Shown here one piece after another: positions 1 through 34,501 of a stretch of 34,501 nt of DNA; positions within the stretch are counted from its first letter, which is position 1, and each line of letters begins with the position of its first letter. The stretch lies in the NCBI GenBank assembly GCA_021639925.1, contig JAJXEL010000002.1, positions 930-35,430 of the forward strand, written 5' to 3'. The notes under the pieces are model-generated. The model was not told where the DNA came from, did no database searches, and worked only from the letters and a program-made list of their open reading frames with translations. This DNA comes from Alphaproteobacteria bacterium. Lineage in GTDB: Bacteria > Pseudomonadota > Alphaproteobacteria > CAAGCB01 > CAG-977. The position numbers and the translations under genes are program-made.

Positions 1-55
1 CTTTTTCTTCTTGGCTCATAGGAACACCTAAGCAATTTTGGACAGGATACTGACT
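1..55. repeat. copy 1 of a perfect 55-bp direct repeat (ctttttcttcttggctcataggaacacctaagcaattttggacaggatactgact)
   Basis: Identical to 331-385. The sequences diverge at nt 56 versus nt 386. Confidence 0.95.
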
Positions 56-349
56 TATTGCGCCATACCATTTTTTGCGGGCTTCACCTTCGCCGCCGTA
101 TTGATATGCTTCAATAACCCCCAGTTTTTCAACAAGTTTCCGAATTTCTGAAGCAAAAGGAGATGTCTCTCCTTTTTTTGCTTTTGTTTCTCCCTTTTTG
201 GGGGATGGAGACGGTTTATGATAAACGTTAATCATAACAAAGCCATTGCCGACAATATTACCATCACCCGTTACATTGTTTGATGTAGGAGTGTTCGGAA
301 CGCTATCTTTGAACAGGTTAATAATATTGTCTTTTTCTTCTTGGCTCAT
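1..349 (-). CDS. hypothetical protein absent from the supplied ORF track; open to the left window edge, so the C-terminus is missing
   Basis: ATG at 349 (rc of cat 347-349) with AGGTG 5 nt upstream, starting 9 nt after the repressor stop on the same strand. Hand translation: MSQEEKDNIINLFKDSVPNTPTSNNVTGDGNIVGNGFVMINVYHKPSPSPKKGETKAKKGETSPFASEIRKLVEKLGVIEAYQYGGEGEARKKWYGAISQYPVQNCLGVPMSQEEK. There is no in-frame stop down to nt 2. I recognise no family. Confidence 0.4.
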   Translation of the reverse strand, partial: MSQEEKDNIINLFKDSVPNTPTSNNVTGDGNIVGNGFVMINVYHKPSPSPKKGETKAKKGETSPFASEIRKLVEKLGVIEAYQYGGEGEARKKWYGAISQYPVQNCLGVPMSQEEK

Positions 350-385
350 AGGAACACCTAAGCAATTTTGGACAGGATACTGACT
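331..385. repeat. copy 2 of the 55-bp direct repeat; spans the last 8 codons and stop of the repressor, the RBS, and the first 6 codons of the downstream ORF
   Basis: Identical to 1-55. The offset is exactly 330 bp, a multiple of 3. Confidence 0.95.
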
Positions 386-780
386 ATCTGTGCAGATGAA
401 GGCTTGTTTTCAGACGTAAAAAGGTCATATATAGCTAAAATAAGCTCCGCTTTTTTAGCGGGATTTAAAGCTCTATTCGTTGCAGTTAAAGATTCTTCAA
501 CGGTTTCAATGGCTGAGAGCAATTCCTTTCTGTTCGGTTTTACAGACGTTCCCTCAGAAAATTCTCTTCCCGTAGCCAACCAGTCCAAACTTACACCAGC
601 AACGTTTGCCAAAGAAGCAACCGCTTTAAAAGAGGGTTTTGCTTTTCCGTCTCTCCATTTCGCAACTTGTTCAGCCGTCACCCCGGCTATTTGCGCTGCA
701 TTTTGAAGTGTTCCGATTCTGTTAAGAACAGTTTTAAAGCCAGTTTCAAAATAATCATCGTTACTTGAAACTTTTGTCAT
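358..780 (-). CDS. prophage repressor, CI/XRE-type helix-turn-helix, no S24 peptidase domain (140 aa from the ATG)
   Basis: HTH segment LQNAAQIAGVTAEQVAKWRDGKAKPSFKAVASLANVAGVSLDWLATG. It is divergent from ner across an operator-rich AT-rich intergenic region. The ATG at 780 has AGGA upstream, whereas the track start at 786 is TTG. Confidence 0.75.
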   Translation of the reverse strand: MTKVSSNDDYFETGFKTVLNRIGTLQNAAQIAGVTAEQVAKWRDGKAKPSFKAVASLANVAGVSLDWLATGREFSEGTSVKPNRKELLSAIETVEESLTATNRALNPAKKAELILAIYDLFTSENKPSSAQIVSILSKIA

Positions 781-799
781 CGACAAAAATCCTTTTTCA

Positions 800-905
800 A
801 AAAGAAATATATCGTTTTAAATCATATATTTAAGACAAAAAACGATACAATCCAACTTTAAACTCGATTTTTATCGTTGACTGTATCGATAAAAATCGAT
901 ATGTT
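800..905. promoter_or_regulatory. immunity operator / divergent promoter region
   Basis: Inverted repeat tatcgtttt (810-818) / aaaacgata (839-847). 13-bp inverted repeat tcgatttttatcg (864-876) / cgataaaaatcga (887-899). The TATCG(T/A)T motif recurs at least five times. A rightward promoter-like TTGACT (877-882) - 17 nt - TATGTT (900-905) has one repeat arm in its spacer. Confidence 0.6.
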
Positions 906-938
906 GATTATACAAAGTTAATTTAACACCCCAGAAAA

Positions 939-960
939 AACCGACTTGGCAGAGTCGGTT
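939..960 (-). terminator. 8-bp hairpin in the ner leader; terminator-like only when read on the minus strand
   Basis: aaccgact (939-946) pairs with agtcggtt (953-960), loop tggcag. An A-run sits on the + strand 5' side, which is a T-run after the hairpin on the minus strand. Confidence 0.3.
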
Positions 961-983
961 AGAACGGAGGACGGAGACACGTT

Positions 984-1265
984 ATGAGATACACGGCGGT
1001 ACAGATCAAATGCAAAATCCTGCTTAAAGGAATGACGTTAAAAAGTCTTTCACTAAAAGCCGGATTATCTGCCCGAGCCTGTTCGGTTGCTCTCATTAAG
1101 CCGTTCCCTGCCGCAGAAGAAGCTATCGCCGAATTTTTAGGCATTCCTGCCCGACAACTTTGGCCAAACCGCTTTAATGCGGACGGGAGCCGCAAATGTT
1201 CCCGACTTTCTAAATATAACGGGATTCGCATTTTTCGGCAATGTCAAAACGACAAGGCGGCTTAA
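984..1265 (+). CDS. ner: Ner-like DNA-binding protein (Mu Ner/Nlp family)
   Basis: IKCKILLKGMTLKSLSLKAGLSARACSVALIKPFPAAEEAIAEFLGIPARQLWPNRF resembles the Ner/Nlp HTH and the conserved IWPSRY-type C-terminal motif. It is the first rightward gene, opposite the repressor. Confidence 0.75.
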   Translation: MRYTAVQIKCKILLKGMTLKSLSLKAGLSARACSVALIKPFPAAEEAIAEFLGIPARQLWPNRFNADGSRKCSRLSKYNGIRIFRQCQNDKAA

Positions 1266-1279
1266 ACATGGAGGATAAA

Positions 1280-1594
1280 ATGGTTAAAACGTACATATCG
1301 TCCAACATTCTGGATTATCAGTGCAACGGTTTTCAATTTATCTGCCGTGCAAAAGATTTACAGAAACTGGCTAAGACCGGTGATTATCAGGCCATTATCT
1401 TGGATCGTCTGGAAATAGATTTCGGATTCAATGACATCATAGGTATCACGGAATACGATGTGGACGTGATACCGGTTTCAGGCGGTATAAAGAAACGCTA
1501 CAAATCAGAACGGCATTATTTTTCTTCTTATAAAGAAGCCCGCAGTTTCATTGAAAAGTTATTGATCACGCATTTAACAGAAAATGAAGGTTAA
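1280..1594 (+). CDS. hypothetical early protein (104 aa)
   Basis: ORF with GGAGGA 5 nt upstream of the ATG at 1280. The track start at 1241 overlaps ner. Confidence 0.5.
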   Translation: MVKTYISSNILDYQCNGFQFICRAKDLQKLAKTGDYQAIILDRLEIDFGFNDIIGITEYDVDVIPVSGGIKKRYKSERHYFSSYKEARSFIEKLLITHLTENEG

Positions 1595-2063
1595 AGCGAT
1601 GTCAAAGAAATTCAAAGACACACAGACGCTTGATTTATTTGAACAGGTTTATCCTGTCCGCAGACCGCCGGTGATCTCCCACACCGTTGATTTGAGCGGC
1701 AAGATCAAGCGTTTGGTGTCTTTGATTTTAAAAGAGAGCCCTAAAAGCAGAGAGCAACTGGCTGCCGAAATGTCGGAAGCTATGGATTGCCCGTCTTTTA
1801 GTAAGGCGATGTTGGACAATTATTCCAGCGAAGCCAACGAGCTCCATCAAATTCCTTTGTATCGCTTTATCGTCCTCGTCCGCGTGGCAGATGCCGCGTG
1901 GGCGTGGGACGAATTGTTAAAAGACGAAGGCTTTACCGTTTTGTTTGGAGACGAAGCTCTTTTAGCTGAACGCGGTCGTGTTGCCCAACAAATTGAAGAA
2001 TTGAAAAAATATCAAAAAGAATTGAACTCGGTTGCGCCCGTTAAAATACGGAGGCGGTCATGA
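1584..2063 (+). CDS. hypothetical early protein (alternative start ATG 1599)
   Basis: Uninterrupted ORF whose stop overlaps the MuA start (ATGA at 2060-2063). No family recognised. Confidence 0.5.
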   Translation: MKVKAMSKKFKDTQTLDLFEQVYPVRRPPVISHTVDLSGKIKRLVSLILKESPKSREQLAAEMSEAMDCPSFSKAMLDNYSSEANELHQIPLYRFIVLVRVADAAWAWDELLKDEGFTVLFGDEALLAERGRVAQQIEELKKYQKELNSVAPVKIRRRS

Positions 2064-4129
2064 AAGAATGGTTCACGCCGTTAGAATTAGCAGAGTTAAA
2101 TCTGCCGAGTTTGCCTAAAACGACACAAGGAATGTCTAAAAAGGCCGATACCGAACACTGGCAATCGCGTCCTCGTTGCGGTCGCGGCGGCGGCAAAGAA
2201 TATAACATATCGAGCTTACCCGCTAAAGCCAAAGAAGAATTGGCGCGCCGTTCATTGTCAAGCGTTCCGGAACGCCGGTCAAAGGCCGTGATAGAACGTC
2301 CTGATGACGCCGATCTGTCCGAAGCCAAAGCATGGCAACGTGAAACAGCTGAAGCGCGGGCGGCGGTTTTGGATGCGATTGACAATCTGGCGGTAACGTG
2401 CGGAAAAAATAATGCGATTAAAGCCGTTTTAAACGGACTTAAAAACGGAACGTTGGAACCGTCTTTCATTGAACTGATCCGCAAAGCGAACGCAAAGACC
2501 GGCGAAACGGTCAAATTATCCCGCGCCAGCTTGTTTAATTGGTACAAACTGCGTGAAACGGCAGGCTTAAAAGGATTGATGCCCACCCCTGCCAAAGATG
2601 AACAGATTGTTGCGCCGGAATGGTTTGAATCGTTCGCCCGTTTGTATTTCAGACCGCAAAAGCCGTCTTTGATGTCCTGTATTGAAATAATGCAGGAAAA
2701 TATGCCCGCGCTTGCCCCAAGTTACAGACAGGCGAAATTTTACCTTGAAAAAATCGGGAAACTGCTGGCGAACAAAGGACGTGTCGGCGCGCGTGAAGGG
2801 AAAGCTTTTCGGGCTTACGTTTCCCGCGACGTATCGCATTTATGGCCGGGGGCGATTTACTGCGCCGACGGACATACGTTCGATGCTGAAATCGCGCACC
2901 CGATCCACGGCAAGCCGTTCCGCCCCGAAGTCACGACGATTATAGACGTATATACCCGCAAAGCCGTCGGGTTCAGTTTGAACATCGTCGAATCGACCGC
3001 GTCCGTTATGGACAGCTTGATCCATGCAGTCACAACAAACGGTATTCCGGACGTGTTTTATGTCGATAACGGCAACGGCTTTAATAATACGACGGTTGAT
3101 ATGTTCTGCGCCCGTTTGGGTATCACGAAAAAGAACAGCATTGCCTACAATTCCCAAGCACGCGGCGTGATTGAGCGTTTGCATCAGACGATTTGGGTCA
3201 AAGCGGCGAAAATGCTTCCGACTTACATGGGCAAACCGATGGATCCGGAAGCCAAGCAAAAGGTTTTTCATATCAACCGCCGCGAAGTCAAACAAGACGG
3301 ACGAAGCCGTTTATTACCGGATTGGCAGGGTTTTGTCGCATATTGCGAACGGTGTTTTGACGCCTATAACGATCACCCGCATTCTTTTTTGCCGGTCATT
3401 GTAGATTCTGAAACAGGCAGAAAACGTCACATGACGCCGAACGAAGCTTGGGAAGCGGGAAATCCTGAATTTCCCGATTATCGTCCCGACGTGCTAACGC
3501 CGGCGGAAACAGATGATTTATCGCGTCCTTACGTTGTCCGTAAATGTTCGCGCTGTTTGGTCAGCCTGTTTAATAACGTGTACGGTTCGCATCTGCTGAC
3601 ACATTACCACGATGAACAGGTTGCCGTCGGCTTTAACATTCATGATGCGTCAAAAGTATGGGTGCGCGAATGGGACGGGAAACTTCCGGGACGTTTAATT
3701 TGCGTCGCCCGTTTTGAAGAAAACAAACGCGCCTTCATGCCCGTATCTTATGACGACAAGAAGAAATTACAAAGGGCGCAGGGACGGCTTGCGCGTCTTG
3801 ATGAACAGCAGAAAGAAGTCTTGGAAGAATTGGGACAAAGGTATTTGCCTGCCCCCGAAACCGTGCCCGTGACGGCAGAAGAAGCCGCCAAAAACGAAGA
3901 ATTTTTAAAAGAATTTGAGGAAGAGCAGAACGCTCAATCCGTTGCCGATATTGACACGCCTGCGGCTTGGTTCCGCAAGGCCGTCAATATCAAGCAAAAA
4001 ATCGATAACGGAGAAAGTATTGATCCGGAAGATCGTCGTTGGTTCGCCAAATATTCCAAGTCACCCGAATACATTCAACGCATGGATTTTGCGCATGATT
4101 TCGGTATGGAAGCGGCTCTGACGGCATAA
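2060..4129 (+). CDS. A: Mu-type DDE transposase (MuA-like)
   Basis: N-terminal Mu-type DNA-binding segment (EWFTPLELAELNLPSLPKTTQGMSKKA). DDE core blocks IYCADGHTFD, FYVDNGNGF and RGVIERLHQTIW. 689 aa, GGAGG RBS, positioned before the MuB-like ATPase. Confidence 0.9.
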   Translation: MKEWFTPLELAELNLPSLPKTTQGMSKKADTEHWQSRPRCGRGGGKEYNISSLPAKAKEELARRSLSSVPERRSKAVIERPDDADLSEAKAWQRETAEARAAVLDAIDNLAVTCGKNNAIKAVLNGLKNGTLEPSFIELIRKANAKTGETVKLSRASLFNWYKLRETAGLKGLMPTPAKDEQIVAPEWFESFARLYFRPQKPSLMSCIEIMQENMPALAPSYRQAKFYLEKIGKLLANKGRVGAREGKAFRAYVSRDVSHLWPGAIYCADGHTFDAEIAHPIHGKPFRPEVTTIIDVYTRKAVGFSLNIVESTASVMDSLIHAVTTNGIPDVFYVDNGNGFNNTTVDMFCARLGITKKNSIAYNSQARGVIERLHQTIWVKAAKMLPTYMGKPMDPEAKQKVFHINRREVKQDGRSRLLPDWQGFVAYCERCFDAYNDHPHSFLPVIVDSETGRKRHMTPNEAWEAGNPEFPDYRPDVLTPAETDDLSRPYVVRKCSRCLVSLFNNVYGSHLLTHYHDEQVAVGFNIHDASKVWVREWDGKLPGRLICVARFEENKRAFMPVSYDDKKKLQRAQGRLARLDEQQKEVLEELGQRYLPAPETVPVTAEEAAKNEEFLKEFEEEQNAQSVADIDTPAAWFRKAVNIKQKIDNGESIDPEDRRWFAKYSKSPEYIQRMDFAHDFGMEAALTA

Positions 4130-4133
4130 AAAA

Positions 4134-4158
4134 GGCGGCGTCCTTTCGGACAACCGCC
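4134..4158 (+). promoter_or_regulatory. GC-rich bulged hairpin between the A and B genes, no T-run; function unknown
   Basis: ggcgg (4134-4138) pairs with ccgcc (4154-4158). The inner stem gtcc (4140-4143) pairs with ggac (4148-4151), loop tttc. Confidence 0.3.
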
Positions 4159-4178
4159 AACCACAAAACAAAGGAAGA

Positions 4179-4922
4179 ATGACAAAAATGAATGAAACTG
4201 TCAAGAACACTATAGCCCCGCTTCGCAATGTCGCGTTATTGAACGAGCTGGTCTATCGCGTCAAAAACCGCGATTACGGATTGCCCGGCATGGCGACTTT
4301 TTACGGATTTTCGGGGTATGGCAAGACGTTCGCGGCAATTTACGCGGCGAACAAGCACAAAGCCTATCACGTCCAAGTCAAAAGCGTTTGGACGCCGAAA
4401 AAGCTCTGCGCTTCGATTTTGGGTGAAATGGGCATTCAGCCGGCTTACACAATTCCCGACATGATGGATCAGATCGGCGAAGAACTCTCACTTTCCCAAC
4501 GTCCTTTAATCATAGATGAAGCGGATTTCTTGGTTCAAAAGCGTATGATTGAAGTTGTACGCGATATTTACGAAAGTTCGCAGGCCACAATCATTTTGAT
4601 CGGCGAAGAAGCAATGCCGGTCAAGCTTCAAAAGTGGGAACGTGTCCACGGGCGTATGCTTGACTGGGTGGCGGCGCAACCGGCGTCAATCGACGACGTT
4701 AAACATCTGGCTAAATTGTATGCGAACGGCGTTACGGTAGAGCAGGATTTATGTGAAAAAATCTTAAAAGAAAGTGCGGGATCCGTCCGCCGAGTTTGTG
4801 TCAACCTTGACCGCGTGCGTGAATTTGCAACGACAAAAGGGTTGAAAACAGTCGGTTCGGCTGATTATCAGCGCGATTTCTTTACGGGCGTGCCTCCGAT
4901 GGCGCGGAAAGCGGGGCTGTGA
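4179..4922 (+). CDS. B: MuB-like AAA+ transposition ATPase
   Basis: Walker A GFSGYGKTFA and Walker B LIIDEADFL. 247 aa, immediately downstream of the transposase. Confidence 0.85.
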   Translation: MTKMNETVKNTIAPLRNVALLNELVYRVKNRDYGLPGMATFYGFSGYGKTFAAIYAANKHKAYHVQVKSVWTPKKLCASILGEMGIQPAYTIPDMMDQIGEELSLSQRPLIIDEADFLVQKRMIEVVRDIYESSQATIILIGEEAMPVKLQKWERVHGRMLDWVAAQPASIDDVKHLAKLYANGVTVEQDLCEKILKESAGSVRRVCVNLDRVREFATTKGLKTVGSADYQRDFFTGVPPMARKAGL

Positions 4923-5506
4923 TGGCAAATAAACCGATACACCTGCGCATGAAAGCCAAAAATCCCTGCGGCCGTCAGGCAATGTGGGAAGCAATCAGGG
5001 CAAATAAAGACGGATTTACTTTTCGGGCAATCGTTGACAGCTTTTCTGACCTGAATGCGGCGACATTTCGTACATATCTGCGCGGCCTTGTTAAAGCCGG
5101 TTTTGTTGAAATGTCCGACAAAGAACGCTATCAGCCCGCTACGTTCAAATTGATTAAAGACGTTGGCATTAACGCCCCGAAAGTCAATCGGTACGGTCAG
5201 TTTGTAAAGCAGGGACAAGGCAACGAACAAATGTGGCGGGCGATGAAAATGTTAAAGCAATTCAAGCTGTCAGATTTGCAGGTTGCCGCCGGAACGGAAG
5301 AATGTTCAATAAGTTTTGAAACGGCCAGAAGTTATGTTTCCGCGCTTTATAAAGCAGGATATTTGAAGCGCCTGGACGACGGAACTTACTGTTTTATTGC
5401 CTCACGTTACACGGGGCCGCGCGCGCCGATGATCCAGCGATTAAAAACCGTATTCGATCCGAATTTGCAAAAGATCGTCTGGCAGCAGGAGGCAAGCGAT
5501 GACTGA
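4922..5506 (+). CDS. hypothetical early protein with two tandem winged-helix-like modules
   Basis: Internal repeat: MWEAIRANKDGFTFRAIV...TYLRGLVKAGFVEM versus MWRAMKMLKQFKLSDLQ...SYVSALYKAGYLKRL. The ATG at 4922 overlaps the MuB TGA. Confidence 0.5.
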   Translation: MANKPIHLRMKAKNPCGRQAMWEAIRANKDGFTFRAIVDSFSDLNAATFRTYLRGLVKAGFVEMSDKERYQPATFKLIKDVGINAPKVNRYGQFVKQGQGNEQMWRAMKMLKQFKLSDLQVAAGTEECSISFETARSYVSALYKAGYLKRLDDGTYCFIASRYTGPRAPMIQRLKTVFDPNLQKIVWQQEASDD

Positions 5507-5816
5507 TTGGATTTCCGAATTAAAAGCCGAATGCGCCAAGACTTCCCAAGCCAAAGTCGCCAAAGAAATGGGCTATTCCGCCGCGACGATCAGCCTTGTT
5601 TTAAAAGGACGCTATGCGGGTGATTTAAGTGCCGTTGAACGCACGTTTAACGGATGCTTTAAAAACGCTTTGCTGATTTGCCCGGTCTTGGGCGAGCTCT
5701 CCGTCGACCGTTGCATTCGTTACCAAAAACAAAAATTTTCCGCCGTTAATCCGCAACGCGTGGCTCTTTATAAAGCCTGTCGCAACGGCTGCCCTCACTT
5801 TAAAAAAGGAGAATGA
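5499..5816 (+). CDS. HTH DNA-binding protein, early region
   Basis: QAKVAKEMGYSAATISLVLKGRY is an HTH-like segment followed by a Cys-containing tail. GGAGG RBS. Confidence 0.5.
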   Translation: MTDWISELKAECAKTSQAKVAKEMGYSAATISLVLKGRYAGDLSAVERTFNGCFKNALLICPVLGELSVDRCIRYQKQKFSAVNPQRVALYKACRNGCPHFKKGE

Positions 5817-5817
5817 A

Positions 5818-6111
5818 ATGCCTTTAAACTCCACCTTATCCCAACAGATTTTCGGCGTGATTTCCGCGCTGACAAGAGAATACGGGAAAGAACCGCATGG
5901 ATTTATTCCGCCTTCAATCATGGACAGAGAAATCAAAAAGCTGATCCGCATCAAAAACGAAGTCGCCGTTTTGGAAAGCGAGCTCGCCGACAAAGCGGGC
6001 GTATCAAAAGAAACCGTTGCGGTTGCCGTTCGCCTGCGTCATCTGGGCGTTGTACCGGGGACAGTATATAGCAAAGGAAACGACAATGACGATCTTCCGC
6101 CGGCTGCTTAG
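5818..6111 (+). CDS. hypothetical early protein (97 aa)
   Basis: ORF with AAAGGAGA RBS, tightly coupled to the upstream gene. Confidence 0.5.
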   Translation: MPLNSTLSQQIFGVISALTREYGKEPHGFIPPSIMDREIKKLIRIKNEVAVLESELADKAGVSKETVAVAVRLRHLGVVPGTVYSKGNDNDDLPPAA

Positions 6112-6230
6112 AGGCGAGCCGCCCCGGGCGAAACGTCTGCCCGACGGGATGTTAAAGACGCTTTGGCAAACAATCCGGTTTTTAATTTTTAAAGTTACAC
6201 ACAAACCACCCATCAGAGAAAGGAAATAAT

Positions 6231-6851
6231 ATGGAAACAGAAACTCAAATCCCCGCGGGCTACATGAAAGATGCTGCCGGTCGTTTGGTTCCCGAAAGCA
6301 TTGTCAAACCGACGGAAAAGCTTGAAGACCAGTTAGTCACGAAAATTATGGATTACGCCCGCGCATTGTCCAATCAGATTACACGTTTTAAAGGACATAC
6401 GGGCGACGACATCGCGGCTTACCTATCTTTAATTGATGAAAAGTACGGCGTCAAAAAAGGCGGTCGCAAAGGAAACATGACGTTTCAGACGTATGACGGT
6501 TTGAAAAAGGTTCAGGTTGCCATTTCCGAAAACATTGTTTTCGGCGCGGAACTTCAAACCGCGAAAAACTTAATCGACGAATGCATCAATGAATGGGGTG
6601 CGGACAGCCGCCCGGAGATTGTTACTCTGATCGATCACGCTTTCCAAGTGGACAAGGAAGGCAAAATCAACCGCAACGCTTTGTTGTCGCTTCGGCGTTT
6701 GGACATCAAAGACGAAACGTGGCAGAGCGCGATGCGGGCAATTACGGACAGCATTCGCATTGACGGATCCAAACAGTATTACCGTTTTTATGAAAGGGAC
6801 ACGGCGGAATCTCCGTGGCGCGCCGTAACGGTCGATTTGGCAAAGGCGTAA
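6231..6851 (+). CDS. DUF3164-like Mu early protein
   Basis: The N-terminus IPAGYMKDAAGRLVPESIVKP and the overall length (206 aa) match my recollection of the DUF3164 family common in Mu-like phages. Not verified by search. Confidence 0.55.
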   Translation: METETQIPAGYMKDAAGRLVPESIVKPTEKLEDQLVTKIMDYARALSNQITRFKGHTGDDIAAYLSLIDEKYGVKKGGRKGNMTFQTYDGLKKVQVAISENIVFGAELQTAKNLIDECINEWGADSRPEIVTLIDHAFQVDKEGKINRNALLSLRRLDIKDETWQSAMRAITDSIRIDGSKQYYRFYERDTAESPWRAVTVDLAKA

Positions 6852-6862
6852 AGGAAAAACAG

Positions 6863-7009
6863 ATGAGAAAAGTTCTTGAATACATCTGTATTGCCGCTTG
6901 CCTGACGCTGGTTGCCTATACGTTTTATGTCGAAAGGCAAGTCGTCGCGGCGACCGAACGCGTCAACGCTACAACCAAAGAACTGCGCATAAAAGCGGAA
7001 TTGGACTGA
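6863..7009 (+). CDS. small membrane protein (48 aa)
   Basis: AAGGAAAAAC RBS then ATG at 6863. Hydrophobic helix YICIAACLTLVAYTFYV. Confidence 0.4.
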   Translation: MRKVLEYICIAACLTLVAYTFYVERQVVAATERVNATTKELRIKAELD

Positions 7010-7075
7010 TTTTCTTTCTGGGTGCGGCGGCTGTAACTCCGCCGCAGACACAAGGAAAAATGAAAGGAGAACGCC

Positions 7076-7600
7076 ATGAAAGACGACGTGCAAAACCTGA
7101 GAATCATCAAAGACTTTTTGACTGAATACAAAACGCAGTACCGCCGCGGAAACGCGATGCCGATTTATTACACAATTATGGATTACTACACTTGTTTTGT
7201 GCAAGACCGAAGCGGCGAACCGCATCTTTATGAAGACGGAAAAATGCTAAATTATGCCGATTATTGCAAAGAAAACGGCGGCCTTTTGTCGGAAGAAGAG
7301 TTTTCCGAATTGCCCGACATTGTTTACGGTTACACGGAAGAGCGCAGCTATCAACGCGGAGTGTTCCTGACCGAAAGCGACGCCGAAGAACACCTGCAAT
7401 ATAACTATTACCATTATAGCCCGAAAGCGCACACGTTTGTTGAAACAGCCTTTCGCGCCCCAAAATTAGAAGCATTTTTAAACGCCTTAATCGAATTTTT
7501 CGGCATTTCAGGCGAAGAAAAAACGCAGCCTTTATACGGCACTTATAAAAAGGCGGGAGATTATTACAAGGCCTTTTTAAAAGGAGAAAAAAATGTGTGA
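7076..7600 (+). CDS. hypothetical early protein (174 aa)
   Basis: ORF with AAGGAG RBS. No family recognised. Confidence 0.5.
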   Translation: MKDDVQNLRIIKDFLTEYKTQYRRGNAMPIYYTIMDYYTCFVQDRSGEPHLYEDGKMLNYADYCKENGGLLSEEEFSELPDIVYGYTEERSYQRGVFLTESDAEEHLQYNYYHYSPKAHTFVETAFRAPKLEAFLNALIEFFGISGEEKTQPLYGTYKKAGDYYKAFLKGEKNV

Positions 7601-7961
7601 AATAAAAATAATCGGCGATGAGATTTTAATGGGTGGAGTAAAAATCGGCAATCTTTTGCCGGATCTGTTGCCGAGCGTTCGCGTAAACGCCATAGCAAAA
7701 ATAGACGGGGCGGATGCAGAAAAGGAATGGATCGGTCGGGTTGATGAGCTTGAAGATGCTCTGCGTTATACAGAAATCGAAAAAAGCGATCTTGAAGACG
7801 ACATGGGAGATCTTCAGGAAGAAAACGAAGAACTCCGTAATGCTTTGAAAACAGCAAAAAAATATTTGGAAAAGGTTGATTGCTACCGTGAAAACATCGC
7901 GGATGAAGCCACCTATTTCCAGAAGGTGAAAATTGAAGAAGTTCTGAAAGGCAGGAAATAA
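7593..7961 (+). CDS. hypothetical coiled-coil early protein (122 aa)
   Basis: ORF with AAAGGAG RBS. Acidic heptad-like segment EDALRYTEIEKSDLEDDMGDLQEENEELRNALK. Confidence 0.5.
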   Translation: MCEIKIIGDEILMGGVKIGNLLPDLLPSVRVNAIAKIDGADAEKEWIGRVDELEDALRYTEIEKSDLEDDMGDLQEENEELRNALKTAKKYLEKVDCYRENIADEATYFQKVKIEEVLKGRK

Positions 7962-8284
7962 TGAGTGAACATTTAACTCAACAGTGGATCGTTGAAAACA
8001 AAAACAGAGCTGTTTCAGCGGAAGATTTAATCAAACAGCTGGATTTTACTTCGTATACTTACAAAAAATACGATAGTACGGTTTTTGCTATGAAAATGGG
8101 CGTTTTTAATGTCCCTCTTGTCGATAATTTAAGCAGAGATTTACATGATGGAACCCATACAGGCTATGAGGGAACGCAGGAATTTGCCGAGTGTTTAGGT
8201 AAAAGAATGGCTCTTTGCTTAAATTACTTTAAGGGTAAAACAAACAAAGAAATTGAAGAAGCTCTAAATGGCGGGGTGAAATGA
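7961..8284 (+). CDS. hypothetical early protein (107 aa)
   Basis: ORF, TAATG coupling to the upstream gene. Confidence 0.5.
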   Translation: MSEHLTQQWIVENKNRAVSAEDLIKQLDFTSYTYKKYDSTVFAMKMGVFNVPLVDNLSRDLHDGTHTGYEGTQEFAECLGKRMALCLNYFKGKTNKEIEEALNGGVK

Positions 8285-8691
8285 CTGCAGATAAACGTCC
8301 CTTGTTGGCAAAAGTTCATATCGCTAAAGCTCAACTGAACCTTGACGACGAACAATACCGCGATATTGTGCGGCGCGTTACTGGAAAGGACAGCGCGGCA
8401 AAGTGCCGTTATTCCCAACTGGTCGATTTGATCAATGAATTTAAATCCCTAGGCTGGAAAACGCCGAAGAAAAAGGCGTTCCGCCGCACGCCGTCTGACG
8501 GAATTAAAAAAATCTATGCGCTTTGGGGCGAGTTGCAGACTGCGGGAGCAGTGCAATCAACCGACAAAACCGCGCTTGATGCTTTTGTGAAAAAGTACAC
8601 CGGCATCGACAGCGTTCAGTGGCTTTTGCCCGCCAAACAGCAAAAAATCATCGAAATCCTGAAGCAATGGATTAAAAGAATCGGGGGATAA
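8281..8691 (+). CDS. gemA: GemA-like protein (Mu gp16 / DUF1018 family)
   Basis: LLAKVHIAKAQLNLDDEQYRDIVRRVTGKDSAAKCRYSQLVDLINEFKSLGW matches the conserved GemA N-terminal block. It sits immediately upstream of the mor-like gene, as in Mu. Confidence 0.7.
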   Translation: MTADKRPLLAKVHIAKAQLNLDDEQYRDIVRRVTGKDSAAKCRYSQLVDLINEFKSLGWKTPKKKAFRRTPSDGIKKIYALWGELQTAGAVQSTDKTALDAFVKKYTGIDSVQWLLPAKQQKIIEILKQWIKRIGG

Positions 8692-8692
8692 A

Positions 8693-9091
8693 ATGTCGCA
8701 GTTGACAGGAGTTTTGGCGGAATTTGAAGAAATCGCCGGCTTTGCCGCAGCAATCAAAATTGCGGCGGTCAAGGGCGGAACGGTTGCTTATATCCCGCAA
8801 CCGCGAAACCTGAAGCCCGAACACTGGCTTTGCGCGGCAATCGGGTCGGAAGACGCCATTAAAATCGCAAAACAATTCGGCGGCAATGAAATTGAAATTC
8901 CTTTGGGCCCGTTCGGCGGGAATCGCGGCCGCGTGTGGCGCATTATCCGTCAGGCAATCAAAGACGGCCATTCCGCCGCCAAAGCCGCCCGCTTGGCCGG
9001 CGTAACGATGCGCACCGTCCGCCGCCACAAATCCGGCGAAACAGCGGGAAATAAGGAAAAGGAGGGTCAGGGAGTGTTGTTTTTATTTTAA
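8693..9091 (+). CDS. mor: Mor/C-family transcriptional activator
   Basis: GGTVAYIP block (compare GGGQVYIP in Mu Mor) and C-terminal HTH SAAKAARLAGVTMRTVRRH. About 130 aa, last gene of the early/middle block. Confidence 0.6.
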   Translation: MSQLTGVLAEFEEIAGFAAAIKIAAVKGGTVAYIPQPRNLKPEHWLCAAIGSEDAIKIAKQFGGNEIEIPLGPFGGNRGRVWRIIRQAIKDGHSAAKAARLAGVTMRTVRRHKSGETAGNKEKEGQGVLFLF

Positions 9092-11364
9092 CATCCAAGG
9101 GATGATTTCAGTTCCCTTATTTCTTTTAAGTGAGTATTTCTATTCTTCGTTTCTTCTTCTTCCAACAACCATTTTTCTGCATCATCTAACATACTTAAAA
9201 TCTCTTTTTCTTTTAAGCCATGTAACCTGACATAAGAGGCAAGCTGCTCAGAAAAAATATAGACATGATAAGCTTTTCGTCTATCACTTTCATAACAATT
9301 CTTTAATATTCTTAAGCTCTTAACAAGTTCTTCTTTCGCTTCATTATTTTTTCTTGAAGCTTCAAAATTTGCGTTGAACATAATAACGGCTTGAGTGTTT
9401 AACAAAGAAAAATCGCCCAAAAATGAAGATGAGATCGCTTTTTGAATCCAAAAAAATGCATCTGTGAAATTTTTTTGTTTAGATAAATAAAGCGAAAACT
9501 GCTGCTTTAAGTAAGGAGAATTATCTTTTTGCATAGCATTCATATAAAATAATTTTCCTTCTTCTATATTTTTAAAGTATTTATATATATAATCTGAATC
9601 ATAGCCTCTACGTTTAAAGATATAGTAATCAACGATATTAATCGGCGATATCCTTTCATGGAATTGAATTAAAACCTCCTTCATTAAATCTATAGAAGCA
9701 TTGTTTAAAATCGTCTCTTTTAATATTTTTGATCTAATTTCAAAAAATTCTTGATTTTCTTTGTATTTTACGCTTGATGGATCTATATCTACGATTAGAT
9801 TTCTTAATTTTTCAATGGACGCCACGGTATCCAAAATAGGTTTTTTAGAAAAAGAAATTATCATATTCATGGACATCGGTAGACGACAGTCTTTCATATA
9901 GCAAATAGCTAACAAAATTTTTAAAAGTTCCGGATCATTAAGCTCCAGATCAGAAAACAAACGAGAAAAACGTTCTTTTAATGAAGAATTCTTTATGTTT
10001 TTTTCCACAAACTCAAAAATGGTGTCATTATCTATAAAACGAAAATAAGTTGTTTTTTTGAGATTTAAAGGGATTGTGTTGAATAAATTTGAAGCATCTT
10101 TTTTTGATATATTATCAATTATTATTTTAGAAAAATTCTCTTTTTTTATTTTATGAGAAACTGTTTCATAAAAATAAATTAAATCTGTAGCGATAATTTG
10201 TATATTTTTCTCTTCTTGAAAGACGCGCAGAGCATCAACATCATTTACAAAATCATCTATGAAAATCGTCAACTTTTGCCTCTCTTTTTTTATAAGATTA
10301 ACAATATACAATGCTATTTCTTTCGTCGGAGAGGTAAGATATATTTTTTGCTTTCCTTTTAACTCACAAGCCAATTGCATTAACAAAGTACTTTTCCCAG
10401 AAGACGGAGTCCCAAGAAGTAAAATATTTTCATTTTTATATATTTTTTCAAGTACATTATGAAATGTAGATATTTTATACAGACCACCCCCCAAAACATC
10501 AATCCACTCGGGTTGATTTCCACAATAAAAATCATCAATATTTCTAAAATAGGGGGCAATAGTTGGGACAGAATATCTAGAAATGCTATTTTGTCTCTGT
10601 GTAATCTTTTTTTGGTTTTGAAGCTCTTTAATATGTTTTAAAAAGTCTTTTACATCGCCCGTTATCGGCTTAAATCCTAAAGATTCATAATATTCTGTTT
10701 TTTCTATATTATTTGATATAATCCAGAAATTCTTTTTGTTCCTTGAGTTTGAGCACGCCCTATTTATAGCAGCAAGGACATCATTATCTTTCATAGATGT
10801 CCCGATAAAGACAGTAGGACACTCTTCACATTGAATAGACAATCTATTGAATAAAGTGTTCTCATATTGCAAATGCCCCGTAGCCATGTCTATAGCCGAA
10901 AAAGGCATTTTTTGATTATTTAAAATACTTCCATGTAAAGGTATATAACGAATGATTTCAGGGGAAGAGGGTTCTCCTCTTATAGTAACATCACGTAGTG
11001 AAAATGAAGAATTATCTTCATATATCTTATATATCAAATCGTCAACGTTAACTGTAAAAATATTATTACAATTTAATTTTAATATATTTTTATATTCTGG
11101 ATCATATTCATCAACGGTAAATGTTTCTTTAAGAAATTTTTCTAACTCTCCAGGGAATCTAGCTTTAATTATAGACGTAACCTCTTGTAAATCATCACCT
11201 GAAACCTGATACTTTTTTTTCAGTTGCATACATAATGCTTGACCTATGGGAAGATTCTCTTTACTTTTATTTTTGGCGTAAACAGAAAATCCTGCACCTA
11301 AGAAAAGATTGATCTCATTTTGGAGATCTTGGTTGAAAATTTCTATCATTTCAGATTTCAGCAT
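9088..11364 (-). CDS. SIR2-like / P-loop NTPase (STAND-like) / helical-repeat protein; Avs5 (AVAST type V)-like defence candidate, 758 aa
   Basis: SIR2_2-type blocks LFLGAGFS, FTVNVDDL, IPLHGS and VFIGTSMKDNDV. Walker A LLLGTPSSGKSTLLMQLA and Walker B LTIFIDDF. Long helical C-terminus. The ATG at 11364 is preceded by GAGGAG at a 6-nt spacing. The track start (11451) lies in a terminator hairpin. Strongly AT-rich: hand counts of two 60-nt lines gave 15% and 35% G+C, versus about 63% in a flanking line. Confidence 0.8.
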   Translation of the reverse strand: MLKSEMIEIFNQDLQNEINLFLGAGFSVYAKNKSKENLPIGQALCMQLKKKYQVSGDDLQEVTSIIKARFPGELEKFLKETFTVDEYDPEYKNILKLNCNNIFTVNVDDLIYKIYEDNSSFSLRDVTIRGEPSSPEIIRYIPLHGSILNNQKMPFSAIDMATGHLQYENTLFNRLSIQCEECPTVFIGTSMKDNDVLAAINRACSNSRNKKNFWIISNNIEKTEYYESLGFKPITGDVKDFLKHIKELQNQKKITQRQNSISRYSVPTIAPYFRNIDDFYCGNQPEWIDVLGGGLYKISTFHNVLEKIYKNENILLLGTPSSGKSTLLMQLACELKGKQKIYLTSPTKEIALYIVNLIKKERQKLTIFIDDFVNDVDALRVFQEEKNIQIIATDLIYFYETVSHKIKKENFSKIIIDNISKKDASNLFNTIPLNLKKTTYFRFIDNDTIFEFVEKNIKNSSLKERFSRLFSDLELNDPELLKILLAICYMKDCRLPMSMNMIISFSKKPILDTVASIEKLRNLIVDIDPSSVKYKENQEFFEIRSKILKETILNNASIDLMKEVLIQFHERISPINIVDYYIFKRRGYDSDYIYKYFKNIEEGKLFYMNAMQKDNSPYLKQQFSLYLSKQKNFTDAFFWIQKAISSSFLGDFSLLNTQAVIMFNANFEASRKNNEAKEELVKSLRILKNCYESDRRKAYHVYIFSEQLASYVRLHGLKEKEILSMLDDAEKWLLEEEETKNRNTHLKEIRELKSSLGC

Positions 11365-11404
11365 AATCAACTCCTCATAAAATACCCTTAAAAGATATAA
11401 CATA

Positions 11405-11429
11405 TCCCCCTGACAAATGACACAATTTT
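11405..11429. repeat. copy A of a shared 25-bp element tccccctgacaaatgacacaatttt, in the 5' flank of the SIR2-NTPase gene
   Basis: Identical to 18196-18220. It lies 41-65 nt upstream of the ATG at 11364 on the minus strand. The track ORFs read it in different frames in the two copies, so it is non-coding. Confidence 0.9.
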
Positions 11430-11432
11430 TTA

Positions 11433-11460
11433 GAATGGCAGATTCTGCCATTCTTTTTTT
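11433..11460 (+). terminator. strong intrinsic terminator oriented for + strand transcription
   Basis: gaatggcag (11433-11441) pairs with ctgccattc (11445-11453): 9-bp perfect stem, 3-nt loop, then 7 T (11454-11460). Confidence 0.7.
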
Positions 11461-11489
11461 GTGTTTATTGAAACAGAGGGAAAATAACT

Positions 11490-11690
11490 ATGGCTGATTT
11501 GGCTGACATGGCGCAGGCAGAACAGGAACGACTGAACGCCCGATCCGCAGAGCGTCTGACGCGGAATCATGCGCTGGAAACATTGGAATTTTGCGCCGAA
11601 TGCGGGGAACCGATTCCCGAAGCCCGCCGTTTGGCCGTTCCGGGATGCCGTCTGTGCATTGATTGCCAGACGGAACGGGAGTGCGGCTGA
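11490..11690 (+). CDS. TraR/DksA-family C4 zinc finger protein
   Basis: CAECGEPIPEARRLAVPGCRLCIDCQ is a four-Cys motif. 66 aa. Confidence 0.75.
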   Translation: MADLADMAQAEQERLNARSAERLTRNHALETLEFCAECGEPIPEARRLAVPGCRLCIDCQTERECG

Positions 11691-12004
11691 TGGCGGCGTT
11701 TATCGGATTCATTAAAGATTACTGGGGCGTTATTGTCGGTATCGCAGGATTTTTCTTCGGCTGGGTAAAGTTTACGGCGGCCAAGACTTACGCCTTGAAA
11801 GAAGATTTAAGCAAAATCGAAAAACGTTTGGACGTTTTGGAACAAGGATATAAGAACGTCGCCAGCAAAGACGACATTCACAAAATCAGCATTCAAGTTG
11901 AACGATTGACGGGCGAAATGAAGCGCATTGACAGCGTTTTGACACGCACGGAAGCCATTTTGCAAAGACAGGAAGAATATCTGCTGAACGGAGGGCGCAA
12001 GTAA
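11690..12004 (+). CDS. membrane-anchored coiled-coil protein (Mu gp25-like, possibly DUF2730)
   Basis: The ATG at 11690 overlaps the upstream TGA. N-terminal TM helix YWGVIVGIAGFFFGWV, then a heptad-like region. Confidence 0.45.
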   Translation: MAAFIGFIKDYWGVIVGIAGFFFGWVKFTAAKTYALKEDLSKIEKRLDVLEQGYKNVASKDDIHKISIQVERLTGEMKRIDSVLTRTEAILQRQEEYLLNGGRK

Positions 12005-12297
12005 TGGAATATCGGCAGTTAATTACGGAAAACCAGCGTCTGGCCGTACTAAAGTTTTTAAAGGACGACGGCGATTACACGCTGAACACGTCGATTTTGC
12101 AAGACGGATTGACGGCGATCGGTCTGGATATTTCCCGCGATAAACTGGAAACGGAAGTCAACTGGCTAAAGGAACAGGGATTAGTTGAAATTGAACATTA
12201 CCGCAGCGTTACGGTGGTTAAGCTGACGGGACGCGGATTGGACGTTGCCGAAGGGCGCGCCGTCGTTCCGGGCGTAAAACGTCCCAGACCGGTTTAA
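12004..12297 (+). CDS. hypothetical protein, winged-helix-like (Mu gp26 position)
   Basis: ORF with TAATG coupling, located upstream of the gp27-like gene. Confidence 0.45.
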   Translation: MEYRQLITENQRLAVLKFLKDDGDYTLNTSILQDGLTAIGLDISRDKLETEVNWLKEQGLVEIEHYRSVTVVKLTGRGLDVAEGRAVVPGVKRPRPV

Positions 12298-12309
12298 AGG
12301 GCGGTTAAA

Positions 12310-12858
12310 ATGGTTCGTAAATCCACAATCAAACAGCTTCCGGCCGACATTCGCGCCGAGCTTGACCGTTTATTAGCCGAAGGGCGCGTCACGATTGACG
12401 AAATCGTGGCGCATTTAAAAAAGCTGGGCGCATCCGTGTCACGTTCGGCGGTCGGACGTTATTCGCAAAAATTTGAAGACGTGTCCCGCAAAATGCGCGA
12501 AGCCAGAGAAGTTTCAGCCGCGTTTGCCCAAGAGTTGGGCGATTTGAAAAACGATGAAGTCGGCCGCCAACTGACCGAAATGTTGCGCACGGTCATTTTT
12601 AACGTTCTGCTTCCGAAAGTGTCGAACGAAGAAGCTGCTGTCAAACCGTCTGATTTAATGCTAATGGCCAAAGCGATTAAAGATTTGTCTTCAGCCAATA
12701 AACTATCGGCGGATTTAGAATTGAAGATTCGGAAAGAAGCTGCGGAACAAGCCAAAGAGGAAGCCATCAAAGGCGTTATTGCCGCCGGAAAGAAAAACGG
12801 TCTGTCCAAAGAAGTGCTGGACGCGATGAAGCGCGGCGTTTTCGGGTTGGAGGAATAA
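12310..12858 (+). CDS. Mu gp27-like protein (DUF3486), putative small terminase subunit
   Basis: STIKQLPADIRAELDRLLAEGRVTIDEIVAHLKKLGASVSRSAVGRYSQKF matches the DUF3486 N-terminal pattern. Directly upstream of the large terminase. Confidence 0.7.
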   Translation: MVRKSTIKQLPADIRAELDRLLAEGRVTIDEIVAHLKKLGASVSRSAVGRYSQKFEDVSRKMREAREVSAAFAQELGDLKNDEVGRQLTEMLRTVIFNVLLPKVSNEEAAVKPSDLMLMAKAIKDLSSANKLSADLELKIRKEAAEQAKEEAIKGVIAAGKKNGLSKEVLDAMKRGVFGLEE

Positions 12859-14334
12859 ATGCGGAAATTGCCCTCCGTTTTTCTGCCGTATCAAAAACAG
12901 CTGATGCAAAGCGTTTACGCCAACCCTGTAACAGTTGTCGAAAAATCAAGGCGCACCGGGTATTCCTGGGCAATGGGCGGCATCGCGGCTTTGATTGCTT
13001 CGGCGCAAAGTTCGGCGGGCGGCCAGGACGTGCTTTATTTAGGCTATAATTTGGAAATGGCGCGGGAGTTTATAGATTATGTTGCCGAGTTTTCAAAACA
13101 GATTTTAACGGTCACTACCGACGTTCAGGATACCGTATTTGAAGACGACACCCGCCCCGAAAAGAGCATCAAGGCGTTCAGAATAGAATTTGCAAGCGGG
13201 TTTAAAGTCTTAGCCCTGCCGTCGGTTCCGCGTTCCTTGCGCGGTATGCAGGGGCTGGTCGTTATTGACGAAGCCGCGTTTCACGACGACCTGCCCGAAG
13301 TAATGAAAGCCGCCTTTGCTCTTTTAATCTGGGGCGGCAAAGTCGTTATCATTTCGACGCACGACGGGGCGGAAAACCCGTTTAATCAATTGTGCGAAGA
13401 CATCAAAAAAGGCAACCTGCCCTATAAACTGCTGCACTGTTCGTTTGACGAAGCCGTGCAAGACGGGCTTTTCAAGCGGATTTGCTTTACCAAAGGCGAA
13501 GAGTGGACACCGGAAAAGGAAACGGCGTGGGTCGATGAAATCCGCGCGTTTTACGGAGATTCCGCCGCCGAAGAGCTGGACTGCGTTCCCGCGCGCGGCT
13601 CGGGAAGCTATTTTTCACGGATCATTTTGGAAAATTGCCAAGATAGAACCGCCCCGGTTTTGCGCTACACTCAACCCGCCGAGTTTGTTTTAAATGAACG
13701 GCGTTCCGACATTACAAAGGAATGGACGATGGCGGTTCTGCGCCCCGTCATTGATTCCCTGCCTTTGGTAAAACGCACTGTTTTGGGACAAGACTTCGGA
13801 CGCGACGGCGACTTGTCCGTTATTTGGGTATTGCAGGAAGAAAACCCGACGCTTTGGAAAACGGCGTTTGTTTTGGAACTGCGTTCAATCCCGTTTGACG
13901 TCCAACAACAGATTTTATTTGAAATCATAGACAAGCTGCCGTTATTTCATCACGCCAAGTTTGACGCGCGCGGCAACGGACAGAGCCATGCCGAAGCGGC
14001 GTTGCAGAAATACGGCGCGTCCAAAGTCGAATGCGTTATGGCGTCGCCCAAGTGGTACGGGGAATGGTTCCCGAAATACAAACGCGCTTATGAAGACCGA
14101 AGCATCACCGTTCCCGAAAGCGAAGACATTATCGCCGATCATCGTTTGGTCGTTTTAAACAAAGGCGTTCCGGGAATGAGCGACAAGCGCGTCAAAGGTT
14201 CGGACGGCAAATACCGCCACGGCGACAGCGCAGTCGCGGGCGTTTTGGCTTGGGCGGCGGCGCGAACGGAAGGCGAACCTGCGTTCGGAGCAAGCGTCAA
14301 CAAGCCGGAAAGGAGATTCAATGTTTGGATTTAA
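12859..14334 (+). CDS. terminase large subunit (Mu gp28-like)
   Basis: 491 aa. N-terminal VEKSRRTGYSWAMG ATPase-like block and VVIDEAAF Walker B-like block. Positioned between the gp27-like gene and the portal. Confidence 0.8.
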   Translation: MRKLPSVFLPYQKQLMQSVYANPVTVVEKSRRTGYSWAMGGIAALIASAQSSAGGQDVLYLGYNLEMAREFIDYVAEFSKQILTVTTDVQDTVFEDDTRPEKSIKAFRIEFASGFKVLALPSVPRSLRGMQGLVVIDEAAFHDDLPEVMKAAFALLIWGGKVVIISTHDGAENPFNQLCEDIKKGNLPYKLLHCSFDEAVQDGLFKRICFTKGEEWTPEKETAWVDEIRAFYGDSAAEELDCVPARGSGSYFSRIILENCQDRTAPVLRYTQPAEFVLNERRSDITKEWTMAVLRPVIDSLPLVKRTVLGQDFGRDGDLSVIWVLQEENPTLWKTAFVLELRSIPFDVQQQILFEIIDKLPLFHHAKFDARGNGQSHAEAALQKYGASKVECVMASPKWYGEWFPKYKRAYEDRSITVPESEDIIADHRLVVLNKGVPGMSDKRVKGSDGKYRHGDSAVAGVLAWAAARTEGEPAFGASVNKPERRFNVWI

Positions 14335-15688
14335 GAAAAAGCAATCGGCGGAAAAGTTTGTTGAATCTGTGGGCATTTCCGTAGAAGAAGAAGGCTTTAC
14401 AAAACTGACGGGCAACAAAGACCGCTCTTTATCGTCATTAACGCAGGAAAGAATGCAGGAGCTGGCTGTTTTCCTGTGGAAAAGTAATCCTCTAGCCAAC
14501 CGTATTATTGAATTGCCGCTTGTTTATTTGCTGGCCGAAGGCGTAACAATGAGCGTTCAAGATGAAACGGCGCAAGCATGGTTGGACGAATTTTGGAATG
14601 ACCCGATCAATCAAATAGACGTCAAACTGCCGAAAAAAGTCCGCGAAATGTCCTTGTTCGGCGAACAGTGCTGGCCTGTTTTTAAAAATCCGACAAACGG
14701 CGCGGTACGGCTGGGGTATCTGGATCCCGGACTGATTAAAGAAGTAAAGACAGACCCCGATAATACCGAGCAGCCGATCGGCGTTATTACAAAGGCTTTG
14801 GGCAGAAAGCGCAAATCAAAAAAGTACCGAATCATCGTTCCCGGTTCGGAAAACATTTTCGGAGAAGAAGCAAAGAAAATCCGCGAAGAATTTAACGACG
14901 GCGAATGTTTTTACTTTAACATTAACGCGCTGTCGTCGTCTTCGCGGGGGTTGTCGGATTTATTGGCGACAATGGACTGGCTGGATTTGTATGATAAAGC
15001 TCTGTTCGGCGAGGTTGAACGCTGGGACGCTCTGCGGTCTTTTATCTGGGACGTGACGCTGCGCGGAGCTACCGAAGAAACCGTCAAAAAGCGCGCTTCG
15101 GAAATCGAAGTGCCGTCTTCGGGCGGCGTGCGCGTGCATAACGATGCGGAAACATGGCAGGCGGTTACTCCTGATTTACAGGCGGCAAACGGTGCGGAAA
15201 ACGCGAGGACGGTGCGCAATCATATTTTGGGCGGATCTACATTGCCGGAACACTGGTACGGCGGCGGTGGAGACGTCAACCGTTCAACAGCGGGCGAAAT
15301 GGGCGAACCGACCTTTAAAACGTTCAAGTTTCGCCAGACCGAGTGGAAACATATCCTTGAAACCGTTTGTTTTTACGCCGTTTATTCAAGATTGGAAAAA
15401 ACGGGAAATATCCCCGAAGACCTGCGGGATTACCGCCCCGTCGCACAGTTCCCCGAATTAACGCACCGCGACACGTCGGTTTATGCGGCGGCGTTGCAGC
15501 AAACCGTCGTCGCCGTCGGCATTGCCGTTGAAAAAGGCATGATGACGGAAGAAACGGCCGTATCCGTTATCGGTTCAATGATTTCCCGTATCGGCATTGA
15601 AATTGACCCTGTCGAAGAATTGGAAAAAGCCCGTGCTAAAGCCCACATTCAGGCAGAGGACGACATTTACGATGAACAAGACGTTTGA
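14321..15688 (+). CDS. portal protein (Mu gp29-like, DUF935)
   Basis: 455 aa, AGGAG RBS, located between terminase and MuF. Acidic C-terminus. Confidence 0.75.
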   Translation: MFGFKKKQSAEKFVESVGISVEEEGFTKLTGNKDRSLSSLTQERMQELAVFLWKSNPLANRIIELPLVYLLAEGVTMSVQDETAQAWLDEFWNDPINQIDVKLPKKVREMSLFGEQCWPVFKNPTNGAVRLGYLDPGLIKEVKTDPDNTEQPIGVITKALGRKRKSKKYRIIVPGSENIFGEEAKKIREEFNDGECFYFNINALSSSSRGLSDLLATMDWLDLYDKALFGEVERWDALRSFIWDVTLRGATEETVKKRASEIEVPSSGGVRVHNDAETWQAVTPDLQAANGAENARTVRNHILGGSTLPEHWYGGGGDVNRSTAGEMGEPTFKTFKFRQTEWKHILETVCFYAVYSRLEKTGNIPEDLRDYRPVAQFPELTHRDTSVYAAALQQTVVAVGIAVEKGMMTEETAVSVIGSMISRIGIEIDPVEELEKARAKAHIQAEDDIYDEQDV

Positions 15689-17018
15689 AGCGGAAAGAAA
15701 AAAGCAGTTAAAACGCTTTACGGACAGCGTTCGGCAAACGAACGCGGACATTGACGCTTTTTTAAAAAAGGCACGTCAGGAAATTAAAATGCGCTTGGCC
15801 GAAGCCCCCTCCGATTATCAGATATGGGCTTTGACAAACGTTCAAAAAGACATCGAACGCGTCGCCGAAGAATTAAAGTCCGAACTGCAGGCCGCGGGAA
15901 CGACAGGGTTTGACGCGGCGATAAATATCGGCGCGGCTGTTGTGGACGAACCGCTTAAATCCGCATTTAATTATGATTTAAACGCCCGCGTTCGGCAGGC
16001 AAGCACGGAACAAATCAAAGCAATGCGTTCTTTTTTAACCGACCGTTTGGCAGACGTCGGCGAACAGGCGAAAAAGAAAATAAACGAACAGCTGGGGCTG
16101 TGCCTGATTGGGGCGCAAAATCCGTTTCAGGCGGCGCGGGAAATAGCGGCGCATCTGGGAACAAACGGCAGATCCCGCGCGCGGCGGATTGTTAATACGG
16201 AACTCGGCCGCGCCTTTTCCGTAGCGACGCAGGAACGGTTAAAACAAGCGCAGGAAGCCGGATTAAAAATGAAAAAGCAGTGGCGGCGGTCGGGAAAAAT
16301 CCACAGCCGTTTAACGCACGATCTGGCGGACGGGCAAGTCGTTGACGCCGACAAACCGTTTATTGTCGGCGGCGTTAAAATGATGTATCCGCGCGATCCG
16401 TCCGCCCCCGTTTCGGAAACAATCAACTGCGGGTGTGTTTGCCTGCCCTATATGGACGATTGGGAAGTCGAACACCCCGCCGACGTTCCCTTTACCGTTG
16501 AAGAATTAAACAAAAGCCCCGAAAAGCGGATTGTCCAAGACATCAGGCGGGAAGATTACCGCAACTGGGCGGAAAAAATATTAAGCCGGGCGGACGGCGT
16601 GCGTCCGGACGGCACGTCCAAAACCGCAGGAACGATCAGCGCAGATATTTTACAGGCGTTAAAGGTGCGCGGTCTGGAACCTGCCAGCCCGGACATCAGC
16701 ATTACGGACAAACAGCTGATCCACCTGTCGCGCAGTGTTAAAAAAGAACGCGGACAACAGGTTGATTTAAACACAATTAAAAACCTGCCCGACCTGTTGA
16801 ATAAAGCCGACGTTGTGTTGCGCTCCAAAAACAAAAACGAGCTGGTCTATGCGTTTAAACGCCCCGACGGGCTGTATGACAAAGTGGCCGTGAACCTGCG
16901 CCGAAAAGAGGATAACGCCAAAAACGCCCAAACAAGAAACTGGATTGTAACGGCGGGGAAAATGGAAGAAAGAAATATCAGAGATACAAATAGTTATGAT
17001 GTTCTGAAAGAACGTTAA
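15672..17018 (+). CDS. MuF (gp30)-like head morphogenesis protein with a C-terminal extension of about 180 aa
   Basis: MuF-type core RARRIVNTELGRAFSVATQER...HSRLTHDLADGQVV...INCGCVC. The ATG at 15672 overlaps the portal 3' end. Confidence 0.75.
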   Translation: MNKTFEAERKKQLKRFTDSVRQTNADIDAFLKKARQEIKMRLAEAPSDYQIWALTNVQKDIERVAEELKSELQAAGTTGFDAAINIGAAVVDEPLKSAFNYDLNARVRQASTEQIKAMRSFLTDRLADVGEQAKKKINEQLGLCLIGAQNPFQAAREIAAHLGTNGRSRARRIVNTELGRAFSVATQERLKQAQEAGLKMKKQWRRSGKIHSRLTHDLADGQVVDADKPFIVGGVKMMYPRDPSAPVSETINCGCVCLPYMDDWEVEHPADVPFTVEELNKSPEKRIVQDIRREDYRNWAEKILSRADGVRPDGTSKTAGTISADILQALKVRGLEPASPDISITDKQLIHLSRSVKKERGQQVDLNTIKNLPDLLNKADVVLRSKNKNELVYAFKRPDGLYDKVAVNLRRKEDNAKNAQTRNWIVTAGKMEERNIRDTNSYDVLKER

Positions 17019-17019
17019 T

Positions 17020-17117
17020 GGAGTGGTCAAGGCGGGTACGCTACTCTCCGCTACATCCGAGCCCTTGTTACAGGGGTCTGACCGTCATCCGATTTCCTTG
17101 TCAAGCAAGACCACTCC
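17020..17117. other. 98-nt GC-rich element closed by a perfect 9-bp long-range stem; candidate structured RNA or miniature inverted-repeat element
   Basis: ggagtggtc (17020-17028) pairs with gaccactcc (17109-17117). Internal hairpins at 17031-17036/17047-17052 and 17059-17065/17072-17078. CATCCGA direct repeat at 17054-17060 and 17086-17092. Confidence 0.4.
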
Positions 17118-17170
17118 AATAATTTAATTATACGTTTTCCGTGAATAAAAATCAAGAAAGGAGGTTTAAG

Positions 17171-17287
17171 ATGATAGAAACCGTACAAATACCCGTCTGT
17201 ACCTGTCCGGAGGTCATTGATTTGTTTTATCCGAGCCTTTTCCTTTTCGCCGGATTTGCCCTTTGGCTGATGTTTAAACACGCATAA
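17171..17287 (+). CDS. 38-aa hydrophobic peptide ORF, not in the supplied track
   Basis: AAAGGAGG lies 7 nt upstream of the ATG at 17171. Translation MIETVQIPVCTCPEVIDLFYPSLFLFAGFALWLMFKHA, stop TAA at 17285-17287, followed by a terminator. Confidence 0.5.
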   Translation: MIETVQIPVCTCPEVIDLFYPSLFLFAGFALWLMFKHA

Positions 17288-17305
17288 AAAAACAAAAACC
17301 GAAAT

Positions 17306-17337
17306 AAAGCCGTTTAACAGCGGCTTTGTCATTTTTT
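17306..17337. terminator. bidirectional intrinsic terminator between the convergent 38-aa ORF and the 263-aa gene
   Basis: The stem 17306-17314 / 17319-17327 (aaagccgtt / agcggcttt, one G-U pair) has loop taac. There are 6 T at 17332-17337 on the + strand and a T-rich tract on the minus strand (rc of 17286-17305). Confidence 0.65.
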
Positions 17338-17383
17338 GGCTATGGTTCTTACGTCTTTATCCCCAAAACGCACACAGACCCGT

Positions 17384-18175
17384 TTAATACCCGTTTAACG
17401 GCGATGTTTTTAAGGCAAAAACATTTTTATACATTTCATCACGGAGCAAAAGAGGTATTGACTTAAGCAAATCATACTGAGAATAAAAATAGTAAAGAAT
17501 CAGAGAGGCAATACGCATTGCAATATTTGCATCATCACGTTGGGATTGGGAAAGATAAGATTGAAGGGCATAAGGACTGTGGTGTTTGTACGCGCATAAC
17601 AACTGATACATTTTCCGTTCCATGAAAATATGAGGTAGAATCTCTCTTTCCGCATCAGACAAAGACGGATCGTTTTGTTTTTCAGAAAGCTGTTTTTCCA
17701 TCTTTTCCAGTGTGGAACCGTGCCAGACTTTCCTATAATTCTTTCGGTTTAAGTAATCCGCATCGCTTTTAAATGTGACATTCGGTAATTTAAAGCGTTC
17801 CGGGTTTATTTGTTTAATTTTATACAAATATTTTCCTGCTTTTGCGGGCTGTTGGCTTAGGTGAGGCAAGCTTTCAATCCACCCAAAATCAAAAAATTCT
17901 TTAATTTTTTCTTCTGTATTGCAAATCAGGAGCCATTCCAAAACGATGAACTGTTCAAACATTTGACAGGCAATAATGCCGCCGCTGTACGGGTCGGCCG
18001 AAGATAAATATAGAACGCTTCTTGATGCGTTAAGAGCGCGTTTAAAAAATAAACTTTTTATCCTATCCTTTATCGTTCTTTCAGGAAAATTTTGTTTTTC
18101 CCCGAATCTGCACAGCTTTTTTAAGGTTTTCCTTAGCTCTTCCGTAGAGCAGTTATAATAATCTTCCATACACAT
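17384..18175 (-). CDS. hypothetical cargo protein (263 aa from ATG 18175; ATG 18169 is also possible), no family recognised
   Basis: Long minus-strand ORF inside an otherwise + strand late operon. Lower G+C than the flanks (hand counts of two lines gave 32% and 43%). The track start at 18214 is GTG and lies inside the shared 25-bp element. No clear SD sequence. Confidence 0.6.
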   Translation of the reverse strand: MCMEDYYNCSTEELRKTLKKLCRFGEKQNFPERTIKDRIKSLFFKRALNASRSVLYLSSADPYSGGIIACQMFEQFIVLEWLLICNTEEKIKEFFDFGWIESLPHLSQQPAKAGKYLYKIKQINPERFKLPNVTFKSDADYLNRKNYRKVWHGSTLEKMEKQLSEKQNDPSLSDAEREILPHIFMERKMYQLLCAYKHHSPYALQSYLSQSQRDDANIAMRIASLILYYFYSQYDLLKSIPLLLRDEMYKNVFALKTSPLNGY

Positions 18176-18195
18176 TTTAACAAAAACAGGGGCTT

Positions 18196-18220
18196 TCCCC
18201 CTGACAAATGACACAATTTT
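18196..18220. repeat. copy B of the shared 25-bp element tccccctgacaaatgacacaatttt, in the 5' flank of the 263-aa gene
   Basis: Identical to 11405-11429. It lies 21-45 nt upstream of the ATG at 18175 on the minus strand. Confidence 0.9.
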
Positions 18221-18289
18221 GAACGATTCCCGAATGCCTTATGGTGTCCTTATCGGTTGCAAAATGCAAGAACTTTTAAGGAGACCGCT

Positions 18290-18511
18290 ATGGCAAACAA
18301 GGAAAACGAAGCGTCGAAAAATGAAGCGGAAGCAAAAAAGGTTTCCGCCGGCATCGGCAAAGCAGACGTTTTAAAAATTCTGTGCGACAACAAAGTTGAA
18401 ATCATCGGACGCAAAGGTATTGCCGAACGTGACGTGCTGTCTTTTGCCGAACGGGGAAACGACGTCGTTGTCGTGACCTGCGACGGACGCAAACACGTTT
18501 TGAAAAAATAA
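18290..18511 (+). CDS. hypothetical small protein (73 aa)
   Basis: TAAGGAG lies 6 nt upstream of the ATG at 18290. Lys/Glu-rich N-terminus. Directly upstream of the protease-capsid gene. Confidence 0.5.
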   Translation: MANKENEASKNEAEAKKVSAGIGKADVLKILCDNKVEIIGRKGIAERDVLSFAERGNDVVVVTCDGRKHVLKK

Positions 18512-18522
18512 GGGGCGCAGGA

Positions 18523-20406
18523 ATGGATACGACTTTTCTGGAGGCTTTGGAAACAACGGAAAAAGGCGCGAAACGCTTTAAAATCCGCGTCATTTCCGCA
18601 GGCGTTTCCAAAAACGGAAACTATTATTCTCCGGCCGTCTTGCGCGAAGCCGCACCGTTGTTTGACGGCGTGCGCGTTCTGGTTCGTTCCGACGAAGAAC
18701 ACATTCAGGGCAAAGGAAAAGATTTCCGCAACTTGATCGGCCGGTTGGCAAATCCCCGTTTTATTGAAAGCACGGCAGAAATTCAGGCTGATTTTGAACT
18801 GATCGAACCGAACGGCGCGATTGCCGTGAAACTGCGCGAAGCGTTTGACGGCGGTATGACGGGATTGTTCGGTTTTTCGATTGACGCGGCGGCTTTAGCC
18901 AAACCGGCGCGCATTAACGGACAAACGGTTCGCGAGGCCTGCAAAATCACGCAGGTCAAATCCGTTGACCTGATCGTCGAACCGGGCGCGAACGGCGGCA
19001 TTATCGACTTTATCGAAGCAGTGAATGAAGAAGGGCAAAAAATGAGTGAAAAAGAGAAAGAAACGAAAGAAGAAACAAGCGTTCAGGAAGCCGCGCCGAC
19101 AATTACGGCGCAGGAGATTGACGATAAAATCCGAATGGTTGAAGCGCGCGCAAACGCCAAAGCGACGATTGCCGCCAGCTCTTTGCCGGAGATGGCGAAA
19201 GCGCGGTTGAAAAAGCATTTTGAAACATTGGCGGATTTTAAAGAAGCCGACGTCGAAACCGCTATTAAGGACGAACTGGACTATTTGGCGAAATTCACGG
19301 AAGCAAACGTCAAAGATCTGGGCACGGGACGCGCTGCGGTTACAAAAGATCGTTTGGAAACGGTTTCGGAACGATTGGATGCCTTTTTTGACGAAGGTCA
19401 TAAAGACCACCGTCAGGCGTTGTCGTTCAAGGAAGCATACGTTGATTTGACGGGCGACGCCAAAGTTTCGGGACGCGTTGAAAATTTCACCGAAGCATTG
19501 ACTTCAACGTCGTTTAGTAACGTTTTGGGCGACGCCATTACCCGCCGTTTGGTCAAAGAATACAACAACAAAACCCAGCTGGACGCTTGGCGAAAATTTG
19601 CCAGCATTGTTCCCGTGTCCGACTTCCGCGAACAAAAACGCGTTCGCATGGGCGGTTACGGCGATCTGGCAACGGTTAGCGAAGCGGCGGCGTATGCAGC
19701 CGTGACCAGTCCGACGGACGACGTTGCGAAGTATTCGGCGGCCAAGCGCGGCGGATTAGAAAAAATCACGATTGAAATGATTAAAAACGACGACGTCGGC
19801 GCAATCCGCCAGATCCCGATTAAACTGGCGCGAGCGGCAAAAAGAACGCTGTCGAAATTCGCGTTCAACCTGATTGTTTCCAACCCGACACTTGGTGATT
19901 CAAAGACGCTGTTCCACGCCGACCACGGCAATCTGGGGACGGTCGCTTTGTCTGCGGGCAGTTTTACAGTGCGCCGTCTGGCAATGATGCAACAAAAAGA
20001 AGCCGGATCGAACGAAGTGCTGTCCATTCCGCCCGCGTTTCTGCTGGTGCCGCCAGAATTGGAAGAAACGGCGTACAACCTGTTTGTCAGAAACACGAAC
20101 AATGACCCGCAGTACGTCCAGACAGTCAAACCCGAAATCATTCCGATCTGGTACGCGACGGACGCCGATGACTGGTATCTGGCCGCCGATCCTGCCGACA
20201 TTACCGGCATTGAAATCGGATTTTTGGACGGTAACGAAGAACCCGAACTGTTTGTTCAGGACAACCCGACTTCGGGCAGCGTGTTCACGAATGACCAGAT
20301 CACTTACAAAATCCGCCATATCTACGGCGGGGCGGTCATTGATTACCGCGCGTTTCAGGGATCGGTCGTTACGGCGCAGCAAAGCGGCGGCGGCAGTAGC
20401 GGTTAA
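18523..20406 (+). CDS. fused prohead protease-like / coiled-coil scaffold / HK97-fold major capsid protein (627 aa)
   Basis: The N-terminal ~170 aa carry S78-like blocks (VLVRSDEEHIQGKG, LFGFSIDAAAL). A charged helical linker covers about residues 180-300. The C-terminal ~320 aa are capsid-like and end in YGGAVIDYRAFQGS. No separate protease or capsid ORF exists in the head module. Confidence 0.65.
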   Translation: MDTTFLEALETTEKGAKRFKIRVISAGVSKNGNYYSPAVLREAAPLFDGVRVLVRSDEEHIQGKGKDFRNLIGRLANPRFIESTAEIQADFELIEPNGAIAVKLREAFDGGMTGLFGFSIDAAALAKPARINGQTVREACKITQVKSVDLIVEPGANGGIIDFIEAVNEEGQKMSEKEKETKEETSVQEAAPTITAQEIDDKIRMVEARANAKATIAASSLPEMAKARLKKHFETLADFKEADVETAIKDELDYLAKFTEANVKDLGTGRAAVTKDRLETVSERLDAFFDEGHKDHRQALSFKEAYVDLTGDAKVSGRVENFTEALTSTSFSNVLGDAITRRLVKEYNNKTQLDAWRKFASIVPVSDFREQKRVRMGGYGDLATVSEAAAYAAVTSPTDDVAKYSAAKRGGLEKITIEMIKNDDVGAIRQIPIKLARAAKRTLSKFAFNLIVSNPTLGDSKTLFHADHGNLGTVALSAGSFTVRRLAMMQQKEAGSNEVLSIPPAFLLVPPELEETAYNLFVRNTNNDPQYVQTVKPEIIPIWYATDADDWYLAADPADITGIEIGFLDGNEEPELFVQDNPTSGSVFTNDQITYKIRHIYGGAVIDYRAFQGSVVTAQQSGGGSSG

Positions 20407-20425
20407 TTAACGAAAGGGCAAGCCG

Positions 20426-21064
20426 ATGAAAGCGGATATTCAAAAATTGACGGATATTTTGGCGATTGACGCCGAAGGCCGGTTTTCTGATGAAGACCGT
20501 GCCGCCGCCATAGAGCTTGCCCTTTTCAGATATTCTTCCGACCGTCCGCGCATTGCCAAAGAAACGGTGGAATTTAAAGGGTTGCCCGTTCTTTCTTTGC
20601 CGCAAGACTGGCAAGCGGATTTTTCCCGCGTGCTGGACATTCGCACCGACGGCGGCGCGCGTGTTGACTTTGACGTTTCCGGAGAAAAGATCGTCATCAA
20701 CGGCTTTGTCAAAGCTGGCGAAAAAATCGTTATCACCTATACCTTGCCGCATATTTTGACCGAAACGCAGGACACGATTCCCTTTGTCGACCGCGAAGCC
20801 GTGGCAAATTGGGCGGCGGCGTTTTTGCTGGACGGCATGGCGGCGGGATATGCGGGGGCAATCGCCGCGACAATTTCTTCGGACAGCGTCGAACACGGCT
20901 CAAAGGCGAACAATTTCCACGCGCAGGCGGCGGCTTGCCGCAAGTTTTACCGCGATCACATGGGATTGGACGACAAACGGAACGCCGCGGCGGGAACAAC
21001 GGTCGTCGTCAAACGTTTAGGCACAAGCGGACGGATCGGCATTATCAGACGGGAGAGCGAATAA
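20426..21064 (+). CDS. hypothetical head-associated protein (212 aa)
   Basis: ORF in the head-completion position. TAATG coupling to the next gene. Confidence 0.45.
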   Translation: MKADIQKLTDILAIDAEGRFSDEDRAAAIELALFRYSSDRPRIAKETVEFKGLPVLSLPQDWQADFSRVLDIRTDGGARVDFDVSGEKIVINGFVKAGEKIVITYTLPHILTETQDTIPFVDREAVANWAAAFLLDGMAAGYAGAIAATISSDSVEHGSKANNFHAQAAACRKFYRDHMGLDDKRNAAAGTTVVVKRLGTSGRIGIIRRESE

Positions 21065-21576
21065 TGGCAAATTCCGTTTATGAAATCACCGGAGCCGTTG
21101 AATTGACCGAAGCGTTTAAAAAAGCCCCCGAAATTGTCGAAAAAGTCGGCGTTCGCGCGATTATCAAGGCAACGGCTTTGTTGGAGCGCGAAGTTAAGGA
21201 ACGTACGCCGTTTGGCGTTACCGGATTGTTGCGTCAAAGCATTGCAGCGCAAAAGCCGTATCGTTCAGGCGTTGATAACCTGATCGGTGTTGTCTCTTCG
21301 CCGCTTGATTACGCCGTTTGCGTCGAATTGGGGACAAAGCCGCATTTTCCGCCGATAGAGCCGATCAAAGAATGGGTTTTAAAAAAGTTGGGCTTACCGG
21401 TTGTTGAAGTCGAACCTGTTGCGCGGGCGATAGCTTGGAAAATAAAGGCGCACGGAACCAAAGGCGCAAAGATGTTTGCAAGGGCTTTTGAAGCAAACAA
21501 GGGGCAAGTTGAACGTATTTTAAGCGTTGTACCGGAACAAGTGGCGCGAGAGATCAAAAAGGCGGCCAAGAAATGA
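21064..21576 (+). CDS. HK97 gp10-family head-tail joining protein (170 aa)
   Basis: LLEREVKERTPFGVTGLLRQSI...YAVCVELGTKPHFPP matches the gp10-family pattern. The true ATG at 21064 overlaps the upstream TAA. Confidence 0.6.
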   Translation: MANSVYEITGAVELTEAFKKAPEIVEKVGVRAIIKATALLEREVKERTPFGVTGLLRQSIAAQKPYRSGVDNLIGVVSSPLDYAVCVELGTKPHFPPIEPIKEWVLKKLGLPVVEVEPVARAIAWKIKAHGTKGAKMFARAFEANKGQVERILSVVPEQVAREIKKAAKK

Positions 21577-22124
21577 AAACACAGGAAATCAGAAACGAAA
21601 TTATCAAAACATTATCGGGAATTCCCGATATCGGGAAAATCCAGCCGTTTGAACGCTATGCCCGAGATCCGGCGACTTTAAAAAATTTTTACATCAAAGA
21701 AAAAGAACTTTGCGGCTGGTACGTCCGCCGGACGGGCGTTCGGGAAGAAGCATGGACTTCCGTAAAAAACAAAGTGTTTCAGGATTGGCAGATTGTCGGG
21801 TTTATGGGGTTAAGTGATGCTGATGCGTCTGAAATCCTTTTCAACGCCAAAATCGACGCGATCAGGCGGGCGTTTCGGACGCGCGCTTTAAAATCCGCAG
21901 ATGAAACGGGATACGTTCAGGTTTCCGTTATTCAGCCCGTCATGTTTTGCGGCATTTTATGCCACACGGCGGAACTTACACTACAAACGGTTTCTTATGT
22001 CGAAATCGAAGCGGATCCGGACTTTGATCTGGCGGATTGGCTGACGTGCAAAACGGACTATGACGCGGGATTGACCGCCGAAGACATCATTGAATTAGGA
22101 GGAACAAATGCAGGTAAAAATTAA
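21573..22124 (+). CDS. hypothetical tail-completion-position protein (183 aa)
   Basis: ORF, ATGA coupling. Lies between the gp10-like gene and the sheath module. Confidence 0.45.
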   Translation: MKTQEIRNEIIKTLSGIPDIGKIQPFERYARDPATLKNFYIKEKELCGWYVRRTGVREEAWTSVKNKVFQDWQIVGFMGLSDADASEILFNAKIDAIRRAFRTRALKSADETGYVQVSVIQPVMFCGILCHTAELTLQTVSYVEIEADPDFDLADWLTCKTDYDAGLTAEDIIELGGTNAGKN

Positions 22125-22269
22125 ACCCGTCAACAAAAAGCGCGTTCTGGATCCGGCAACCAAAGCCCCGATCCCCGAAAAGGGCACAACCGTTGAATTA
22201 ACAACGTATTGGCGACGGCGGATTATGTCCGGCGAAGTCGAAATCATTACGGAAAAGAAAGGAAAATAA
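22108..22269 (+). CDS. Mu gp38-like small protein (DUF2635), 53 aa, not in the supplied track
   Basis: TAGGAGG RBS then ATG at 22108. MQVKIKPVNKKRVLDPATKAPIPEKGTTVELTTYWRRRIMSGEVEIITEKKGK fits the DUF2635 pattern (..P..G..V....YW.RR...G.V). Directly before the sheath gene. Confidence 0.6.
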   Translation: MQVKIKPVNKKRVLDPATKAPIPEKGTTVELTTYWRRRIMSGEVEIITEKKGK

Positions 22270-23724
22270 ATGGGCGATATTTCTTTTGCACAGATTCCAA
22301 ACAACTGGCTGGTGCCGTTTGTATGGTGTGAATTCAACTCTGACAATGCCGTTACGGGCGCAAGTGTTCAGCCGATGAAAATGCTGTTAATCGGGCAAAA
22401 GCTGGCGTCGGGCACTGCGGAAACGCTGACGGCGAAAAGGGTAACTTCCGTCGAACAGGGGGAAACGTTGTTCGGCAAAGGTTCCATGCTGGCCAGAATG
22501 GTCAAGGACGCTAAAAACGCTAACGCCGTGACCGATTTATACGCAATTGCCGCCCCTGAAGCGGCTTCCGCAACCGCCGCGACAACGACCGTCACAATCA
22601 GCGGAACAGCTTTAGAAGGCGGCACGCTTTGCTTATATATCGGTGATTACGCCGTCAAAGCCGGCGTTTCAAACGCCAATACGGCCGCGGATATTGCACA
22701 GTCTTTGGTTACGGCAATATCCGCTGATGCGGATCTGCCCGTAACGGCGGCGGCAGAGGCCGGCGTCGTAACGCTGACCGCCAAGCATAAAGGCGAATGC
22801 GGCAATATGCCCGTTCATCTGAATTATTATGACGGGGAAGTCCTGCCCGCGGGCGTTACGGTTGAAATCGCCGATTTAACGGGCGGAAAGACAAATCCGG
22901 ACATTGGCGACGTAATCGCCGTTTTGGGCGACGTTCATTATAATTTTATCGCAATGCCGTACACGGACGGATCCAATCTGGCGGCTTTAAAGTCGGAACT
23001 GGAAAGCCGCTGGTCGGCCTTGCGCGCGATTGAAGGAATGGCCTTCGGAGCAGTTGACGGCGATTTGTCGTCGTTAGGAGAGAAAGGCTCCGGTTTGAAC
23101 GATAAGCACCTTACACTCCTGTGCGCGCACGGTTTGAAAAGTCCTTTGTACGGCATTGCGGCCTCTTATATGGCGACGGTCGCTTTGTATGCGTCAAACG
23201 ATCCCGCCGCGCCGTTCCGCTACGATTTAAACGGCATTATGACGGGTTCGGCCGAAGAGCAGTTCACGGACGAAGAAAGAAACCTGTTGCTGCATGACGG
23301 AATTTCGACGTTTACGCGCTCGGTTGACGGAACGGCGGTCATTGAACAGGCGATTACGACATATAAAACAAACAGCGCGGGCGCGGCGGACACGGCGTAT
23401 CAGGATATAAACGTACCGCTGATTCTTGGATACCTGCGCTATGACTGGCGTAACTATATCGCCCGAAAATACCAAAATTGGAAACTGGGCGACGACGGCG
23501 CGACGGGCGCAAAGGTCATGACGCCCGCAACGATGAAAGCCGAAGCGATTGTTTGGTTTAAAACGCACGCCGAAAACGGGCTGGTCGAAAACTTTGAAGA
23601 TTTCAAGAAAAACCTGAAAGTCGAACGCAACGCGTCAAACCGTAACAGGCTGGACGTTTTACTGCCGCCTGATTTGATGAACAAGCTGGACGTCGTGGCA
23701 ACGCAGATCGCTTTCATACGATAA
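22270..23724 (+). CDS. contractile tail sheath protein (Mu gpL-like)
   Basis: 484 aa. Position and size fit. Followed by the tube gene. Confidence 0.8.
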   Translation: MGDISFAQIPNNWLVPFVWCEFNSDNAVTGASVQPMKMLLIGQKLASGTAETLTAKRVTSVEQGETLFGKGSMLARMVKDAKNANAVTDLYAIAAPEAASATAATTTVTISGTALEGGTLCLYIGDYAVKAGVSNANTAADIAQSLVTAISADADLPVTAAAEAGVVTLTAKHKGECGNMPVHLNYYDGEVLPAGVTVEIADLTGGKTNPDIGDVIAVLGDVHYNFIAMPYTDGSNLAALKSELESRWSALRAIEGMAFGAVDGDLSSLGEKGSGLNDKHLTLLCAHGLKSPLYGIAASYMATVALYASNDPAAPFRYDLNGIMTGSAEEQFTDEERNLLLHDGISTFTRSVDGTAVIEQAITTYKTNSAGAADTAYQDINVPLILGYLRYDWRNYIARKYQNWKLGDDGATGAKVMTPATMKAEAIVWFKTHAENGLVENFEDFKKNLKVERNASNRNRLDVLLPPDLMNKLDVVATQIAFIR

Positions 23725-23734
23725 AGGAGGAAAC

Positions 23735-24100
23735 ATGGGATTAAGAGTAGCCGGATCAATCGAAGTCAAAACGGACGGCAGCATTTTGGAAGCCAAAGGC
23801 CAGTGGTCTTATAACCTCGGCCACCCGAAGCGCGAGCCGATATACGGCGCGAACCTGAAAGTACTGGGATACAAGGAAACGGCGCAGGAACCGTATATCG
23901 AAGGCGAAATTCAGGACAGCGAAGAATTGGACGTGGCGGCAATCGTTCAGATGAAAAACAAAACCGTTACACTGTCTTTGCAAAACGGCAAAACGATTTC
24001 GCTTAAAAACGCCTTTTACAGCGGGGACGGAACCGTAACCTGCGAAGAAGGGACTTTGCCTGTCAAATTCACCGGAACCGATGCGGAGGAGATTGTTTAA
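23735..24100 (+). CDS. tail tube protein (Mu gpM-like)
   Basis: 121 aa. AAGGAGG RBS. Lies between sheath and chaperone. Confidence 0.7.
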   Translation: MGLRVAGSIEVKTDGSILEAKGQWSYNLGHPKREPIYGANLKVLGYKETAQEPYIEGEIQDSEELDVAAIVQMKNKTVTLSLQNGKTISLKNAFYSGDGTVTCEEGTLPVKFTGTDAEEIV

Positions 24101-24424
24101 ATGGTCGTTAAATACACGCTTAAAACCCCGATTTCATGGGGCGAAAACGAAACGATAACCGAATTGACCGTGCGCCGTCCGACTGCCGGCGATTTCAGGG
24201 GCATTGAATTGAAAAAAAATGTCGAAGTGTCGTTTGACGATATGCTGACTTTGGCAAGCCGTACGACCGGAACGGAAAAAGCAAAGCTGGAACGTCTGGA
24301 CGTCGCCGATATGACGGAGGTTTATTCGATCATATCAAATTTTATCAGTCCTTCCCCGCAGACTGGGAACGCGGCGTCCGACTGCTTGCCGGATACCCGT
24401 TCCATATCGACATTGACCGAATAA
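24101..24424 (+). CDS. tail assembly chaperone (Mu gp41-like), short isoform
   Basis: 107 aa, directly upstream of the tape measure gene. Confidence 0.65.
   Translation: MVVKYTLKTPISWGENETITELTVRRPTAGDFRGIELKKNVEVSFDDMLTLASRTTGTEKAKLERLDVADMTEVYSIISNFISPSPQTGNAASDCLPDTRSISTLTE
24337..24343 (+). promoter_or_regulatory. candidate -1 programmed frameshift heptamer A AAT TTT; the predicted long chaperone isoform ends at 24519
   Basis: The X XXY YYZ pattern is in the zero frame (tca aat ttt). The -1 frame is open from at least 24301 through 24519 (…YQSFPADWERGVRLLAGYPFHIDIDRIMRMDADDLAFWVKMAQQRLKEEEQWQTRNSV*) and overlaps the TMP start. Confidence 0.5.
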
Positions 24425-24494
24425 TGCGTATGGACGCCGACGACTTGGCTTTTTGGGTCAAAATGGCGCAGCAGCGTTTAAAGGAAGAAGAACA

Positions 24495-25994
24495 ATGGCA
24501 GACAAGGAACTCAGTTTAAAAGTCAAATTGATTGACGCGATGAGCGCGGGCATGAAAAGCCTGTCTTCCGCTTTGCGCAAAATGACGCTTGGCTTTAAAA
24601 ACAATTTTGCCGGAGTTTCTTCTTCTTTTATGTCATTGAAATCGTCTTTTTCAACGACATTGTCGGCATTAAACGGCATAGTTTTAAAAACGGCGGCTGT
24701 CGGCGCGGGGTTGGCTTGGGGGTTTAAACGGAACTTTCTGGACGTGGCCGCCATGTTTGAAGACATGGAAACCGTTTTGACAACGTTGGAAGGATCTTCG
24801 GCCAATGCCAAAAAGGCAATGGAGTGGATTTCCGATTTTGCCGTTAAAACGCCCTATGAACTCTCGGACGTAACGGAAGCCTATAAAAACCTTGTCTCTG
24901 CGGGGATTGACCCGATGAACGGCAGTTTGCTGGCAATCGGAGATGCGGCGGCGGCTTCGGGAAAACCCCTGTTACAGTTGGTTGATGCCGTCGGAAAGGC
25001 AAAATCGGGTCAATTTGAACAACTGCGCACGGCAATCGGCGGTATTTATAAAATGGTCGGCCAAAAGATGACCTACACCTTTTTTGATAAAAACAAACAA
25101 AAAGTCACGCTTTACGCCGACGTGCGCAATATGGAAGCGTTGGAAAAACTGGTTTACGAAGTTTTTAACCGCAAAGGTTACTCCGGCGCGATGGAAGGAC
25201 TGTCCAAAACGTGGTCGGGTATGGTTTCAAACTTGTCTGACCAATGGACGCGGTTTTCCAAAATGGTTATGGAATCAGGCCCGTTTAAATGGCTGAAAAA
25301 TGAACTGTCCTCTTTGTTAAATACGGTTGACGCTATGGCGGATAACGGTTCGTTACAGATATGGGCGGAAAAGACGGGCGCGGCCTTTGTCAACGGGTTT
25401 ATCACGGCAAAAAATGCCGTTATTGAAATTTGGGACGCTTTAAAAAGTTTCGGCGGTTTTATGCAAACTCTTGTCGGGTTTGTCGGCGGATTTAAAAACG
25501 CCCTGTTGATACTGGCGGGGGTCATGTCCGGCGCGTTGCTGGTTTCTTTGGGTGTGCTGGTCAAGGCTTTAGCGGCGTTCGGTCTGATGTTGCTGACCAA
25601 CCCGATCGGGCAATTTGTCGTTATCCTGTTTGCCGCAGGTGTTGCTTTGAAAAAAATTGCCGACTGGTCTTTAAAAATCGCCTCCATCATTGAAGGCGGA
25701 ACGGGCTGGCTGTTGGAAAAGATTTTCGGCCGCCGCGAAAAACAGAAAAATTCTGAAAAGGACAATGCGGCAGAAACTTTGCCGGAAACCCCGGAAATGC
25801 GGCCTGTTTTGTTTGATGAAACACCCGTTGCCGTACCGTCCGTTCAAACACAGCGGATTGAAGAAGCCAAAACGCTTCGCACGGAAGTCGTTATTCGCGG
25901 GGAAAATCTGCCTGTCGGAATGCGTTTAAACGTTGCAAGTTCAGATGCGGACAGAACGGAAATCGGGTTAACCAGAACTTTGGCGGGGGCGTAA
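24495..25994 (+). CDS. tail tape measure protein (499 aa)
   Basis: Follows the chaperone gene. Helical N-terminal half, hydrophobic Gly/Ala/Leu-rich segment (FVGGFKNALLILAGVMSGALLVSLGVLVKALAAFGLMLL). Confidence 0.8.
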   Translation: MADKELSLKVKLIDAMSAGMKSLSSALRKMTLGFKNNFAGVSSSFMSLKSSFSTTLSALNGIVLKTAAVGAGLAWGFKRNFLDVAAMFEDMETVLTTLEGSSANAKKAMEWISDFAVKTPYELSDVTEAYKNLVSAGIDPMNGSLLAIGDAAAASGKPLLQLVDAVGKAKSGQFEQLRTAIGGIYKMVGQKMTYTFFDKNKQKVTLYADVRNMEALEKLVYEVFNRKGYSGAMEGLSKTWSGMVSNLSDQWTRFSKMVMESGPFKWLKNELSSLLNTVDAMADNGSLQIWAEKTGAAFVNGFITAKNAVIEIWDALKSFGGFMQTLVGFVGGFKNALLILAGVMSGALLVSLGVLVKALAAFGLMLLTNPIGQFVVILFAAGVALKKIADWSLKIASIIEGGTGWLLEKIFGRREKQKNSEKDNAAETLPETPEMRPVLFDETPVAVPSVQTQRIEEAKTLRTEVVIRGENLPVGMRLNVASSDADRTEIGLTRTLAGA

Positions 25995-25995
25995 A

Positions 25996-27210
25996 ATGGG
26001 TTGGAAAGACGATTTGCGCGAGGCTTCGTTTAAAGGTATTCCGTTTTTCGTTGACAAGGTTGAGGATGAATTCGGCAGGCGTATTGTACATAACGAATTT
26101 CCCGGCAAGGAAATCGGCAGCATTCAGGACTTAGGCCGTAAAGACGACGTTTATAATATCACGGGATTTTTGTTCGGCGATTACGCCAAAAATCTGGAAA
26201 GTTTGGAAGACGCGCTTAACGAAGCGGGTTCAGGCGCCTTGGTGCACCCGTACCGGGCGTCGGCAAACGTCGTTCCTGACGGTTACAGCGTGATCCGTAT
26301 CAAAGACGACGGCGGATACACGCAAATCAATATGCGTTTTATCAAAGCGGAGTTTGAAGGCGGCATCGTCATTACGGCCAGCTTCACCAACAGATTATCT
26401 GCGGCGGCGCAAAAGGCGGCTGATCTGTCGGGAAAGGAATTTGCATCAAAGTTTGATTTAGCCGGATTGCCGTCGTCTTTGGCTGAATTAAGCAATACCA
26501 AACTTGAAACGTTGACAAAAACTTTGCTTGACCCCGTTTCCGACGTTGCGGCGGGTGTTAAGGAATTTCAGGAAGGAACGGCGGAACTGTATAACTCCGT
26601 TGCCGAATGGAATGCGGTGATTACGGCTTTTTCGGACAATCCTTTAAAGGCTTTGGCCGGCGGAGCGGGATTTCAGCAAAATCTGCTGGATCTGTTTCAA
26701 TTTCCCGGTTTGTCCGGAAAATCAAAACTGATTGCCCAGCGGCGGTTTTTTTACGATTTCGGATCGTCGCAGCCAAAAAAGAACATTGCTGCAAAATTAA
26801 AGCGTCAGGTTGATCAAAATGAAAAGGCTTTATCCGCCGTTGTTCGCCAAACGGCTGTCATCGCGGCGGCTCAAACAGTTTTAAACGTTGATTTTGATAC
26901 GTATGACGAAGCCGTTTTGTTGCGTGACGAACTGGCGGACGTTTTAGATACGGAAATTGTTTCGACTGAAAACGTCGAATTGGCGCAAACGCTGCAAGAT
27001 CTGCAAAAAACGCTTATCGAGGCGATGACGGAACGATCAGCCGATTTAAAAACGGTATCAAGCTATGAAACCAAAAGCGTTCTGCCTGCCTGCGTGATCG
27101 CCTATGAATTATACGGCGATTATGCCAAAGCGGACGAAATCGTCAGCCGCAACAAAATCAAAAATCCGTTGTTCGTTCCCGCAAATAAAACGCTGGAGGT
27201 GTTGGTATGA
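25996..27210 (+). CDS. Mu gpN-like DNA circularisation protein
   Basis: The N-terminus WKDDLREASFKGIPFFVDKVEDEFGRRIVHNEFPGKE matches the DNA_circ_N motif (ASFRG.PF...GGRR...HE.P). Confidence 0.8.
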   Translation: MGWKDDLREASFKGIPFFVDKVEDEFGRRIVHNEFPGKEIGSIQDLGRKDDVYNITGFLFGDYAKNLESLEDALNEAGSGALVHPYRASANVVPDGYSVIRIKDDGGYTQINMRFIKAEFEGGIVITASFTNRLSAAAQKAADLSGKEFASKFDLAGLPSSLAELSNTKLETLTKTLLDPVSDVAAGVKEFQEGTAELYNSVAEWNAVITAFSDNPLKALAGGAGFQQNLLDLFQFPGLSGKSKLIAQRRFFYDFGSSQPKKNIAAKLKRQVDQNEKALSAVVRQTAVIAAAQTVLNVDFDTYDEAVLLRDELADVLDTEIVSTENVELAQTLQDLQKTLIEAMTERSADLKTVSSYETKSVLPACVIAYELYGDYAKADEIVSRNKIKNPLFVPANKTLEVLV

Positions 27211-28259
27211 TCGGCGTTTCATTAAGGATTGAAGATCAGATTTTTAAAGGCTGGACGTCACTACAGGTTTCTTCCGCGATAGACGCGATTGCCGGCGAAT
27301 TTAACATTTCCGCCGAACAATCGGGCGGCGTATTGATTTATCCGGGGGCTTCGGCTGTTTTAAAATTGGAAAATCAAGTCGTTTGTTCCGGTTATATTAC
27401 AGCCTCTGCAGCAAACATATCGGCAAACGAATGCGGTTTATCGTTAAACGGAGCGGATAAAACCGTTGATTTGGCGGATTGCTCCGTTATCGCAGAGCCT
27501 GACGAATGGTTTAACCTGAACTTATATGAAATCGCCGTCAAACTCTGCCGGCCCTTTAAGATAAAAGTCGTCAATCAGGTTTCCGATACGGGCGAAGCGT
27601 TTAAATCCTTTAAAATCCAGCCCGGAGAAAGCGTCTTTGATGCTTTGGACAGAGCTGCAAAAGCCCGCGCCGTTTTGGTTACTTCGGACGCTTCGGGAAA
27701 TTTGGTTTTAACGCGCGCAGGGTTAAACGGAACCTCAGATGATTTAGTTTACGGTGAAAATATTCTTGAAGCCGTTTTGAATTCAGACTGGTCAAACCGT
27801 TTTTCAAACTACACCGTTAAAAATCAAACGGTCATAACGGATGATACGCAGGAAAATGCGAATGCTTCGGGAACGTCTGAAGATTTGAACGTTAAGCGTT
27901 ACCGCCCGTTGTTGCAGGTTATTCAAAATGCGGAAAACGGCATTGCCGTTTCCGAATTGGCGGCTTGGGAAGCCTGCGTTCGTTCCGGCTGTTCGGCAAA
28001 CGTTGAAATCACGGTTGAAGGTTGGACACAAAAAAGCGGGCTTCTGTGGCAGAAAAATACTTTATCCCGCGTTTATATCCCGCGTTTTGGGATCAACGCT
28101 AACCTTTTAATCAAAGAAGTTTCTTTTTCGTTGGGTAATGACGGCGCAAAGACGAGGCTTTCCCTCGTAAATCCGGACGCATACAAACGTTTGCCGATCG
28201 TAAAGAAATCCAAAGACGCCGGCGGTCTTTTGCCTCCGGACGCGATTGAAATCAAGTGA
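27207..28259 (+). CDS. Mu gpP-like tail/baseplate hub protein
   Basis: 350 aa. Lies between the gpN-like and gp45-like genes. FKIQPGESVFDALDRAAKARAVLVTSDASGNLVLTRAG block. Confidence 0.7.
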   Translation: MIGVSLRIEDQIFKGWTSLQVSSAIDAIAGEFNISAEQSGGVLIYPGASAVLKLENQVVCSGYITASAANISANECGLSLNGADKTVDLADCSVIAEPDEWFNLNLYEIAVKLCRPFKIKVVNQVSDTGEAFKSFKIQPGESVFDALDRAAKARAVLVTSDASGNLVLTRAGLNGTSDDLVYGENILEAVLNSDWSNRFSNYTVKNQTVITDDTQENANASGTSEDLNVKRYRPLLQVIQNAENGIAVSELAAWEACVRSGCSANVEITVEGWTQKSGLLWQKNTLSRVYIPRFGINANLLIKEVSFSLGNDGAKTRLSLVNPDAYKRLPIVKKSKDAGGLLPPDAIEIK

Positions 28260-28266
28260 GGCTTTA

Positions 28267-28866
28267 ATGGATACTTTAACAAGGCTTTTAAAAAACCTTC
28301 AATCCCGCGTTTTGCTGATGATCGGTCGCGGTGTTTTAAAGGCTGTGTCAGATAATTCAAACGCCCAGCTGTGTCAGGTGTCTTTGCTGGACGGCGAATT
28401 GAAAAGTAATGTGGAGCGCGTGCAAAATTACGGCGTCACTTCCGTTCCGCCCGAAGGGGCTTTGGCTACGGTTTTATTCGTCGGCGGAGACCGTTCAAAC
28501 GGGCTGATCATCGCGGCGGAAGACAGAAAAATCCGCGTCAAAGGACTAAAGGCGGGTGAAATAGCCATTTATACGGACGAAGGCGATGAAATCTATTTAA
28601 AACGCGGTAACGAAATCGCTTTTAAGACAAAAACGATGACGGTTTCGGCACAGTCGGCCGTCGATATTACGGCTCCGGCCATAACGCTGAACGGTGCGGT
28701 CAGCATTTCGGAAACGTTGGACGTTACGCAAGACATCACGAGTAAGGCGGAGGTCGCCGATAAAAAAGGAAACTTGACGACAATTCGTTCAATTTTTGAC
28801 GCGCATACGCACAAAGATTCCGTTCAAGCTCCGACAACGCCGCCGCTCGTAACGATGGGAGGCTGA
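28267..28866 (+). CDS. baseplate assembly protein V / spike (Mu gp45-like)
   Basis: VQNYGVTSVPPEGALATVLFVGGDRSNGLIIAAEDR and AGEIAIYTDEGDEIYLK blocks are typical of gpV-type proteins. Start ATG at 28267. Confidence 0.75.
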   Translation: MDTLTRLLKNLQSRVLLMIGRGVLKAVSDNSNAQLCQVSLLDGELKSNVERVQNYGVTSVPPEGALATVLFVGGDRSNGLIIAAEDRKIRVKGLKAGEIAIYTDEGDEIYLKRGNEIAFKTKTMTVSAQSAVDITAPAITLNGAVSISETLDVTQDITSKAEVADKKGNLTTIRSIFDAHTHKDSVQAPTTPPLVTMGG

Positions 28867-28867
28867 G

Positions 28868-29260
28868 ATGGACGCAGCGTTTGAAATTACAAAAGAAATG
28901 ACCGGAGATCTGATTTACCAAAACGGCGGGTTGAAAACAGACAGCGGATTGAAGACGGCGATTTTAATTTCTGTATTTTCCGACGCCCGCGAAAGAAATC
29001 AGCGGGGCTGGTGGGGCGGAGAAATCGGATCGAAACTTTGGACGCTTCAAAACGTCAAGCGTTCGACGGAAACGTTGAAAAAGGCGCAGGATTTCGCCCA
29101 AGAAGCCCTGTCTTGGCTAATTGAAGAAAAAATCTGCAAAAAAGTGTCCGTTTCGGCGGCGTATGACAATTACGGCCGCCTGATGCTTTCCGTTGATCTG
29201 CAAAAGCACGACGGTAACGCCCGATTTGATTTTTTATGGAGAAACGACGATGGCCTTTAA
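28868..29260 (+). CDS. Mu gp46-like baseplate protein
   Basis: 130 aa. WWGGEIGSKLWTL...AQEALSWLIEE pattern. Confidence 0.7.
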   Translation: MDAAFEITKEMTGDLIYQNGGLKTDSGLKTAILISVFSDARERNQRGWWGGEIGSKLWTLQNVKRSTETLKKAQDFAQEALSWLIEEKICKKVSVSAAYDNYGRLMLSVDLQKHDGNARFDFLWRNDDGL

Positions 29261-30314
29261 TACGCCGAGTTATGAAGATTTGCTGGAACAAAACAAAGCG
29301 AATATCCGTTCAAAATTTCCGGACGCCAGTTTGTTGTCCCGTTCTTTTCTGACCGTTTATGCCAAAATAATCGCTATGGCGACCTACGGCCTTTATAAGT
29401 TCGGCGAATGGATTTTTCGCCAGATCTTTATTGACACGGCTGATGCGGAAAATTTGGAACGCCATGCTAAAAACAGAGGAAAGCCCAGAAAAGAAGCCAG
29501 TTTTGCACAAGGAAACGTCATTTTTAAAGGAACTGACGGCGTATCAATCCCCGCTGATACGGAATTAAAACGTGCGGACGGCGTTTTTTATAAAACGATA
29601 TCTTCGGCTGGTATAGCAGACGGTCAAGCAGTCGTTCCCGTCAAAGCCGTCAACGCCAGTCAAAGCGGAAACCTTGAGGCCGATTCCATATTATCCATGA
29701 CGTCGGCGATTGTCGGTATTGAAACGGCTGTAACCGTTGCCGAAAACGGCATTTCCGGAGGATATGACGTTGAAGATATAGAGGATTTGCGCGCGCGTTT
29801 AAAATCGTTCATTCAAAATCCGCCGCTGGGCGGAGCGGATTCGGACTATATCGCTTGGGCTAAAGAAGTTCCAGGCGTCACCCGCGCGTGGTGTTATCCG
29901 AATGCTATGGGACTTGGAACAGTAACTGTCCGTTTTGTCATGGACAACAAAACAGATACGATTCTGCCCGGGGAAAACGAAATCAACGCCGTGCGAGATT
30001 ACATCATGTCGAAAGTTCCGGCAACGGTCGAGGAAGTCTACGTTATGGCTCCGACGGCAAAGGTCATTGATTTTGTCATCAATGATTTAAACCCGGCCGA
30101 TGACGATACGAAAGCCGGCATTCGTTCAAATTTGGAAGATCTGTTCCTTTCGGCAGAACCCGGCAAAGTCTTAAAGCTGAATGCAATCCGAAACGCCGTC
30201 ATCACGGTCACCGAAGACCACGTTTTAGCCGCACCGACAGCGGATATTCATACTCAAGACCATGAACTTGCGATTTTAGGTTCCATCTCTTACGGAACAA
30301 GCGAGGTCGTATGA
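29250..30314 (+). CDS. baseplate J-like protein (Mu gp47-like)
   Basis: 354 aa from the ATG at 29250, in the conserved position after the gp46-like gene. Confidence 0.75.
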   Translation: MAFNTPSYEDLLEQNKANIRSKFPDASLLSRSFLTVYAKIIAMATYGLYKFGEWIFRQIFIDTADAENLERHAKNRGKPRKEASFAQGNVIFKGTDGVSIPADTELKRADGVFYKTISSAGIADGQAVVPVKAVNASQSGNLEADSILSMTSAIVGIETAVTVAENGISGGYDVEDIEDLRARLKSFIQNPPLGGADSDYIAWAKEVPGVTRAWCYPNAMGLGTVTVRFVMDNKTDTILPGENEINAVRDYIMSKVPATVEEVYVMAPTAKVIDFVINDLNPADDDTKAGIRSNLEDLFLSAEPGKVLKLNAIRNAVITVTEDHVLAAPTADIHTQDHELAILGSISYGTSEVV

Positions 30315-30892
30315 ATTATCTAAATCAACTTTATGCCTTGCTTCCGAAAGGAAAAATCTGGGAACAAAAACCGGACTCCGTCATGTGTCGCCTGTTAAAC
30401 GTAGCGGCTGATGCATTGTATGACGTTCACCTGTTTTTTGAACAGATTTTGCGCGAATCCGATATTTCCACGGCAACGGAACTCAGCCTTGACGAATGGG
30501 AAACGGATTACGGCTTGCCCGATATTTGTTCATACGGCGTCAACACCTTGCCCATCGAGCGCCGCAAAGCCGTTCAAGCCCGAATGAATATGGGCGCAGG
30601 GCAAGAAAAAACGGCTTATGAACAAGTAATAAAAGATCTGGGCTACGTCGGTTCGGTAACAGCTATTCAGCCCTTTATCTGCGGAAAATCCCGTTTAGGA
30701 AAAGACGCTTTAAACAATGAAATGCACTGCCGATTTTGCCTGATCGTTTCCTTTTATCCGCGCGTTACGACATTTACGAACGAAAACGGCGAAACCGAAG
30801 AAAAAACGGTCTACGGCGATGACCTGATGTGTACGCTTGACCGTATGAAACAATCCCACACGCGCATTTATTATAAAATCTTGGAGGATTAA
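30311..30892 (+). CDS. Mu gp48-like tail protein (DUF2313)
   Basis: LLPKGKIWEQKPDSVMCRLLNVAADAL...SDISTATELSLDEWETDYGLPDIC matches the DUF2313 pattern. Confidence 0.75.
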   Translation: MNYLNQLYALLPKGKIWEQKPDSVMCRLLNVAADALYDVHLFFEQILRESDISTATELSLDEWETDYGLPDICSYGVNTLPIERRKAVQARMNMGAGQEKTAYEQVIKDLGYVGSVTAIQPFICGKSRLGKDALNNEMHCRFCLIVSFYPRVTTFTNENGETEEKTVYGDDLMCTLDRMKQSHTRIYYKILED

Positions 30893-31420
30893 ATGAAGTA
30901 TAATCAGCCGCATAACGAAACGGATCCGAATGCCGGATATAAGGATTTCAACCTTGATACGGGCGAACCCGGATCTATTCCTCCGGCAATCGCCATTGAA
31001 TCTCCGCAGCGCGAGATTGTAGCGGCGATTACGGCGGCGGGGTTGACGCCTGACGGCAATGACAACACGCAGTTATCTCAGGCGATCAAGGCGGAAATCA
31101 AAGCGGACGTGCAGGACATAGTTTCGATTAGCGCGACGTCGGGGACTGTCGCGTTAAATGCCAATACGCTATATAAAATGACGATCAGCGGGGAAACAAC
31201 TTTTTCTTTGCCGTCGACGGTCAACGCGGAAAAGCACAATCAAATCAAGATACTGGCCAACCTGTCCGTTGTTTCGGCGATCAATTTCGGGACGGACAAA
31301 TACTTTAACTGCGAACCTCCCGATATGAGCGAAGCAGGATACTACGACATTTATATAGATTACGACCCGCACCAGGCGTCTTGGGTCGCGGGGGCGATTC
31401 GCAAAGGATCGGCCGAATGA
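30893..31420 (+). CDS. tail fibre protein, proximal part (175 aa)
   Basis: GEPGSIPPAIAIESPQREIVAAITAAGLTPDGNDNTQLSQAIK is a typical tail-fibre N-terminal motif. Confidence 0.7.
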   Translation: MKYNQPHNETDPNAGYKDFNLDTGEPGSIPPAIAIESPQREIVAAITAAGLTPDGNDNTQLSQAIKAEIKADVQDIVSISATSGTVALNANTLYKMTISGETTFSLPSTVNAEKHNQIKILANLSVVSAINFGTDKYFNCEPPDMSEAGYYDIYIDYDPHQASWVAGAIRKGSAE

Positions 31421-32169
31421 AACGTTATCACAGCAAGAAACTGATATTGATTAAGAGAATACCCGCCGGGACTGTTTTGTTTGAAAACGCGACGCCGGGA
31501 TCAGGGATTGATTTTGTCGTGCCGCATGGCGTTAAAGGTTTGTATTTTGACGTCCGCGGCGCGTGCGGTTACGGCGGTTCGGCGGGCGGACGGGTAACGG
31601 GATTGTTAAAAGTTCCTGCCGGAACAGTATTACATTTTGTGACGGCTTATACAAAGACCGATCACATAACCCCGCAGTATAACGCTTCAGACATAAGAAT
31701 ACCGGCTTTAAGTCCGGAGAACTGGCTCAGTCAACGCATTGTAGTCGCTGCCGGCGGCGGTTCTCATTCAAGCCGGGGAGCTGCCGGAGGAATCGGCGGC
31801 GGATTGCAGGGAGCGCAGGGAAATCCGGGCTATAGATCGGACGCGGGCGGCTTTGGCGGCACACAAACGGCGCCGGGGTCGGGCGGAGTGGGCCAACCCG
31901 TTTCAACCGGTCATTACCATAGCGGTAATGTTTCACCAGATGGCGCACACGGCGGCGCAGGTATTACCTGCGGATATTGCGGTCAAACCGGCGCAGGCGG
32001 AGCCGGTTGGTACGGCGGAGGCTCAGGGGCGGGGGATTGGAATAAAAACGGCGGGTATGCTGCCGGTGGCGGAGGCGGTTCTTCTTACACAAATCCGATC
32101 TATTGCAGCGAAGTAACGCATTACGCGGGTGTTTCAGCGGCAGGATACATTTTAATCACAGCAGCTTAA
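31417..32169 (+). CDS. glycine-rich domain protein 1, putative distal fibre / receptor-binding protein (250 aa)
   Basis: The ATG at 31417 overlaps the upstream TGA. YNASDIRI, VVAAGGGS, GAGGAGWYGGGSG and GGGGGSSYT blocks. Paralogue of 32694-33464. Confidence 0.6.
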   Translation: MKRYHSKKLILIKRIPAGTVLFENATPGSGIDFVVPHGVKGLYFDVRGACGYGGSAGGRVTGLLKVPAGTVLHFVTAYTKTDHITPQYNASDIRIPALSPENWLSQRIVVAAGGGSHSSRGAAGGIGGGLQGAQGNPGYRSDAGGFGGTQTAPGSGGVGQPVSTGHYHSGNVSPDGAHGGAGITCGYCGQTGAGGAGWYGGGSGAGDWNKNGGYAAGGGGGSSYTNPIYCSEVTHYAGVSAAGYILITAA

Positions 32170-32179
32170 GGAAAGTCCT

Positions 32180-32632
32180 ATGATATACGCAAAACTAATC
32201 AATGAAAACCAAATCGAAACTGCCCCGAAGAACAAGGGCGGTTGGGTTAATTACGACAAAAACACGGAACTTTTGTCGGCGGACGGTTATTTGCCCCTCG
32301 TCGTTATTGAAGAACCGTCGACGGAAAAGCCGATTATCAAATACCGGCAAATTAACGGTCGGATCGAACAATACGCCGAAGCCGCGCCGGTTCCCGCCGT
32401 TCCGGAACAGACTCCCGAACAACAGGAAATGCAAGTCCGGGCTCAGCGTAATTCTTTACTTACTTTGTGCGATTGGACGCAGCTGGCCGACGCACCTTTG
32501 ACAACGGAACAAAAACAAGAATGGGTGGAATACCGGCAGGCTTTGCGCGATATTCCTGAACAAACAGGATTTCCCGACGCCGTTGTTTGGCCGTCCGCGC
32601 CTGAAACGGAGGCGGCAGATGTTAGCGTTTAA
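32180..32632 (+). CDS. tail fibre assembly chaperone
   Basis: The C-terminal block RNSLLTLCDWTQLADAPLTTEQKQEWVEYRQALRDIPEQ is the conserved tail-fibre-assembly (Tfa/gpU-type) motif. Confidence 0.75.
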   Translation: MIYAKLINENQIETAPKNKGGWVNYDKNTELLSADGYLPLVVIEEPSTEKPIIKYRQINGRIEQYAEAAPVPAVPEQTPEQQEMQVRAQRNSLLTLCDWTQLADAPLTTEQKQEWVEYRQALRDIPEQTGFPDAVVWPSAPETEAADVSV

Positions 32633-32639
32633 ATTGTCG

Positions 32640-32650
32640 CCCCCCCCCCC
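32640..32650. repeat. homopolymeric C tract (11 C), intergenic
   Basis: Read directly from the sequence. It starts 8 nt after the chaperone stop and ends 43 nt before the ATG at 32694. Confidence 0.95.
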
Positions 32651-32693
32651 GAGATTCTAAGAATTGTTGTGCCTCTTTATACGGAGGCGCGGT

Positions 32694-33464
32694 ATGAAAG
32701 ATAAATTCTGGTCAAAGAAGATGTTGATGAACCAAAAAGCAAAGTTTGATCCTGTCACGTTTAGCTCAAACGGAACGTGGGTTGTGCCTCGCGGTATTAA
32801 AAGGATCTCCGTGGACTGCGTTGGAGCTAGAGGATATACAAACGGATCATTCTCCGGCGGAAACGGTGGACGTGTGCAATGCGTGCTGAATGTTACACCG
32901 GGAGATGTTTTAAACATAACGGTCGCGGTAATTCCTACATTTTCGGCCGACCTTGTATATAACGCGTCAGATATTCGTATAGGAGGAACGGCACTTTCAA
33001 ATCGGGTTATCGTAGCAGGCGGCGGTGGGAATGCGTCAATTTGCACCCGTTCTCCCGGCGGTTCTGCCGGTGGAGCTGGAGGGGGACTTAACGGAGCCGC
33101 CGGAACTAATTGCGATAGAACAGTTGCCGGAGACGGAGGTTCGCAAAGCAACGGCGGAAGTCGAGGATACACAACAGATACAGGGGGAACGACAGGCGCA
33201 GGATATGGACAGGCGGGTTCTTTTGGCCTGGGCGGCCAGGGAGTCGGCGGGTCTCAATCATACGGAGGTTCAGCCCAAAGCGGTAGCGGAGGAGCCGGTT
33301 GGTATGGCGGCGGTTCAGGAGGAACGTATGAATATTTTGGCTGGTGGACAGCCGGAGGAGGAGGTGGTTCATCATACACGCACCCGACGTTATGCAGCGA
33401 TGTAATCCACACGCAAGGTTACCAAGCAGGAAACGGCTATATCACAATATCAATGGTGGAATAA
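32694..33464 (+). CDS. glycine-rich domain protein 2, paralogue of 31417-32169 (256 aa)
   Basis: GGAGG lies 6 nt upstream of the ATG at 32694. It shares the YNASDIRI, VIVAGGGG, GSGGAGWYGGGSG and GGGGGSSYT blocks with paralogue 1. Confidence 0.6.
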   Translation: MKDKFWSKKMLMNQKAKFDPVTFSSNGTWVVPRGIKRISVDCVGARGYTNGSFSGGNGGRVQCVLNVTPGDVLNITVAVIPTFSADLVYNASDIRIGGTALSNRVIVAGGGGNASICTRSPGGSAGGAGGGLNGAAGTNCDRTVAGDGGSQSNGGSRGYTTDTGGTTGAGYGQAGSFGLGGQGVGGSQSYGGSAQSGSGGAGWYGGGSGGTYEYFGWWTAGGGGGSSYTHPTLCSDVIHTQGYQAGNGYITISMVE

Positions 33465-33853
33465 TGAAAAAATACGCATTCGGCAAAAACAGTTTAAAAT
33501 ACCTGTCCGAACTTGATCCGCGCTTAAAAGCTCTGGCCGTTTTGATGATGTCAAAGCAGGTTATGGATTTTGCCGTCATCTGCGGACATCGGAACGAGAG
33601 CGAACAGAACGCGGCTTTTTATGCCGGAAAATCAAAACTCAAGTTCCCGAACTCAAAACACAACACTTTACCGGCAAAAGCGTACGACCGCGCGCCGTAT
33701 CCGATTCCTTTAAACGCGGCGGGGGATTGGGACGATAAATCCCCTTTGTGGGATCAATTAGCCGCACTTGAACAGCAATGCGCAAAAGAACTTGGAATTG
33801 AAATTGTCAATTCAATCCCGTGGGATCGCCCGCACTGCGAATTAAAAGATTAG
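33464..33853 (+). CDS. endolysin, M15-family zinc peptidase (VanY / L-Ala-D-Glu peptidase type)
   Basis: CGHRNESEQNAAF, NSKH, AYDRAP and WDRPHCEL blocks fit the H-x-D...H M15 signature. TAATG coupling. Confidence 0.7.
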   Translation: MKKYAFGKNSLKYLSELDPRLKALAVLMMSKQVMDFAVICGHRNESEQNAAFYAGKSKLKFPNSKHNTLPAKAYDRAPYPIPLNAAGDWDDKSPLWDQLAALEQQCAKELGIEIVNSIPWDRPHCELKD

Positions 33854-33862
33854 GAGGAAAAC

Positions 33863-34078
33863 ATGGCAGAAAACAAGAAAACTTCAATCATCAGCCCGAC
33901 ACTGATCACAGCTGTTGTCTGCGTTCTGGCTTCGATTGCCGGAGCCGTCGGCGTTGACGTAACCGCGACCGAACAGGCGGAAATTGTTACTTATGCCACG
34001 TCCGCGATTACAGGCGTTTCGGGCTTGGTCATTATCGGGCGGAACCTTTATACAAAATATAAAGCGAAACAGGCATGA
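33863..34078 (+). CDS. holin (71 aa, two predicted TM helices)
   Basis: TLITAVVCVLASIAGAVGV and ITGVSGLVIIG hydrophobic segments, basic C-terminus. TAGGAGG RBS. Adjacent to the endolysin and spanins. Confidence 0.6.
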   Translation: MAENKKTSIISPTLITAVVCVLASIAGAVGVDVTATEQAEIVTYATSAITGVSGLVIIGRNLYTKYKAKQA

Positions 34079-34269
34079 CGGTGTATGTCATCTTGGCGGT
34101 CAGCGGGGCTGTTATTGCTCTGCTGGCCTATAAAATCGGGCGTTTAAAGGAGCGTTTAAACCATGCTGAAAACCAAGCAGAACACAACAAAACGGCGGCG
34201 GAAGTGGCTGCCCGGCCTCATGCTTCTGCTGATGCTATCCGCGACAGGATGCGCAAAGGCGAGATGTGA
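34075..34269 (+). CDS. i-spanin (Rz-like)
   Basis: N-terminal TM helix VYVILAVSGAVIALLAY followed by a charged helical periplasmic part. Confidence 0.6.
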   Translation: MTVYVILAVSGAVIALLAYKIGRLKERLNHAENQAEHNKTAAEVAARPHASADAIRDRMRKGEM

Positions 34270-34396
34270 CTGCCCGCCTTGGCCGGTTGCCGGAGCGGCT
34301 GTTGCTCAAGAGCTTGATTACTTGCCTGAAAAAGAGTTCCCGGCTCTCTGGGAGTGGCTGGCAAGGCTGGATAAACTCCGCGACCAGCTACAATAA
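34163..34396 (+). CDS. o-spanin lipoprotein (Rz1-like), overlapping the i-spanin out of frame
   Basis: AAGGAG RBS. Basic n-region KTKQNTTKRRRK, h-region LPGLMLLLML, lipobox-like SATGC, Pro-rich mature N-terminus (CDCPPWP). Confidence 0.65.
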   Translation: MLKTKQNTTKRRRKWLPGLMLLLMLSATGCAKARCDCPPWPVAGAAVAQELDYLPEKEFPALWEWLARLDKLRDQLQ

Positions 34397-34406
34397 AAAA
34401 AGCGGA

Positions 34407-34434
34407 GGCTTGGGCGTCGGAACCGCCCAGAGCC
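34407..34434 (-). terminator. GC-rich bulged hairpin after the lysis cassette; the T-run lies on the minus strand only
   Basis: tgggcg (34411-34416) pairs with cgccca (34424-34429), and ggct (34407-34410) pairs with agcc (34431-34434). It is preceded by 7 A (34395-34401) on the + strand. A second hairpin lies at 34464-34487. Confidence 0.4.
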
Positions 34435-34501
34435 GCGAGTTATCCCCTCGCACAGATTAACTGCTCCGCACCTCTGCAGAGGCGGAGTTACCTTAGGATT
34501 T

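What the first reader, a model, noticed from the sequence alone, without database searches (positions are those of the whole stretch)
9088..11460. AT-rich antisense cargo gene encoding a SIR2 / P-loop NTPase / helical-repeat protein wedged between mor and the late genes
One 758-aa minus-strand ORF interrupts an otherwise uniformly + strand Mu-like genome, and its base composition is clearly foreign. The N-terminal ~250 aa carry all four blocks I associate with the SIR2_2 family (GAGxS: LFLGAGFS; TxNxD: FTVNVDDL; LHG: IPLHGS; GxSxxD: VFIGTSMKDNDV). These are followed by Walker A (GTPSSGKST), Walker B (IFIDDF) and about 350 aa of helical repeats. SIR2 fused to a STAND-like NTPase and a repeat sensor is the architecture of AVAST type V / Avs5 NAD-depleting abortive-infection proteins. 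Its stop overlaps the mor stop in a shared TTAA (9088-9091) with no intervening terminator. This suggests the insertion rebuilt the mor 3' end (Mor tail ...GVLFLF).
Basis: partly seen in the sequence, partly recalled or inferred. Interest (0 to 1): 0.75.

Follow-up and report, generated by a model that had tools for sequence, protein, structure and literature searches.

The report
Prophage-borne Avs5-like SIR2-STAND defence gene
A Mu-like prophage of uncultured gut Alphaproteobacteria carries, in a swap-in/swap-out cargo slot right after its mor gene, an intact single-gene immune sensor (SIR2 NADase + STAND ATPase + helical sensor) that is a distant, uncharacterised relative of the known Avs5 anti-phage proteins; this is a good new example of known biology, not a new kind of system.

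Summary
A 758-aa minus-strand gene (9088-11364) lies in a 29% GC block within a ~50% GC Mu-like prophage, and its stop overlaps the mor stop in TTAA. The longest ORF (787 aa, to 11451) runs artefactually into conserved phage DNA. Pfam places SIR2_2 and nSTAND_NTPase5/nSTAND3 above cutoff. The SIR2 catalytic Asn/Asp/His and Walker A/B are invariant in 53 homologues. The AlphaFold model's best full-length PDB matches are the two solved Avs5 filaments (E=1e-24 and 4e-18), and a profile bridge to EfAvs5 confirms homology. PADLOC does not call it Avs5, identity to solved Avs5 is 14-18%, and this subclade has Leu at the putative sensor-1 Arg. The gene is cargo. In 19 related prophage loci the interval from the mor stop to a conserved 24-nt element plus terminator holds eight different low-GC cargos, most of them recognised or candidate defence systems. 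The SIR2-STAND cassette is 98% identical between phage backbones that are only 75-80% identical, and dN/dS is 0.09-0.22. The most likely function is phage-triggered NAD+ depletion (abortive infection), which is inferred and not shown. Verdict: a new member of a known kind, of moderate interest.

The parts
9088..11364 (-). SIR2-STAND (Avs5-like) CDS, 758 aa plus stop. The true start is the ATG at 11364-11362.
   Evidence: Homologues are 758 aa. dN/dS is 0.09-0.22.
10615..11364 (-). N-terminal SIR2_2 effector domain (about aa 1-250): G23-A-G25-F26-S27, N106/D108, H144-G145, G188.
   Evidence: Pfam PF13289, 46.8 bits. These residues are invariant in 53 homologues. The profile matches the SIR2 domains of ThsA and KomC.
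9730..10581 (-). STAND NTPase module (about aa 262-545): Walker A G318-x4-G323-K324-S-T326, Walker B D370-D371, helical and winged-helix subdomains. Leu395 sits where 43 of 53 homologues have the putative sensor-1 Arg.
   Evidence: PF25199, 49 bits, and PF20720, 31.7 bits..
9091..9729 (-). C-terminal all-helical putative sensor domain (about aa 546-758).
   Evidence: AF2 secondary structure. The full-length Foldseek alignment to Avs5 and SAMD9 spans it. The hhalign alignment to the 850-aa group extends through it.
9084..11405 (.). Low-GC cargo cassette, the unit that is exchanged.
   Evidence: Homology to relatives with other cargos stops after 9083 and resumes at 11406. The cassette is 98.3% identical to L001/L002, while the backbones are 75-80% identical.
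8693..9091 (+). mor (Mor-family activator), C-terminally extended by Leu-Phe because the cassette junction lies inside its stop codon.
   Evidence: PF08765, 26.4 bits. Junction alignment.
9088..9091 (.). TTAA containing both convergent stop codons.
11371..11376 (-). GAGGAG Shine-Dalgarno sequence, 6 nt upstream of the 758-aa start. It lies in the 41-bp cassette-specific leader (11365-11405).
   Evidence: Sequence read.
11406..11429 (+). Conserved 24-nt element CCCCCTGACAAATGACACAATTTT that marks the right border of the slot. Its function is unknown; it may be a promoter or activator site.
   Evidence: It sits at the slot border in all 12 related loci that reach it. An exact second copy lies at 18197-18220, with 0 expected by chance.
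11432..11461 (+). Conserved 10-bp-stem hairpin plus T7 run, probably the terminator of the early (mor) operon.
   Evidence: The fold has z = -6.2.
11490..11690 (+). First gene of the next + strand operon (DksA/TraR zinc finger).
   Evidence: PF01258, 50.1 bits.

Best explanation
The gene encodes a single-protein antiviral STAND receptor of the Avs5 type. The prophage carries it as an exchangeable defence cassette between the mor stop codon and the early-operon terminator.

Proposed mechanism, by analogy with EfAvs5 and PaAvs5. In the lysogen the protein is made from its own promoter and stays inactive with nucleotide bound. The C-terminal helical domain recognises a protein of a superinfecting phage. 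The NOD then drives oligomerisation, possibly into filaments, which brings SIR2 domains together. The SIR2 domain (Asn106, Asp108, His144) hydrolyses NAD+, which starves the infected cell and aborts the infection. This protects sister lysogens and therefore the prophage.

What is shown: domain identity, catalytic-residue conservation, purifying selection, structural and profile homology to Avs5, cargo status and hotspot status. What is inferred: NADase activity, the trigger, the oligomeric state, abortive infection, and expression in the lysogen.
For: Domains pass Pfam cutoffs. SIR2 and Walker motifs are invariant in 53 homologues. The confident AF2 model (pLDDT 82.5) has as its top PDB hits EfAvs5 9JAP (E=9.8e-25) and the AVAST5 filament 9NC9 (E=4e-18) over about 820-860 aligned columns, followed by SAMD9, DSR2 and ThsA.

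The family profile aligns over its full length to an 850-aa SIR2-STAND group (hhalign probability 100%, E=2.8e-51). That group's profile hits EfAvs5 at 6.6e-20 across NOD and sensor.

dN/dS is 0.09-0.22 and the ORF is intact in four independent loci. No partner gene is conserved across Capnocytophaga, Paenibacillus, a mobilizable element and the phage. The 76% homologue lies beside a Type III R-M system and a relaxase/ArdC module.

The same phage slot carries a Type II R-M pair, PD-Lambda-5, an ABC-3C system (PDC-M68), DUF5131/TcmP (PDC-M41), PIN_12 and GHKL proteins in relatives. The cassette is 98.3% identical across backbones that are 75-80% identical.

The Avs5 mechanism is taken from PMC11897194 and PMC12931631.
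Against: PADLOC v2 gives no Avs5/AVAST hit, only a weak P-loop match to mads_8. A single-sequence search finds no solved Avs5. Identity to solved Avs5 is 14-18%, and the global TM-score is only about 0.3, so domain orientations differ.

The window's subclade has Leu at the [D/E]-R position that probably corresponds to the STAND sensor-1 Arg (the TTR motif in EfAvs5), so nucleotide handling may differ. No sigma-70-like promoter was found for the gene. No experimental data exist for any member of this family, and the trigger is unknown.
Confidence: 0.78

Rival explanations
1. It is a STAND-regulated SIR2 defence protein, but the effector chemistry is not bulk NAD+ hydrolysis. For example, it could ADP-ribosylate a target or make a signalling nucleotide. 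Alternatively, activation could be nucleotide-independent because of the sensor-1 Arg-to-Leu change.
For: Sensor-1 Arg is replaced by Leu in this subclade. Walker B is DD here but mostly DN in the family. Sequence distance from characterised Avs5 is large.
Against: The SIR2 catalytic constellation matches that of the defence NADases ThsA, DSR2, KomC and Avs5. All characterised SIR2_2 defence effectors retrieved here act by NAD+ processing or depletion.
Confidence: 0.12
2. It mainly benefits the phage as a superinfection-exclusion or addiction module and is not a general host defence. For example, it might fire on loss of the prophage, or only against close relatives of this Mu-like phage.
For: It is prophage-borne, occupies a dedicated cassette slot, and is convergent with the early operon, so lytic transcription would run antisense through it.
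Against: Family members are chromosomal singletons and plasmid or mobilizable-element genes with no phage context. The protein therefore works independently of this phage. No antitoxin-like partner gene is present.
Confidence: 0.06
3. It is a non-functional or non-immune passenger, for example a regulatory protein deacetylase or a decaying gene.
For: No promoter was detected, PADLOC gives no assignment, and there are no experimental data.
Against: dN/dS is 0.09-0.22, the ORFs are intact and all catalytic residues are retained. The architecture and fold are those of antiviral STANDs. The slot-mates are defence systems.
Confidence: 0.04

Closest known systems
Avs5 / AVAST type 5 (EfAvs5, PDB 9JAP; PaAvs5, PDB 9NC9)
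   Same: Both are single polypeptides with an N-terminal SIR2_2 NADase domain, a central nSTAND3/5-type (SAMD9-like) NOD and a C-terminal helical sensor, about 760-870 aa long. These are the best full-length structural matches. Transitive profile homology is shown. Walker A/B and the SIR2 Asn/His are conserved.
   Different: Identity is 14-18%. PADLOC models do not detect it. The best Pfam NOD model is nSTAND_NTPase5, whereas EfAvs5 is assigned to nSTAND3. The putative sensor-1 Arg is Leu in this subclade. The trigger is unknown, and filament formation is untested. The gene is phage-borne in a Mu-like prophage of gut Alphaproteobacteria, whereas the characterised examples come from E. fergusonii, E. 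coli and P. aeruginosa.
Human SAMD9/SAMD9L and bacterial Avs6/Avs9 (SAMD9-like STANDs)
   Same: The SIR2-like plus P-loop NTPase plus helical region aligns structurally (9ZJS E=5e-14, TMq 0.38). Avs5 sensors are reported to cluster with SAMD9 (PMC12680541).
   Different: There is no AlbA_2, SAM or OB domain. The effector here is SIR2 alone, whereas Avs6 uses PNP and Avs9 uses AlbA_2.
Other SIR2 defence NADases (ThsA of Thoeris, DSR2, SIR2-HerA, KomC)
   Same: The SIR2_2 fold and catalytic residues are shared.
   Different: ThsA has a SLOG sensor and needs ThsB. DSR2 has no P-loop NTPase. SIR2-HerA and KomBC are multi-gene systems. Here the SIR2 is fused to a STAND NTPase and has no partner gene.
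Prophage defence hotspots (P2/P4 hotspots; Rousset 2022 and Vassallo 2022, as cited in PMC9519451)
   Same: Conserved phage flanks bracket a short, compositionally foreign, highly variable segment. That segment carries one defence system per phage and is exchanged between relatives.
   Different: The phage type and position differ. The slot lies between the mor stop codon and the early terminator / 24-nt element of a Mu-like transposable phage of uncultured gut Alphaproteobacteria. I found no description of this hotspot, although Mu-like phages are noted as defence carriers.

Membership tests
Avs5 (AVAST type 5, SIR2-STAND) | N-terminal SIR2 (SIR2_2) effector with an intact NAD-binding GAGxS motif and catalytic Asn/His | tested here: met
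   PF13289, 46.8 bits against a cutoff of 24.5. G23/G25/F26/S27, N106, D108 and H144 are invariant in 53 homologues.
Avs5 (AVAST type 5, SIR2-STAND) | Central STAND NOD of the nSTAND3/SAMD9-like type with Walker A and Walker B | tested here: met
   PF25199, 49 bits, and PF20720 (nSTAND3, the family named for EfAvs5 in PMC11897194), 31.7 bits against a cutoff of 27.2. G318, G323, K324, T326 and D370 are invariant.
Avs5 (AVAST type 5, SIR2-STAND) | Full-length fold similarity to solved Avs5, including the C-terminal sensor | tested here: met
   Foldseek gives 9JAP E=9.8e-25 (864 columns) and 9NC9 E=4e-18 as the top hits. The hhalign bridge is E=2.8e-51, and A4 to 9JAP is 6.6e-20 over NOD and sensor. 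Caveat: the global TM-score is about 0.3, and no per-domain superposition was done.
Avs5 (AVAST type 5, SIR2-STAND) | Recognition by a curated Avs5 sequence model (PADLOC or DefenseFinder) | tested here: not met
   PADLOC v2 returned no AVAST/Avs hit at E<=1 for this protein or for eight homologues. DefenseFinder was not available. I could not verify how broad the PADLOC Avs5 model is.
Avs5 (AVAST type 5, SIR2-STAND) | Conserved sensor-1 Arg (TTR motif, R453 in EfAvs5) that contacts the ATP gamma-phosphate | tested here: not met
   The family column is [D/E]-R in 43 of 53 sequences. The window, P0001, P0002 and P0003 have D-L. Equivalence to the EfAvs5 TTR motif is inferred from position after strand beta4 and was not checked by superposition.
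Avs5 (AVAST type 5, SIR2-STAND) | Single-gene system with no obligatory partner | tested here: met
   Neighbours differ completely across the phage, a mobilizable element, and the Capnocytophaga and Paenibacillus chromosomes.
Avs5 (AVAST type 5, SIR2-STAND) | Phage-protein-triggered oligomerisation or filamentation, NAD+ depletion and phage protection | not testable with these tools
   Requires experiments. Known for EfAvs5 and PaAvs5 only.
Thoeris ThsA | SIR2 fused to a SLOG/STALD sensor and encoded next to a TIR protein (ThsB) | tested here: not met
   There is no SLOG domain, and the C-terminal part is a P-loop STAND. No TIR gene is adjacent. The match to ThsA covers only the SIR2 domain.
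DSR2 | SIR2 followed by alpha-solenoid MID/CTD with no NTPase | tested here: not met
   A Walker A/B STAND NTPase is present. DSR2 ranks below Avs5 and SAMD9 in the fold search.
Prophage defence-cassette hotspot | Conserved flanks, variable and compositionally foreign content, cargo dominated by defence systems, and evidence of exchange | tested here: met
   There are 19 loci and 8 cargo types, all 26-39% GC against about 50-55% in the flanks. PADLOC and Pfam identify a Type II R-M pair, PD-Lambda-5, PDC-M68 (ABC-3C), PDC-M41, PIN_12 and GHKL proteins. The junctions are sharp. Cargo is 98.3% identical against 75-80% for the backbone.

The most novel reading that the evidence does not exclude
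The interval from the mor stop to the terminator may be a purpose-built cassette-exchange site of Mu-like transposable phages. In this reading, the 24-nt element, which also borders a second variable low-GC slot at 18197-18220, and the mor 3' end serve as recombination anchors. The convergent orientation of abortive-infection cargos such as this SIR2-STAND would let early lytic transcription run antisense through the gene as far as the conserved terminator, silencing it when the prophage itself is induced. That would give self-immunity by transcriptional interference. In addition, the Arg-to-Leu sensor-1 subclade might work as a nucleotide-independent Avs5 variant.
Probability: 0.15. Interest if true: 0.55.

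Novelty: new member of a known kind. Interest (0 to 1): 0.4.

Why it matters
It adds a large, uncharacterised branch to the Avs5/SAMD9-like SIR2-STAND receptors: 580 clusters at 50% identity reach E<=1e-30. PADLOC v2.0.0, the one defence annotation library tested here, does not call it. It shows this branch moving on phages, plasmids and mobilizable elements among gut bacteria. It also defines a compact defence hotspot, with sharp junctions, in Mu-like prophages of uncultured human-gut Alphaproteobacteria. Two of its cargos have no PADLOC assignment (a GHKL ATPase and a PIN_12 protein), and there are unknown small proteins as well. All of these are cheap candidates for new defence genes. The biology is expected and does not shift any paradigm.

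Tried and rejected
- Megablast of the 6.5-kb region against 50,697 phage records found no match. tblastn of the protein against the same set also found none.
- The IMG/VR scan with Mor found no relatives.
- PADLOC gave no Avs5 hit.
- phmmer of the single protein against PDB sequences found nothing meaningful. Profile and fold methods were needed.
- NCBIfam returned only sub-threshold P-loop noise.
- The promoter scan found no sigma-70-like site upstream of the gene. My manual candidates (TTGTCA or TGnTATATC) are weak, and I do not claim them.
- The exact-protein look-up around the second slot returned only fragments 100% identical to the window, so it gave no information on variability. Only L009 and L010 show that this slot differs.
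- The degenerate core TGACANNTGACA found no further convincing copies.
- The supplement search of the Avs5 phylogeny paper for Capnocytophaga, Terrimonas, Paenibacillus or Bacteroid* found nothing. I cannot say whether this family is in the published four-clade tree.
- I rejected the 787-aa ORF as the gene. I also rejected ThsA, DSR2 and SIR2-HerA membership.
Full report
**1. Observation**

The ORF listing finds a minus-strand ORF at 9088-11451 (787 aa from the first ATG). GC falls to 0.27-0.34 between 9001 and 11500, against about 0.50 on both sides. The CDS has GC 0.29 and GC3 0.24, while four phage genes have GC3 0.52-0.61.

Three lines of evidence support this. The three closest homologues are 758 aa. 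A GAGGAG Shine-Dalgarno lies 6 nt upstream. The 29-codon extension runs into DNA that is conserved in related phages carrying entirely different cargos, where the same reading frame appears as the tail of spurious ORFs.

The mor stop (9089-9091) and the SIR2 stop (complement of 9088-9090) share TTAA. The claim that the rest of the phage is uniformly + strand is not accurate. The HTH repressor-like gene at 358-786 is on the minus strand, and so is a second low-GC block carrying a DUF5677 gene at 17384-18214.

**2. Context**

The window is a Mu-like transposable prophage. It encodes a Mu transposase (HTH_Tnp_Mu_1, rve, Mu-transpos_C), a MuB-like AAA protein, GemA, Mor, a DksA/TraR zinc-finger protein, gp27, terminase and further late genes. 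Relatives recovered with Mor come from human-gut MAGs labelled Alphaproteobacteria or Rhodospirillaceae and from human-gut metagenomes. No deposited phage genome resembles it.

**3. What the protein is**

*Domains and motifs.* Pfam gives SIR2_2 (residues 130-259 of the 787-aa numbering; 46.8 bits, cutoff 24.5), nSTAND_NTPase5 (49 bits, cutoff 34) and nSTAND3 (31.7 bits, cutoff 27.2). In a 53-sequence family alignment the following are invariant: G23, G25, F26, S27, N106, D108, H144, G145, G188 (SIR2) and G318, G323, K324, T326, D370 (Walker A/B).

*Family size.* An exhaustive HMM search finds 580 clusters (50% identity) at E<=1e-30. Nearly all of the top 150 are full-length proteins of about 770 aa. 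The family is therefore large, with a fixed architecture, and includes members from Capnocytophaga, Terrimonas and Paenibacillus.

*Structure.* The AlphaFold2 model is confident (mean pLDDT 82.5). It shows a Rossmann-like SIR2, an alpha/beta NBD, helical and winged-helix subdomains, and an all-helical C-terminal domain at residues 546-755. Foldseek against the PDB ranks EfAvs5 (9JAP, E=9.8e-25, 864 aligned columns, 18% identity) first and the AVAST5 filament (9NC9, E about 4e-18) next. Human SAMD9, DSR2 and ThsA follow. Global TM-scores are about 0.3, as expected when a monomer model is compared with filament-state multidomain chains.

*Sequence-level link to Avs5.* The family profile matches only the SIR2 domains of ThsA, KomC, SIR2-HerA and SIR2-APAZ, and the single sequence matches nothing. 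A bridge exists, however. The family aligns end to end with an approximately 850-aa SIR2-STAND group (hhalign probability 100%, E=2.8e-51, 742 columns). That group's profile hits EfAvs5 at 6.6e-20 across NOD and sensor.

PADLOC v2 returns no Avs hit for this protein or its homologues. I therefore file it as a distant member of the Avs5-type SIR2-STAND superfamily, not as a canonical Avs5.

*One notable difference.* In 43 of 53 family members the strand after Walker B ends in [D/E]-R, probably the STAND sensor-1 Arg (TTR/R453 in EfAvs5). The window and its three closest relatives have D-L.

**4. Cargo or core?**

*The slot is variable.* DNA homology between the window and seven genome-derived plus ten metagenome-derived relatives stops inside the mor stop codon (after 9083) and resumes at 11406. 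Counting the window, 19 informative loci carry eight different contents in the interval:

| Cargo | Loci | Strand |
|---|---|---|
| SIR2-STAND | window, L001, L002, L025 | − |
| DUF5131 + TcmP-like (PADLOC PDC-M41/M30) | L005, L019, L021 | − |
| GHKL ATPase, 637 aa | L008 | + |
| PIN_12 protein | L009, L010, L024 | − |
| ABC-3C system: HNH-CTD, MC6, DUF2326 (PDC-M68) | L011, L006 | + |
| C5-MTase + GHKL 'REase_II' (Type II R-M-like) | L018, L022, L023 | + |
| PD-Lambda-5 A+B | L026 | + |
| Unknown small proteins | L007, L020 | − |

All cargos are 26-39% GC in backbones of 48-56% GC. I saw no empty slot.

*The cassette moves.* The SIR2-STAND cassette is 98.3% identical between the window and L001/L002, whereas the flanking backbone is only 75-80% identical. 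This is direct evidence of recent cassette exchange between diverged phages.

*It also occurs outside phages.* The next-closest homologue (76% aa; DNA similarity limited exactly to the CDS) is also a low-GC island. It lies on a different element, beside a Type III R-M system, SLFN_AlbA_2, relaxase/MobC and ArdC genes.

*It is under selection.* dN/dS is 0.22, 0.17 and 0.09 at increasing divergence.

The gene is cargo.

*The mor 3' end.* Relatives end TTG TTT TAG or TAA. The window, L001, L002 and L025 read TTG TTT TTA TTT TAA, which adds Leu-Phe.

**5. Slot architecture**

The right border is an invariant 24-nt element, CCCCCTGACAAATGACACAATTTT. It is present at the border in all 12 loci that reach it. 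A conserved 10-bp-stem hairpin with a T7 run follows at 11432-11461 on the + strand (fold z = -6.2). After that come the RBS and ATG of the TraR-like gene.

The simplest reading is that the hairpin is the terminator of the early (mor) operon. On that reading, + strand cargos are early-operon passengers, and − strand cargos such as this one are convergent with early transcription.

The 24-nt element occurs once more in the window, exactly, at 18197-18220 (0 expected). That copy is again at the right edge of a low-GC minus-strand block (the DUF5677 gene) and upstream of a + strand operon (a 73-aa gene, then the capsid gene). In L009 and L010 the sequence after window position ~17160 is different, so the second slot is also variable. 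Whether the element is an activator-dependent promoter or a recombination anchor is unresolved.

**6. Mechanism (inferred)**

The model follows EfAvs5, which is activated by T7 gp1.7 and forms filaments that activate the SIR2 NADase (PMC11897194). It also follows PaAvs5, which senses JADA and depletes NAD+ (PMC12931631). The protein most likely senses a protein of an infecting phage through its helical C-terminal domain, oligomerises through the NOD, and depletes NAD+ through the SIR2 domain, causing abortive infection.

The trigger, the oligomeric state, the promoter and the effect of Leu395 are unknown. The idea that antisense early transcription silences the gene on prophage induction is a hypothesis only. 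Half of the cargo types are on the + strand, so orientation is not a general rule.

**7. Novelty and verdict**

SIR2-STAND/Avs5 proteins, their relation to SAMD9, prophage-encoded STANDs and prophage defence hotspots are all established. The following appear to be new:
- this particular large family is uncharacterised and unrecognised by PADLOC;
- it is found on a phage, with no homologue in about 50,700 deposited phage genomes and one on a plasmid;
- there is a sharply defined defence hotspot between mor and the early terminator in Mu-like prophages of gut Alphaproteobacteria, which I found no description of.

This is a new member of a known kind. Interest is moderate (0.4).

Noticed in passing
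window 18197-18220 and 17161-18196: There is an exact second copy of the 24-nt slot-border element (0 expected by chance). It sits at the right edge of a second low-GC (~0.40) block with a minus-strand DUF5677 gene (17384-18214) and a 93-aa ORF (17051-17332), upstream of a 73-aa gene (18290-18511) and the capsid gene. L009 and L010 diverge from the window after ~17160, so this looks like a second cargo slot with the same layout.
   Followed up: partly
window 11432-11461 (+): A 10-bp-stem hairpin plus T7 run is invariant in all related prophages. The 84-nt conserved flank folds with z = -6.2. It is probably the early-operon terminator, immediately upstream of the TraR-like gene's RBS, which leaves little room for a conventional promoter.
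   Followed up: partly
window 10180-10182 (codon for Leu395 of the 758-aa protein): The putative STAND sensor-1 Arg (R in 43 of 53 family members) is Leu in the window and in P0001-P0003. Walker B is DD in this subclade but mostly DN in the rest of the family.
   Followed up: partly
L003 1-14348: The 76%-identical homologue is itself a 27-30% GC island in a 41-51% GC mobilizable element. That element carries an SNF2 helicase, DUF4391, SLFN_AlbA_2, a Type III-like MTase plus ResIII/RE_endonuc, relaxase/MobC and ArdC. DNA similarity to the window is limited exactly to the CDS.
   Followed up: partly
L009 614-617, L010 1648-1651, L024 648: The PIN_12 cargo (353 aa, minus strand) also abuts mor, with its stop overlapping the mor stop by 4 nt, as the SIR2-STAND gene does. 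This suggests tight packing at the left junction.
   Followed up: no
L008 8461-10374; L009 614-1675; L007 8390-8812; L020 7390-7659: Several slot cargos have no PADLOC assignment: a 637-aa HATPase_c_3 (GHKL) protein, the PIN_12 protein, and small acidic proteins of 140 and 89 aa with no Pfam hit. Given their slot-mates, they are candidate new defence or counter-defence genes.
   Followed up: partly
L007 (CAVCSV010000039.1): A contig carrying this alphaproteobacterial Mu-like phage backbone is binned in a MAG labelled Limosilactobacillus gorillae. This is probably a binning artefact and not a real host.
   Followed up: no
window 1-1000: The left end of the window is also low in GC (0.39). It holds the minus-strand HTH_3/CI-like repressor gene (358-786), which gives weak PADLOC hits to RmrA/CapH-type HTH regulators.
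   Followed up: no

Follow-up and report, generated by a model that had tools for sequence, protein, structure and literature searches.

Two predicted Mor-dependent late promoters that share a new recognition sequence and adjoin slots for defense-type cargo in a Mu-like alphaproteobacterial prophage

INTRODUCTION

The closest known counterpart of the locus analyzed here is the late region of bacteriophage Mu, in which the gene order is C, a terminator, the promoter Plys, the genes for lysis and packaging up to F and G, a terminator, the promoter PI and the I protease gene, with 7.6 kb between Plys and PI. The Mu activators C and Mor protect DNA from approximately -55 to -30 (about 26 bp, or nearly three helical turns) at promoters that possess a -10 hexamer and lack a -35 hexamer (PMC2582627; bioRxiv 10.1101/2025.05.02.651988). 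For the accessory genes of Mu-like phages, a share of 6-10% of the genome has been given (Cazares 2014, cited in bioRxiv 10.1101/2024.10.15.618418).

The window, i.e., the whole stretch of 34,501 nucleotides that was analyzed, corresponds to contig C154:930-35430, and an initial annotation made from its letters alone had drawn attention to an identical 25-bp noncoding element at two places. Both places have a counterpart in Mu: site 1 follows the Mor-family gene and precedes the first late gene, and site 2 follows Mu F and a terminator and precedes the head genes, so the map positions match those of Plys and PI. As in Mu, the Mor-family gene follows gemA, a terminator lies just before or within the promoter, and the predicted promoters combine a recognizable -10 hexamer with a predicted upstream element of approximately 25 bp at about -56 to -32, without a -35 hexamer, as at the C-activated late promoters Plys and PI and the Mor-activated middle promoter Pm. 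The differences are equally clear. The box sequence is unrelated to the Mu boxes; the two copies are identical over 25 bp, whereas Plys and PI share a 10-bp match only; two boxes were found, compared with four late promoters in Mu; a single Mor-family gene lies beside gemA, without a separate middle operon or a C gene; and the terminator hairpin of site 1 lies inside the predicted promoter. The regions next to the boxes resemble the accessory slots of Mu-like phages (morons, regions of genomic plasticity) and the defense hotspots of temperate phages in being variable, low in GC and rich in defense-type genes between conserved phage genes, but they differ from these known slots and hotspots in that both end at the first base of a predicted late promoter.

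RESULTS

A 25-bp sequence occurs at two sites of a Mu-like prophage

Pfam domains and gene order identify the window as a Mu-like prophage (Table 1). Late operon 1 opens with a gene for a TraR/DksA zinc finger protein (11490) and continues with DUF2730 (Mu gp25-like), Mu gp27, the large terminase, a gene in portal position that had no Pfam match, and Mu F. From the head genes of late operon 2, the tail genes continue without a gap.

Table 1. Features of the prophage (positions in nucleotides of the window)
Feature	Position	Strand	Basis or remark
Repressor-like HTH gene	358-786	-	Early region
Ner-like HTH gene			Early region, before MuA
MuA transposase gene	2060-4129		Early region
MuB-like AAA protein gene, then DUF3164 gene			Early region
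gemA	8281-8691		Directly before the Mor-family gene
Mor/C-family activator gene	8693-9091	+	Pfam Mor, 26.4 bits (borderline); next to gemA
Cargo of slot 1, SIR2 + STAND NTPase protein	9088-11364	-	Pfam SIR2_2, nSTAND5; GC ~28%
Predicted activator box of late promoter 1	11405-11429	+	Exact repeat; backbone edge; Mu Plys-like position
Terminator-like hairpin (10 pairs, 11432-11454) and T-run	11432-11460	+	Terminator scan, fold
Predicted -10 of late promoter 1, CATTCT	11449-11454	+	Offset scan; block invariant in 7 prophages
Late operon 1	11490-17018	+	Gene order in text
Terminator-like hairpin	17304-17340	both	Closes late operon 1 and precedes slot 2
Cargo of slot 2, DUF5677 protein	17384-18169	-	Pfam DUF5677; GC ~38%
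Predicted activator box of late promoter 2	18196-18220	+	Exact repeat; backbone homology; Mu PI-like position
Predicted -10 of late promoter 2, TATGGT	18240-18245	+	Offset scan across lineages
Late operon 2, first genes: 73-aa protein, head protein (Phage_capsid_4)	18290-20406	+	

The left end of the window contains exact 55-nt direct repeats at 1-55 and 331-385, and a second pair of 55-nt repeats flanks a run of Ns just before the window (C154 775-1314). Because the 55-nt repeats beside the gap look like an assembly artifact of k-mer 55, ORF 2-349 may be misassembled. To the left of the prophage, C154:1-250 harbors two GC-rich 83-nt direct repeats that are 99% identical and two repeats of 55 nt, with a spacing of 167 nt (both stretches belong to locus L121).

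Searching the window for the 25-mer, TCCCCCTGACAAATGACACAATTTT, retrieved one exact copy at each of the two sites, both on the plus strand, and no further match with up to three mismatches on either strand of the window; 100 shuffles gave an expectation of 0 such repeats. The whole 2.09-Mb assembly contains these two copies and no others, and the initial description of a 25-mer confined to two places of the window thus holds. The sequences flanking the copies are unrelated to each other within the window, as had been stated as well. The next plus-strand start codons lie 85 nt from copy 1 (ATG 11490) and 94 nt from copy 2 (ATG 18290), within the 60 to 95 bp reported at the outset, and the ATGs of the minus-strand cargo genes lie 40 nt (9088-11364) and 26 nt (17384-18169) from the element, which does place it in the 5' flank of both. 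The statement that predicted open reading frames (ORFs) run across the copies needs qualification: ORFs 9088-11451 and 17384-18214 do so, but only by extension upstream of their likely starts. Scans of the window with Rfam (gathering thresholds) and for tRNAs gave no matches, and a scan for a third or fourth box with the 17-nt core, allowing up to six mismatches and including a -10 check, found none that was convincing. A literature search for the core sequence of the box returned unrelated primer matches only; the box sequence is new relative to the searchable literature, and the promoter class is already known from Mu.

The element is conserved with the late genes and not with the cargo

Among 27 other genomes of the family, six contain exactly two copies of the 25-mer each, on one strand, 6.9-8.3 kb apart and with at most three mismatches. 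The 25-mer is not frequent across these genomes, and it occupies a fixed position beside the late genes in them. Seventeen further true copies, likewise conserved to the right and variable to the left, came from metagenome contigs, where the scan also returned one chance match. Among the 34 matches to the 16-mer core in IMG/VR, there was one true relative, viral contig L055, and the others were chance matches.

In the six related genomes, conservation extends rightward from the element into the same late genes, whereas the DNA on its left differs. BLAST comparison of the relatives with the window places the start of homology at 11398-11406 (site 1) and 18176-18192 (site 2); on the left side, homology stops at the stop codon of the Mor gene (~9054-9083) and at ~17160. 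The same breakpoint was observed in contigs of animal-gut runs, with homology from 11405 in one and a joint from 17413 to 18197 in another. In an alignment of seven prophages, the mean pairwise identity was 0.14-0.5 to the left of the first base of the element, 0.87-1.0 (mostly at least 0.93) over positions 1-56, and 0.75-0.9 farther downstream. The right-hand boundary of the slot coincides with base 1 of the element in approximately 30 copies. On these comparisons, we assign the 25-mer to the phage backbone rather than to the cargo.

Eight predicted promoters from four lineages share a -10 offset

Distant Mu-like prophages were found via the TraR-like late protein, and sequence shared between its upstream region and the rest of the locus was then sought. 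This revealed three more distant Mu-like lineages, in each of which a lineage-specific element recurs at the same two positions of the map, on one strand and 6.7-7.4 kb apart. The elements are TTGCAGTGAACTGTTCAGAATATTTT in the lineage of L097 and L098, TTAYAGTGAACTGTTCC in that of L099 and L100, and a 34-nt element containing ACCCCTGACATTT in L101. The L097 lineage is represented in the same genome as the window by a second, more distant Mu-like prophage (G000:C166; L097, L102). This prophage has a Mor gene of its own (34% identical) and a separate late box in two copies; its cargo, a 443-aa membrane protein, is encoded between Mor and box 1. The downstream genes fit late promoters: in L097, a Mu I protease gene (Pfam E 6e-69) follows site 2, and box 1 of L101 directly precedes an ORF whose start resembles, by eye, a peptidase M15-type endolysin.

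The eight promoters of the four lineages were anchored at the first base of the shared element and scanned for -10-like hexamers. One with A at position 2 and T at position 6 was present at element positions 44-50 in 8/8 promoters (CATTCT, TATGGT, AAAAAT, CATAAT, GATAAT and, in three cases, TAAAAT). The summed -10 score at offsets 44-45 was 43.9, compared with a maximum of 19.5 in 2,000 random sets of eight sequences. The predicted hexamers of the window lineage are weak (scores of 2.0 and 4.3). Within this lineage, another -10 candidate at positions 27-32 (site 1, TAGAAT or AAGAAT; site 2, AACGAT) reaches a similar score. We prefer positions 45-50 because they are common to all lineages, fit the Mu geometry and lie inside the block that is conserved to position 56. 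With this choice, the element would span approximately -56 to -32 relative to the predicted -10; the other candidate would shift it to approximately -38 to -14. Activator sites of Mu-type promoters measure about 26 bp and are centered near -43.5, directly before the -35 position. A consensus scan for a -35 hexamer at 16-18 bp in a promoter using the element found none on either strand.

With transcription starting near 11461 and 18252, as predicted, the leaders would measure 29 and 38 nt and contain ribosome-binding sites. At site 2 of L097-L100, the ATG of the I protease gene follows the predicted -10 by 6-7 nt, which lends independent support to the predicted start and suggests that the late transcripts of these prophages are leaderless at site 2. 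Activator sites of this promoter type are imperfect dyads. Dyad symmetry of the box is weak in the window lineage (4-5 of 8 pairs around positions 12.5 or 17.5); it is clear in one other lineage only, that of L097, whose box contains the 11-bp palindrome TGAACTGTTCA.

The hairpin of site 1 (-14.1 kcal/mol, z -5.2) extends through the predicted -10 to just short of the predicted start. Among the relatives, its loop varies but its stem does not, and a comparable hairpin with a T-run is present at site 1 of the other lineages. Such a structure would stop transcripts arriving from upstream, i.e., from the early operon or from plus-strand cargo, and late transcripts would start beyond it.

The box varies with the recognition helix of a Mor-family protein

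The product of 8693-9091 scores 26.4 bits against Pfam Mor, a borderline value in view of the cut-off of 24.9. When a profile of this protein and its relatives was compared with the Protein Data Bank (PDB), the sole match was Mu Mor (1RR7), with a marginal E value of 0.031; phmmer with the single Mor protein returned no match in the PDB. The gene is the only Mor-family gene found in this prophage, a count to be read with the whole-genome Pfam Mor search in mind, which returned only the Mor gene of the second prophage, missed 8693-9091 and leaves room for further Mor-family genes.

Within the lineage of the window, the Mor proteins are 88-95% identical. At 49% identity to that of the window, the L101 protein shares its helix (RTV-RHK), and the L101 box (CCCCTGACA) is related. 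In the L097 and L099 proteins, at 34-35% identity, the helix differs (ERYVLKVK), and their box is unrelated. Alignment across the lineages accordingly pairs the helix RTVRRHK with CCCCTGACA boxes and the helix ERYVLKVK with AGTGAACTGTTC boxes, and in these alignments the sequence of the element changes together with the putative recognition helix of Mor.

Variable, largely defense-type genes precede both predicted late promoters

Site 1 presents at least eight distinct left flanks, counted over the relatives and the metagenome copies, and site 2 at least five. The slots measure 1.2-3.0 kb at site 1 and 84-1,075 bp at site 2. The shortest was found in L109 (OQVL01000165.1), where slot 2 is nearly empty, with 84 bp between the conserved block (window 17356-17419) and the element, which is retained at ~5333-5357 on the minus strand of that contig. 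Since this 84-bp slot still has the element, a promoter that travels with the cargo is ruled out. The fold of the conserved block at 17330-17430 was no better than that of shuffled sequences on either strand.

Cargo of the relatives was classified with Pfam and PADLOC. On the plus strand we observed an HNH/CTD11 protein with a DUF2326 protein (PADLOC PDC-M68A/B, ABC-3C-like), a HATPase_c_3 protein whose gene ends ~10 nt before the element, and a gene pair whose first member has a Panacea domain. Minus-strand cargo comprised a PIN_12 protein and a DUF5131 protein with a partner (PDC-M41/M30), and small membrane proteins were present as well. The content of the slots thus varies at a fixed position between conserved flanks, and many of the genes are of defense type. 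The SIR2 + STAND NTPase protein of the window is, by its domains, likely to be the product of an anti-phage defense gene. The stretches just upstream of both predicted late promoters form two accessory-gene slots, filled in the relatives mostly with putative defense-type cargo. Because these slots directly precede each predicted late promoter, the element seems to lie upstream of both cargo genes.

DISCUSSION

A probable pair of Mor-dependent late promoters

We consider it probable that the two copies mark late promoters controlled by Mor via a new recognition sequence, with a slot for defense genes in front of each. The initial annotation had kept a Mor-dependent late promoter element as a fallback; of the readings considered, it is the one best supported by the backbone position, the synteny with Mu and the shared -10 offset, to which the exact repeat and the change of the box with the Mor helix can be added. 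According to this model, the 25-mer would be the upstream half of two activator-dependent promoters reading the plus strand. The single Mor/C-family protein would bind the box of approximately 25 bp at about -56 to -32 and bring host RNA polymerase to a -10 that is weak (CATTCT at 11449, TATGGT at 18240) and lacks a -35. Late transcripts would then start near 11461 and 18252, the first encoding packaging functions, the portal and Mu F, and the second the proteins of head and tail. Mor binding, the start sites and the dependence on an activator are predictions of the model, and the cascade probably leads from the early genes through Mor to the late genes.

The switch type itself is textbook Mu biology. 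Slightly beyond expectation are the ending of both slots at the first base of a predicted late promoter and the unusually clean pairing of boxes with helices. The model provides a testable regulatory map for uncultured gut alphaproteobacterial Mu-like phages, with one Mor-type activator, the new recognition sequence CCCCCTGACAAATGRCACRATTYT, two late transcripts and two bounded slots. Furthermore, the lineage-specific boxes and matching Mor helices of the four lineages offer a small natural data set on DNA recognition by Mor/C proteins, and the constant promoter edge may serve as a practical marker for new cargo genes in metagenomes.

Other readings of the element

A plus-strand promoter might also be built with a different geometry, in which CTGACA would act as -35 and, after 15 bp, TAGAAT (site 1) or AACGAT (site 2) as -10; the element would then lie at approximately -38 to -14 and be used by host polymerase alone or with Mor in an unusual position. 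We regard this as unlikely. In its favor, TAGAAT makes a good -10, the run TTTTTTAGA-TG-CA recalls the stretch of Mu Plys directly upstream of the -10 (T-run, TAGACT), and the offset scan has a small secondary peak at position 27 (score 14.8). That peak, however, is three times lower than the one at 44-45 and is not common to the other lineages, a 15-bp spacer is poor for sigma-70, the geometry is unlike that of the Mu Mor/C sites, and conservation continues undiminished to position 56.

The proposal that the element is a conserved junction for recruiting cargo stands as a description, in that the element begins with the first backbone base to the right of a variable slot, but not as the function claimed. 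A recombination junction at which cassettes are exchanged or captured, without any role in transcription, appears very unlikely to us, even though the cargo boundary falls on the same base in every copy seen, the animal-gut contigs break identically (from 11405; joint 17413 to 18197) and the run of Cs at the boundary varies from 4 to at least 16. No recombinase gene accompanies the cargo, and the left boundary of the cargo has no matching repeat. Moreover, in the other lineages these sites carry other sequences, always with a -10 at a constant distance, and selection that maintains a promoter beside a region of free exchange would explain the sharp edge without a dedicated site. The remaining proposal, a minus-strand promoter or operator shared by both cargo genes and co-regulating them in the lysogen, is hardly credible given what the relatives contain. 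It derives from the arrangement in the window, where both cargo genes point away from the element and start 26-40 nt from it, with promoters that must overlap or abut it; yet the element stays while the cargo changes, and it is found beside several plus-strand cargos with stop codons just before it and beside the near-empty slot of 84 bp. The distances from element to ATG differ by 14 nt, and the minus strand offers neither a sigma-70-type promoter using the element nor a common -10 spacing. The resemblance to a CRP half-site that had been noted on the gene strand did not hold up either: TGTGT-N6-TCAGG matches the CRP/FNR palindrome TGTGA-N6-TCACA at 7 of 10 positions and was not scored as a site, and its first half is not conserved, reading CGTGC at site 1 of four relatives. 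Conservation and geometry were the grounds for dismissing the CRP half-site as well as an ECF-sigma and a cargo-borne promoter.

If the two copies are Mor-dependent late promoters, the box might do double duty. Because the cargo genes start only 26-40 nt away, minus-strand cargo promoters must overlap or abut it, and Mor binding or late transcription could switch the divergent defense gene off or on at induction, which would couple the defense cargo to the lytic cycle; the invariant box could at the same time be a homology anchor for cargo exchange between related phages. We offer this as speculation and think it rather improbable.

Minor observations at the slot boundary

At the left edge of the element, where cargo and promoter meet, most copies have a run of 4-6 Cs; the run has at least 16 in G013 (L011/L028 site 1, G013:C25 ~16225-16263), and a contig of animal-gut run X20 has 8 at window 11405. 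At site 2, this C-run forms one arm of a terminator-like hairpin on the minus strand, CAGGGGGAAAGCCCCTG followed by TTTTTG (18187-18203; fold z -2.0). Palindromes of a G-run and a C-run like that at 18187-18203 are also present in relatives at site 2 and, in L101, at both sites. One contig with both boxes, CAVCSV010000037.1 (L021/L025), is filed as Limosilactobacillus gorillae; it carries an alphaproteobacterial Mu-like prophage and was probably mis-binned.

Follow-up and report, generated by a model that had tools for sequence, protein, structure and literature searches.

Autonomous extra genes that reside between conserved phage genes are known as morons, a concept of Hendrix and colleagues, and hot spots of defence genes have reportedly been described in P2/P4 prophages and satellites by Rousset et al. 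in 2022. Mu-like prophages of E. coli contain defence systems (PMC9519451), and in Mu-like phages of Pseudomonas an anti-CRISPR (acr) region lies between the homologue of the Mu G gene and the protease/scaffold gene (PMC3993853), as an earlier note on the DNA considered here had correctly stated.

The window, i.e. the whole stretch of 34.5 kb that was analysed, runs from the early to the tail genes of a Mu-like transposable prophage from an uncultured gut alphaproteobacterium, and the prophage carries an island of about 1.2 kb at the junction of the MuF and protease-capsid genes. With its position at 17.0-18.3 kb the island coincides with the midpoint of the window. The G + C content declines from 0.52-0.55 to 0.37-0.43 across about 17000-18400, and is 0.37-0.39 within the island's main open reading frame (ORF), which belongs to the family DUF5677, compared to 0.50-0.55 in the flanks of this ORF. 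In addition, the region has eight terminator-like sites versus 2.5 +/- 2.0 in shuffled sequences. The individual features listed in the earlier note, namely two ORFs, a Shine-Dalgarno sequence, a terminator, an element at the left border and a low G + C content, are all present; of their interpretation, the hot spot, the anti-CRISPR precedent and the accessory gene have stood up, whereas the unassignable protein and the two-gene module have not. As revealed by a comparison of 14 sibling loci, the junction consists of two independently variable slots, A and B, and not of a single system. The features of the region are the following, with positions referring to the window:

11405..11429, plus strand: 25-nt repeat, copy 1, with the Mor gene (homologue at 8693-9091) and the cargo of site 1 on one side and the first late gene (zf-DksA/TraR) on the other
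17015..17122, plus strand: stem-closed structured element of about 105 nt, directly 3' of the MuF stop codon, with the closing stem GGAGTGGTC/GACCACTCC
17127..17170, plus strand: conserved leader with Shine-Dalgarno sequence, common to whichever small ORF fills slot A
17168-17293, plus strand: slot A, containing the 38-aa peptide ORF
17171..17287, plus strand: 38-aa ORF, the cargo of slot A, MIETVQIPVCTCPEVIDLFYPSLFLFAGFALWLMFKHA, with a single C-terminal hydrophobic segment
17304-17329, no strand assigned: bidirectional intrinsic-terminator-like hairpin between the convergent DUF5677 and 38-aa ORFs
17356..17419, no strand assigned: backbone spacer, the left flank of slot B, in which the DUF5677 ORF has its final 12 codons and its stop
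about 17420-18175, cargo on the minus strand: slot B, with the DUF5677 gene
17384..18175, minus strand: DUF5677 (PF18928) ORF, the cargo of slot B, 263 aa from an ATG (MCMEDYYNC...)
18187..18203, no strand assigned: palindrome CAGGGGCTTTCCCCCTG adjoining the DUF5677 start codon
18196..18220, plus strand: 25-nt repeat, copy 2, TCCCCCTGACAAATGACACAATTTT, in the right flank of slot B and at the head-gene block's 5' edge
18291..18511, plus strand: conserved 73-aa gene, the first of the head operon and right neighbour of the hot spot
18523-20406, following the 73-aa gene: protease-capsid fusion

Slot B and its cargo in sibling prophages

With respect to slot B, the spacer forming its left flank is about 90% identical in the siblings L028, L029, L032, L033 and L034, all of which lack DUF5677, and the right flank begins at position 18176. 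Between these flanks DUF5677 is found in five lineages, while L025 encodes a SocA/Panacea antitoxin (PF13274, E 6e-17) together with a 156-aa protein having C-terminal hydrophobic segments, L034 encodes the defence candidate PDC-S42 (E 6e-104; the PDC entries of PADLOC are candidates only), L029 and L032 encode a 137-aa membrane protein, and in L028 the slot is nearly empty. Conserved flanks, mutually exclusive cargo in the siblings and one empty site identify the junction as the accessory hot spot which the earlier note had supposed it to be, with toxin-antitoxin and defence-candidate genes as alleles of the DUF5677 gene. The phage can do without this gene: siblings that lack it (L025, L028, L029, L034) keep capsid genes which are 85-96% identical, and at this junction Mae-JY22, the closest phage among those deposited, has just a 75-aa gene and no equivalent of DUF5677.

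The DUF5677 gene is real and selectively maintained, with dN/dS values of 0.14-0.28 among four phages that indicate purifying selection. It is horizontally acquired, and since the five lineages carrying it are closely related, their common cargo may stem from one acquisition. Its final 12 or so codons and the stop codon (17384-17419) come from the phage backbone and not from the cassette. At the other end, the mechanically called ORF reaches a GTG at 18214, corresponding to 276 aa; this start was rejected, as the extension frame is closed by a stop codon in the sibling L003, so that the conserved start is one of two successive ATGs, at 18175 or further in at 18169. Neither ATG is preceded by a Shine-Dalgarno sequence, and a hairpin with a T-run is located directly upstream. 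A search for a sigma-70-like promoter of the gene returned two consensus matches versus 3.1 expected by chance, one of them inside the ORF, and TTGTTA-17-TATTAT (18183-18155) was discarded as a promoter because it lies inside the ORF and the match count is not above chance. Read on the minus strand, the palindrome next to the start codon forms a hairpin followed by TTTTTGTT and constitutes the top terminator-like match of that strand; it is found in most siblings regardless of their cargo (L025, L026, L029, L030, L034) and is degraded in L003 and L027.

The DUF5677 protein and its candidate roles

The 263-aa protein, which the earlier note could assign to no family, matches the Pfam family DUF5677 (PF18928) with an E-value of 1.8e-9 and 38.3 bits versus a cut-off of 27.1, residues 40-212 being aligned to positions 4-163 of the 166 positions of the model. 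PF18928 is also the precomputed assignment of the close homologues P0001-P0003, and it is matched by 18 of the 23 aligned relatives. A homologue search among 1.84 billion representatives yielded only 23 matches at E <= 1e-3, and the nearest representatives outside its own phage group share only 20-35% identity, taken over the aligned stretch or over the whole alignment, which makes the protein a divergent member. No further DUF5677 relatives were obtained by a word-indexed profile search, nor did tblastn produce a match in collections of phages (50,697 records) or plasmids (72,556 records), or a search of IMG/VR a match to the protein. The family-conserved residues E74, Y147, W151, Y190, C194, K197, H198 and P201, each shared by 18-23 of the 23 sequences in the alignment, are all present and form the pattern of the family, i.e., an E in helix 3, an NRxNY...W loop and YxxLCxYKHxxP, to which the window protein conforms.

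The AlphaFold2 model of the protein is entirely alpha-helical (pLDDT 86.6, pTM 0.85). Its C-terminal tail (residues 256-263), which is encoded by the backbone spacer, is modelled with a pLDDT of less than 50 and is not found in the other DUF5677 members. The search by Foldseek that the earlier note had suggested was run with this model against the PDB (no match at E <= 0.001, best E-value 0.087, every TM-score below 0.42) and the viral structures of BFVD (no match at E <= 0.001), and a profile search of PDB sequences gave chance matches to kinases only, with E-values of about 0.07-0.2. No model of PADLOC, NCBIfam or PHROGs is matched by either the 263-aa protein or the 38-aa peptide; in PADLOC-DB 2.0 the window protein has no match at E <= 10 and nine DUF5677 relatives have none at E <= 0.01. 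An assignment to HEPN, whose Rx4-6H motif the earlier note had looked for, was rejected because the motif is not conserved: it occurs at any one alignment column in at most three of the 23 sequences, and the REILPH of the window protein sits in a gapped and variable region of the alignment. Neither the structure searches nor the motif checks gave a pointer to mechanism from fold or motif.

The genomic context, in turn, makes a conflict-related role plausible, as the earlier note had proposed. The other low-GC island of the window (site 1) carries SIR2 and a STAND NTPase, and the sibling L005 carries PDC-M41A/B there. Amongst the distant relatives of DUF5677, one is located beside AbiU, SIR2 and methyltransferases (L011), those of L013-15 directly follow PDC-S11 and a type I restriction remnant, one is found near Hachiman HamA/HamB and HsdR (L016), and another has a CapP-like peptidase on one side and methylases as well as McrBC-like genes on the other (L023); further ones adjoin serine recombinases (L007, L010), reside in a phage tail module (L018) or lie beside conjugation genes (L020). 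Of nine informative distant neighbourhoods, four have adjacent defence genes and four more are situated in mobile elements. As for a recurring partner, only an LMWPc phosphatase gene recurs, in two of the nine, and the scanned neighbours of the distant relatives have no Pfam match above the curated cut-off of any family. It was reported in a preprint that DUF5677 is enriched beside serine recombinases marking defence islands, and that a DUF5677 ORF expressed in E. faecalis and assayed with six phages was not among the five protective ORFs (PMC12632615).

The island is best explained as the accessory hot spot at the centre of Mu-like prophages that form one family and derive from human-gut bacteria, an explanation that, taken as a whole, we believe has about an even chance of being right. 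The DUF5677 gene would be a stand-alone accessory gene of the prophage, probably involved in phage defence or exclusion, and to this reading, for which the functional evidence is by association alone, we give about half of our credence. According to the mechanism that we propose, slot A, on the late-gene strand after MuF, would express any resident small ORF by means of its conserved leader and ribosome-binding site, the product in the window being a 38-aa peptide of membrane type. Slot B, between the terminator-containing spacer and the 25-nt element where the head operon starts, would hold a single acquired gene on the opposite strand encoding a soluble, all-helical DUF5677 protein. Transcription of this gene would be separate from that of the late operons and would most likely take place in the lysogen, and the protein may function on its own in the cytoplasm, serving defence against, or exclusion of, other phages or mobile elements, with a putative pocket of E74, Y147, W151, Y190, C194, K197 and H198 as an enzymatic or ligand-sensing site. 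A more far-reaching version, which we put forward tentatively and consider rather doubtful, holds that DUF5677 might represent a new single-protein anti-phage or anti-mobile-element family with a novel helical fold and a seven-residue active pocket, and that the junction might be a two-slot exchange site with defence-type cargo in one slot and small acr-like or membrane ORFs in the other, beside a late-promoter element.

An alternative hypothesis assumes a lysogenic-conversion gene outside phage conflict, i.e., a host-fitness or regulatory factor in a permissive slot. The DUF5677 family is without known function, the sole defence assay of a DUF5677 ORF was the negative one mentioned above, and morons unrelated to defence also gather in hot spots. 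However, the position of distant relatives next to defence genes or mobile elements and the conflict-type nature of the alternative cargo of the slot make this hypothesis an unlikely one.

It is also quite improbable that DUF5677 serves the phage itself, for counter-defence or as another helper of the lytic cycle comparable to anti-CRISPR genes. While the junction corresponds to the known acr site between Mu G and the protease/scaffold gene, some relatives are found next to conjugation genes or within a phage tail module, and the gene is kept in five phage lineages, other relatives lie in chromosomal defence islands after PDC-S11 or a CapP-like regulator, which is atypical for counter-defence. 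Furthermore, the gene is located on the strand opposite to the head genes, its product is far larger than a typical Acr, there is no Aca-like helix-turn-helix gene, and the allelic cargo is of the toxin-antitoxin or defence-candidate type; the small ORFs of slot A, which are on the head-gene strand, would suit an acr-like locus better.

The 38-aa peptide and the non-coding elements

The hydrophobic segment of the 38-aa peptide comprises residues 18-35 (Kyte-Doolittle mean 1.86), and the ATG of its ORF is preceded at a distance of 6 bases by GGAGG (17160-17164). The leader is 92-98% identical in L001, L005 and L030, with the homology ending at 17166/17167. An intact 38-aa ORF is found only in the window and, with 74% identity, in L026; in L003 and L004 codon 20 has changed from TAT to the nonsense codon TAG, nine of the 15 differences between the window and L003 falling on third codon positions of the ORF, and in L001, L005, L030, L025, L028, L029 and L034 the ORF is replaced by a 73/79-aa family and by other small ORFs. 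The scanned small ORFs of slot A and of the head operon have no Pfam match, and no helix-turn-helix gene follows slot A.

In the earlier note the 263-aa protein and the 38-aa peptide had been taken for a two-gene abortive-infection, toxin-antitoxin or superinfection-exclusion module, and indeed the two genes are adjacent and convergent, have one terminator in common, and the peptide occurs only in phages carrying DUF5677 (in the window and L026, and in broken form in L003/L004). However, this assumption is largely refuted and in our view highly unlikely to be true. Of the five DUF5677 lineages just two have an intact peptide, one has a nonsense-truncated form, and two have unrelated ORFs in its place, and DUF5677 is under purifying selection also where the peptide is broken (L003/L004) or replaced (L001, L005/L030); around the nine distant DUF5677 relatives no related peptide is encoded. 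The peptide is bounded as a cassette of its own by homology breaks at 17167/17168 and 17293/17294, and genes that are convergent, separated by a terminator and delimited by distinct recombination boundaries are not a single unit of transcription or inheritance. Slots A and B are separate exchange units with the conserved terminator-containing spacer between them, and the DUF5677 gene is uncoupled from the peptide.

Turning to the non-coding elements, the arms of the stem-closed element (17015-17028 and 17109-17122) are 14 nt long and 93% complementary, and its fold has a free energy of -37.5 kcal/mol (z = -2.7 to -2.9). In L003 the closing arms are unchanged and the interior has diverged, and in L005 the same place is occupied by an unrelated sequence of similar size with its own 9-bp closing stem, CTGCTACAG/CTGTAGCAG. 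An integron attC-like nature of the element was discarded, as it lacks a GTTRRRY/RYYYAAC core and the prophage has no integron integrase, and scans of the non-coding elements with Rfam and for tRNA and tmRNA gave no match. The hairpin between the convergent ORFs is flanked by an A-run on the left and by T6 on the right, scores as terminator-like in either orientation, and is conserved in the siblings carrying DUF5677 and in L025.

The 25-nt repeat is exact in both copies, where none would be expected by chance, and each of the phage's two cargo sites adjoins one of them. At the slot B site it is present in 13 of the 14 sibling loci, the sequence of L031 starting downstream of the site. The repeat probably serves as a promoter of the late genes or as a site for their activator. 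Its interpretation as a minus-strand promoter shared by both cargo genes was rejected, since it is kept at the cargo-free site 1 of L003 and also in L001, where the site-1 cargo is on the phage strand, and since no common -10 follows the repeat on the minus strand.

In phage Mu a strong gyrase site maps to the middle of the genome, in the vicinity of genes G and I, and needs this central position (PMC10052514, PMC3820752). That the present region, too, matters chiefly in cis, as a strong gyrase site or late promoter with the ORF being incidental to an AT-rich spacer, would be consistent with the place of the island in the early-to-tail window and with the conserved 25-nt element and the structured element flanking the slots. 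However, we regard this as very improbable, because the ORF is clearly coding, as judged by its dN/dS values and its Pfam match, and because slot B is empty or filled with unrelated DNA in siblings, so that its sequence cannot be a required site; a role in cis, if there is one, would be confined to the conserved non-coding flanks. Finally, as the gene lies between two head genes, it might be assumed to encode a regular component of the virion or of its morphogenesis that Mu-like phages conserve at this place; this can be dismissed, since the gene is on the opposite strand, has a low G + C content, belongs to no PHROG family, finds no match in the deposited phages or IMG/VR and is missing from siblings with closely similar capsid genes.

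Implications and comparison with known systems

What had appeared as an unassignable ORF has become a testable candidate, with an uncharacterised Pfam family, a confident model and seven residues to mutate, and the sibling phages provide natural allelic controls in the form of the empty slot, PDC-S42 and the Panacea toxin-antitoxin pair. At the same time a false lead is removed, as the protein-plus-peptide "system" is not a unit. If an anti-phage test were positive, this would be the first function for DUF5677, and the Mu-like prophages of uncultured gut bacteria would join the phage families with minable defence hot spots. If the two-slot reading is true, the prophage centre would be a general place to seek new conflict genes.

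The DUF5677 gene resembles a moron in being located between genes that are adjacent in relatives, in its deviant composition and in having its own terminator, and differs from one in that no promoter was found for it. With the HEPN-type Abi proteins (AbiV, AbiU2, AbiD/F) the DUF5677 protein shares an all-helical structure, a stand-alone organisation, a size of about 250 aa and an occurrence on mobile elements, but it has no conserved Rx4-6H, no match to an Abi model of PADLOC and no structural match to a solved HEPN protein. Like the strong gyrase site of Mu, which is central in its genome, the island is near the G/I junction, at the midpoint of the window; the former, however, is a cis-acting DNA site, whereas the content of slot B is exchangeable.

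The acr locus of the JBD30/D3112 group likewise has variable content at the junction of head-morphogenesis and protease/scaffold genes. However, the proteins of acr loci are small, their genes are on the head-gene strand and an aca regulator comes next, in contrast to the 263-aa DUF5677 protein that is encoded on the opposite strand without a helix-turn-helix partner, and only slot A resembles an acr locus in form. The hot spots of P2/P4, and the defence systems of Mu-like prophages (PMC9519451), share with the present junction conserved flanks and mutually exclusive cargo that includes known or candidate defence genes, and as in prophage and satellite defence hot spots the cargo is low in G + C content and missing from some siblings. 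The slot described here differs in that it belongs to a Mu-like transposable prophage of an uncultured gut alphaproteobacterium and has MuF on one side and the protease-capsid gene on the other, at the apparent centre of the genome, with a slot for small ORFs alongside and a 25-nt element at both cargo sites.

Identity of the 263-aa protein and its prophage setting

A Mu-like transposable prophage makes up the window, and between MuF and the head operon its G + C content drops from 0.52-0.55 to 0.37-0.43. The features that the earlier note had listed at this junction, i.e. both ORFs, the terminator hairpin and the stem-closed element, were all found there.

Features of the prophage (window positions)
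358-786, minus strand: HTH repressor-like gene
2060-4129: Mu-type transposase
4179-4922: AAA+ B-like protein
3' of the B-like gene in gene order: GemA, then Mor
After Mor in gene order: zf-DksA/TraR gene
9.1-11.4 kb: first low-GC island, GC 0.30 (site 1)
9088-11364, minus strand: 758-aa protein, SIR2_2 domain and then STAND NTPase (nSTAND_NTPase5/nSTAND3), good Shine-Dalgarno (GAGGAG) before ATG 11364
15597-17018: MuF, last gene of the portal-region block
17015-17122: stem-closed element
17168-17293: slot A, from the end of a conserved leader with its ribosome-binding site to the terminator
17171-17287, plus strand: 38-aa ORF, GGAGG six bases 5' of its ATG
17304-17329: hairpin with a terminator score on both strands
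17384-18175, minus strand: 263-aa ORF, from ATG
About 17420-18175: slot B, with a conserved spacer (17356-17419) on its left and a palindrome plus 25-nt element (18176 onward) on its right
18523-20406: protease-capsid fusion
After the protease-capsid fusion: tail genes

Terminator-like sites are more numerous in the region than in shuffled sequences (8 observed, 2.5 +/- 2.0 in shuffles), and the count of promoter-like sites there is not above chance. The window opens with a perfect 55-nt direct repeat (1-55 and 331-385, spacing 330 nt) that reaches into the 3' end of the repressor-like ORF; either a tandem duplication or an artefact of assembly at the left end could explain it.

The 263-aa protein, previously held to be unassignable, matches Pfam DUF5677 (PF18928) over nearly the whole model (E 1.8e-9; 38.3 bits, cut-off 27.1). 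It also carries the residues that are invariant or nearly so in the family alignment (E74, Y147, W151, Y190, C194, K197 and H198), which fall in the motifs NRxNY...W and YxxLCxYKHxxP. Only 23 relatives at E <= 1e-3 came out of an exhaustive HMMER search of 1.84 billion representatives, and 18 of the 23 aligned sequences themselves match DUF5677. The protein is thus a newly found and divergent representative of an established but uncharacterised family. Its AlphaFold2 model is confident and all-helical (pLDDT 86.6, pTM 0.85); the remote-homology comparison proposed in the earlier note, made with Foldseek, found no similar structure among PDB entries or viral models, and a profile search of PDB sequences gave chance matches only. 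Membership of the HEPN group was rejected, as the motif Rx4-6H, seen before only with imperfect spacings, is not conserved across the alignment. Assignment to a known PADLOC system also failed, and no model in PADLOC, NCBIfam or PHROGs matches the protein. A 276-aa reading from a GTG start was discarded because the frame is interrupted by a stop codon in L003, a sibling prophage locus.

Exchange units at the cargo sites

At the same junction, the related prophages L001 to L005, L026 and L030 carry close DUF5677 homologues (86-91% identity); one of L001-L005 comes from a human-gut genome assembly that bears the label "uncultured Rhodospirillaceae". Further siblings without DUF5677 were found by a capsid-protein scan (capsid identity 85-96%). 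Across all siblings compared, the junction comprises two separate exchange units, slots A and B.

In slot A, the 38-aa ORF is intact only in the window and L026 (74% identity). L003 and L004 carry a nonsense change (TAT to TAG) at codon 20, and seven other loci (L001, L005, L030, L025, L028, L029 and L034) have an unrelated, cysteine-rich family of 73/79 aa (MKI[KR]LPFNR...), often with additional small ORFs. Other alternatives are ORFs of 100-102 and 84-85 aa and a 51-aa two-helix membrane peptide; the alternative ORFs scanned (79, 84, 102 and 134 aa) have no Pfam or PADLOC match. Nine of the 15 differences between the 38-aa ORFs of the window and L003 are at third codon positions, which argues that the peptide gene was probably real, and it is dispensable. 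Small ORFs are exchanged in slot A, the leader and ribosome-binding site being common to the alternatives.

Slot B cargo among the sibling loci
Five lineages: DUF5677
L025: SocA/Panacea antitoxin (PF13274, E 6e-17), then a 156-aa protein with C-terminal hydrophobic segments
L034: PDC-S42, a PADLOC single-gene defence candidate (E 6e-104; Pfam DUF7946)
L029/L032: 137-aa membrane protein, minus strand
L028: almost empty

This variation bears out the view of the junction as an accessory hot spot. The proposal that the 263-aa protein and the 38-aa peptide form one undescribed system did not hold: the two lie in separate exchange units of differing contents, with the peptide broken in two siblings and replaced elsewhere, and are therefore two unrelated cassettes that are neighbours here by chance. 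The DUF5677 gene, whose last 12 codons and stop are provided by the conserved spacer 17356-17419, is very probably hot-spot cargo and not part of a two-gene system. It is under purifying selection (dN/dS 0.14-0.28, four phages), and is selectively maintained, horizontally acquired, dispensable and independent of the peptide; in its slot it is allelic with toxin-antitoxin and defence-candidate genes.

For the DUF5677 gene, dS between the window and L003 is 0.55, under half the value of 1.20 for the neighbouring capsid gene (18523-20406), which suggests that the two phages exchanged this cargo at a later time than their backbones split.

At site 1, the 758-aa protein resembles an Avs-like or SIR2-STAND defence protein, its only PADLOC match being a weak one to mad8 (E 1e-6). 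The same site holds the candidate defence pair PDC-M41A/B in L005 and an HSDR_N_2 protein on the phage strand in L001, and is empty in L003.

Conserved elements bordering the cargo

An exact 25-nt repeat, TCCCCCTGACAAATGACACAATTTT, is present at 11405-11429 and 18196-18220 (0 expected by chance), so that both cargo hot spots lie immediately upstream of a copy. Its core is kept at both sites in all four loci spanning them (L001, L003, L005 and the window), and at the head-operon site the element is found in every sibling reaching it, irrespective of cargo (L001, L003, L005, L025-L030, L032-L034). At site 1, conservation starts exactly at the element and runs into the first late gene, the leftward sequence differing between phages. 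By analogy with Mu Plys and PI, two late transcription units would have their 5' edge at the element, and we infer that it is probably a Mor-dependent promoter, a Mor-type activator site or an operator; no -10 could be placed consistently at the two copies. The two-slot layout and the adjacency of both cargo sites to copies of one conserved element may be new features.

At 11431-11460, a -10-like TAGAAT follows CTGACA (15-nt spacer) and overlaps a plus-strand hairpin, GAATGGCAGATTCTGCCATTC, followed by T7. Such an overlapping terminator/promoter could block read-through from the early region, while RNAs initiated at the promoter itself would be missing the 5' arm.

The closing stem of the stem-closed element is unchanged in L003, its interior having diverged, and the window (17012-17126) and L005 (11155-11290) have unrelated sequences of about 100 nt at the same place after MuF, each with its own closing stem of 9-10 bp (9 bp in L005). 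The elements of the window, L003 and L005 fold better than shuffles (z -2.7 to -3.5; three sequences, too few for covariation statistics). Structure appears to be conserved here without sequence conservation, and this shared folding suggests a structural role, either as RNA or as DNA; searches for Rfam and tRNA matches found none. As the junction lies at the midpoint of the window, a cis-acting role of its conserved flanks is also possible, by analogy with the strong gyrase site of Mu, which is located close to genes G and I in the middle of the genome and works only in a central position (PMC10052514, PMC3820752).

The final ~20 MuF codons (16957-17018) vary among siblings. L001 (11875-12691) carries, 3' of its own MuF stop, an orphan second copy of the window-type MuF 3' end and stem-closed element, with a 159-nt stretch (window 16799-16957) duplicated; this looks like a recombination scar. 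MuF residues 359-437 give weak, sub-threshold matches to PBECR3 (E 2e-4), LPD3 and MuF_C, domains known from polyvalent phage proteins.

Distant relatives, possible role and known loci

Nine informative contigs with distant DUF5677 relatives were read. Bona fide or candidate defence genes adjoin DUF5677 in four of them, and in four others the gene lies in a mobile element.

Neighbourhoods of distant DUF5677 relatives
L011 (defence): AbiU-type AIPR protein, SIR2, PD-(D/E)XK protein, two methyltransferases
L013-15 (defence): directly downstream of PDC-S11 (E 6e-114), adjoining a type I restriction remnant
L016 (defence): Hachiman HamA/HamB, HsdR
L023 (defence): between a CapP-like M78 peptidase and two C5 methylases plus McrB/McrC-like genes
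L007, L010 (mobile): after serine recombinases
L018 (mobile): within a phage tail module
L020 (mobile): beside F-type transfer genes
L021: between a zinc-ribbon/HNH-like protein and DUF4238

The defence-island context asked about in the earlier note is seen in the four contigs with defence genes, and none of the nine has a peptide related to the 38-aa ORF. An LMWPc phosphatase gene adjoins DUF5677 in two of the nine neighbourhoods (L011 965-1384, where it overlaps the DUF5677 start, and L016 6019-6483); its presence there may reflect a partnership or be coincidental. In a preprint, DUF5677 is enriched and co-oriented next to serine recombinases marking defence islands (PMC12632615).

Given its opposite strand and own terminator, the DUF5677 gene would be transcribed independently of the late operons, and it is probably expressed in the lysogen. 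The protein may be a cytoplasmic factor that works by itself against superinfecting phages or other mobile elements, via a pocket of conserved polar and aromatic residues. Weak points of a defence function are that no promoter or Shine-Dalgarno site was found upstream of the gene, that a hairpin and T-run lie directly upstream of its start codon, that neither fold nor motif points to a biochemical activity, and that the sole published assay was negative: one DUF5677 ORF, challenged in E. faecalis with six phages, was not among the five protective ORFs (PMC12632615). We give even chances to the overall reading of DUF5677 as a hot-spot accessory gene acting alone against phages or mobile elements.

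The locus is a good experimental lead and not a surprise. Its genomic setting is of a known kind. Mu-like prophages have been reported to carry defence systems (PMC9519451), and the behaviour of the locus matches that of prophage defence hot spots in other phage families. The anti-CRISPR precedent invoked earlier also stands, since Pseudomonas Mu-like phages keep acr genes at the equivalent junction (PMC3993853), and slot A resembles an acr-type locus in position and form.
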